Under the pieces are notes generated by a model. That model was not told the origin of the DNA. It saw only the letters and a program-made list of their open reading frames with translations, and ran no database searches. Position numbers and translations under genes: made by a program. From Candidatus Thorarchaeota archaeon (GTDB lineage: Archaea; Asgardarchaeota; Thorarchaeia; Thorarchaeales; Thorarchaeaceae), in contig CP070761.1 in assembly GCA_020348985.1 (NCBI GenBank), positions 2,157,217 through 2,192,801 of the forward strand: a stretch of DNA of 35,585 nt, read 5' to 3'. Positions 1 to 35,585 of this stretch are shown piece after piece. The stretch's first letter is position 1, and every line of letters starts with the position of its first letter.

Positions 1-48
1 GTGTTGGAGACCTTCGTAGACCAGCTAAGAGCCGAAGTCGTCCAAGAA

Positions 49-636
49 CTAGGAAGTCCGCCTTTCGAGAAGTAACTCCAAATACGACTTCCGAGTGGAC
101 TCAGCTGGATCGAGACCCATCTTTCTAGCCAGCTCGAATATCGTCTCCCTGGTCGGCTGAATCTGATCTTCGGAAAACACAACTAGCTCAAGCTCTGCAT
201 ACACACCCAGTTCCTCAACCTCATCGATGCTGACCGTGAAACCATCAAGGGCGAAGTACTTGCGGTTCTTCTTTATTGAGGCCACGTAGTTGAAACCAAG
301 CTCTATCAAAATCGACTTGAATGCATCACTGTCAGATATGCCCGTAGAGAGCTCTAAGCGTGTTTTCGAGAGTCTGTCTATCTTCTTCCCCTTGTAGGTC
401 AATTCAGAACGAGGGTAGGAAGGATCTAAGGATTCATCACTGACTTTACCATGGATGCGGGTTCTCAGGCGCAGGGCTTCGTCAGTCAATGAGAATTGCC
501 TGCAAGGATGGTCGTAATAGTCATCAACCTGGTACTCGGATTTCGTTTCTCTTGCGCCCAATTCTGTGAGTGCGTCGTGGACTTGATTGAGGCTCGCTAC
601 GGGAATCTTCACTTCTACCTCTATGGTCTTATTCAT
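49..636 (-). CDS. cyaB: CYTH-domain protein (class IV adenylate cyclase / CyaB-like triphosphatase)
   Basis: N-terminal EVEVK (ExExK) motif, DxYY..P, ALRLR, LTYKG, KxR and C-terminal KSYLELL are typical CYTH signatures. Confidence 0.9.
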   Translation of the reverse strand: MNKTIEVEVKIPVASLNQVHDALTELGARETKSEYQVDDYYDHPCRQFSLTDEALRLRTRIHGKVSDESLDPSYPRSELTYKGKKIDRLSKTRLELSTGISDSDAFKSILIELGFNYVASIKKNRKYFALDGFTVSIDEVEELGVYAELELVVFSEDQIQPTRETIFELARKMGLDPAESTRKSYLELLLERRTS

Positions 637-787
637 TCTACTTCAGCCTCTTTATGAAAACCAGCGAGAGAATCCTACGTCCAGAAGTTAGGTCTTTTCA
701 TTCTGAGATACAATCGTGTGCTACAAGAGGACAACTTGTGCGGCCATAATCCACATAACTACACTGATTTCTACTGAGTTGGCTGAT

Positions 788-2047
788 TTGGCGTTGTCAA
801 GAGTCAAACTGTACAAGTGCGCAAAATGCGGCAATGAATACACTGACGACACAGTCCCAGCCAATGATGGCTGTGGAGGAAGAATAGACATCGAATTCGA
901 CCTGGAGTCCTTGAAGGAATCAATCTCTCGGGAATCCCTCCGGAAACGTGGCGGAGGTCTTTGGAAGTACTTTGAGCTAATGCCTCTCCGGGAGAGAGAG
1001 AACATAGTAACGTTGGGAGAAGGCGGAACGCCTCTTCTGCCGGCAAGACGACTTGGAGAGGAGATGGGCTTTAGAAATCTCTTCATCAAGATTGAAACTG
1101 TCAATCCATCGGGATCTTTCAAAGATCGACCGATATGTGTGGGGATAAGCCGTGCGCTAGAAGATGGAGTAGGAACGGTTTCTGCTGCTTCCTCGGGTAA
1201 TGCTGCTGCATCAATGTCCACATATGCGGCAAAGTCAGGACTCAGGGCTGTGGTTTTTGTGCCGGAAGATGCACCGGCTGCAAAGCTCATTCATCTCAGG
1301 ACCCTTGGAGCTCATGTATTCAGGGTGAAGAAGGTCCAAGAGGGTATAGACCCCACAACAACGCTGCTCGAGTCTGCCTGCAAAGAATTTGGATGGACAC
1401 CCTCTCCGTCCTTTGGTCCATTCAATTGTTTTCAATTCGAAGGCACCAAGTCAATGGGATACGAAATCGCAGAACAGATGAATTGGGATCCACCAGACTG
1501 GGTTCTATACCCGACTGGCAGCGGAGGACTAATGGCAGGAAGCTCCAAGGGATTCAAGGAATTCCAGGAAATGGGACTCATTGAACGAGTCCCAAGACCA
1601 GTTATTGTGCAACCAAACGGGTGCGCTCCGATTGTTCGAGCATTCAAGGAAGAGCAGGACCCGCTTGATATCAAACCTTGGGATTCCAACGAGACCGTTG
1701 CAGGTGGACTTGCAGATCCGTTTCCTTGGGATGGGGATGCAGCTTTGAACTACCTGAACAAGGCCAACGGCGAGGCCATATCAGTTTCTGACGAGAGCAT
1801 TGAAAGATATCTTCTGCTTCTAGGGAAGCTGGAGGGGGTCTTTGCAGAGCCGAGTGGTGTGGCTGCTCTTGCCGGACTAGAGCACCTTGCCCAAGATGGG
1901 ATCATTGACAAACAAGATCGAATCGTTGTTCCCATAACTGGTTCTGGGTTCAAAGATTTGGCAACATCCGATCGCCTAACGCCCCAAGTGCAAGTGATAA
2001 TACCGGACACCACAGAGCTTAGCAGGGCCCTAGCAGGGCGTGTTTGA
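788..2047 (+). CDS. thrC: Threonine synthase-like PLP-dependent enzyme with N-terminal Zn ribbon
   Basis: LGEGGTPL, NPSGSFKDR (PLP lysine), ASSGNAAAS, EGxKxxxYEI, PTGSGG, EPSG, TGSGFK. Start uncertain (TTG 788/794; ORF opens at 716). Confidence 0.85.
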   Translation: MALSRVKLYKCAKCGNEYTDDTVPANDGCGGRIDIEFDLESLKESISRESLRKRGGGLWKYFELMPLRERENIVTLGEGGTPLLPARRLGEEMGFRNLFIKIETVNPSGSFKDRPICVGISRALEDGVGTVSAASSGNAAASMSTYAAKSGLRAVVFVPEDAPAAKLIHLRTLGAHVFRVKKVQEGIDPTTTLLESACKEFGWTPSPSFGPFNCFQFEGTKSMGYEIAEQMNWDPPDWVLYPTGSGGLMAGSSKGFKEFQEMGLIERVPRPVIVQPNGCAPIVRAFKEEQDPLDIKPWDSNETVAGGLADPFPWDGDAALNYLNKANGEAISVSDESIERYLLLLGKLEGVFAEPSGVAALAGLEHLAQDGIIDKQDRIVVPITGSGFKDLATSDRLTPQVQVIIPDTTELSRALAGRV

Positions 2048-2070
2048 GCAACAGACGACGGTGAGTTCCG

Positions 2071-3048
2071 TTGGCCGAAAAGAAGAGAAAACAAAGAGCA
2101 AAGGAACTGGCCAAGGAGTTTGGTTACCTACCGTACATGACTGAACGCTACCTTGCATTGTGGGGAGAGGAGGAGACTCTGTCTTTTCTTGAGGCGTGCG
2201 AAATAGCCCCGAAAACTGCTATCAGGATCAATTCTCTGAAGATGCCTATTGAGCAGACTGTTAGGAGAATGAAGCGGAAGGGCATCGCACTAAAGAGAGT
2301 ACCTTGGCTTGAAGAGGGCTTCACTGCAGACTTTGGTGATCGTACTCCGGGCTCTCTGTTTGAACACTTGTTTGGTCACTACTACGTTCAAGGCGTGCCT
2401 TCTATGACCGTAGTGAAGGCTCTTGATCCACAGAAGGGAGAAGTTGTGATGGACTTGGCCTCTGCTCCGGGAGGGAAGACAACACACATCTCTCAGTTGA
2501 TGGAGAACACTGGTACTGTATTCTCTATTGAGTTGGATCGACTGAGGATGAGGAGTCTTGTAAATAACATTCAGCGATGTGGAGTAACTAATGCTATTGC
2601 TCTTCGTGGAGATGCCAGGAAATTGGACGGTCTTGGAGTTGCCCCTGACCGCATTCTGTTGGATGCACCATGCTCTGGTGAGGGCCTAATCCCATTAGAC
2701 CCCGCGAGAAAGAGAAGTAAGACCATGGCTGACATTAGATACTGTGCAACAAGACAGGATGAGCTGCTTGATTCGGTCATCAAAACTCTTGCTCCTGGAG
2801 GTGTTCTCGTCTACTCCACCTGTTCGATAGCCCCAGAAGAGAACGAGTACGTCATCGACAGCATTCTTGGAAAACATCCGGAGATGAAGATTATACAGAT
2901 CGATCAAGAATTCGGTGTGCCAGGTTACACCCAGCCATATGGCGTGTCACTTGATGTTTCCCTCTCGCAATCGAGAAGATTCCTTCCGCATATCCATGGC
3001 CTAGAGGGATTCTTCATCTGTAAGATGAGAAAGGAGGGAGATAGATGA
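2071..3048 (+). CDS. RsmB/NOP2 family RNA m5C methyltransferase
   Basis: DLASAPGGKTTH, ILLDAPCSGEG, VYSTCS..PEENE, GFFICK motifs. Confidence 0.93.
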   Translation: MAEKKRKQRAKELAKEFGYLPYMTERYLALWGEEETLSFLEACEIAPKTAIRINSLKMPIEQTVRRMKRKGIALKRVPWLEEGFTADFGDRTPGSLFEHLFGHYYVQGVPSMTVVKALDPQKGEVVMDLASAPGGKTTHISQLMENTGTVFSIELDRLRMRSLVNNIQRCGVTNAIALRGDARKLDGLGVAPDRILLDAPCSGEGLIPLDPARKRSKTMADIRYCATRQDELLDSVIKTLAPGGVLVYSTCSIAPEENEYVIDSILGKHPEMKIIQIDQEFGVPGYTQPYGVSLDVSLSQSRRFLPHIHGLEGFFICKMRKEGDR

Positions 3049-3584
3049 GTCTTGAGATAGTTAGCCAACTGGACTGGCAGATGGTCACAGAGGTCGTGGA
3101 CCAGGAGTTTGGTGAAGGAGTCACTAAGACTCTGAGAGGGAGACTCATGCCGGTCTCAAAGAAGTCGAAGAAAGGCATCTCCTACTACTTGGTGTCTTCT
3201 GATTGGATGAGGTTTCTGCAGAACAAGTTCACGGACTTTGAGCCCGCACATCTGGGACGGCGATTCGGCGACATAGTAGAGGGAAGATTCAGATTCAGTC
3301 TGTCGATGCTTGATGAGCTGAAGGATGTGACACCGAATCATTTGGTTGTTTCTGGAAAAGGCGCTGAAGCATTCACGTACGGGAGGAGTATCCTGAAGGA
3401 ATCGGTTGTTGAGGTTGCACCAGGGCTTTCAAGAGAACAGAGAGTCGTAGTCCTGAATAAGCACGGAGACTGCCTAGGATTGGCGTCTCTCACAGTGGAC
3501 TCCGAAAGAATAGGGCGCCTCGGTCCCGACCGTCTTGTAGCGAAAAACCTTGCAGACATTGGATGGTACATTCGCAATGAATGA
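3045..3584 (+). CDS. Nip7-like PUA-domain ribosome biogenesis protein
   Basis: AEAFTYGRSI...VVVLN..GDCLGL...KNLADIGWYIR C-terminal pattern; overlaps and follows the nop2-like gene. Confidence 0.8.
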   Translation: MSLEIVSQLDWQMVTEVVDQEFGEGVTKTLRGRLMPVSKKSKKGISYYLVSSDWMRFLQNKFTDFEPAHLGRRFGDIVEGRFRFSLSMLDELKDVTPNHLVVSGKGAEAFTYGRSILKESVVEVAPGLSREQRVVVLNKHGDCLGLASLTVDSERIGRLGPDRLVAKNLADIGWYIRNE

Positions 3585-3600
3585 GATTCGGGTTATAGAT

Positions 3601-4347
3601 CTACAGATACATGGAAGCAGGATCATCCCTTTCTTCAATACTCTTGCGCATCTTCTCCAGACGTTCAATCTCACGAGACTCTTCCAAGAGTTGGTCAACA
3701 TTCGCCTTGACGCCGAAAACATCGTTTATCTTCTCAAGCATAGTAGCTGCAGATCGTGGGTCTGGTCTGCCCCTCGTGGCATAGGATAGCAAGCCAATAC
3801 CTGGAGTGTCACGCATCTCAAGTTCAGCCAAAAGCAGTGCCAGCGGGCCAGCAACAAAGAGCCCCTCCTCCAATATCGGAACAGCCCACTTCTCCACCAT
3901 AGATTTGTACGCTGCAGTAGGAACGCATCTGATACTGTCTCCATCGCCCTCTTCCTTGAAGCTCATGTCAAGTCCCCCCAAGAGAATAGTTTCTGCGAAT
4001 TCGTTCTCCGCAATCCAATCTGCAAGCCGATCTATGAAGTTCCATTGGTCAGACTGATGTGGTTGAAATCTCGGCACAAGGAAGACCATCTTCTTCTCAG
4101 CGTATGAGTAGATCTCAAACGGAAGCACTAGTCGCTCGTTTTCCATGGATACAAACAACGGCAGCATGTCGCTTTTGATGAAGCCTACTCTGTCTGCCTT
4201 GAGTGTCCTTGTTAGATGAGCTGTGCTCAGAAAGCCTACCTCACCGAGTCCATGGAAGCCAGTTAGAAGCGTGGAACCAGGCTCTATCTTGAATCCATTT
4301 TTGAGGATAATCCTAAACGATGAGGGTCTTGTTGCCACAAATGCCAT
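3601..4347 (-). CDS. PAC2-family proteasome assembly chaperone/activator (PbaA/PbaB-like) with C-terminal HbYX
   Basis: TGFHGLGEVG, ILLGGL, GPLALLL, PDPRSA; ends in ...SMYL. Confidence 0.88.
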   Translation of the reverse strand: MAFVATRPSSFRIILKNGFKIEPGSTLLTGFHGLGEVGFLSTAHLTRTLKADRVGFIKSDMLPLFVSMENERLVLPFEIYSYAEKKMVFLVPRFQPHQSDQWNFIDRLADWIAENEFAETILLGGLDMSFKEEGDGDSIRCVPTAAYKSMVEKWAVPILEEGLFVAGPLALLLAELEMRDTPGIGLLSYATRGRPDPRSAATMLEKINDVFGVKANVDQLLEESREIERLEKMRKSIEERDDPASMYL

Positions 4348-4510
4348 TCTATTCAAACCTCAGTCGGAAGATGTGTGAGATTAAGCAATGCACACAGTCA
4401 TCTGACAGCTGGGGGTCAAATTGGGACCTTTTAGAGCTTTGTCATAGCTGCGGAACACTGCCTTAAGCCGCTGGAGCTATAGCGAAACGAGTTATGTAGG
4501 GTCTTTCATC

Positions 4511-5185
4511 CTACACTGGCCTGAGTGCATGAAGCCGAACCTTAGCGATATCGCGACGAGTTTCTGCGTCTGTGCGCATCCTCCGAAGATCAGCACTCTT
4601 GTTCTTGAGAATCTCGTCCATCGTAGTTCCGAGATTGTCTTTTGTGACAAGTAGACGCACATCATCCCCAATTGATTCAATCACATTCGTTGGCACAATG
4701 ATGTCGATATCTTCCCTTAGTCCAATGGCTTCAAGCTTCTCCTCGAAGAAGCTGCCTCCAACTGTCAACCATGCTGAACCGTCAACATCAAAATCAACGT
4801 CGATTGTTCTGCCAACCTTGACGCCATCTTTATCGAAAATGTCGAGCTTTTCCAGTTTGGTGAGACGTATTTCGCCCTCTGGGATAGCTTCGTCATCCAG
4901 AGTTGTCTTCAGATTATCCACCGTCGTGCTAAGGTGAATCTTGTTTCCAAACTTCTCAATGAATGATGCGTTGAATAATGGATCCTTGTCTGGAATGACC
5001 CTAATTGCTTCTAGGAATTCCTCCAATCTGGGACCCGCAAGTATGAACTGAGAGAGGCGAAGATTGCCATCAAATGTGAATGTGAAGTCTGTTATCTTGC
5101 CTATCTTCTTGTCTTTTGAATCAACAACATCAAGCTTCTTCAACTCTCTGCAACAGAAAGATCGTGTTAGCTCCATGGTCATCAT
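4511..5185 (-). CDS. Tandem PRC-barrel domain protein
   Basis: Two repeats LKKLDVVDSKDKKIGKITDFTF / LEKLDIFDKDGVKVGRTIDVDF, each followed by EExLEAI...; start at ATG 5185/5182/5176. Confidence 0.8.
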   Translation of the reverse strand: MMTMELTRSFCCRELKKLDVVDSKDKKIGKITDFTFTFDGNLRLSQFILAGPRLEEFLEAIRVIPDKDPLFNASFIEKFGNKIHLSTTVDNLKTTLDDEAIPEGEIRLTKLEKLDIFDKDGVKVGRTIDVDFDVDGSAWLTVGGSFFEEKLEAIGLREDIDIIVPTNVIESIGDDVRLLVTKDNLGTTMDEILKNKSADLRRMRTDAETRRDIAKVRLHALRPV

Positions 5186-5295
5186 GCATTCCAGCAGAGA
5201 GACATCCAAATAAAGGCTGGGGCAGACATACACAGACACTTTTTCTCAGAGCTCTTTTGGAGTAAACTGATGTCATTTGACTCTTTGATTAAGCT

Positions 5296-7599
5296 ATGGC
5301 AATGATGATTAGGACAAACACTAATAGGAACTGGCCCGAGCTGGAAAAGCGCATTCCGTCAATCGGAGTGGAGACTGAATTGAGCACCCTGAGAGAACTG
5401 GAACTCGAGCAGACTGCTCCAAGACTATTGGAGGTCCTTAGGAGACAAGGTCTTGCAAGGCTAACAAAGTTCCAGATGGATGCGATCGAGCAGGGGATTA
5501 TGAGGAGGACAAACCAGCTTCTTGTGACGGTAGACTATGATGAAGCCTATCAGATTGCAGAGATTGCTCTTCTCAATCGAGTGGCCTCGGATTTCAAAGC
5601 CAAAGGCATAGTAGTGTGTCCCAATCCACACCAAGCAGAGAAGAAGTTCCAATCTCTCAGTCAGAAGTGCAGGAGACTAGGGATCGAATCTACCGAGATT
5701 ATCAGAAGAAGAAAGGCAATTAGACAAAAGCTGGGAAGCGGCCGGGTTATTGTTGCTACATACCAGTCACTGGGAATAGCCATCTCACTGCACCCGGAAA
5801 TCCTTGAAGACGTCGAATGTGTTCTGGTTGATAGATTGGATTTGATAGGGCAGCCTCAGCTCGGTGCAACATTGGAGAGTGCACTTGTAACTCTGATGGG
5901 AAGCGACTCAGAGATCCAGTACATCGGGATTCTACCGCCTGTACTGGACCTAGATGAACTAAGCCAGTGGATGAACGCCCGTATAGTTGAGGATTTCAAA
6001 CAGGAAGTGCGTCGGATATACAGTGTAAAGGCCTTTGAAGAAGCAGACGAATCACTTGCTGACCTTACGGAGTTTGTCCACTATCGGCACGGACAAATCA
6101 TCATTCTGTGTGCAGACTCGTCAACCAGCGAAGAACTCGCGGGCAAGCTGTCAGGAACCATTGAGAGTGATCGTGATGTTGCTTTAGATCTTCGGCTTTC
6201 TCCTGAACAGCGGGATGATTTGCGACATCAATCGATAGAACTAGGGAGAATCTATCCCGATTGCGATATGACTGAGCGACTCGAAGAGATGTTTGCAAGA
6301 GGTGTCGCCTTCTTTCACGAAGGGGTGTCTAGGGCCCAGCGCCGCCTGATATCCAGATCATGGAAACAGAGAGAGCTTCCTGTCCTGGTGATGCCAACGG
6401 GATTTGCCATGGGAAGTGACCTTAGGTCAACTATTGTCTTCCTAATGGGTGTGTTTATGCAAGAAACAGATGAGGTTCTTTCTGACGAGGATAGTCTGAC
6501 GATGCTCTCCGAATGGAGGCTAAATGACGTCTTTAATTCCGCAGGAAGAACAGGTATCGATAACGAAGCGTTCGGGATTGTAGTTGTTGACAATCAGACG
6601 GAAAGAGAGCGCGTCCTTGCCAAGTATTTCAACGTAGACTCAGAAGGGAACATCCGCCCTCGCCTCGGAGAAGTAGACAGTGCAATGGACGACCCTGAGA
6701 ATGCGCAAGATCTAGTTCTTCGACAGATATGTGGAGGCACAAGGCAGACTGACGATCCTTATTCAGTTCTGGATCGTTCCTACTGGGCAGAATCCAACCG
6801 AACAACAAGCATCACTTCGGAGGAGATTCTCGCCACCGATAATGCTTCAGTTGAGGCCCTAGTGTCTCTGAGAGCAACAAAGACCACGGCAGACAGAGCC
6901 GAGGAGATACCTGACAAGGATGTGAGACTCGTTTCAGTTAACCCAGTTAAGATAGAAGGTCTGGTCCACAGTGCAACAAGAGACCTTTGGCATCATGTGG
7001 TGTTGAGAGCAGGCGAGGGAGTTTCATGCACATGTGAGTCTTGGAAGTTCCAAGGTATTAGAAGGCACAGACTCTGCAAGCACCTCGTCAAGTTCGCATC
7101 TTTCGCATTGAATGATGATGATTCCAAACCTTATGCGCGATCGGTAACGATTCAGGCTCTTCGAGGCCTAGAAATCCTTCGGGAACTCGAAAGCGATGGG
7201 TTGATTGTGAGAGAAAAAGACTCGTTCCGTTGCTCTACACTTGGACGTAATGTTTCAGTACTTGGTGTCCCTGTCAAGGATGCAAAAGCTGTGATGAGAA
7301 CGCTCGGAGGAAAGAAGGGAGAGCTGAACAAGATACTTCTGACTGTATCTAAGTTTAGGACTGGACTGCCTCGCTCAATGCTGAAGCGGACTCTAGACAG
7401 AGTGAGCTTGGAGAGCTTGAACGAGATTGTGGCGCAGACGAATGATCCACCCGGAGTTGTAGAGAATATAGTAGAGGAGATACAATACATCAACTCTATT
7501 CTGCTACGTCTCATGGCAGGTTCATCACGCAGGGGACTAAACAAGGAGAGTTTCAAGCTAGATCAGATTCTACTGAAACTACTGGACGAAATAGGTTAA
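5296..7599 (+). CDS. Hel308/Ski2-like pseudo-helicase with inserted SWIM zinc finger
   Basis: Colinear with Hel308 (LTKFQ Q-motif, VIVATY, GATLE, ELSQWMNA, RGVAFFHEG, AGRTGID, STLGRNVS), but Walker A, DExH, SAT and motif VI are substituted; CTCESWKFQGIRRHRLCKH = SWIM. Start may be 5368/5380. Confidence 0.8.
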   Translation: MAMMIRTNTNRNWPELEKRIPSIGVETELSTLRELELEQTAPRLLEVLRRQGLARLTKFQMDAIEQGIMRRTNQLLVTVDYDEAYQIAEIALLNRVASDFKAKGIVVCPNPHQAEKKFQSLSQKCRRLGIESTEIIRRRKAIRQKLGSGRVIVATYQSLGIAISLHPEILEDVECVLVDRLDLIGQPQLGATLESALVTLMGSDSEIQYIGILPPVLDLDELSQWMNARIVEDFKQEVRRIYSVKAFEEADESLADLTEFVHYRHGQIIILCADSSTSEELAGKLSGTIESDRDVALDLRLSPEQRDDLRHQSIELGRIYPDCDMTERLEEMFARGVAFFHEGVSRAQRRLISRSWKQRELPVLVMPTGFAMGSDLRSTIVFLMGVFMQETDEVLSDEDSLTMLSEWRLNDVFNSAGRTGIDNEAFGIVVVDNQTERERVLAKYFNVDSEGNIRPRLGEVDSAMDDPENAQDLVLRQICGGTRQTDDPYSVLDRSYWAESNRTTSITSEEILATDNASVEALVSLRATKTTADRAEEIPDKDVRLVSVNPVKIEGLVHSATRDLWHHVVLRAGEGVSCTCESWKFQGIRRHRLCKHLVKFASFALNDDDSKPYARSVTIQALRGLEILRELESDGLIVREKDSFRCSTLGRNVSVLGVPVKDAKAVMRTLGGKKGELNKILLTVSKFRTGLPRSMLKRTLDRVSLESLNEIVAQTNDPPGVVENIVEEIQYINSILLRLMAGSSRRGLNKESFKLDQILLKLLDEIG

Positions 7600-7671
7600 C
7601 TTTTATTTGGGCCGCATCGGTGCGGGCTCTTGCCCGTGCACTCACGGACAAAACTTTCCATGGTGAGTCTG

Positions 7672-8817
7672 ATGAAGCTTTTCGAGCATGAAGCGAAAGA
7701 TATCTTCCGAGCCTTTAGAATGCCCACCCCTCCTGGCGGCGTAGCAAAGACTCCTCAAGAAGCTAAGAGAGTTGCAGTCGAAGTTGGGAAACCAGTAGTC
7801 GTGAAGGCCCAAGTACTTGCGGGCAAGAGAGGAAAGGCCGGGGGCGTGAAGTTCGCAGACACTCCAGAGGAGGCTGAGACCCACGCCAAGGATATTCTCA
7901 AGCTCAGAATCAACGACCTGCCTGTAGAAGCGGTACTGATTGAGGAGAAACTCGAGATTGAACAGGAGATTTACGCAGGCATCACTATAGACCGGAATCG
8001 AAGGAAGTATGTTGTGATAGGCAGTGCAGCTGGAGGCATGTCAATTGAGGAGCTGGCAGAGGAGAATCCCGAGAAGATCATCAAGATGTATGTTGACCCG
8101 TTGGGAGACTTCCTGCCATTCGAAGCTCGTAAGATGGCACTTGCCATGGGATTCAAGGGAAAGCAGATTCAACAATTGGCAAGCTTCTTTCTGAAGCTAT
8201 GGGAGATAGTCAAAGCATACGATGTTGAGCTGACCGAGATTAATCCACTCATTCTTACCAAGGATGGAAGATTCCTTGCGGCTGATGCAAGGCTGAATGT
8301 GGATGATAGCGCTTTGTACCGTCACAAGGAGCTGATTGAGGGTTTTAGGAGAGAGTCAGCTGAACAGAACGAACGTGAAAGGTTGGCCTCTGAGAATGAT
8401 ATGGCATATGTTGAACTTGACGGCAATATTGCTTGCATCTGCAACGGTGCCGGACTAACCATGGCAACTCTTGACGCAGTAACACTCTATGGTGGAAATG
8501 CCAGCACCTTCTTGGACCTCGGAGGCGGAGCAACTGCAGAACGTGTAGAGAAAGGCATCGAGATTGCGATGATGTATCCTAAAGTAAAGGCAATCCTCGT
8601 CAATATCATGGGAGGAATTACAAGATGTGACGAAGTTGCCAAGGGCATCATAGCTGCAAGAAGAGACGGTGACATTACGGTACCACTAGTTATTCGCATG
8701 GTAGGCACTAATGAAGAAGAAGGGCAGGAGATTCTCCAGAAGGAGGGAATCCCTTTTCTGAAGACTATGGAAGAGGCGGCTTCGAAGGTGGTCGAGCTAG
8801 TAAAGGAGGTAGCATGA
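7672..8817 (+). CDS. sucC: Succinyl-CoA synthetase (ADP-forming) beta subunit
   Basis: MKLFEHEAK, VVKAQVLAGKRGKAGGV, EINPL, NGAGLTMATLD, FLDLGGGA, GGITRCD; SD GGTGAG before ATG 7672. Confidence 0.96.
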   Translation: MKLFEHEAKDIFRAFRMPTPPGGVAKTPQEAKRVAVEVGKPVVVKAQVLAGKRGKAGGVKFADTPEEAETHAKDILKLRINDLPVEAVLIEEKLEIEQEIYAGITIDRNRRKYVVIGSAAGGMSIEELAEENPEKIIKMYVDPLGDFLPFEARKMALAMGFKGKQIQQLASFFLKLWEIVKAYDVELTEINPLILTKDGRFLAADARLNVDDSALYRHKELIEGFRRESAEQNERERLASENDMAYVELDGNIACICNGAGLTMATLDAVTLYGGNASTFLDLGGGATAERVEKGIEIAMMYPKVKAILVNIMGGITRCDEVAKGIIAARRDGDITVPLVIRMVGTNEEEGQEILQKEGIPFLKTMEEAASKVVELVKEVA

Positions 8818-8818
8818 G

Positions 8819-9688
8819 ATGGCCGTGTTGGTGAACAAGGAAACTAGAGTTATCATCCAAGGCATAACAGGTGGTCAAGGCACCTTCCACTCGGCTGCCA
8901 TGCTCGAGTACGGAACAAAGATTGTCGCTGGAGTTACTCCTGGTAAAGGAGGCCAAGAGATCAACGGAATTCCCGTCTATGACAGTGTTGAGGAAGCGAA
9001 ACAATCTCATGATGCGACTGCATCCGTGATCTTCGTTCCTGCTCCATTTGCTGGAGATGCGGCGCTTGAAGCCATTGCTTCGGATCTTGACCCGGTAGTT
9101 GTCATAACTGAGCATGTTCCAGTTAGGGACGAAATCAAAGTTATTCACACTGCGAAGCAGAAAGGAACCACGGTCATCGGACCGAATACGCCTGGAATAA
9201 TCACTCCAGGAGCCTCCCAAAAACTTGGTATAATGCCAGGACACGTCTTCTCAGATGGCGTTGTCGGTCTCATGTCAAGAAGCGGAACCTTGACCTACGA
9301 GATAGCTGCAGGGATGACTTACGCAGGTATTGGAATCTCTACCGCGATTGGCCTTGGAGGAGATCCATGTGTGGGGCTTACAGCAATAGAGGCTGCAAAG
9401 CTGTTCAAGGATGATAAGGGAACGAGGGCCATTGTGCTCGTCGGAGAAATTGGCGGTGATGCGGAGGAGAGAGCAGCCATCTATATCAAAGAGAACTATG
9501 ATATTCCTGCTGTGGGCTTCATAGCCGGAAGGACTGCACCGCCAGGAAAGAGGATGGGGCATGCAGGCGCTATCATCAGCGGTAGCACAGGGACGGCAGC
9601 AGCCAAGGTAAAAGCTTTCGAGGACGCGGGCATCTCAGTAGCTGAAAAGCCAAGTGATGTTGCTCGTCTACTCAACGAGCTCCTTTAG
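8819..9688 (+). CDS. sucD: Succinyl-CoA synthetase alpha subunit
   Basis: [41 protein letters not shown] (phospho-His). Confidence 0.96.
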
Positions 9689-9796
9689 AATTGGCTTTGA
9701 CCGAGCACAAGGCTTAAAACCTCACTCGGGCGGAAGGCCTGAGCGGGCTCAGACAGTAGCTATCTGGTTCGTCTACCAAAACTGAGGTCAATTTGG

Positions 9797-9952
9797 ATGC
9801 CAGTTGCTGACATCGAGAAAAGAAGGCTTGCACAGCACTATTTGCTTTACAAGTCCATATGCCGTTACTGCGGCGCGACTAATCCTCCAAAAGCGAAGAA
9901 GTGCAGGAAGTGCAAGAACAAAGACCTCAGACCTAAGAGACGGAAGAAGTAG
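9797..9952 (+). CDS. rpl40e: 50S ribosomal protein L40e (51 aa; missing from ORF track)
   Basis: Manual translation MPVADIEKRRLAQHYLLYKSICRYCGATNPPKAKKCRKCKNKDLRPKRRKK; CRxC-x10-CRKC-x4-LRPK; SD GAGGT upstream. Confidence 0.93.
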   Translation: MPVADIEKRRLAQHYLLYKSICRYCGATNPPKAKKCRKCKNKDLRPKRRKK

Positions 9953-9980
9953 GCCCATACTGCATCGAGCCACAGGGTCC

Positions 9981-10086
9981 GGGCCGGTGATCTAGTTGGC
10001 TATGATGTCGCCTTCACAAGCAGGATTCATACGAGTTCTGTGGAAAACGGCGAAAATCGGGAGTTCGAATCTCCCCCGGCCCACCA
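9981..10086 (+). tRNA. tRNA-Val(CAC) with 29-nt intron at 37/38 (10019-10047) and encoded CCA
   Basis: Acceptor GGGCCGG/CCGGCCC+A+CCA; anticodon stem TCGCC/GGCGA, anticodon CAC at 10015-17; T arm GGGAG-TTCGAAT-CTCCC; intron forms a BHB-like motif. Confidence 0.93.
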
Positions 10087-10259
10087 CCTTGATTGCTTCT
10101 GAGACTACTGAACGTAGTCCGCCTATCAGTTGGGCATTGTATTCATTGAGCACGGTTTTCACATTATTTGGTTCCACATGGTAACATTGAGCAGCCACTC
10201 TTTTATACGAGAGTTTTGCGGGGCACTTCAATTCGTGTGAAGATTGGTGGAAGTTAGCG

Positions 10260-11744
10260 ATGGTGTACTATGTGGAAATGCCGCAGGCGCGAAAGACAGG
10301 TGTCTTAGGATACTACCTTCTTCTATGCCTAATCGGCGTCTCCGTCTTTTTGAGTCCAACAGGAAACATCATTCCGATTCATTTTGAGCCAACTAGAGAT
10401 AGGATCAACTGTTTGGCGGACCCTGACATGGGAGGGGGTGGTGTAACCAATTGTGGAAATGGACCCTGTCACCCCAACCAATATGGCAATTGGAGCCTAA
10501 CAGGCCATGCAACACACATCTCTCAGTATAATTCGTCTCATGTCATGTTCTCGGACTCAACTATAGTCAGCTATGTGACATTCGACTCGGATTGTGCAGA
10601 ATGCCACACCAGTGGATATGACAACAACACAGGAACCTACGACAGTCTCGGAATCAACTGTCTTGTTTGCCATGATGCTTCTTGGTCAGCATGGTCTGAT
10701 TATTCCGGTGCACTGTGCAGTCAATGTCATAGGCCAGCAGGCACAGCAGGCCCGCACCAGCATCTCGCTTTCCAGAATTCGGATCACGTAGATTCGTTGA
10801 ATGACTTGAGAGCAAGTGTGACCCCTGTAGCACCATGTATGCGTTGCCATTCTACAGAGAGTTTCATTCACTACCGAAATCCTGGTATGCTGGCGGATGA
10901 CACTCCAAACATCGATACTAACTTTGATCCTTTTGGTGACTATAATCCGATTGGCTGTTCTGCATGTCATTCTGTCCACGCCAACTGGTCTGGCTCGTCA
11001 CCTTCTATGATTAGAGCAAATTCTTCAGCTGAACTCTGCATCTTGTGTCATTCTGGCGGCCAGTACCCCGTCTACGAGATCTGGAACGGCAGCTCGCATC
11101 ACCTCGCTGGGGTAGAGTGTACAGATTGTCATGGCTACAATCTACTTCTCAACGAATCAGGCTCAAACTGGGTTCCCTTTCTGAACCATACATTCTCTGT
11201 TGACCCCGAGGTTGCATGCGGCCAACAAGGGTGTCACGATGGCGGTTTGGCAACATGGGCGCTTGGACAACTTGAGATGATTCAAGACTCATTTGATGCA
11301 TTGACAGATGAGATTCTTCTTGAAGCAGATGAGCTTCAGGATTTCCTCAATGAATACAATGGAACCGACTATGCGAACATAACAACAGCCGAGCAGATTC
11401 AACAGGCTATCGACAATGCAAGGAACTTGGTGGAAAGATATCGTCTTGATAAATCACGGGGACTTCATAACCAGTGGCAGATATTTCAGGACCTGAATGC
11501 TGTTTACAATGACTTGGTTGCGGCTGAAGCCCATTTGACAGAGGTAACATTTCTCGCCTTAGAAACGGAAAGAGTTACAGTAACTGTCACAGTCACCAAA
11601 ACAGTGACGGAGGTTGTCACTGTGACAAAGGTTGTTCCTCCGCCTGAGTCAGACAGCAGGTTGGTCATCTCTGGACTTGGCATTGGCGGATTGCTGGCTG
11701 GCCTAGCAGCTGGTGTCATAATCACCCGATTGATTTACCGCTAG
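10260..11744 (+). CDS. Membrane-anchored multiheme c-type cytochrome (7 CxxCH + 2 Cx4CH)
   Basis: CAECH, CLVCH, CSQCH, CMRCH, CSACH, CILCH, CTDCH plus CGNGPCH, CGQQGCH; hydrophobic N-terminus; helical DKSRGLHN region; V/T-rich linker and C-terminal TM helix. Confidence 0.9.
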   Translation: MVYYVEMPQARKTGVLGYYLLLCLIGVSVFLSPTGNIIPIHFEPTRDRINCLADPDMGGGGVTNCGNGPCHPNQYGNWSLTGHATHISQYNSSHVMFSDSTIVSYVTFDSDCAECHTSGYDNNTGTYDSLGINCLVCHDASWSAWSDYSGALCSQCHRPAGTAGPHQHLAFQNSDHVDSLNDLRASVTPVAPCMRCHSTESFIHYRNPGMLADDTPNIDTNFDPFGDYNPIGCSACHSVHANWSGSSPSMIRANSSAELCILCHSGGQYPVYEIWNGSSHHLAGVECTDCHGYNLLLNESGSNWVPFLNHTFSVDPEVACGQQGCHDGGLATWALGQLEMIQDSFDALTDEILLEADELQDFLNEYNGTDYANITTAEQIQQAIDNARNLVERYRLDKSRGLHNQWQIFQDLNAVYNDLVAAEAHLTEVTFLALETERVTVTVTVTKTVTEVVTVTKVVPPPESDSRLVISGLGIGGLLAGLAAGVIITRLIYR

Positions 11745-11948
11745 CATCTTGAGTCATCTAGGGAAAACGTCGAGAAGACCAGATTCAAAGCTTTGATTCA
11801 CTGATCAATCACACGAGCACTCCGTCATGCTTATAACAAGTTGAACTTCGGAAGCAGAAGAGATTGGGGACATCAAGTCGTCCTACATGTGATGGTTCTT
11901 GTCAGCCATCTTAGCAATCAAACAATCACAGTCCTGCGAGGCTGTATC

Positions 11949-12164
11949 ATGCCAAAACAGATCTTTGACGTAGAGAAATTCCTTGAGATGACAGATGGCG
12001 CAATAGAATGCCGTGTGAAGCGGGCAAGCAACGAAGTCAAGCTCAAGCTACGGACATCTCGGTATCTCTATACACTTGTTGTGCCACCACAGGAGGCTGA
12101 AGACATCCTTCAGCGTGTGAAGTGCGAAGTCGTTGAAGCTCGCCCATCTTCAGAAGAAGATTAG
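11949..12164 (+). CDS. rpl38e: Ribosomal protein L38e
   Basis: MPKQIFDVEKFLE...RVKR...VKLKLRTSRYLYTL matches the eL38 pattern; ATG at 11949. Confidence 0.88.
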   Translation: MPKQIFDVEKFLEMTDGAIECRVKRASNEVKLKLRTSRYLYTLVVPPQEAEDILQRVKCEVVEARPSSEED

Positions 12165-13426
12165 ACTTCAACAATCTCTCCTGTTGACGGAACATGGGCC
12201 GTCATTCCCCTTTCGTCCAGCTGTTCAGCAAGAGCATCACAAGATTCTGACTCGCCATGCACCACATAGAATTCTGGATCACCAGGAATGTTCTCGAGAA
12301 GACTCAGAAGTCCTGCGGAATCTGAATGAGATGACAGATGATGCATTCTTACGTCGGCTTCTACTTCGTAGGTCTTGTTTCCAACTGCAACCTTGCCTGT
12401 CGCTAATAGCTCTGCGCCTGGAGTTCCTGGGACTTGAAAACTGACGAGAACTATCGAATTGTCTGGGTCATCGTGTAGCATCTTGAAGTAGAGATGAGAC
12501 GCACCTCCTTTGAGCATGCCGGCTGGAGAGATTATAATCCCGCGTTTGCTTGCTGCATCTCTTCGATCACGATTGTCATGAATCAAGATGGTCCTCTCAA
12601 CAGCTCTTGCGAACGCTTGGGGAGAGCCTATGTACTCAGGGTGTTTCATCAAGATATCGTTGACTTTGCGGGCCATGCCGTCAATGTAAATCGGATACTT
12701 GCTCAAGATGTCATATGATTCGAGTATGCACATTATCTCCTGACTTCGACCAACGGCAAATGCAGGGATGAGAACTGTTCCTTTCCGCTCAAGTGTTTCA
12801 AGAACCGACTGGACAAGTTCTTCTTCAGTCGTCTGTCGAGATGGATTGACTCTTCTTGCGTATGTGCTTTCGGTAACAACAACATCATGTTTTGGAAGAT
12901 TCTTCCTGGCTCCAGGATTGAGCCGGGACTCGGACGAATTGAAGTCTCCAGTAAACAGAATCCGCTTTCCATTGTATCTGATTGAGACCATAGCGCTACC
13001 GGGTATGTGTCCTGCATTGAAGAACGTCATCTCGAAACGGCGACCAATAGGTATGGTCTCTTCATACGTAGTTGTTTGGCTCTGGCGTCTTATACGGGCG
13101 ATATCGCCTCTTGTGAAAGGGAGGCGTCCGTCGGAAATCTTGTACATGTCCTGAAGGAGAACACTGGTCAGATCCCTAGTGGCGGGAGTGCAAAAGAGGG
13201 AGGCTTCGGATCTCGTGAGAGGAATTGGGAGAGCTCCCGAATGATCTAGATGTGCATGGGTTACCGCTATAGCTTGAAGGTCATCAAGAGGGACGGGGGG
13301 AGGAAATGCAGGGCGGTTCTGAAACTTGACTCCATAATCAACTAATATGCCCTCATCGGCTTCGTCCAAGTAAAATCCTGATCGACCTATTTCCCTGCAT
13401 GAACCAAGAAATGTGAGCTTAGCCAT
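12161..13426 (-). CDS. MBL-fold beta-CASP ribonuclease without KH domains (aCPSF2-like)
   Basis: LGSCREIGRS, THAHLDHSG, AGHIPGS, FTGD, ESTY, PAFAVGRSQE, SSHSD, VHGE. Confidence 0.9.
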   Translation of the reverse strand: MAKLTFLGSCREIGRSGFYLDEADEGILVDYGVKFQNRPAFPPPVPLDDLQAIAVTHAHLDHSGALPIPLTRSEASLFCTPATRDLTSVLLQDMYKISDGRLPFTRGDIARIRRQSQTTTYEETIPIGRRFEMTFFNAGHIPGSAMVSIRYNGKRILFTGDFNSSESRLNPGARKNLPKHDVVVTESTYARRVNPSRQTTEEELVQSVLETLERKGTVLIPAFAVGRSQEIMCILESYDILSKYPIYIDGMARKVNDILMKHPEYIGSPQAFARAVERTILIHDNRDRRDAASKRGIIISPAGMLKGGASHLYFKMLHDDPDNSIVLVSFQVPGTPGAELLATGKVAVGNKTYEVEADVRMHHLSSHSDSAGLLSLLENIPGDPEFYVVHGESESCDALAEQLDERGMTAHVPSTGEIVEV

Positions 13427-13612
13427 TGAGAAAGACTTCCGATGTCAGACGATTTCAAGCAGAAGAAAAGGCTTCCGAACAGGATATCGGTAATTCACGA
13501 GACTCCGAAGTCGCAGTCAGAGAATCGAAATCTATATCAGACTTGCACGGTTGTTGCCCTACAGCCGTTTGAGCAACAGCAAGCGGAGAGGCTGCGTGTG
13601 ACGGAGGAGAAG

Positions 13613-13948
13613 ATGGACAACGATTCCGACAGCGACGAACCAGCAAAGTCCACAGAAAAAGCCGATCTTGCTGAACAAGCTGAGCCTACAGTCCTTGTGG
13701 GCAACAAGAATGTCATGAGTTACGTCATGGCATGTAAGACCCTGTTCGACAAGGGGGCAAAGGAAGTCGTAATCAAGGCAAGAGGGAGATTGATTAGTAG
13801 AGCAGTTGATGTCGCGGAGATTACTAGACGCAGATTCATGACTGGTCTTGTAGTCAAAAGCATAGAAATAGGGACCACAAGTGTCACGACTGACAAGGGC
13901 AGTGAGCTGAACGTTTCTACAATCGATATTACACTCCATGCGTCATAG
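13613..13948 (+). CDS. albA: DNA/RNA-binding protein Alba with acidic N-terminal extension
   Basis: [12 protein letters not shown]...[18 protein letters not shown]...VSTIDITL; start ATG 13613 or GTG 13598. Confidence 0.92.
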
Positions 13949-14020
13949 CGAGGTCCATGTCCCAAACTAGCTTGGAGCTGAGCCGCTGCTGGTGCTCTAA
14001 GACTAGATGAGGACTATCGA

Positions 14021-14599
14021 ATGCGCTTGCCCGTGTGTCGCTGGGATTTGGAATCCGATATTCTATGCCCTCAATGTCAAGAGAGGCTCGACAAGGGAGA
14101 ACTCTCCAAATTCGAGGTTAGCCTTTCAAATTGGCTTCTGGAAAGAGAGAAGCTATACCCATCCTTGGACAATCTCAATCTGCTTCGGGCTCAGAGAATT
14201 AGGAACCGATTGATACTGGTTGTTAAGAAGAAGACCAAAGATGCCCTAACTTCGGCCACGGGACTGATGGAGGAGATGCAGACTTCTTTTGGCGAAGTCA
14301 TGATAATGGAAGGACCGGTAAAGCTGAGGTCCTTAATTCGAATGCTCATATCTCCATGTGTTGAGCTGGGAATCAACAATCTATATCTTCCCGATGGAGT
14401 AAAGGAGAGCATTGTGATGCTCCGTCCAGAGGACAAAGAGAAGATATCCTATTCCAAGGACGAGTTAAGAGAGATAGCAACGGCAGTTCTTGACGAAATC
14501 GTGCTCTTCCGGTATCAGGACGAACAGGATGAGGGAGACATTGAAGAGGATGATGAGTTTGGAAAGAAGCTAAGAGCATACGGTCGCAGGAGACGGTGA
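14021..14599 (+). CDS. Archaeal NusA-like (NusA2) protein with N-terminal Zn finger and KH-like region
   Basis: MRLPVCRWDLESDILCPQCQERLDKGELSKFEV N-terminus, GINNLYLPDG; located after alba. Confidence 0.7.
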   Translation: MRLPVCRWDLESDILCPQCQERLDKGELSKFEVSLSNWLLEREKLYPSLDNLNLLRAQRIRNRLILVVKKKTKDALTSATGLMEEMQTSFGEVMIMEGPVKLRSLIRMLISPCVELGINNLYLPDGVKESIVMLRPEDKEKISYSKDELREIATAVLDEIVLFRYQDEQDEGDIEEDDEFGKKLRAYGRRRR

Positions 14600-14600
14600 G

Positions 14601-15938
14601 TCAGACCCTATTGATTGGATGATTCTTCATGATCTCTCTCATAATCACTGTTGCGTACGATCCCTTTGGAAGAATGAAATCGAACGTGAATCTGTCTTCG
14701 TGGCAAACAACTTCTAGTTCAGGGACTCTAATTGACACGAGATGAAGACCTCCGGGGGAGCTCAACCTCTTCCTTTCGGGATTATAGAAATCCTGTAGTT
14801 CAATGCCCTCCTGGCGAAGAATCTTCTCCATCATGTCTGTTTGGATTGAGGGTGGACTTTTGGTCGAGAAGCCGGGCACAGACCCGGCCACTCCAAACTC
14901 TTTAGATTGCACCTGCTCCTTCCGTTCATCGAGTTTCTTCTCGGTGACATAAAGCCAAGAGTCCCTTCCAGAGTGCATTCTGTCAAGTTGAATCAGGAAG
15001 TCTCCTTGTTCAGGTTGGTCCGCGGGCAGTCCTGACCTCACCCGTTCACTGATGAAGCGATTAAAGAGGTAGGACTGAAACGAATGCACAAACAGCGTCT
15101 GAATCCGGGGAGGAACTTTGGAGAAAGCTCTATCATAATCGCCCTCACGTTTCATGAGATGGACTAGGACATCTCGTTCGTACCTAAGTTCGCGTGGGAA
15201 AGTATCGATAATGGTCTCACTGGGCTTCATTTCTTCAGAGAGCTTCTTTCGTGCCTCAGTCAATTCATCTGATTCGAATTCACTTGTGGCTGTGAGCATA
15301 ATCCTGATGGCATCCTGGAAGTCCTTCTTCACAAGGGCTTTGCCTACGAGGTGAGTCTGTGGTCTTGTGACTCCGAACCGCTGAATTCCGAAGTAGTTCA
15401 ACAGAGGCATTTCGCTGAGCTCTAGGGCAGAATTGGAGATCTCTGCACACGTTGCATCTGCATTCCTGAGTGCTACTCTGAAGCGGTTTCCCCAAAGATC
15501 GCCTATGTCAATCTGATGCCTCTGATAGGTCAAATCCCTAATATCAATTCTAGAGAGCTTCAGTTTGGCTAGGGAGCTTGTGGCTCTTGCGGGAACCGAC
15601 ATCCTCTGCGTGGTCAGTGCCCTTTTGTCCTTCAATCCTGCGTAGCCGACATAACCGCGCGCTATATCCAAAGAAGAAGCGAGAATTGCGGCCACGTCAA
15701 ATGTTGAAAGACCCATCTTTTGAACAGTAAAGTGAATGTGCTTTGCCCGGGCTCCTTGAATGACCCTATCAGTACCAGCGGATTGCCAATCCTCAACCTT
15801 CAGGATTTCTTTCGTTGGAGGGATTTCTTCAACTATGAAGTCCTCGAAACGTTCCTTTAGATTTCCACCCACACCGGGAAAATCGGAAGAATAAAGCTCT
15901 ATTCCGTACTGGAGCTCAACAGGATGTGCATCCTTCAA
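14601..15938 (-). CDS. truD: tRNA pseudouridine(13) synthase TruD/Pus7
   Basis: EDFIVEE, GYAGLKDKRALTTQ, GDLWGNRF, NYFGIQRFG, HSFQSYLFN, LPKGSYAT. Confidence 0.95.
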   Translation of the reverse strand: MKDAHPVELQYGIELYSSDFPGVGGNLKERFEDFIVEEIPPTKEILKVEDWQSAGTDRVIQGARAKHIHFTVQKMGLSTFDVAAILASSLDIARGYVGYAGLKDKRALTTQRMSVPARATSSLAKLKLSRIDIRDLTYQRHQIDIGDLWGNRFRVALRNADATCAEISNSALELSEMPLLNYFGIQRFGVTRPQTHLVGKALVKKDFQDAIRIMLTATSEFESDELTEARKKLSEEMKPSETIIDTFPRELRYERDVLVHLMKREGDYDRAFSKVPPRIQTLFVHSFQSYLFNRFISERVRSGLPADQPEQGDFLIQLDRMHSGRDSWLYVTEKKLDERKEQVQSKEFGVAGSVPGFSTKSPPSIQTDMMEKILRQEGIELQDFYNPERKRLSSPGGLHLVSIRVPELEVVCHEDRFTFDFILPKGSYATVIMREIMKNHPINRV

Positions 15939-15949
15939 CTAGAATCCAC

Positions 15950-16336
15950 CTACAGAAGCTTCAGGTCTCCGGTGACTTTGTCCATGTCATCGCTTTTTGC
16001 AGGACCGATCCCTATGACTGTCATCGTGCCAGGAGGGAGCTCAGTCATCCCTGCATCATGAATCAGAGCGAAGGGCAGCTGATTATTCGCTGCTAGTCGC
16101 CTCAATTCCTTTAGCTCTTCTTCGGACTGCACTTTGACTGCGACTTTCTTCTGACCTTCTCTTAGCCAGGCCTTCAAGACGTCCTGATTAGTGACTCGGG
16201 TTCGTTCTGCTGCACTGACAGAACCGTGTGCCACTTGAACCGCTATCTTGCCTCTGCTCATGCCCAGGTCTAGTCGAACCGCAATGACCTGTTTGTATTT
16301 GAACTCTCTCTGGCGAATCTGGGTTGTCATTCGCAT
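15950..16336 (-). CDS. pth2: Peptidyl-tRNA hydrolase Pth2
   Basis: KQVIAVRLDLGMSRGKIAVQVAH, GQKKVAVK, DAGMTELPPGT, GIGP, TGDLKLL. Confidence 0.96.
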   Translation of the reverse strand: MRMTTQIRQREFKYKQVIAVRLDLGMSRGKIAVQVAHGSVSAAERTRVTNQDVLKAWLREGQKKVAVKVQSEEELKELRRLAANNQLPFALIHDAGMTELPPGTMTVIGIGPAKSDDMDKVTGDLKLL

Positions 16337-16395
16337 CGCCCTTTGGAAGAGCTGAGGAGAATGCTATAAAGGGTCCCATTAGACAATCAGTTGGG

Positions 16396-17610
16396 ATGAA
16401 CTCATTAGACCTCGATGTTGCCATTATAGGAGCAGGACCCTCTGGACTCCTGGCCGCAGTAGAGGTGGCCAGACATGGTCACAGCTGTGCTGTATTCGAA
16501 GAGCATCCGAATGTAGGTGAACCTGATCACTGTGCAGGTCTTCTTAGCACTTCGGGACTGAAATCCCTCCGACTCAGACCGCCCAAAGATGTCATTCAGA
16601 ATTATGTTAGCGGAGCACGAATATACTCGCCCTCAGGTCAGAGTATCTTGATTGAGAGAGGGAAAAGAGAGGCGTTTGCGGTCGACAGACGTAAGTTTGA
16701 CCTATGGCTGGCGGAAAAGGCACAAGACGCAGGTGCCGAAGTACTTACTCAACACAGAGTAGAAGGCATCAAGAGCAGTGGGAAGAATTCCGTTAGAGTT
16801 CATCTTCGGAATGGTGATGGTCGATTTGGCAAGACTGCGATTGTCGCAATTAACGCTGAAGGATCTAGATGTGTGGTGTCCAGAAAGGCAGGGCTTCCAA
16901 CCGTGAAAAAGCAGTCATTCCGTGTCGCCTATCAGTTTGAAGTCAAGAACGCTGAAATTGAAGACGACTCGGTTGAGATGTTCTACGGAAGGAAGTATGC
17001 TCCGGGCTTCTTTGTGTGGCTCATACCAATTGGAGACAATAGAGCGAGGGTTGGACTTGCTGCACGGGACAAAGCTAAGACACGATTGCAGGCAGCAATC
17101 CGTCATCATCCTATCCTCAAACAGAGACTGCGAAAATCACAAACAGAGCGAGGGTTCGGCGGAGCCGTACTTGTTGGGATGCCTATCCCTAGGACGTATG
17201 CTGACGGAATAATGATTACAGGAGACGCGGCTGGACTGGTCAAGCCAACCACAGGCGGCGGCGTGATTCTGGGTGGTACTGCCGCAAGGATGGCAGGTTC
17301 AACTGCTGCAGAAACCATCATGGAGAACGATTCCTCGGAAAGAGTCACGAGACTCTATGAGAAGAGATGGAAGTCACTGCTGTTGTCCGAACTTCGCACA
17401 ATGTATTTGGCTCAAAGGCTCATATCAGGTCTGGGAGACAAGGGACTAGACTCAGTGATTGGCGATGCATATCGATATGGCCTCGTAGATATTGTTGAGA
17501 GAGAGGGAGACATGGATATGCAACAGAGAACGATTACCAGACTAATGAGAGATCCTCGCATGTTTGCCGTTGGTCTGAAAGCAATTAGGTATCTCAATCC
17601 GTTCCTGTAG
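16396..17610 (+). CDS. Geranylgeranyl reductase family FAD-dependent oxidoreductase
   Basis: IIGAGPSG, CAG, DRRKFD, APGFFVWLIP, GDAAGLVKPTTGGG. Confidence 0.88.
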   Translation: MNSLDLDVAIIGAGPSGLLAAVEVARHGHSCAVFEEHPNVGEPDHCAGLLSTSGLKSLRLRPPKDVIQNYVSGARIYSPSGQSILIERGKREAFAVDRRKFDLWLAEKAQDAGAEVLTQHRVEGIKSSGKNSVRVHLRNGDGRFGKTAIVAINAEGSRCVVSRKAGLPTVKKQSFRVAYQFEVKNAEIEDDSVEMFYGRKYAPGFFVWLIPIGDNRARVGLAARDKAKTRLQAAIRHHPILKQRLRKSQTERGFGGAVLVGMPIPRTYADGIMITGDAAGLVKPTTGGGVILGGTAARMAGSTAAETIMENDSSERVTRLYEKRWKSLLLSELRTMYLAQRLISGLGDKGLDSVIGDAYRYGLVDIVEREGDMDMQQRTITRLMRDPRMFAVGLKAIRYLNPFL

Positions 17611-17654
17611 CCGGACAGCCAGCTTTATGTGACAACATCTGGAGCTACAGACTT

Positions 17655-19046
17655 GTGAAACAGGTGCGAGAGCTGACTAAAGAGAGACAAGAAGTGCAGG
17701 AGAAAGCATTGAAAGTGCTTGAAGAATATCCCCTGTGCGATCATTGTCTGGGCAGGCTCTTTGGATGGCTGAGCACGGCGACGACAAACAAAGAAAGAGG
17801 TCACTCTATCAAACTTGTTCTGTCCATGAATGCAGATTCTTTGCTGAAGTGTGGAAAGCGGGATCTCGGTTACAGTATAATACAGACACTTGCGAGCAAT
17901 GGGATGTTTGAGCCTGCAAAAGCGAGGGCCAATGCTGAGTCAATAGATTTTGAAGTTAGAGAGGAGTGTCATCTCTGTTCGTTTGATGGCGAATGCGTCT
18001 TCGACAAGATTCCTGGTGCAGTAGAGATGGCAGTGAAAAAGACGGAGGAAATCGAATTTGAGAACTTCCTTGTTGGTTCGGTTCAGAATCCTGAGCTTGA
18101 GGAGCGGCAAGATGAGCTATGTGCAGCCCATGGTCTGCTACATGCTGAGACGCTGAAATCCGATTTCAACCGTGAGCTAGGAAAGCAGCTACAGCCAATG
18201 CTTGGAAAGCCCGTAGAATTTGGAAAACCTGACATAGTGATTGTATACGATGTACCCCATGGTGATGTGAGGATTCAGATTAGCCCTCTATTCGTCTATG
18301 GAAGATATCGTAAACTGGTCAGGGGAATCCCCCAGAGCAGGTGGGACTGTGGGAAATGCGATGGAAAGGGGTGTGAGGTCTGTAATCACACGGGAAGAAA
18401 GTACCCCGATTCGATAGCTGAATACATTGGCAACCCCACTCAATTCATGTTTCAAGGTAGCCGCTTCAAATTCCATGCTGCAGGCAGGGAGGACATTGAC
18501 GTTCTGATGCTTGGCTCTGGCCGTCCATTTGTGGTGGAGGTTTCAGAGCCACGGATTCGTGAAGGTAACCTAGAGCAACTAGCGCAGAGAATCAATGACA
18601 GCACTGATGGTAAGATTGAGGTAGATGCGCTAGAATCAACAGCAAGAGACCATGCACAGTGGCTGAAGGAGAATGCAGCTGAGAATGTCAAGGAGTACAC
18701 CGCAATCATTGATGTGGATGGTCAGTTAGATGAGTCAATTCTCGGACGTGCACAAAACAGCCTTTCAGGAATCGTTATCGAACAGAGAACGCCGAATCGC
18801 GTTAGTCATCGAAGAAGCGATATCATTCGTAGAAAACATGTGTACGAAGTTCGGCTTAGATTGGTTGAGCCATGCCTCATCGAAGGCTCGTTCAAGGTTC
18901 AAGGCGGAACATATGTCAAAGAGCTAATCTCAGGCGATGAAGGCAGAACTATCCCTTCAGTTGCGGAGACACTGGGACTGCCGTGCTTTTGTCGAGAACT
19001 CACGGTGACAGCCATTCATTCATCTACTCCAGACCATAATCCTTAA
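17655..19046 (+). CDS. pus10: tRNA pseudouridine(54/55) synthase Pus10
   Basis: LCDHCLGR, GRYRKLVRGIPQSRW, FHAAGREDIDVLMLGSGRPF, QRTPNRVSHRR, GGTYVKELISGD. Confidence 0.95.
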   Translation: MKQVRELTKERQEVQEKALKVLEEYPLCDHCLGRLFGWLSTATTNKERGHSIKLVLSMNADSLLKCGKRDLGYSIIQTLASNGMFEPAKARANAESIDFEVREECHLCSFDGECVFDKIPGAVEMAVKKTEEIEFENFLVGSVQNPELEERQDELCAAHGLLHAETLKSDFNRELGKQLQPMLGKPVEFGKPDIVIVYDVPHGDVRIQISPLFVYGRYRKLVRGIPQSRWDCGKCDGKGCEVCNHTGRKYPDSIAEYIGNPTQFMFQGSRFKFHAAGREDIDVLMLGSGRPFVVEVSEPRIREGNLEQLAQRINDSTDGKIEVDALESTARDHAQWLKENAAENVKEYTAIIDVDGQLDESILGRAQNSLSGIVIEQRTPNRVSHRRSDIIRRKHVYEVRLRLVEPCLIEGSFKVQGGTYVKELISGDEGRTIPSVAETLGLPCFCRELTVTAIHSSTPDHNP

Positions 19047-19134
19047 GTGGCGACCCTAGAGGGATTGCTGGACCTCGGGGACTCTGTGGTATTTTTAGCG
19101 CACCGAGGTACAACTCTCAGTAAGATGATGTCTC

Positions 19135-19431
19135 ATGGTCAAGAAGAGTCATGGATTCCGTGCCCGAACGCGAAGTCTGATGAGCAAGAGGGTACGGCAG
19201 CGCGGACTTAGTCCCTTAGGTAGCGTCTTGGTTGACTATGAAGTGGGACAACATGTAGACATTGTCATCAATCCTTCTGTCCATAAGGGCATGCCTCATC
19301 GGAGGTATCACGGGAGGACAGGCGTGGTTGTAGGTTTGAGAGGAAGAGGAGTTGTGGTCGATGTCAAGCTGGGCAAGGCCCTGAAGACTCTCATCATTCG
19401 ACCCGAGCATCTCCGAGCTAGTAAAGGTTGA
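19135..19431 (+). CDS. rpl21e: 50S ribosomal protein L21e
   Basis: SHGFRARTR, INPSVHKGMPHRRYHGRTG, IRPEHL. Confidence 0.97.
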   Translation: MVKKSHGFRARTRSLMSKRVRQRGLSPLGSVLVDYEVGQHVDIVINPSVHKGMPHRRYHGRTGVVVGLRGRGVVVDVKLGKALKTLIIRPEHLRASKG

Positions 19432-19441
19432 GTGTGACGAA

Positions 19442-19777
19442 ATGCCGAAAGAGATCGTCGAAGAGGAAGAGATCACTCTCCCTCAAGTGAAGAAGCTTTT
19501 GACACAGAGGAGAAAGGAGGGTGAATTGTCCTTTCAGCAGTCAATCACACTCGAACATGCTTCAACTTTCTCAAGAATGACCCCGGCAGTTTCACTAAGA
19601 CTTGTCGAACGACTGCTGAAGAGCTACGACATCACCCGCTCTCAAGCGGTGCAAGTCGCGAACATAGCTCCGACAACTGTTGAAGAATTGAGATCAATTC
19701 TCGGAACACGCACAACTGACTTGACAGATGAGCAGATAGCCGAAATAGTTGATATCGTAATCAAGAGCAGATCATAG
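19442..19777 (+). CDS. rpo4: RNA polymerase subunit Rpo4 (RpoF)
   Basis: ELSFQQ..TLEHA..FS, VANIAPTTVEELRSIL; conserved rpl21e-rpo4-DUF655-ksgA order. Confidence 0.92.
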   Translation: MPKEIVEEEEITLPQVKKLLTQRRKEGELSFQQSITLEHASTFSRMTPAVSLRLVERLLKSYDITRSQAVQVANIAPTTVEELRSILGTRTTDLTDEQIAEIVDIVIKSRS

Positions 19778-19922
19778 CCTCCCTAGCAGGAAAATCAGGC
19801 CTGCCAAGGTTACGAAATGGCGCTAACGACTCAATTCATTTTGCTGTTCTCCCGAACGATTTTTATCTAAAGTGCGTGTAGACACCCACAATGCGTCCAG
19901 AAACTGCCAGGAGCGAGAATGA

Positions 19923-20537
19923 GTGGAGAGTTCTGAAGGAAGACCATTCGAGACACATGCATATGTCTTGGCAGTTGTCCAGCCGAAAGTGTACTTGCGT
20001 GACTCTCGCCCAAGGGGTGAAGTTGTAGTACAAGGCGTTGGCGAGGATTTCTTTACTCTTCTTGAAATGATTCCACGACAGGGAACAAGAGCGCATCCAC
20101 AAGAACGGGTCTCGATTGATAAGGACTCGAGAGGGAAGATAGATCACGTGAGACGACGCATCTTCTATGAAGACTTGGCACCTGAGAGCTCCGCAGAATT
20201 GCCACTTGTTGTCGAGATTATCGTGACAAAGCACGAACGCAAGTATGTGGACTTCTTCAACACAGCCCAGCCGATTACAACTAGGATGCACTCGCTTCAG
20301 CTCCTTCCTGGTATCGGTCAAACCTTGATGTGGGCCCTCATAGAGGAGAGAAAGAAGGAACCCTTCAAGAGCTTCGATGACATCGCAGCCCGAACCAAGC
20401 TTCAGAATCCAAAAAAGGTGATCAGGGATAGAATCATCTCGGAGCTGCAAGAAGACGTGAAACGTTGGTTGTTCGTTCGTCCACCTAGGCGGGAAGACGA
20501 TGGTAGAACTCGTCCGCCCAGAAGAACAACACAATGA
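19923..20537 (+). CDS. DUF655 family putative RNA-binding protein
   Basis: QGVGEDFFTLLE, FFNTAQPITTRMHSLQLLPGIG, EPFKSFDDI. Confidence 0.92.
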   Translation: MESSEGRPFETHAYVLAVVQPKVYLRDSRPRGEVVVQGVGEDFFTLLEMIPRQGTRAHPQERVSIDKDSRGKIDHVRRRIFYEDLAPESSAELPLVVEIIVTKHERKYVDFFNTAQPITTRMHSLQLLPGIGQTLMWALIEERKKEPFKSFDDIAARTKLQNPKKVIRDRIISELQEDVKRWLFVRPPRREDDGRTRPPRRTTQ

Positions 20538-20546
20538 CCGGGCTGT

Positions 20547-21437
20547 GTGAAACCATTGCATCACAGCTCTGTGAAATCCATGCTTCGAAAGTACTCAGTT
20601 GATCCAGACAAGAGAAAGGGACAGAGCTTTTTGGTCGATCATGCTATCGCTAGAGACATTGTTGAGATGGCTGAACTGTCGTCTGAAGATAGTGTCCTCG
20701 AGGTCGGCGGTGGATTGGGTATACTTACTCACTGGATTGCAGAAACCGGTTGCAAGGTCAATGTGATTGAGATTGAACCAGGGCTTTGTCGGGCACTCAA
20801 TGACACCTTTGAGGAACAGGACAATGTTGCTGTTATTGAAGGCGATGCTCTGACCGTCGATCTTCCTGATGTTGACAAGGTCATCTCAAACCTACCGTAC
20901 AACATCTCATCAGAGATCACGTTTCGGCTCTTGCATGAATTGAGCTTTCAAGTCGCGGTGTTGATGTATCAGAAGGAGTTTGCAGAGAGACTAGTCGCGC
21001 AACCAGGCACATCTCACTATTCTCGTCTGACAGTGAATGCCACCTATTTGGCTTCTGTCGAGCCCGTAATGGATGTTCCCGCCACATGCTTCTATCCCAA
21101 ACCTTCTGTCGATTCGAGAGTTGTCAGGATGTACCATCGCAAGGCCGGGCCCTTCGCCAAAGATTATCGAGTGTTTCAATGGCTCGTCAGGGGAATCTAC
21201 TCCTATCCAAATAAGCAAGCCAGAAAGGCACTTGGGTTCTGGCTTCGAACACTGAGTCTTGACAAGTCGATGGTAGAGGTGATAATCCGGAAAACTAGTT
21301 CAGTCAAGGGGAATGAGCGTCTCAGGACACTCACGTTGTCTGATGTGATTTCCTTGGCGGATTCTGCCTTTGAGATGATTGAGGATGGCCTGCTTCCCGA
21401 CCCGCGGGGCGAGTCTCATGAAGATGGATCAGTTTGA
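20547..21437 (+). CDS. rsmA: 16S rRNA m6,2A dimethyltransferase RsmA/KsgA/Dim1
   Basis: GQSFLVD, VLEVGGGLGILT, SNLPYNISS, MYQKEFAERL, FYPKPSVDS. Confidence 0.95.
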   Translation: MKPLHHSSVKSMLRKYSVDPDKRKGQSFLVDHAIARDIVEMAELSSEDSVLEVGGGLGILTHWIAETGCKVNVIEIEPGLCRALNDTFEEQDNVAVIEGDALTVDLPDVDKVISNLPYNISSEITFRLLHELSFQVAVLMYQKEFAERLVAQPGTSHYSRLTVNATYLASVEPVMDVPATCFYPKPSVDSRVVRMYHRKAGPFAKDYRVFQWLVRGIYSYPNKQARKALGFWLRTLSLDKSMVEVIIRKTSSVKGNERLRTLTLSDVISLADSAFEMIEDGLLPDPRGESHEDGSV

Positions 21438-22029
21438 CCTTGAAGTCCATCCCTCCGTCTATCCTCCGTCCGAGGACTCGTTTCTCCTGTACGATTCCGT
21501 GTCAATTGATTCTTCAGATGTTGTTCTAGACATGGGTTGCGGTGCTGGGATCCTTGCTCTGAAGGCGGCCAAACTAGGAAAGCAAGTAGTGGCAGTAGAT
21601 GTGTCTTGGGATGCTGTTGCCAACACGGAATTCAATCTTGCCCGTAACAATCTCTCTCACAAGTGCACTGTAATCCAATCAGACCTCACCTCTGCGATTG
21701 ACGATAGTGCGAGGTTTTCCCTTATAGCGTGCAACCCTCCATATGTACCAGCAAGCGATGACCGAACACAGCTTGATCATGCACTTGTTGGGGGCAAAGT
21801 TGGGATAGAATTCACACTGCGTCTTATAGCCGCAGTCAGACCCCACCTCATTGATGGAGGCTCAATGTATCTTGTTGTAACCTCCATTGGCAACTTCGAC
21901 CTGATAACAGAAAAGATGGCGAAAGAAGGACTGTCTGTAGAAAGGATAGCAAGAAGACGCATGTTTTTTGAGGAGTTATCTGTTCTTCGAGGCAGGGTCC
22001 AGGAAGACTACAAGGAAACCGTTTTATGA
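21418..22029 (+). CDS. HemK2/N6AMT1-like release-factor glutamine methyltransferase
   Basis: VYPPSEDSFLL, LDMGCGAG, NPPY, FFEEL. Confidence 0.88.
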   Translation: MKMDQFDLEVHPSVYPPSEDSFLLYDSVSIDSSDVVLDMGCGAGILALKAAKLGKQVVAVDVSWDAVANTEFNLARNNLSHKCTVIQSDLTSAIDDSARFSLIACNPPYVPASDDRTQLDHALVGGKVGIEFTLRLIAAVRPHLIDGGSMYLVVTSIGNFDLITEKMAKEGLSVERIARRRMFFEELSVLRGRVQEDYKETVL

Positions 22030-22084
22030 AGCTCATAGGGTGGGCGAATGGACGGTTATTCTGAACCTTGAGGGGCAAGACACC

Positions 22085-22879
22085 ATGTCCGAAGATGATA
22101 GCCAAGAAAAGGCAACTGAGAAGAAGGCCAAGGAGCAGGCAGGCAAGAAGAGTAGATCCTCGGCCACGGTCGACGAAAACAGTCTCGTTTACATTGACTA
22201 CGTTGGAAGAACAAAGGACGACGGCAAAATCTTTGATTTGACTGACGAGGAAGTCGCGAAAGAAGAGGGACTGTACAAAGAGGATGGTAGATACGAACCG
22301 GTTCTTGTGGCTATTGGATGGAACTGGCTTCTCGGAGCTCTTGAAGAAGAAATCGTTGGAATGAAGGTTGGTGAGAAGAAGACCATAGAGATCCCGCCTG
22401 AGAAAGGTGCCGGACCTAGAGACCCCAAGAAGATCAAGCTGATAGCAAAGACCAAGCTTGCCAAGCAAGGTGTCAGGCCGATGAAGGGAGAAGAGATTAC
22501 GTTCGGTCACGAACGCGGCGTTGTCAGTCAGGTTTTGGGTCGAAGAGTTAGAGTAGATTTCAACAGCCCACTGGCCGGGAAGACGCTTGTCTTCGACGTC
22601 ACTGTCAGGGAGATAGTGACCGACACAAAAGACAAGATGATGGCTGTGATCAAGAGACGTATTCCAGGCTTGCCAGAGGATACATACAGTGTTTCTGTAA
22701 AAGGTAAGGTCGTGACAGTCAATCTTCCGAAGGAATCTAGGTACATTCAGGATGTTCAATATGCAGAGATAGGAATCGCAGCGGATTTGCTTAAGGTTCA
22801 TGAGGCGGTCCAAGAGGTTAAGCTGGTTGTGACGTTCGAAAGACCAGAACCGCCAAAGACTGAAAAGGACTCCTCGTGA
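22085..22879 (+). CDS. Long-type archaeal FKBP peptidyl-prolyl isomerase (SlyD-like)
   Basis: IDYVGR..DGKIFD, YEPVLV, IPPEKG.G.RDP, VDFNSPLAGKTLVF. Confidence 0.92.
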   Translation: MSEDDSQEKATEKKAKEQAGKKSRSSATVDENSLVYIDYVGRTKDDGKIFDLTDEEVAKEEGLYKEDGRYEPVLVAIGWNWLLGALEEEIVGMKVGEKKTIEIPPEKGAGPRDPKKIKLIAKTKLAKQGVRPMKGEEITFGHERGVVSQVLGRRVRVDFNSPLAGKTLVFDVTVREIVTDTKDKMMAVIKRRIPGLPEDTYSVSVKGKVVTVNLPKESRYIQDVQYAEIGIAADLLKVHEAVQEVKLVVTFERPEPPKTEKDSS

Positions 22880-22998
22880 CACTAACAGCCGCGAACCTGA
22901 GAAATGTCGTCTGCGTAACGTTAAAAAGGAGAAATTTGGTTCGAGTGATTGTCACTCGTTCTTTGACACCATATCTTTCAGATAGGGAGTTTATCAAC

Positions 22999-23640
22999 AT
23001 GGAACATGAGCTTCAGCCTCCTGCTGAGGTCACAAAGACAGGAACAACTACTGTCGGGCTTGTTGCCAAGGACTGTGTTGTCTTGGCTAGCGACCAGAGA
23101 GCAACTATGGGTTTTCTCATAGCGAACAAGACTGCGCAAAAGATCTACAAGATTACAGACAGAATTGGAGTCACTATTGCGGGCTCAGTTGCTGACGCCC
23201 AGAATATAGTAGACCTTCTCAGAGCAGAAGCCAAGCTCTTTGAGATTCAAAGAGATAGGCCTATCCGCGTGAAGGCTTTGACTCGTCTCCTTAGCAACAT
23301 CATGTTTCAGGCGCGAGGGATGTATGTGGTGGGGTTCGTCGTCGGAGGCTTTGATGATGAGGGACCTCAACTCTATATGAGCGACTTCATAGGATCAATC
23401 CTATCGGACAAGTTTGTGGGTACAGGATCAGGTTCACCTGTTGCTCTCGGTGTTCTCGAGACCGCCTACAAAGATGACATGCCAAAGAAGAAAGCAATAG
23501 AGTTGGCAGTCCAGGCAATTGCATCCGCTATTGAGAGGGATGCAGCCACTGGTAACTCTATTCTTGTTAGTGTCTTGGATAAGGATGGCTATCAGGCCAT
23601 CGACAGCGACACTATCATGAAGATTTGGAAGAAACAGTGA
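22999..23640 (+). CDS. psmB: Proteasome beta subunit
   Basis: Propeptide ...KTG|TTTVG, ASDQRAT, AGSVADAQ, GSGS, RDAATG. Confidence 0.95.
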   Translation: MEHELQPPAEVTKTGTTTVGLVAKDCVVLASDQRATMGFLIANKTAQKIYKITDRIGVTIAGSVADAQNIVDLLRAEAKLFEIQRDRPIRVKALTRLLSNIMFQARGMYVVGFVVGGFDDEGPQLYMSDFIGSILSDKFVGTGSGSPVALGVLETAYKDDMPKKKAIELAVQAIASAIERDAATGNSILVSVLDKDGYQAIDSDTIMKIWKKQ

Positions 23641-23756
23641 AAGATTCCCGATTGACTTGCTGGATTGGATGAGAACTCAATCCTCTCCCAAGTCAGATGG
23701 GAGTGTCTTGTATGACGGCGGGAAGTAAAAACCGCAGACCCGTGATGTGAGAATTA

Positions 23757-25670
23757 ATGCAATCCGATGAACAGCAAGAATACGTTGATATTCGCGAGCT
23801 TGTCAGGCAGGCCCTTCCGCGCACTGCCTCAATCAGCGCAGTCGAGTATGAAGGACCAGAGATTGCTATATACTCCAAGGCACCAAAGATTTTGCATGAT
23901 GAAGGCGACATGATCAAGTCACTCGCCCGCAAAATGCGAAAGCGGCTAGTTGTCAGATCTGCGCCCGAAGTCAGACTGCCTCACGAGGACGCGGAAAGAG
24001 CTGTTCGAGAACTCGTTCCCGAAGAAGCTGAAATCACGTCGGTTGATTTTGACGACTCTCGCGGAGAAGTCATAATCGAGGCCCAGAAGCCGGGTCTTGT
24101 AATCGGTAGAAGCGGGGCGACTCTTAGAGAGATTACGAGACAGACATTCTGGCGTCCTAGCGTGATCAGAACCCCTCCAATTGAGAGCAACTTGATCAAG
24201 CAGATTCGCTACATTGTTCAATCTGAAGCGGCGAAGAGAAATAGGACATTCCGCGAGATTGGCAGACGAATTCATCGCCCAACTCTTGTAAACAATGGCT
24301 GGATTAGACTGGCGGCATTGGGAGGTTTCCGTGAAGTAGGTCGGCAATGCATGTTCCTTCAGACCTCCGAAAGCAATGTCCTGATTGACTGTGGCGTCAA
24401 TGTTGGGACTCCTACTAGGGCCTTCCCTCGTTTTGACATGCCTGAGTTCAGCATTGAAGAACTCGATGCAGTCGTGGTTACTCATGCACACCTTGATCAT
24501 TGCGGCATGGTGCCCTTCCTGTTCAAGTATGGATACAAGGGTCCAGTCTACATGACTGCTCCAACTCTGAACCTGGCAACCCTTCTCCAGCTGGACTACC
24601 TTGATGTTGCAGAACGAGAAGGCAAGCTCAGACCGTTCAGGGATAAAGATGTCAAAGAGTCGATTCTGCACACTATTGCGCTCAACTACGGTGAGGTCAC
24701 TGATATTGCACCCGATGTGCGCTTGACCTTACACAATGCCGGTCATATTCTTGGTTCTTCAATAGTGCATCTGCATGTTGGGGATGGTATGTACAACCTA
24801 GCGTATACTGGTGACTTCAAGTTTGGAAGAACAAGATTGCTGGAACCAGCTACCTTCACGTTTCCACGTCTTGAGACCCTGATTCTGGAGAGTACCTATG
24901 GACACCCCACCGACAAGATGCCTCCTAGACAGGAAGTTGAGAGAAAACTGGCCACAGTCATAAGGAGAACTCTTGAACGTGGCGGAAAAGTGCTCATTCC
25001 TGTTCTTGCAGTTGGTCGAGCTCAGGAAATGATGGTCGTAATTGAAGACCTTGTTTCCAAGAGGAGGATTCCAAAGGTACCAGTTTACATTGAAGGAATG
25101 ATTGCTCAAGCTACAGCCATTCACACAACACATCCAGAGGCTCTTAGTAAGAAGATTCGTGAAATGATCTTTCATCAAGGAGTCAATCCATTCCTAAGTG
25201 ATATCTTTGTGCAGGTTGACCATCCTGAAAAGAGAGAGGAGATTGTGGAAGGCGGTCCCTGTATCATCATGGCCACATCTGGAATGATGGCGGGAGGGCC
25301 TAGTGTAGAATACTTCCGCCTCCTTGCTGCCGAAGAGAAGAACACACTCGTCTTTTGTTCTTACCAGGGCGAAAACACATTGGGCCGCAGAATACAGAAG
25401 GGTTGGAAAGAGATACAGATGCGTAACCGCGAAGGAAAGACCACTGTCATACCGGTGAATCTTGAGGTAACAACCGTCGAAGGATTCTCAGGCCATTCGG
25501 ACCGAAAACAGATTCTGAACTTCGTCAAACGCGTAAACCCATCTCCAGAACGTGTGTTGGTTTGCCATGGCGAAGCATCGAAGTGTCTCAATTTGGCATC
25601 TACGATTCACAAGGCGCTCAACATTGACACAAAGGCCTTGATGGTCACTGAGAACATCAAGCTCAGGTAG
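23757..25670 (+). CDS. beta-CASP ribonuclease aCPSF1 / transcription termination factor FttA
   Basis: N-terminal KH domains (EYEGPEI, KPGLVIGRSG), LGGFREVGR, THAHLDH, GFSGHSDR; conserved psmB-aCPSF1 pair. Confidence 0.95.
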   Translation: MQSDEQQEYVDIRELVRQALPRTASISAVEYEGPEIAIYSKAPKILHDEGDMIKSLARKMRKRLVVRSAPEVRLPHEDAERAVRELVPEEAEITSVDFDDSRGEVIIEAQKPGLVIGRSGATLREITRQTFWRPSVIRTPPIESNLIKQIRYIVQSEAAKRNRTFREIGRRIHRPTLVNNGWIRLAALGGFREVGRQCMFLQTSESNVLIDCGVNVGTPTRAFPRFDMPEFSIEELDAVVVTHAHLDHCGMVPFLFKYGYKGPVYMTAPTLNLATLLQLDYLDVAEREGKLRPFRDKDVKESILHTIALNYGEVTDIAPDVRLTLHNAGHILGSSIVHLHVGDGMYNLAYTGDFKFGRTRLLEPATFTFPRLETLILESTYGHPTDKMPPRQEVERKLATVIRRTLERGGKVLIPVLAVGRAQEMMVVIEDLVSKRRIPKVPVYIEGMIAQATAIHTTHPEALSKKIREMIFHQGVNPFLSDIFVQVDHPEKREEIVEGGPCIIMATSGMMAGGPSVEYFRLLAAEEKNTLVFCSYQGENTLGRRIQKGWKEIQMRNREGKTTVIPVNLEVTTVEGFSGHSDRKQILNFVKRVNPSPERVLVCHGEASKCLNLASTIHKALNIDTKALMVTENIKLR

Positions 25671-25711
25671 AGCAGAAAACATGCTTGCAGTTTGAGGAAA
25701 TCACTCGTCGA

Positions 25712-26113
25712 CTAGAATCTGACAAAGGACGGAGTCACTATTACACATTCATCGTTGATCAGAGCTATGTCTGCATTCAGACTTCGAGTCTGACCACGGA
25801 TTCTCTCTATGATTCTCTTTAGCTCCAGTTGAGACTGTTCTTTCCCAACATTTAGACTTGATATGTCCAGTAGGATGATGTTACCATCTCTGACTTGGTT
25901 GACCACGTACGGGACATCCTCTAACGATTCGAGTCGTTTGGACTTGATGAATATCGATTCCAACTCCGCAAGTCGTCGACATTCATGAGCCGGATCAGAA
26001 TCAGATGGTTTGATGAGTGGTGAGAAGATGCCTAGTCCTGAATAGGGCCTGGATGTTTCCTGTTCGTTGGATTCGTCCTCTTTGTTCCCTTTGCGCCTAA
26101 AGAGAAATCGCAC
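25712..26113 (-). CDS. sepF: Cell division protein SepF (archaeal type)
   Basis: LESLEDVP..V.DGNIILLDIS.L...ELKRIIERI...ADIALI....VIVTP..V; basic/hydrophobic N-terminal membrane-targeting stretch MRFLFRRK. Confidence 0.85.
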   Translation of the reverse strand: MRFLFRRKGNKEDESNEQETSRPYSGLGIFSPLIKPSDSDPAHECRRLAELESIFIKSKRLESLEDVPYVVNQVRDGNIILLDISSLNVGKEQSQLELKRIIERIRGQTRSLNADIALINDECVIVTPSFVRF

Positions 26114-26229
26114 TCGGTTTCACCTCATGAGCGACGAGACTGAGAGATGTATGAAGAAAAGGCCGAGTATTACGAACGCTTCTGTCGGTAAACCTTATCT
26201 CGTTCACTCGGCAATTACGAGTGATTATC

Positions 26230-28890
26230 ATGTCTGGCGGCTTAGACGAAGCTTCTACGACTGCCATGCTGCAAAGCAAGCTCAAGGCTCTTGGCAACAG
26301 ATATGCTGCTGAGATACTTCAGGTCTTGAACCCGAGTGAAGGGGACATCATATCGTCATTTGGATGGGACGAAATAGTTGAAGGGATTCTGAGTCTTAGA
26401 GGAATCTTGACATCGTATCCACGTGGAAAGCAGCACAGAACACAGGAGCAGGCAGAGTATGAGAAACTTCGAACTAGGTTGACGTCAGGAGGCACGCTCT
26501 ACGAGAGCATGAGCAAACTCGTGAAAGTAGGGTTCGTGCAAGCGGCCGGAGAAAGGCGCAAGAAGCAACGAAGATTCATGATTACACATGAAGGAAGACT
26601 TGCACTGGCTGCAGTCGGAATCATGCATGAACCCTCCAGCGCTGACACTGAGGTCCAGAGAGCTGCGAAGATTCTGCTCAAACACAAGAACTTCGTGAGC
26701 CTGTTGCCTGCCCAAGAGAAGTTCATCAGAGAGATTGGAGAGATCGAGGGCAATCTTGTCATTCAGATGCCTCCAGGATCTGGAAAAACATTCCTTGCCA
26801 TGATAGCGATTCTCCTAAGACTTCAGCGTGGCATTAGATGCCTGTATCTTACGCCGTACACGTCACTAAGCCGGCAGATAATGGACGAGTACGGTGAGAT
26901 CTTCAGGAATCTTGGGTTCTCAGCAGTGAGACACGACGGCCATTCACCAGCTGACCAGGAGGACCTGAGGCAGGCCGATTTGGTAGTTGCTATCTACGAG
27001 AGCTTCGCATCAGCCTATCTCCAGGAAAAGCGGTGGACGAAGAACATTGGTCTTGTCGTTGTCGACGAGCTCACTGAGCTGGACTCAATGATCGACCAAC
27101 TGAGAGCTGCTGACATCGGTGTTGATCGAAGCATCCGACTTGACTGTGTGATCACTCTGCTAAAGAGAGCTACACAAATTGTCACTCTTTCATCTCGCTT
27201 CGGCGAAACAAATCGCGTGGCGAGATGGCTTCAAGCAAGTGTGTTTAGACCGAGTGCAAGAATCATGCCGGATGAGTATATAGCAGTAAGAACCGTGGAT
27301 GATGTTGAGATCTACAGTAGCGATAGAAGTCAGAGAGCAATTGTCAAGTCACAGGACTTGCTAAGCTCGGTAATGTCGCATATGGGTGATTTCGAAAAGA
27401 AATCGATTCTTGTTGTGGTTGGATGGAGGTACGGAGCCGAATCTGTTGCTGAGAGATTCGCAGAAGACTACCCGCACAGAGTTGAACAGACCACAATTGA
27501 TTCAATTGTGAGTCCCTCTGACAATGCCCCAACTGCTCAACGATTGAGAGGGCTTCTTGCCAGAGGTACTGCCTTTCATCATGCCGGTCTTGATGCCGAT
27601 ATACGAGCACGACTTGAAAGAGCTATTAAAACTGGATATATCAAGACAGTAGTATCGACCACCGGGATCACTTCTGGAACGAGCTTCCCGTTCGATTCAG
27701 TAATCATCCTATTCAGTTTGATTGGATTCAAAGTGTCTAGGTCAAAGTATCTACAGATAGCAGGGCGCATTGGAGAATACTACCTTGCTGAACGTGGGGG
27801 AAGTGTCTATTTGCTCTTTGATGGTCCAACGAGGTTCTTTGAAAGTCCTGAGACTCTTGAATATACACTATTGCATGAGCCTTTGCATTCCCTCAAGCCC
27901 GGGCCCTTGTTCCCGCAACTTATGGCAAGCTTGGTGATGAGAAAGATATCCAAAGGCAGGCCATTCAAGCGCGAGAAACTGGAGAAGGATTTCATACAGC
28001 TAGTTAGCGAGACCTTCAGAGCTGAAGGAGACCAGAAATATGTCGATGAAATGAGGGTGAGATTTGGGCATCTCTTCGATTGGCTGATTGATGAACAGGT
28101 GATTGAGTCCCGAAAGGATGGTCTCAAGATTCAACCCGAAGCGCGAGCAGCAGTTCTTTCAGGTGTAAACATAATAGAATTCGTTCATGTGCGAGAGAGG
28201 CTGCAGCGTCTCGACACTGAAACGCCAGACAATGAACTCTTGGAGCTTGTACTTGATTTCGCGCTGCCCAGGACCATCCGACCGAAGACTGTTGATCCAT
28301 ACGAGATTGAGCTTAGGATCATGAATCTGGAGCCGCCGGGAGATTGGTATCGAAACCTCGTGATTGGGCGAGAACGCGTTAAATTGCATGTACTAGAACA
28401 ATGGATCAACGAAAGCAATGTTGATGACATCATCAGAATGGCGGCGAAAGAAACGAGGGAGAACGACATAAGTCTGGACGAGGGCGACTTGAAGTACTTG
28501 GTCGAAATATGTAGTGCCGTTGCTGAGAATCTGGCAGACTATCTCGCTTCAGTCAGAATGAGAAAGGCAAGCAGAAGAATGTGGACATTCAGCAGGCAGC
28601 TACGCTACGGTGTCAGAGAGGACCTTGCTGAGACTGATCTATTCGAAGTAGTTGTACCAGTGATAGACTCAGGACCATCTAGGAGTCTGACGAGAGCTGA
28701 GGTTAGGATTCTATCGAATCAAGGATATCATACTGTAGAAAACGTCGTCAAGAAAGACATCGATGCTGAGAAGGCCGGCCTTGCCAGAGACAGGTTCGCA
28801 GCCAACTCCGGACTGCCAAAAGAACTTGCAAAAGAGATCTACAAAGCAGCACTGGCACACTACAGGTCGAGCCTTGGGGTCGACCAGTAG
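26230..28890 (+). CDS. Divergent Ski2/Hel308-like SF2 helicase fused to N-terminal winged HTH
   Basis: LLPAQ, MPPGSGKT, YLTPYTSL, VVDELT, AFHHAGL, QIAGRIG, QLRYGVREDL; N-terminal LKALGN...TLYESMSKLVKVGFV...FMITHEG wHTH pattern. Confidence 0.85.
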   Translation: MSGGLDEASTTAMLQSKLKALGNRYAAEILQVLNPSEGDIISSFGWDEIVEGILSLRGILTSYPRGKQHRTQEQAEYEKLRTRLTSGGTLYESMSKLVKVGFVQAAGERRKKQRRFMITHEGRLALAAVGIMHEPSSADTEVQRAAKILLKHKNFVSLLPAQEKFIREIGEIEGNLVIQMPPGSGKTFLAMIAILLRLQRGIRCLYLTPYTSLSRQIMDEYGEIFRNLGFSAVRHDGHSPADQEDLRQADLVVAIYESFASAYLQEKRWTKNIGLVVVDELTELDSMIDQLRAADIGVDRSIRLDCVITLLKRATQIVTLSSRFGETNRVARWLQASVFRPSARIMPDEYIAVRTVDDVEIYSSDRSQRAIVKSQDLLSSVMSHMGDFEKKSILVVVGWRYGAESVAERFAEDYPHRVEQTTIDSIVSPSDNAPTAQRLRGLLARGTAFHHAGLDADIRARLERAIKTGYIKTVVSTTGITSGTSFPFDSVIILFSLIGFKVSRSKYLQIAGRIGEYYLAERGGSVYLLFDGPTRFFESPETLEYTLLHEPLHSLKPGPLFPQLMASLVMRKISKGRPFKREKLEKDFIQLVSETFRAEGDQKYVDEMRVRFGHLFDWLIDEQVIESRKDGLKIQPEARAAVLSGVNIIEFVHVRERLQRLDTETPDNELLELVLDFALPRTIRPKTVDPYEIELRIMNLEPPGDWYRNLVIGRERVKLHVLEQWINESNVDDIIRMAAKETRENDISLDEGDLKYLVEICSAVAENLADYLASVRMRKASRRMWTFSRQLRYGVREDLAETDLFEVVVPVIDSGPSRSLTRAEVRILSNQGYHTVENVVKKDIDAEKAGLARDRFAANSGLPKELAKEIYKAALAHYRSSLGVDQ

Positions 28891-28894
28891 GCTT

Positions 28895-29401
28895 TCAGCC
28901 TCGACTGAAGGTCCACAAATCATCGTTGATGTGGTGTCTGGATAGGACTACTTTCCCTTTTTTGGCCGCGAGTATCTCTTCTGTTGACATCAAGGCAATA
29001 CCGACGGCCAGAGGTTTTCCATGTGTTTCGTCCACGACAGCAACAACGGAGCCCTCTTCAATCCCATCATCAGCACTGGTCACACCCGGACGCATTATGT
29101 CTGCGCCATTGGCCACAAATTTCACTGCGCCCATATCCACCACAACCCGAGGCAGTGTGACGAATCCTTGGAGCAGGGAATGAAGGGTTGGAAAGCTCTT
29201 CTCTTCCATTTCAAAGAACAAGATTATTCCATCAAGCATTAGGATTCGTGTGCCAGTGTCCAGTATGCCAGCCTCAAGCCGTGCATCAGGAGCGATGTCA
29301 ATCGACCGGTCCCCGAGATCAAATCCGATACGCTCAAGCTCTCTCTTCTGTTCCTTCTTCTTGAGAAGATGACGTCGTTTGATTCGCTCAATCTTTGGCA
29401 T
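28895..29401 (-). CDS. PUA-domain RNA-binding protein (MCT-1/Tma20-like)
   Basis: FPTL, VVVDMGAVKFVANGADIMRPG, KPLAVG, KKGK....HHINDDLW. Confidence 0.9.
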   Translation of the reverse strand: MPKIERIKRRHLLKKKEQKRELERIGFDLGDRSIDIAPDARLEAGILDTGTRILMLDGIILFFEMEEKSFPTLHSLLQGFVTLPRVVVDMGAVKFVANGADIMRPGVTSADDGIEEGSVVAVVDETHGKPLAVGIALMSTEEILAAKKGKVVLSRHHINDDLWTFSRG

Positions 29402-29561
29402 CGCTTGGGCAGTGTCGGCAGCCTTTTTGAACGCTACGCAGACTCCGTTGTGGTCCAAATCCATGGCGTTGTCATCGTCATGTTTAAAAGCCTAGGCCAG
29501 AGCTCACCGAAAACAACTCAAGGTGAAGGCCTAGAGTTGACCTTCTCTGTTGGTGATATTA

Positions 29562-29822
29562 TTGAACCAAGGTAAACCCATGGAGATCCTTCAGAATTCG
29601 ATTGGTGCCCAGGTGCTTGTCGAGCTGAAAGGAAGAAGGAAGCTCAAGGGAAAACTCCTTGGGTTCGATCAACACCTAAACCTGATTCTTCAGGACTCCG
29701 AGGAGATTGTATCAAATCCTGAGACTGAGGAGGAAAGTGTCACACAGATTGACACTGTAATCGTGCGCGGCGACAATGTAGTCCTTGTGTCACCCCCACC
29801 AAAGAGAGCCAAAAAGGAGTAA
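29562..29822 (+). CDS. Sm-like archaeal protein (Lsm/SmAP1)
   Basis: VLVELKG..LKGKLLGFDQHLNLIL (Sm1), IVRGDNVVLVSP (Sm2); upstream of rpl37e; start uncertain 29550-29580. Confidence 0.93.
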   Translation: MNQGKPMEILQNSIGAQVLVELKGRRKLKGKLLGFDQHLNLILQDSEEIVSNPETEEESVTQIDTVIVRGDNVVLVSPPPKRAKKE

Positions 29823-29828
29823 GCCAGA

Positions 29829-30017
29829 ATGGGCAAAGGCACCCCAGCAAAAGGCAAGAAGAACAATCCACATCACATACGTTGTAGAAGGTGCGGGCGA
29901 AGGTCATACCACGTTAGACACAAGAAGTGTGCTGCTTGCGGTTACGGAGCCTCGGCCAAACTCAGGACCTACAAGTGGGCACATAAGAAGGTTCACGGCA
30001 TTCGAGTACGCGGATAG
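29829..30017 (+). CDS. rpl37e: 50S ribosomal protein L37e
   Basis: MGKGTP..GK...[13 protein letters not shown]....CAACGYG. Confidence 0.96.
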
Positions 30018-30219
30018 GCTCCTAGTAGCTTGTTCTCAAGAAGATACACCGCTTCATGATTCTCTTGAAATCACTTGATTCTAGAAACGAGTCAACTAAC
30101 TCTATTGTGCCATCTTGTTGGAACCGAATAGCCTTTCCTCCCCATCACTCTGCCAATCAAATAGAAACTCACGCTAATACTGATACCGACATGATATGCC
30201 CTATTCTCGGGCATAAGAC

Positions 30220-30233
30220 CCGGCATATGCTTG
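30220..30233. promoter_or_regulatory. Putative operator CCGGCATATGCTTG (copy 1 of recurring pseudo-palindrome)
   Basis: Exact reverse complement of 31732-31745; 12/14 match to the reverse complement of 33619-33632. Confidence 0.65.
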
Positions 30234-30262
30234 CTGAATACTCATTTGCTCCTCAGTGAGAG

Positions 30263-31123
30263 TTGACCAGAGTCGTGGAGATGGCAGAAATGAAACCTAA
30301 AACATGTCTTTCCGACGACATTATTGAGGAGTTCATCGGTCTTCATATGGATGTTCTAAGGAGAGTCTTATTGGGTTGTGCCTTTGAAGAGATTGAGCGC
30401 TCTCTGTCCGCGAAGTTCGAAAAGCTCAACTACGAAGTGCTTGCTTCGTTCTTTTCTCTTCTCCATTTCAATGAGCGCGGCCAACTTGACAGGGCCTATC
30501 CGATTTCGCCGGTTCAAACGCCAATTAGTATCTGTGTGGAGGGTATTGGGTCAGGCTATGCTATGTGCGCAATTGACTCGCTGGGTGTGGCCTTTCTTTT
30601 TGGTGCTAAAACTGAAATCAATTCGGTTGACGCAGAGTCTGGTAATCCGATAAGGTTCACAATCGATCCGTACAAAACCCGGCCGAGAAGATTCGCCGAC
30701 ATTGTAGTAAGTTTGCCCATGACTGTTGAGGACGCCGCATTCTGCTGTCCCCACGTCCTCTTTCTAAGCTCCAATGGACGAGGAGATTTGTCGGAGAGCA
30801 CAATAACTTTTGAAGAAGCATTAGAATATGGAAAGACCTTCTTTAGCCGAGACAATATGAGTGAGAAACTGAAGTCGAAGCTGCTACCACTTCTTCACAT
30901 CTACGACTCGGGAAAGCTCACTCGTGATATTCTGATTAGGACAATTAACAGCGGCCGAAGGTTCAGTCTGCTGGGTTCGCTGTTCCCTGATGAATATGGC
31001 AGACTAATAGTGGAAGTCCTTTCTGCGAGAAGGGTAATCCACAAAACTAAGAATGAGGACGGAGAGTTTCTGGACCTCACGCCAAAAGGCAAGAGAATAG
31101 TTGAAACTTTCAGGTTTCGATAA
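30263..31123 (+). CDS. MerB (alkylmercury lyase)-like protein with C-terminal wHTH-like extension
   Basis: AYPISPVQT, YAMCAIDSLG (CxxD), SGNPI, AAFCCPHVLF match the MerB core; start may be ATG 30281/30290. Confidence 0.75.
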   Translation: MTRVVEMAEMKPKTCLSDDIIEEFIGLHMDVLRRVLLGCAFEEIERSLSAKFEKLNYEVLASFFSLLHFNERGQLDRAYPISPVQTPISICVEGIGSGYAMCAIDSLGVAFLFGAKTEINSVDAESGNPIRFTIDPYKTRPRRFADIVVSLPMTVEDAAFCCPHVLFLSSNGRGDLSESTITFEEALEYGKTFFSRDNMSEKLKSKLLPLLHIYDSGKLTRDILIRTINSGRRFSLLGSLFPDEYGRLIVEVLSARRVIHKTKNEDGEFLDLTPKGKRIVETFRFR

Positions 31124-31124
31124 G

Positions 31125-31682
31125 ATGACCTCCAACAGTAGACGAGTCTTAGGAATCGTTGGAAGTCCACGCCGTAATGGGAATACGGATACGCTTGTTG
31201 ATGAGGTATTGGCGGGTGCCAAAGAGAGCGGGGCCTCAACGCAGAAGGTAAGGTTGATTGAGAGGGTTATCAGTCCATGTGGAGCCTGTGATGTGTGTAG
31301 GAAGAAGGGCAAATGTGTACAGCAGGATGACATGTCAGACCTACTTGACGAAATGTGGAGAAGTGATGTCTGGGTATTGGGGACGCCAGTCTATTGGTGG
31401 GGGCCGACAGCACAGTTCAAGGCCTTCTTGGATCGTTGGTATGGTGTAATCAATCAGAGTCATTTCAAGAACAAGAGAATCGTCCTCGTTGTGCCCTTGG
31501 AGGACAACAGTGCTTCGGTTTATGGTCCGATTCTTGACATGTTCAGAGGAATCATCGACTATTTGGACATGAATCACGTTGCAACGGTTCTAGCCACGGG
31601 ATTATTGGAAAAGGCCGCTGCCACAAAGCATGATGAGATTTTGGTGTCCGCAAGAAAAGCCGGACGGGAAGCTGGTCGCTAG
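31125..31682 (+). CDS. Iron-sulfur flavoprotein (Isf) / NADPH-dependent FMN reductase family
   Basis: GSPRRNGNT, CGACDVCRKKGKC (Cx2Cx2Cx5C), DDM, GTPVYW, KAFLDR. Confidence 0.9.
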   Translation: MTSNSRRVLGIVGSPRRNGNTDTLVDEVLAGAKESGASTQKVRLIERVISPCGACDVCRKKGKCVQQDDMSDLLDEMWRSDVWVLGTPVYWWGPTAQFKAFLDRWYGVINQSHFKNKRIVLVVPLEDNSASVYGPILDMFRGIIDYLDMNHVATVLATGLLEKAAATKHDEILVSARKAGREAGR

Positions 31683-31731
31683 TGTGTAAGACTAGGTTCT
31701 GAAACATGAGGACTTATCAGAAAGACGGGTA

Positions 31732-31745
31732 CAAGCATATGCCGG
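31732..31745. promoter_or_regulatory. Putative operator CAAGCATATGCCGG (copy 2), just upstream of a TATA-like CATAAAT
   Basis: Exact 14-bp inverted match to 30220-30233; a further AGCATATGCC core lies at 31777-31786. Confidence 0.65.
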
Positions 31746-31781
31746 CTCATAGCATAAATGCGAAACTTCCCAGAGCAGCAT

Positions 31782-32486
31782 ATGCCAATGTTTGAGATTC
31801 TATTCAGGGTTTCACATGACTGCCCATTCGGCAACATATCTCGGAGATTTCCCGACCTCAAGATGTTTCAATGGTGCAATCGAGAGCACGAGGTCATTGA
31901 ACTGAAAGTGAACTCCCCGGACGAATACTCCAAGGTGCTTCAAGAAGTATCTGAAATAGCCGAGTTGATACATTCAGCTTCAGATGAAGGCAGAGTCCAC
32001 CTTGTGACTCGTATGTGCCAATGCTCTCGCTTTAAAACAGTATCAACCGTCATTGACAAGTTCAACCTTCTTCAGGTTCTTCCTGTGGTTTATGAACAGG
32101 GGTGGGAGTACTATCGAATCATGGCGTTCAGACACGAAGAAATCGAAGAGCTTCTCAAGGATCTCAAGAGTCAGGAGATGACCGTAGAGGTTATCCGTAA
32201 GGTGCCATTTGATGGATTTGTGGCAAGCTCACTATCCCTTACTGCCGGCGCCGTGCTATCTGAGCTCACTGAAAAGCAGATGGACGCACTTGTGACTGCC
32301 TTTGTACATGGTTACTATGAAAGGCCCAGAAGAGCCAATGTGCAGACTATCGCGACTAAGACTCGTGTCCCTAGGTCAACATTTCAAGAGCATCTACGCA
32401 AAGCCGAGAAGAAACTTGTTAATGCACTTATTCCGCATATTCAATTGTATCGAACTCAGGCTACGCAGGCCGAATCTGCTTCTTGA
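31782..32486 (+). CDS. Bat (bacterio-opsin activator)-type HTH_10 transcriptional regulator
   Basis: N-terminal HDCPF..IS sensor-type region; C-terminal LTEKQ..AL..A...GYYERPR......IA......STFQEHLRKAEKKL; probable start ATG 31782 (ORF opens 31758). Confidence 0.88.
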   Translation: MPMFEILFRVSHDCPFGNISRRFPDLKMFQWCNREHEVIELKVNSPDEYSKVLQEVSEIAELIHSASDEGRVHLVTRMCQCSRFKTVSTVIDKFNLLQVLPVVYEQGWEYYRIMAFRHEEIEELLKDLKSQEMTVEVIRKVPFDGFVASSLSLTAGAVLSELTEKQMDALVTAFVHGYYERPRRANVQTIATKTRVPRSTFQEHLRKAEKKLVNALIPHIQLYRTQATQAESAS

Positions 32487-32506
32487 TTGTGTTGACAAAC
32501 TAACTA

Positions 32507-33523
32507 TCATTTGGAGGAACATTCTCGACAAGTTTCAAGTACGGTCTTGGTACTTTCCTCCAAAAGGCATCCTACTTCACCGTGGAAAGCTGTTAGCGTT
32601 CTGATTGTCATACTTTGTCCGCCGTTTCCAGGACTTTCTTGCATTCTTGGATCGGGGCGATTAAGGATATAGATTCCAGTCACTACGAAAACAAGTCCAA
32701 TCATGAAGGTCCAATACATCGACTCTGTTAGGATGACCACGGCGAACAGCGTTCCGGACACAGGAACGAGATTGATGAATCCTCCAGTTCGCGTGGCCCC
32801 CAAGAATTCCAGGCTTTTGAAGTAAATCATGAACGCGGCGAAAGTGGCAAGGACTCCTATGTAGAGAATGTTAATCCAGAAGGTTGGGTCCAGAATGAAG
32901 GGAGACTGCCAGAATCCCTCAAAAAGAGATCCGACACCGAAGAATAACGCACCAAATGTGAAACCACCAAAAGCGGCCTCGGTTGCTGATAGACGCTCTG
33001 TTGTCAACTTTGCGAGACTTGAATACAGTCCCCAAAGAACCATTGCTGCAACAAGAATCAGATTGCCAATCAAATGACTGAATTGGAAATCAATGAGTGA
33101 TTGAACTCCTATCACAAACATGACTCCGACAAATGAGATTACAAAACCAGAATAGTACACTCGTCGTCCCAAACGTTCCTTATGGAATAGGTGAGCAAAG
33201 AGACTCACCGTCGCTGGACTGATTCCCGCTATGATTGCCCCCTGTGCAGACGTCGTGAATCTAAGTCCGTTGAGAAACAGGACCCCATATCCGAAGATAC
33301 CTGTCAGTCCTAACAGCAGCATAAGAACGATGTTGCTCTTCTGGAAGAATCTACGCCATTCAGTCCTTTGACCAATCATCAGTGGAACGAACAAAAGACT
33401 TGCAACGAGAAAGCGGAAGAACCCTATGGTCATGGGGGGTGCCATTGTAACTAGGATTTTGGCTGAGACCCAACTACCTCCCCAAAACATCATCGCTAGA
33501 CAAAGCGCAGAATAGTAAGTCAA
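32507..33523 (-). CDS. EamA/DMT family transporter
   Basis: FWGGSW..AK, FFRF, ~10 hydrophobic segments, GNLIL, INLVPV, LTE. Confidence 0.92.
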   Translation of the reverse strand: MTYYSALCLAMMFWGGSWVSAKILVTMAPPMTIGFFRFLVASLLFVPLMIGQRTEWRRFFQKSNIVLMLLLGLTGIFGYGVLFLNGLRFTTSAQGAIIAGISPATVSLFAHLFHKERLGRRVYYSGFVISFVGVMFVIGVQSLIDFQFSHLIGNLILVAAMVLWGLYSSLAKLTTERLSATEAAFGGFTFGALFFGVGSLFEGFWQSPFILDPTFWINILYIGVLATFAAFMIYFKSLEFLGATRTGGFINLVPVSGTLFAVVILTESMYWTFMIGLVFVVTGIYILNRPDPRMQESPGNGGQSMTIRTLTAFHGEVGCLLEESTKTVLETCRECSSK

Positions 33524-33618
33524 ATCCTTTCCAAGCAGTTTTCATACCTCTCATTTTGTGTCCCGCATCGCGGCCTAGGTAGGAGCAAATACAGCGGCTA
33601 GTGGTCTTAGCCATTCTA

Positions 33619-33632
33619 CCAGCATGTGCCGG
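33619..33632. promoter_or_regulatory. Putative operator CCAGCATGTGCCGG (copy 3) upstream of the EamA gene
   Basis: 12/14 identical to 31732-31745; lies in the EamA/GNAT divergent intergenic region. Confidence 0.6.
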
Positions 33633-33794
33633 GGGATTGTCTCGAGCCTGCTTGCTTTCTTGGAGAGTACAAGAATGTGCAGAGTTCGTAATGCGCTGTT
33701 GATACGATTATTCTATCGGGCCGGGCAGAAGAATAAAAGAAATGAGTATCTTCTAGTGGGTGTCGCATCTGAATGAATACAAGTTGGTGGTAGA

Positions 33795-34409
33795 GTGAGT
33801 GGGAATCTGGTTTGTCTGACGAAGTCAGATTTGGCCAGGGGTGTTGAGGTTCTCATTGATGCATTCTGGGATGATCCCTTGAATCTGTACTTCATCCCTG
33901 AAGGCGAGGATCGTTATAGAAGGCTAAGTGAGTATTTTCAATTCCGACTCAGGTTTGCCATTATCTACGGTGAGGTCTACTCCACGTCTCCCGAATTAGA
34001 AGGAATTGCCGCTTGGTTTCCTCCTGGTAGGAGTGATATGACCAACTCCCGGGTAATGCGGGCAGGTGGTTTGAGACTCATGCGGCACCTGGGAAGAGAG
34101 ACTATCACTAAGATGAGCAGCATAGGTTCTCTTACTGCCAATGTGCGCAAACAGCACCTTCCTGAACCTCATTGGCACCTGTTTCCGATTGCAGTACACC
34201 CGATGCATCAAGGTAAGGGATATGCCAGCACTCTGATGAGACCAATGCTTGATAGGATTCAGGGTGAAGGTCTGCCTTGTTTTCTTGAAACTCTAAATGA
34301 AAAGCTTGTATCTCTGTACGAACATTTCGGATTCGAAGTCATCTTCAAAGAAACAATCCCTGAGGTTGAACTCTCAAACTGGGGCATGGTTCGTTTACCA
34401 AATCCTTAG
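33795..34409 (+). CDS. GNAT family N-acetyltransferase
   Basis: AFWDDP, PHWHL..IAVHP.HQGKG (acetyl-CoA motif A), CFLET, LYEHFGF. Confidence 0.9.
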   Translation: MSGNLVCLTKSDLARGVEVLIDAFWDDPLNLYFIPEGEDRYRRLSEYFQFRLRFAIIYGEVYSTSPELEGIAAWFPPGRSDMTNSRVMRAGGLRLMRHLGRETITKMSSIGSLTANVRKQHLPEPHWHLFPIAVHPMHQGKGYASTLMRPMLDRIQGEGLPCFLETLNEKLVSLYEHFGFEVIFKETIPEVELSNWGMVRLPNP

Positions 34410-34607
34410 CAATTGTCAAAGTGAGACTCATCTGTTTCTTGAGATTACTCGCTTCACAATTCCTTTGACAACATCCTCAAGTTAAGCGAAGTATAGGTCA
34501 TGGGCAGGTGAATCAGCCGGGTGGATCTTCGTACCAACTAGTCTTGTTCTGTAGTGAACTCTGGAACATAATTGAGCTTCGGAAACCTTTTTTCTAGGCT
34601 CTATATG

Positions 34608-34624
34608 CACTGCAACTTGCAGTG
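34608..34624. promoter_or_regulatory. Perfect 8-1-8 palindrome CACTGCAA-C-TTGCAGTG next to a TATA-like box
   Basis: Directly follows CTATATG (34601-07), about 100 nt upstream of the beta-helix gene. Confidence 0.45.
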
Positions 34625-34724
34625 TTGTCATATCCATGATGTAGCTTCAATACTCCCTCGGTAAGTCTGAGAGAACGCAATGACTTCTTGTACTTCAACA
34701 CTACTAGGAGAGGAGAGAGTGGCT

Positions 34725-35585
34725 ATGGCTCACAGTGACAGAGTCAGAAGATGCTTTTTGTCACTGGCGCTGTTCACGTTCTTGTTGGCCTTAGCGGCAA
34801 ATGTGACACCTGTCGCATACCTTGATGCGATGGCTCATCAGTCAGATGTGGTGGTCTCAAAACCTGAGAGAAGGGAAATGCGTCTTGCAGGCACTCCACA
34901 TGATCCCATAGTAATTGATGGGGATGCCAACTTCTCTGACACAGTTCTGCTTGAGGGGTGGCCTGGGGACGGTTCTCCTGAGAATCCTTACATAATCGAC
35001 GGGTTGGACATTGACCTTGGTGGTGCAGCTGGTGACTGCATAAGCATCAGCAATACGCGAATCAGCTTCATTATACGCAACTGTAATCTCACTGGTGCGG
35101 GGTACTGGGGCCCTGATGAATGGGACTGGGATCTTGGTGAGAGAGCTGGAATCTACTTAGAGAACATCACCAACGGGGAGCTAGTCAACAACATCTGCAA
35201 CAGCAATGGACGGGGCATCAGTATCGAATCCTCGAATTCCATCACAGTGTTCAACAACACCTGCAACAGCAATGGATGGGGCATATGGCTATCTGACTCA
35301 GATTCCAGCACCGTGGTGAGCAACACCTGCAATGGCAACAGGGCAGATGGCATCTCCCTTCCCGATGGGAGCTTTAATACGGTGTCCGACAACACCTGCA
35401 ACGATAATGAATGGGGCATCTGGCAAGTTGGCTCACATTACAACACAGTGGTGAATAACACCTGCTCCAACAACGTCTTTGTTGGCATAGACGTCATTGA
35501 ATCCAATTCCAACACTGTTTCCGACAACACCTGCAACGGCAACGACATTGGCATCAACCTCGATACATCATATTTCAACAATGTG
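34725..35585 (+). CDS. Secreted/surface right-handed parallel beta-helix (NosD/CASH-like) protein, 3'-truncated by window end; missing from ORF track
   Basis: Open frame from ATG 34725 (or GTG 34719; purine-rich SD): signal-like FLSLALFTFLLALAA, HDPIVIDGDANF, GWPGDGSPENPYII, GIxL...NNTCNxN repeats. Confidence 0.88.
   Translation, partial: MAHSDRVRRCFLSLALFTFLLALAANVTPVAYLDAMAHQSDVVVSKPERREMRLAGTPHDPIVIDGDANFSDTVLLEGWPGDGSPENPYIIDGLDIDLGGAAGDCISISNTRISFIIRNCNLTGAGYWGPDEWDWDLGERAGIYLENITNGELVNNICNSNGRGISIESSNSITVFNNTCNSNGWGIWLSDSDSSTVVSNTCNGNRADGISLPDGSFNTVSDNTCNDNEWGIWQVGSHYNTVVNNTCSNNVFVGIDVIESNSNTVSDNTCNGNDIGINLDTSYFNNV
35190..35545 (+). repeat. Six coding tandem repeats of 66/69 nt (AACACCTGC cores)
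   Basis: Cores at 35190 (AACATCTGC), 35256, 35322, 35391, 35457, 35526; spacing 66,66,69,66,69. Confidence 0.8.

Follow-up and report, generated by a model that had tools for sequence, protein, structure and literature searches.

We report a gene of Candidatus Thorarchaeota that encodes a Hel308-like protein in which the motifs for ATP use have been replaced and whose winged helix carries an insert that reads as a SWIM zinc finger. The gene is strictly conserved under strong purifying selection and is near-universal in its GTDB family (f1). It lies on the forward strand of the window, the whole stretch of 35,585 nucleotides that was analysed (contig CP070761.1). The preliminary description had given an intact frame of 767 amino acids. 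ORF 5296..7599 is indeed open throughout, with no stops, but the protein itself is likely to have 739 aa: orthologs begin at residue 29 of this ORF and do not share its first 28 codons (from ATG 5296), and GGAG..GGAG precedes TTG 5380, so this TTG is most likely the true start. The motif positions quoted earlier proved exact on re-checking. Family members are annotated as ‘hypothetical protein’ or ‘DEAD/DEAH box helicase’, and nothing else. The features are as follows.

5380..7599, forward strand: gene for the ATPase-dead, SWIM-bearing Hel308-like protein (TTG start, 739 aa)
5452..5994, forward strand: RecA1-like domain of the AF2 model, aa ~25-205, with the invariant Q-motif F31-Q32 (5470-5475)
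5530..5553, forward strand: former Walker A (motif I), now VDYDEAYQ; DY[DNEG]EAY in the family, with no Gly-Lys-Thr
5617..5640, forward strand: motif Ia position, CPNPHQAE, conserved in the family and identical in 77/120
5830..5841, forward strand: former motif II (DExH), now DRLD; [DE]RLDLIGQP in the family
5932..5940, forward strand: former motif III (SAT), now LPP; PP conserved across the family
5995..6675, forward strand: RecA2-like domain, aa 206-432, net charge -15, with motif IVa kept as GVAFFHEG (6301-6324)
6526..6555, forward strand: former motif VI (QxxGRAGR), now DVFNSAGRTG; Gln and first Arg gone, [SA]AGR[RAK]G in the family
6676..6804, forward strand: N-terminal part of the winged helix, aa 433-475, up to ..DRSYWA (AF2 model and alignment)
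6805..7125, forward strand: winged-helix insert of ~107-110 aa, with three helices, a four-stranded beta-sheet, a zinc knuckle and a helix (AF2 model, alignment)
7027..7083, forward strand: SWIM signature CTC-x13-CKH (C550, C552, C566, H568), invariant
7126..7269, forward strand: C-terminal part of the winged helix, aa 583-630, recognition helix and wing, ..LESDGLI..CSTLGRNVS
7270..7596, forward strand: ratchet-like helical domain 4, aa 631-739, with no HhH domain 5 after it

Over its full length the protein is predicted to adopt the Hel308/Hjm fold, with RecA1, RecA2, winged helix and ratchet in that order, and to end without HhH domain 5. Its best sequence matches in the PDB are Hel308 and Hjm (2va8, E 9e-18; 2zj2, E 3.5e-17) and its best NCBIfam models are all Hel308, with 94.2 bits for NF040935 versus an equivalog cut-off of 1200. 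Neither Pfam DEAD nor Helicase_C is detected in it any more. Foldseek placed Hjm/Hel308 (2zj5) at the top for the AF2 model (50-sequence MSA; pLDDT 83.9, pTM 0.81), with E 1e-25 and TM 0.64-0.72. VIA-align superposed the model on 2zj2 (Z 25.5, rmsd 3.7) with 575 residues aligned across model residues 1-738, and on 2va8 with Z 24.3; this search covered 48,161 chains, and its list, dominated by helicase cores, is uninformative on the SWIM insert alone. The two RecA domains and winged helix read earlier from the sequence are borne out by these comparisons, and a ratchet domain is also present. The model stops with the ratchet helices at residue 739, and Pfam HHH has no match in the protein, whereas the canonical Hel308 encoded separately in the same genome (P0123) has HHH_5.

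The loss of the ATPase motifs is a property of the whole family. In HMMER alignments to 2va8 and 2zj2, PTGSGKT faces VDYDEAY and DELH faces DRLD, and GxGK[ST] or DExH is present in none of the 120 family members examined. The replacements are themselves conserved, and around the old ATP site D52, E55, R152, D154, G389 and D394 are invariant, with no drift. Because the substitutions are the consensus of these 120 homologs, which lack GxGK[ST] and DExH throughout, and because the four predicted zinc ligands of the insert are invariant, the combination of motif loss and SWIM ligands is far beyond chance. With the P-loop, DExH and SAT lost, and motif VI missing its Gln and first Arg, the canonical site of the protein would allow neither binding nor hydrolysis of ATP. 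The preliminary description, which had every ATPase motif replaced (motifs I, II, III and VI of this protein read DYDEAY, DRLD, PP and SAGR) with the Q-motif and GVAFFHEG surviving, was accurate on both counts.

The insert splits the winged helix between ‘SYWA’ and the recognition helix and wing (‘LESDGLI...STLGRNVS’), after helix 2 of this domain, and takes the place of ~4 residues of canonical Hel308. Nowhere else in the protein are invariant residues as densely clustered as here: the SWIM region has 22 of them, many K, R, H or W, inside ~48 residues. Among 29 dead, degenerate and active relatives, C550, C552, C566 and H568 are the sole invariant columns. Their spacing (n=13) fits CxCxnCxH, for which n is about 6-16 in SWIM domains (PMC5727457). 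With the Pfam SWIM model (PF04434; gathering threshold 19.6) the dead protein reaches 15.9 bits, and homologous inserts pass the threshold (P0199, 27.7 bits; P0190, 21.5 bits). A PDB profile search with the insert alone returned only a chance match (E 4.3). Judged by its sequence, the insert would be a SWIM zinc finger with four predicted zinc ligands, in agreement with the placement of a SWIM module inside the Hel308 winged helix proposed at the outset.

Relative to an ortholog with 86% amino-acid identity, dN/dS of the dead gene is 0.043; all domains are below 0.07, and RecA1 is lowest at 0.016. The dead and active SWIM families of Thorarchaeota are under equal constraint. Matches occur in all 59 sampled genomes of the family, ~57 of which hold an ortholog or ortholog fragment above 280 bits; outside the family no match exceeds 236 bits among 251 Asgard genomes. 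The earlier reading of an intact, non-decaying gene therefore holds.

The same reading had treated the joining of HELQ-like and SWS1-like modules as peculiar to this protein, which it is not, as a same-site insert occurs in many Asgard Hel308-like helicases with intact motifs. In a tree from a quick IQ-TREE search with canonical Hel308 as outgroup, all SWIM-bearing proteins fall into one large Asgard clade (SH-aLRT 100), most of whose members have intact motors. Like the dead family, the active helicases carry the homologous insert at the same position of the winged helix; unlike it, they keep PSGSGKT, DE[IV]H, SAT and QxxGRAGR. Examples are P0122, the active sister in the same genome, a ‘putative ski2-type helicase’ of Thorarchaeota AB_25, and representatives from Baldr, Jord and Loki, and such proteins are annotated merely as DEAD/DEAH helicases. 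The pairwise alignment of P0122 with the dead protein spans the SWIM motif, and the active Thorarchaeota sister is also without domain 5. Because the same-site insert occurs in helicases with intact ATPase motifs, the SWIM insertion predates inactivation. The dead protein descends from an Asgard-specific SWIM-Hel308 helicase lineage.

Within the clade, the dead and degenerate forms group together (SH-aLRT 98), and a CxCE[HYS][WF][KR][FY] signature is found in these members only. The degenerate relatives, from Odinarchaeia, Hodarchaeota and ‘Ranarchaeia’ (P0190, P0196, P0186, P0188, P0333), are 19-22% identical to the Thorarchaeota dead protein. They differ from it in that most retain a GK[ST] P-loop, their losses being limited to the DExH His, SAT and portions of motif VI. 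The same closest group also includes P0205, an Odin form that is fully dead. The stem leading to the Thorarchaeota dead clade (SH-aLRT 100) is 1.64 substitutions per site long, and the tips measure 0.2-0.4. By their motifs, the Odin, Hod and ‘Ran’ relatives are partly degenerate and the Thorarchaeota protein is the fully dead end-point.

In Thorarchaeota the dead gene lies in a conserved block with RsmB/F, a UPF0113/PUA protein, PAC2, L40e, L38e, a beta-CASP RNase, Alba and TruD. This block is housekeeping or RNA-related, not DNA repair, and also takes in unrelated genes (sucCD); for the Hod and Odin relatives no conserved neighbours were found. In view of the housekeeping character of the block and the lack of shared neighbours in Hod and Odin, we set gene neighbourhood aside as a guide to the function of the dead gene. 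The active sister, in contrast, sits in a conserved ~15-gene operon with RadA-like, XPD-like, Rad51-like and XPG/FEN-like genes, a recombination-type setting in which the dead gene, standing alone, is never found.

Our leading interpretation, to which we give about an even chance, is that the protein serves as a scaffold, either DNA-binding or adaptor, which needs no ATP, is fixed in conformation and acts through its SWIM-winged-helix module. It would recognise DNA or a protein partner without motor activity, by way of this basic, aromatic and strictly conserved module, and branched or single-stranded repair or recombination intermediates would be the likeliest DNA targets. The old ATP cleft may have been kept as a structural joint: with D52/E55 at the P-loop site and R152 at the site of the catalytic Glu, a charge swap could stand in for the Mg-ATP bridge. 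We infer both the locked cleft and the binding of DNA or a partner. A role in recombination is suggested indirectly, by Hel308 DNA helicases being the nearest sequence relatives and by the operon of the active sister. ATP-free DNA transactions on a Hel308 fold have precedent, because HELQ with an ATPase null still anneals naked DNA; HhH domain 5 is the annealing module of Hel308/HELQ (PMC13623763). Its absence here counts against the scaffold, as do the housekeeping setting of the Thorarchaeota gene and the lack of conserved neighbours in Hod and Odin. Canonical Hel308 shows R..W in its ratchet helix, where the dead family has the invariant E695, E699, E700 and Y703. Taken together, the acidic ratchet residues, the net charge of RecA2 and an acidic strand-separating hairpin loop speak against ssDNA being threaded in the canonical way through the central channel. 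Whole-protein charge was discarded as a sign of lost DNA binding, as the dead and active Thorarchaeota families are similar in pI.

Other explanations have to be weighed against such a scaffold. That the gene is a non-functional relic, a pseudogene with an open frame, might be suggested by the loss of every catalytic motif, but it is effectively refuted by its dN/dS of 0.04, more than 200 intact full-length homologs, near-universal presence and the short tree tips behind a long stem, and we give it practically no weight. Pseudoenzymes often regulate active paralogs, as in Brr2, whose inactive C-terminal cassette regulates the active N-terminal cassette. A regulatory pseudoenzyme could likewise tune the SWIM-bearing sister, the canonical Hel308 or the complex of the recombination-type operon. 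The same genome encodes both helicases, and the equal constraint on the two SWIM families fits this reading. However, the active sister was found in only 43/60 family genomes, versus ~57/59 for the dead gene, its absences cluster by genus (g4, 2/7; g12, 5/10; g9, 2/4), although MAG incompleteness may explain part of them, and in this genome 2 Mb separate the two genes. Furthermore, Odin and Hod genomes have no SWIM-bearing copy other than the degenerate form. A regulatory role is therefore a minority prospect, though the strongest of the alternatives, and obligate pairing with the sister was down-weighted because the sister is missing by genus from 17/60 family genomes.

An RNA-directed, Ski2-like adaptor in ribosome biogenesis or RNA surveillance seems to us rather improbable. 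The structural matches would allow it, as Brr2 (Z 24.2), Slh1 (23.7), Eta (22.9) and Mtr4 (21.8) come near Hjm in VIA-align, and so would the genes of the conserved Thorarchaeota block. Yet the sequence is clearly nearest to Hel308 (E 9e-18 versus 1.6e-6 for Brr2), as are the NCBIfam models, the synteny with its sucCD genes is not kept in the Hod and Odin relatives, and the sister gene has DNA-recombination genes around it. Less probable still is a remodelled cleft that binds a small ligand, adenine-containing or cationic, and acts as a sensor or non-canonical enzyme. A ligand could still be bound at the pseudo-site, given its high conservation, the invariance of the Q-motif (F31, Q32) and the lowest dN/dS, that of RecA1. 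On the other hand, the glycine, lysine and threonine of the P-loop are gone, the acidic residues would repel phosphates, a structural salt-bridge network would explain the conservation equally well, and no ligand-binding family was matched. As for the suggested link to SWS1 and RAD51 paralogs, no tie to RadA paralogs or Shu2/SWS1 was found beyond the generic CxCxnCxH. A complex prediction for residues 25-739 with a Walker-A-dead RadA paralog of the same genome gave ipSAE 0.00, which is evidence neither way. A long shot, in our estimate, is that the WKF-type SWIM-Hel308 lineage (Odin, Hod, Ran, Thor) records a stepwise change from helicase to ATP-independent recombination mediator, whose SWIM-winged-helix module recruits RadA-family paralogs to DNA intermediates. 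If true, an archaeal protein would unite SWS1-like with HELQ-like roles, and the SWIM-dependent RAD51-paralog complexes of eukaryotes may have had a forerunner in it.

A survey of archaeal Ski2-like helicases recognised only three groups, Hel308, ASH-Ski2 and Brr2-Ski2 (PMC10946056). In our literature search no paper united Hel308 or Ski2-like helicases with SWIM in archaea; the sole match for Hel308 and SWIM concerned lipid responses in Saccharolobus. The group of Asgard Hel308 proteins with SWIM inside the winged helix is thus apparently new to the literature. Asgard archaea hold a whole Hel308-type clade whose substrate-recognition domain carries a SWIM finger, and in one of its branches the protein is motor-less and strictly conserved.

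Among known systems, Shu2/SWS1 of the Shu complex have a SWIM domain predicted to serve in DNA binding or protein-protein contacts (PMC5727457). They share the CxCxnCxH zinc signature with the dead protein, past which no similarity between them was detected; they are small, stand alone and bind Rad51 paralogs, whereas the dead protein is a 739-aa Hel308 fold with an internal SWIM. The C-terminal cassette of Brr2 is a Ski2/Hel308-fold unit without unwinding activity that is kept as a regulatory and interaction platform; it binds nucleotide, is fused in tandem to an active cassette, and has a Sec63 unit and no SWIM. The dead protein may be analogous in keeping such a unit without unwinding, but it is stand-alone and has no P-loop. 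Hel308/Hjm (COG1204; NF040935; 2zj2, 2va8, 2p6r) is closest in fold, domain order and best sequence and structure matches, and shares the Q motif and motif IVa (AF.H.G). The dead protein departs from it in the destruction of motifs I, II, III and VI, the ~110-aa SWIM insert, the absent HhH domain 5 and the acidic ratchet helix. It may serve as a natural separation-of-function variant, a Hel308 scaffold minus ATP for binding, annealing, recruitment or regulation, and can also reveal the part that a SWIM finger plays in a helicase.

The open frame at 5296-7599 (+ strand) runs without interruption in the window and encodes a Hel308-like protein with lost ATPase motifs, referred to here as the dead protein. 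Because its homologs (more than 200, almost all from Thorarchaeota MAGs) begin at residue 29, which aligns with a TTG at 5380 placed just behind GGAG..GGAG, and because the two nearest orthologs also use a TTG start, the gene most likely spans 5380-7599 and encodes 739 aa. It occurs once in the genome (a single 3.16-Mb contig). The helicase domains are no longer recognized by Pfam (Helicase_C, E 0.11), whose one report is a SWIM match of 15.9 bits, short of the 19.6-bit cut-off. The best PDB sequence matches by phmmer are Hel308/Hjm (2va8, E 9e-18; 2zj2, 3.5e-17; 2p6r, 1e-14), that to Brr2 being far weaker (1.6e-6), and in the Hel308/Hjm alignments SPTGSGKT faces TVDYDEAY and DELH faces DRLD. 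Every coordinate for this protein in the preliminary description was exact.

The fold was modelled with AlphaFold2 on a 50-sequence alignment (pLDDT 83.9, pTM 0.81).

Domain layout of the dead protein in the AlphaFold2 model
Residues ~25-205: RecA1
Residues 206-432: RecA2
Between RecA2 and the insert: two winged-helix (WH) helices
Residues 476-582: insert, three helices and four beta-strands
Residues 583-630: WH recognition helix and wing
Through to the C-terminus: ratchet-like domain, six helices

In the modelled insert, C550xC552 closes the sheet and C566xH568 opens a helix. Hjm and Hel308 rank first over the full length by both Foldseek (E 1e-25, TM 0.64-0.72) and VIA-align (Z 25.5, 575 residues aligned, rmsd 3.7), ahead of Brr2, Slh1, POLQ-helicase, Eta and Mtr4. 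The two RecA domains and WH expected from the sequence are thus present, and the dead protein is a pseudo-helicase of Hel308 fold. The proposed location of the SWIM module inside the WH also holds, as alignment and model both place residues 476-582 between WH helix 2 (TFF/SYW) and the recognition helix.

The loss of motor motifs is a family trait. Among 120 aligned members, the former motifs I, II, III and VI have the consensus DY[DNEG]EAY, [DE]RLDLIGQP, PP and [SA]AGR[RAK]G, motif Ia reads CPNPHQAE and motif IVa G[VI]AF.HEG; GxGK[ST] or DExH occurs in none of the 120. Invariant in the 50-sequence alignment are F31 and Q32 of the Q motif, D52, E55, R152, D154, G389 and D394, and, densely clustered within the insert, P522, K524, G527, L528, S531, R534, W537, H538, G547, C550, C552, E553, W555, K556, Q558 and H563-L569. 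Against an ortholog with 86% amino-acid identity, dN/dS is 0.043, an approximate value as dS (1.87) is close to saturation, and it stays below 0.07 in every domain, the dead RecA1 included.

We surveyed 251 Asgard genomes, 59 of them from the GTDB family of the window. All 59 have a match, and ~57 carry an ortholog of the dead protein or an ortholog fragment, mostly scoring 900-1300 bits; no match in the sampled genomes outside the family exceeds 236 bits. In Thorarchaeota the gene lies in a conserved block (CYTH, PALP, RsmB/F, UPF0113-PUA, PAC2, the dead gene, sucC, sucD, L40e, L38e, beta-CASP, Alba, TruD). We draw no function from this neighborhood because the block is of housekeeping type and no part of it is shared with the loci of the Hodarchaeota and Odinarchaeia relatives. 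Two genes of the window are extra to the order in loci L005 and L006: a PRC-barrel gene (4511-5239, - strand) between PAC2 and the dead gene, also found in L014, the nearest relative, and a 494-aa ORF (10260-11744, + strand) between sucD and the L38e region, flagged from its sequence as a multi-heme cytochrome in the preliminary description.

The genome encodes two further Hel308-like proteins, the canonical five-domain Hel308 (P0123) and an active sister (P0122, 734 aa). The sister retains SPTGSGKT, DEVH, SAT and QMLGRAGRPG and has a Cys-rich insert at the same position; it matches the dead protein by BLASTP at 2e-30, with CxC...CxH within the alignment. A profile of the dead family, run against 1.84 billion representatives and followed by a motif table, recovered the same insert in many intact-motor Asgard Hel308-like helicases (source names include Lokiarchaeota, Jordarchaeum, Baldrarchaeia and Thorarchaeota). 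Others are partly degenerate, keeping a GK[ST] P-loop with altered motif II (Hodarchaeota DETY, 'Ranarchaeia' DDAQ, Odinarchaeia EECD and DEFQ), and one Odinarchaeia protein, P0205, bears the insert and is fully dead. The four zinc ligands are the only invariant positions across 29 such inserts and two inserts pass the Pfam SWIM threshold, which supports assignment as a SWIM module. The preliminary description had joined SWIM and dead helicase as one architecture; the insert is indeed present, but it also occurs on intact motors and predates the inactivation.

A quick IQ-TREE search (LG+C20 PMSF, canonical Hel308 as outgroup) places all SWIM carriers in one clade (SH-aLRT 100). Dead and degenerate forms also form a clade (SH-aLRT 98), a grouping that long-branch attraction among the degenerate sequences may affect. 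The Thorarchaeota dead family is a clade (SH-aLRT 100) with a stem of 1.64 substitutions per site and tips of only 0.2-0.4. In favor of the dead-plus-degenerate grouping, CxCE[HYS][WF][KR][FY] is confined to these sequences in the motif table. Odin and Hod-like genomes have no SWIM-bearing copy other than the degenerate gene; Thorarchaeota carry the inert form beside a second, active SWIM helicase. The picture is of one SWIM-Hel308 sub-lineage that lost motor coupling step by step, with Thorarchaeota as the fully inert end-point. In genome G009, a 794-aa helicase (L021, G009:C12:3070-5878) has intact PSASGKT, DEIH, SAT and QILGRAGR together with a SWIM of 'WKF' type, which apart from this protein is restricted to the clade of dead and degenerate forms; it is possibly a living intermediate. 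The Odin protein P0205 (= P0334; L008:6001-7782, 593 aa) has wholly lost motifs I, II and VI (TPMSCWEL, DYLH, LASLG); it clusters with Odin proteins that are partly degenerate, which points to full inactivation having occurred a second time, independently.

No residue able to hold phosphates or activate water is left in the dead protein, and given the established roles of SF2 motifs its canonical site would neither bind nor hydrolyse ATP. The P-loop Lys has become acidic (D52/E55) and the Walker B Glu basic (R152). This reversed polarity could preserve a direct contact across the old ATP cleft, which may be kept as a structural joint; that it instead marks a pseudo-site binding some ligand seems quite improbable. 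Function most likely resides in the SWIM-WH module, which combines the strongest conservation with basic and aromatic residues. The corresponding region of Hel308 is a substrate-recognition domain (PMC13623763), and for SWIM domains the predicted role is contact with DNA or proteins (PMC5727457). Against canonical ssDNA threading stand invariant Glu residues in the ratchet helix, a RecA2 net charge of -15, an acidic hairpin loop and the absence of annealing domain 5. On all these grounds we favor, at about even odds, a scaffold that works without ATP and serves for recognition or as an adaptor on intermediates of DNA repair or recombination.

That the protein instead regulates an active helicase or machine as its partner is rather unlikely. 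The active sister, one candidate for such a helicase, is found in 43/60 family genomes (20/23 of those of high quality), and the genomes that lack it group by genus, so the dead gene does not depend on it. An RNA-directed Ski2-like adaptor is less probable again. A relic without function can practically be dismissed: conserved replacement motifs, low dN/dS and near-universal presence in the family mark a selected protein and uphold the original view that this is not a decaying pseudogene.

The active sister belongs to a compact cluster of closely spaced genes that share one direction.

Cluster of the active sister, conserved between the genome of the window and Thorarchaeota AB_25
L015:8704-19820 (G000:C1 ~84.7-95.8 kb); L016:1440-17217: RadA-like gene, XPD-like helicase, AAA_25-like, weak Rad51-like protein, XPG/FEN-like nuclease, several ORFs without family match

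Unlike the Thorarchaeota sister, a five-domain SWIM helicase of Baldrarchaeia stands alone. Elsewhere in the genome, a RadA paralog (L013:1435-2205; G000:C1:1270948-1271715) has a degenerate Walker A, with FYG.R.LH.D in place of GxxGxGKT. It belongs to a conserved Thorarchaeota family (57-71% identity, matches in 58/59 family genomes) with ~30% relatives in other Asgard families, and is a second motor-less recombination-type protein of this genome.

In the literature searched, we found no paper that brings SWIM together with Hel308 or a Ski2-like helicase in archaea, and public annotation calls the SWIM-Hel308 proteins 'DEAD/DEAH box helicase' or 'hypothetical'. Only Hel308, ASH-Ski2 and Brr2-Ski2 groups are distinguished in a survey of the Ski2-like helicases of archaea from 2024 (PMC10946056). 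A fourth Ski2/Hel308-like helicase of the genome (26221-28890, 889 aa, intact DEAD domain, best PDB match Hel308 at 1.7e-29) lies ~550 nt downstream, on the same strand, of an FttA/aCPSF1-type KH-beta-CASP termination factor (23757-25670). Its N-terminal extension of ~145 aa is Cys-free and thus has no zinc-finger cysteines, so the protein does not resemble a typical ASH-Ski2. Compared with canonical Hel308, the dead protein is without the HhH domain 5 that P0123 has, and in an alignment of its WH region with three canonical Hel308 proteins the insert replaces ~4 residues.

Follow-up and report, generated by a model that had tools for sequence, protein, structure and literature searches.

Haloarchaeal HTH_10 regulators such as Bat, NarO and DmsR are one-component proteins with a C-terminal HTH_10 domain that serve nearby promoters, and the predicted regulator described here, R1, is like them in these respects. 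R1 differs in its sensor, which is an HVO_A0563_N region with two ferredoxin-like domains and conserved cysteines, whereas the Bat sensor is of the GAF/PAS type. TrmBL1-type archaeal factors, whose effect depends on the position of the site relative to BRE/TATA, share with the R1 family a palindrome upstream of BRE/TATA and, in certain members, a further site that covers the transcription start, but they belong to an unrelated protein family. Haloarchaeal denitrification promoters have a common 12-bp semi-palindrome with CG ends (PMC10062603), a format broadly similar to that of the R1-family operator.

The R1 gene lies in a 35,585-nucleotide stretch of a Candidatus Thorarchaeota archaeon genome (the window) beside a gene for a MerB-like lyase. 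This protein keeps the MerB fold and the Cys/Asp/Cys positions, and it departs from MerB and the mer operon in having an extra C-terminal winged helix, scores far below the equivalog cut-offs, a predicted HTH_10 regulator and no MerA. Its best NCBIfam match is SaoL, the MerB-like lyase of the SAO locus in anaerobes (Haft 2022 preprint, doi 10.1101/2022.07.06.499078). Both are MerB-like proteins of anaerobes, encoded outside mercury-resistance operons and beside an efflux transporter, and the metal substrate is uncertain for both. They differ in the active-site motif, which is Cys-Sec in SaoL and CC in the window lyase, and the window's genes beside the lyase gene include none of the eight remaining SAO genes.

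A scan of the whole 3,157,342-bp genome for the pseudo-palindrome CCGGCAYATGCTKG returned three matches to the degenerate 14-mer, at 30220-30233 (+), 31732-31745 (-) and 33619-33632 (-), every one at the R1 locus and within a promoter region. Sites 1 and 2 are exact reverse complements of each other, and site 3 deviates from them at two of 14 positions. Only two other sequences in the genome came within one mismatch of it, both within long ORFs. Among the 20 intergenic segments of the window (2,882 nt) the motif is the sole 14-mer common to two segments, and any such shared 14-mer arose in 0.7% of 300 shuffles; a repeat search of the window likewise gave sites 1 and 2 as the top inverted pair (18/20 nt). 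A chance origin of the sites is ruled out by the genome-wide scan and the shuffles. The two halves of the R1 sites are unequal, a good CCGGCAT and a weaker CAAGCAT, with only half palindromy, and the site-to-start spacing varies, from ~44 nt at the regulator gene through 64 nt at the lyase gene to 102 nt at the gene of the EamA-family transporter. An earlier sequence-only reading had placed all three sites correctly, including the two differences in the third, and had extended the two target sites, read toward their genes, to a longer string that we find as C+14-mer+NN+GAAT. It had also noticed no copy in housekeeping intergenic regions and had proposed a self-contained set, and both points hold genome-wide, in that the motif is not frequent at random positions and is tied to the adjacent HTH_10 regulator gene.

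Pfam finds two domains only in R1 (31782-32486, +; 234 aa), the HVO_A0563_N sensor (PF24280; 77.5 bits against a cut-off of 27) and the DNA-binding HTH_10 (PF04967; 65.3 bits against 23.1, residues 170-221 of a 242-aa ORF). The label 'Bat-type' given to it earlier is therefore right for the HTH_10 domain and wrong for the sensor, which is neither GAF nor PAS, and R1 was rejected as a Bat protein. Homologue N-termini of the form MP[LM]FE indicate that ATG 31782 is the true start, and R1 aligns over its full length with 53 homologues and also with haloarchaeal members. In a structure model (pLDDT 81) the sensor forms two beta-alpha-beta-beta-alpha-beta (ferredoxin-like) domains; 51-52 of 54 homologues retain C32, C79, C81 and H118, which comprise a CxC motif and a further Cys. 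The PDB matches of the sensor are only generic double-ferredoxin-like proteins (DapE dimerisation domain, Ta1207, YajQ), so that the R1 ligand is not inferable from the fold.

To place the R1 sites in a wider context, 81 homologous HVO_A0563_N + HTH_10 regulators from Thorarchaeota and Bathyarchaeia were compared. A CCGNCAYRTGNCGG-type palindrome lies 36-62 nt upstream of the regulator's own gene in 72 of the 81, and in 58, where the palindrome adjoins the TATA box, its centre falls exactly 43-44 nt ahead of the ATG. The 27-nt upstream windows held 69 matches with at most one mismatch against ~0.7 expected, the palindrome background in coding DNA of these loci is 0.14 per kb, and most of 23 metagenomic upstream regions have the same layout. 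Site 2 of R1 is in register with those 58 homologues, as a 14-bp CCG/CGG-flanked palindrome ~8 nt before the TATA box. This conservation near related regulators, which extends to the closest MerB-like orthologue and places the motif directly upstream of TATA, bears out the earlier view of it as a genuine cis-element.

The recognition helix varies with the operator class: TTFQEH occurs with CCGTCAT, TTFLEH with CCGACAT and TTFVDH with CGTAAT, and R1 alone has the helix STFQEHLRKAEKK and alone has CCGGCAT/CAAGCAT sites. Each class is largely one clade, which confounds the correlation with phylogeny, and no second regulator bearing the R1 helix was found for an independent test of the code. The same genome encodes two paralogues, R2 and R3, each preceded at -44 by a palindrome of its own, and a neighbouring target of R2 has one too; a strict 12-mer has only four genome copies, three of them at the R2 and R3 loci. 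Judged from the R3 operator half-site, CGGCAT, which resembles that of R1, R3 could cross-bind the R1 sites. Other family members have ~80-aa partner proteins beside them, with no homologue near R1. Searches of the literature on HTH_10, Asgard and haloarchaeal regulators and on organomercurial lyase returned neither a description of the HVO_A0563-like family or its operator nor a characterised member of the HVO_A0563_N subfamily. We regard this operator-regulator family as real and apparently undescribed, with a small and local predicted regulon.

Haloarchaeal plasmids carry more distant homologues with the CxC motif (31-37% identity, full-length), for example VNG_RS12465 (pNRC100) and HFX_RS14905 (pHM100), and in five genera a CCGG-flanked 14-bp palindrome lies ~41 nt before the ATG beside a TATA box. 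Its centre is CATG, as opposed to CAYRTG, and the partners differ as well: a rhodanese/MBL-fold (persulfide-dioxygenase-like) gene and an MFS transporter gene are present, the MerB-like lyase is absent, and DsrE, TusA, YeeE and TauE genes are found nearby. The R1 sites are a local variant of a predicted operator that Asgard archaea, Bathyarchaeia and haloarchaea all have at this position before the genes of related regulators, and its conserved position makes a part of the gene control of these archaea readable from sequence. To our knowledge, gene regulation in Asgard archaea and Bathyarchaeia, the majority of them uncultured, is almost uncharted. From haloarchaea to Asgard archaea, the family combines a predicted operator with a fixed promoter layout and an apparent code linking helix to base, all deduced from sequence, and as its haloarchaeal members occur in the genetically tractable Halobacterium and Haloferax, the prediction is testable at once.

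At the R1 promoter, site 2 (31732-31745, -) is the predicted autoregulatory site, centred 43.5 nt before ATG 31782. The TATA box CATAAATG (31753-31760, +) lies 7 nt past it and falls in the same alignment columns as the TATA boxes of Thorarchaeota homologues, where the distance from the palindrome is ~8 nt; with ~22 nt between it and the ATG, the mRNA should be leaderless or nearly so. The operator-like core AGCATATGCC (31777-31786, +), noted from the outset as a fourth core over the start codon, does overlap ATG 31782 and the presumed transcription start. CAT precedes the ATG in seven of the 81 family members against ~1.3 expected, and in those seven the start-overlapping core is a 10-12-bp palindrome of the locus's own operator class. 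This recurrence makes the proposed dual (upstream plus start-site) autoregulatory layout plausible.

The two target promoters are weaker in appearance. Site 1 (30220-30233, +), an exact match before the operon of the MerB-like and flavoprotein genes, is followed after 8 nt by a weak TATA-like stretch (30241-30253, +) that overlaps the 10-mer ATTTGCTCCT (30244-30253), and a convincing TATA box is absent from this promoter. Upstream of site 1, a cluster of degenerate half-site-like G-N-CAT elements can be read (30186-30214, +), which might conceivably be a decayed distal site; many Bathyarchaeia homologues have, ~24 bp further upstream than the proximal palindrome, a second one. Site 3 (33619-33632, -) lies ~100 nt ahead of the TTG start of the transporter gene, with the TATA-like GGCTAAGA 8-9 nt past it, as at the target promoters of the paralogous regulators, and with a second copy of ATTTGCTCCT (33581-33590, -) ~28 nt downstream, near the predicted transcription start. 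This 10-mer, present in both target promoters, has 14 copies in the genome. Three of these are intergenic, among them the two in the lyase and EamA promoters.

The MerB-like lyase (30290-31123, +; 277 aa) has its start corrected to ATG 30290, with GGAG 9 nt upstream and in agreement with the orthologue N-terminus. It scores 50.9 bits against a cut-off of 27 with the Pfam MerB model, and counterparts of MerB Cys96, Asp99 and Cys159 are present, with the motifs MCAID and FCCP aligning to MerB; an alignment of 10 members shows no variation at C96, at D99 or at one Cys of the aligned CC/CP motif. Top PDB matches of its structure model (pLDDT 84.9) are MerB (E 1e-8), and its C-terminal part resembles MarR/AspA-like winged helices. 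The description 'MerB-like' is supported by the Pfam domain and the catalytic residues, but the protein falls below the equivalog cut-offs for MerB (NCBIfam NF009710, 30.1 bits against 193; NF033555, 29.4 against 200) and for SaoL (NF040728, 44.2 bits against 140), its motif being CC and its neighbours FMN_red and regulator genes. No MerA above cut-off was found in the genome (best TIGR02053 match 274.5 bits against 454), and the locus is not a mer operon. The lyase belongs to a small Asgard-only branch of 13 members, in which the closest orthologue is that of another Thorarchaeote (L109, 52% identity); the promoter of that gene is alignable and has the family palindrome followed by a TATA box, the palindrome being kept despite surrounding indels. 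At two further loci (L111 and L114), the MerB-like gene has a regulator gene 2.3-4.3 kb away whose product is 54-55% identical to R1.

One nucleotide past the lyase stop begins the gene for an iron-sulfur flavoprotein-like FMN reductase (31125-31682, +, start corrected to 31125; 185 aa; Pfam FMN_red 82.5 bits). A CxxCxxCx5C motif can be read in it and aligns with that of its best solved relative, 7d38 (E 1.6e-12), so that the protein, with its FMN_red fold and compact four-Cys motif, can be classed as Isf-type with a putative cluster. The EamA/DMT-family transporter (32507-33523, -; 338 aa), whose gene is convergent with that of R1, matches PF00892 (142 bits) in two stretches, as a two-repeat protein does, and is below cut-off for all NCBIfam exporter equivalogs.

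We suggest that the three 14-bp sites are quite probably operators of the adjacent one-component R1, which we infer to be their binder. Members of the HVO_A0563_N + HTH_10 family would bind, presumably as dimers, a 14-bp CCG/CGG-flanked palindrome with a CAYRTG centre directly upstream of BRE/TATA, would regulate themselves from a site centred ~44 nt before a leaderless ATG, and would control one to three neighbouring promoters. R1 would read a derived, asymmetric operator with one good half, CCGGCAT, and one weaker half, CAAGCAT, and its regulon would be limited to its own gene, the MerB-like/flavoprotein operon and the EamA gene. Bound upstream of the weak TATA elements, it would activate the two target promoters, while the start-overlapping core would dampen its own expression, and the conserved cysteines of the sensor would respond to a thiol-reactive signal, such as a soft metal or organometal, reactive sulfur, or redox.

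The direction of control in this scheme could be reversed. The palindrome ends only ~8 nt before TATA and hence overlaps or abuts BRE, a placement also compatible with repression, in which R1 bound beside BRE would block TFB/TBP at the three promoters until released by its signal, much as in the derepression of bacterial ArsR, CsoR and CstR. The start-overlapping core of the seven family members is at a classic repressor position, the strong TATA boxes of the autoregulated promoters should make an activator unnecessary, and repressors are common among Cys-based stress sensors. Against this, the weak TATA-like elements of the two target promoters are typical of activator dependence, and activation is the usual effect of archaeal factors that bind upstream of BRE/TATA, among them TrmBL1, Ptr2, Bat and GvpE; we regard repression as a serious possibility, if somewhat doubtful.

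Operator function confined to site 2, with sites 1 and 3 being look-alikes, leftovers of a promoter duplication or sites served by R2 or R3, is improbable. Sites 1 and 3 do share GAAT and ATTTGCTCCT beyond the operator, consistent with common descent, their distances to the start are atypical, and the R3 half-site is similar, but the orthologous lyase promoter of the other Thorarchaeote retains its palindrome through the indels, the unusual weak half-site is in all three copies and absent from the R2 and R3 operators, and the motif is missing from the remaining 3.15 Mb. That the palindrome is read by the MarR/AspA-like C-terminal winged helix of the MerB-like protein, instead of by R1, is very improbable, since the palindrome accompanies HTH_10 regulators at over 100 loci where a MerB-like gene is lacking, and most MerB-like loci that have no such regulator (L112, L113, L115) have different upstream repeats.

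With R1 as the preferred reader of the sites, a bolder proposal can be made, which we put forward as speculative and on balance unlikely. R1 would be a cysteine-based sensor of a thiophilic compound (organometal, soft metal, reactive sulfur) and would turn on a pathway specific to Asgard archaea and independent of MerA, with the lyase breaking a carbon-metal bond, the flavoprotein donating or withdrawing electrons and the EamA protein exporting a product. The HVO_A0563-like family would comprise pan-archaeal thiol-based stress regulators with a specificity readable from one or two helix residues. A tiny Asgard-only MerB-like branch under predicted dedicated control, in a genome that lacks MerA, is relevant to the ways in which anaerobic archaea deal with organometals or similar thiophilic compounds.

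The original idea of lyase, flavoprotein and exporter as one module found no support beyond this genome, the combination being absent from every other locus searched. No orthologue of the whole module was found in 40 relatives, 185,579 species genomes and a metagenome scan, regulator matches reached at most 61% identity with R1 and none of them has the module, and flavoprotein and EamA genes elsewhere showed no linkage to MerB-like genes or close R1 relatives. EamA neighbours of other regulators were rejected as orthologous targets because of their 22-27% identity and the absence of the operator. A mobile element or island was also discarded, with normal base composition and no terminal repeats found. 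The module is accessory: a sister species (98% complete genome) has neither the regulator family nor the lyase, and synteny ends right after rpl37e.

The putative 14-bp operator described in the sequence-only reading lies exactly where that reading placed it: on the + strand at 30220-33 before the MerB-like lyase gene (site 1, the 14-mer as read from the sequence), on the - strand at 31732-45 before the regulator gene R1 (site 2, the exact reverse complement of site 1), and on the - strand at 33619-32 before the EamA transporter gene (site 3, matching at 12/14 positions as a 14-mer), together with a fourth, 10-nt core at 31777-86. Sites 1 and 2 agree at 18/20 nt, and the operator halves are alike in style at all three sites, with one CCGGCAT and one CAAGCAT or CCAGCAT. 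The window holds four 14-mer matches with at most two mismatches, against 0.53 expected, and this is the sole 14-mer common to two of its 20 intergenic segments (2,882 nt), an event that any 14-mer achieved in 0.7% of shuffles. A scan of the complete genome (3,157,342 bp, 47.8% GC) found only three copies of the degenerate 14-mer, all in the window; the two one-mismatch matches genome-wide lie within ORFs of 1,131 and 2,405 codons.

R1 (31782-32486, +) carries HVO_A0563_N and HTH_10 domains, and three of the four HTH_10 proteins in the genome have this architecture, the others being R2 (1,683,115-1,683,789) and R3 (1,187,406-1,188,074). A profile search of species genomes gave 80 loci, which belong to Bathyarchaeia, Thorarchaeota and further Asgard lineages, and inspection locus by locus revealed a near-universal palindrome within 110 nt upstream of the family regulator genes. 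In the main Thorarchaeota clade it reads CCGACATATGTCGG, followed by TAGAGTTCATAAATG, and in Bathyarchaeia CCGTCAYRTGACGG, followed by an ATAAATA-type box. A count over the homologous regulators placed the centre of a palindrome with at most two mismatches 36-62 nt ahead of the ATG in 72/81 (at most one mismatch in 69, none in 51), and in 58/81 the centre falls exactly 43 or 44 nt before the ATG. The pattern occurs in coding DNA of these loci at 0.14 per kb, from which about 0.7 matches would be expected in the regulators' upstream windows. It is also present in most of the 23 upstream regions inspected in metagenomes. On these comparative grounds, we conclude that the cis-element and its predicted tie to R1 are real, and that they are part of a broadly conserved, apparently undescribed architecture. 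A literature search found no description of HVO_A0563-type regulators, their operator, or Thorarchaeota MerB-like genes. PMC10062603 reports that denitrification promoters of Haloferax mediterranei contain a 12-bp semi-palindrome with CG termini, and cites NarO as an H. volcanii regulator.

Only four copies of the strict 12-mer core exist in the genome: at R2, at R3, at a target neighbouring R2, and as CCGACATATGGCG (G000:C1:2830072-2830087), where an ORF of 526 codons has its annotated start. This last copy resembles the operator of the lyase promoter at L109, a Thorarchaeota LCG1B.62 locus, and may serve a paralogous regulator as a distant target. Beside R2, and divergent from it, lies a gene for an ArsR-like HTH_20/DUF7347 protein (L023:7001-7792), after which an R2-type palindrome precedes a gene for a 123-aa protein without a Pfam match.

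The R1 promoter can be aligned with the Thorarchaeota consensus column by column: the centre of site 2 lies 43.5 nt before the ATG at 31782, a start supported by the N-terminus MP[LM]FE conserved in seven paralogues and relatives, and CATAAATG (31753-60) begins 7 nt after the site. As this TATA box lies about 22 nt before the ATG, the mRNA would be leaderless or nearly so. The fourth core, AGCATATGCC, overlaps the start codon as claimed and is not peculiar to R1. CAT precedes the ATG in 7/81 regulators, against about 1.3 expected, and in all seven, R1 included, the junction forms a 10-12-bp palindrome of the locus's own operator class (a perfect 12-mer at L037). A minority of the family thus recurrently has a second site across the transcription start, a position that would be compatible with negative feedback.

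Across the family, the base beside the CCG flank varies in step with the recognition helix: TTFQEH goes with the half-site CCGTCAT, TTFLEH with CCGACAT, TTFVDH (at the MerB-like loci L111 and L114) with CGTAAT, and TTLQ (R3, L094, L100) with (C)CGGCAT. R1 pairs a unique helix, STFQEHLRKAEKK, with a unique operator, the pattern expected of a protein-operator pair, although, with each class made up largely of one clade, the correlation suggests such a pairing without proving it.

Extra palindromes around family regulators are about 3.6-fold commoner in intergenic than in coding DNA, and precede recurrent neighbours (two groups of ~80-aa proteins and DUF3795 Cys-rich, 4Fe-4S ferredoxin-domain and Lumazine_bd_2 proteins), where a TATA-like box stands about 8 nt past the palindrome. 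The EamA promoter has this layout, with GGTAGAATGGCTAAGA after site 3; in the lyase promoter the box is only weak. The two small-protein groups (~75-95 aa, no Pfam match) are the commonest neighbours (L045:3650-3889(-), L082:3639-3905(-), L057:4817-5068(-) and some 30 similar loci). Both have a C-terminal helix with the pattern EA-R-LE-RK-A-A-L ... SF-I-R/C, their genes are divergent from the regulator in Bathyarchaeia and convergent in Thorarchaeota, and 12/22 and 11/13 of them have their own upstream palindrome; they may encode a conserved partner or a co-regulated effector. The palindrome also precedes 8/13 DUF3795 genes (L036, L037, L049, L053, L060, L107 and others), and ~255-aa ferredoxin-domain and Lumazine_bd_2 proteins are likewise recurrent, which suggests a redox or Fe-S theme of the family regulons.

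Both target promoters contain a second element, ATTTGCTCCT, downstream of the operator (30244-30253, +; 33581-33590, -), and the L109 promoter has ATTTGCTACT about 30 nt after its palindrome. Three of the 14 genome copies of ATTTGCTCCT are intergenic, two of them in these promoters; the element lies 10 nt from the operator in the lyase promoter and ~28-30 nt from it at EamA and L109. It could be an initiator region, a site for a second factor, or what remains of a promoter duplication.

The R1 model (pLDDT 81) comprises two ferredoxin-like domains followed by the HTH, with only generic PDB matches. Of 54 homologues, 51-52 keep C32, C79, C81 and H118, and 26 keep C14; in haloarchaeal homologues the CxC motif and C14 persist, and other cysteines occupy new positions. 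Searches by tblastn gave 185 records in plasmids; in 66 of them the match spans 80% of R1 or more, with identities of 31-37%. At all five haloarchaeal loci examined, from four genera (L128-L132; pNRC100, pHM100, pHTUR01 and others), a rhodanese/MBL-fold gene and an MFS transporter gene diverge from the regulator across a ~88-bp intergenic region, often with DsrE, TusA, YeeE/YedE or TauE genes nearby. In four, the intergenic region holds CCGG-N-CATG-N-CCGG, with its centre about 41 nt ahead of the ATG and a TTAAT-type box after it; the fifth, pHTUR01, has one flank altered to CGGG. This shared layout indicates that the promoter architecture is conserved in Halobacteria, Bathyarchaeia and Asgard archaea. 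To judge from their partner genes in haloarchaea, regulators of the family may respond to reactive sulfur or to other signals that react with thiols; the divergent unit, which with its near-invariant palindrome occurs in genetically tractable species, has the look of a sulfur-stress regulon not yet characterised.

In the window, the lyase gene (30290-31123, +; start supported by a GGAG 9 nt ahead of it and by the matching N-terminus of the orthologue) is followed 1 nt past its stop by a gene for an FMN_red protein with a CxxCxxCx5C motif (31125-31682, +), and the EamA gene (32507-33523, -) is convergent with R1. The GNAT gene (33795-34409, +) has its own AT-rich promoter and is probably outside the regulon. 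At 33480-33560 (-), an ATG after a Shine-Dalgarno-like GAGAGGT opens a 23-codon frame overlapping the EamA TTG start in a different frame; it could be a small upstream ORF, or the EamA N-terminus could be affected by a frameshift or an assembly error. The module is accessory: a same-genus genome (G001, 98% complete) has neither the HVO_A0563_N + HTH_10 family nor the lyase, and its synteny with the window stops right past rpl37e. The base composition of the module is unremarkable. Among everything searched, the lyase/flavoprotein/EamA combination occurs in this genome only.

The MerB-like model (pLDDT 84.9, pTM 0.85) aligns to MerB structures (E 1e-8, ~190 columns), with a winged helix at its end and conserved counterparts of MerB Cys96, Asp99 and Cys159. 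No MerA scored above cut-off in the genome, and the top NCBIfam match of the MerB-like protein, far under cut-off, is SaoL, a MerB-like lyase of anaerobes whose metal substrate is uncertain (doi 10.1101/2022.07.06.499078). The MerB-like family has 13 members in 5.8 billion proteins, all from Asgard archaea. At L109, home of the closest (52% identity), CCGACATATGGCGG lies ~60 nt before the lyase start, with GTATAAGT 8 nt later; this promoter can be aligned with the window's, indels notwithstanding, and keeps a palindrome of the regulator family. At L111 and L114, the distance between a MerB-like gene and the gene of a regulator sharing 54-55% identity with R1 is 2.3-4.3 kb. No flavoprotein or orthologous EamA gene accompanies the MerB-like genes or related regulators at any other locus searched. 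Distant MerB-like genes in Heimdall- and Thorarchaeota (L112, L113, L115) have a divergent gene of 196-218 aa alongside and other upstream inverted repeats (TTGTCGA/TTGACA-rich), and the Asgard lyase would thus be wired to different regulators.
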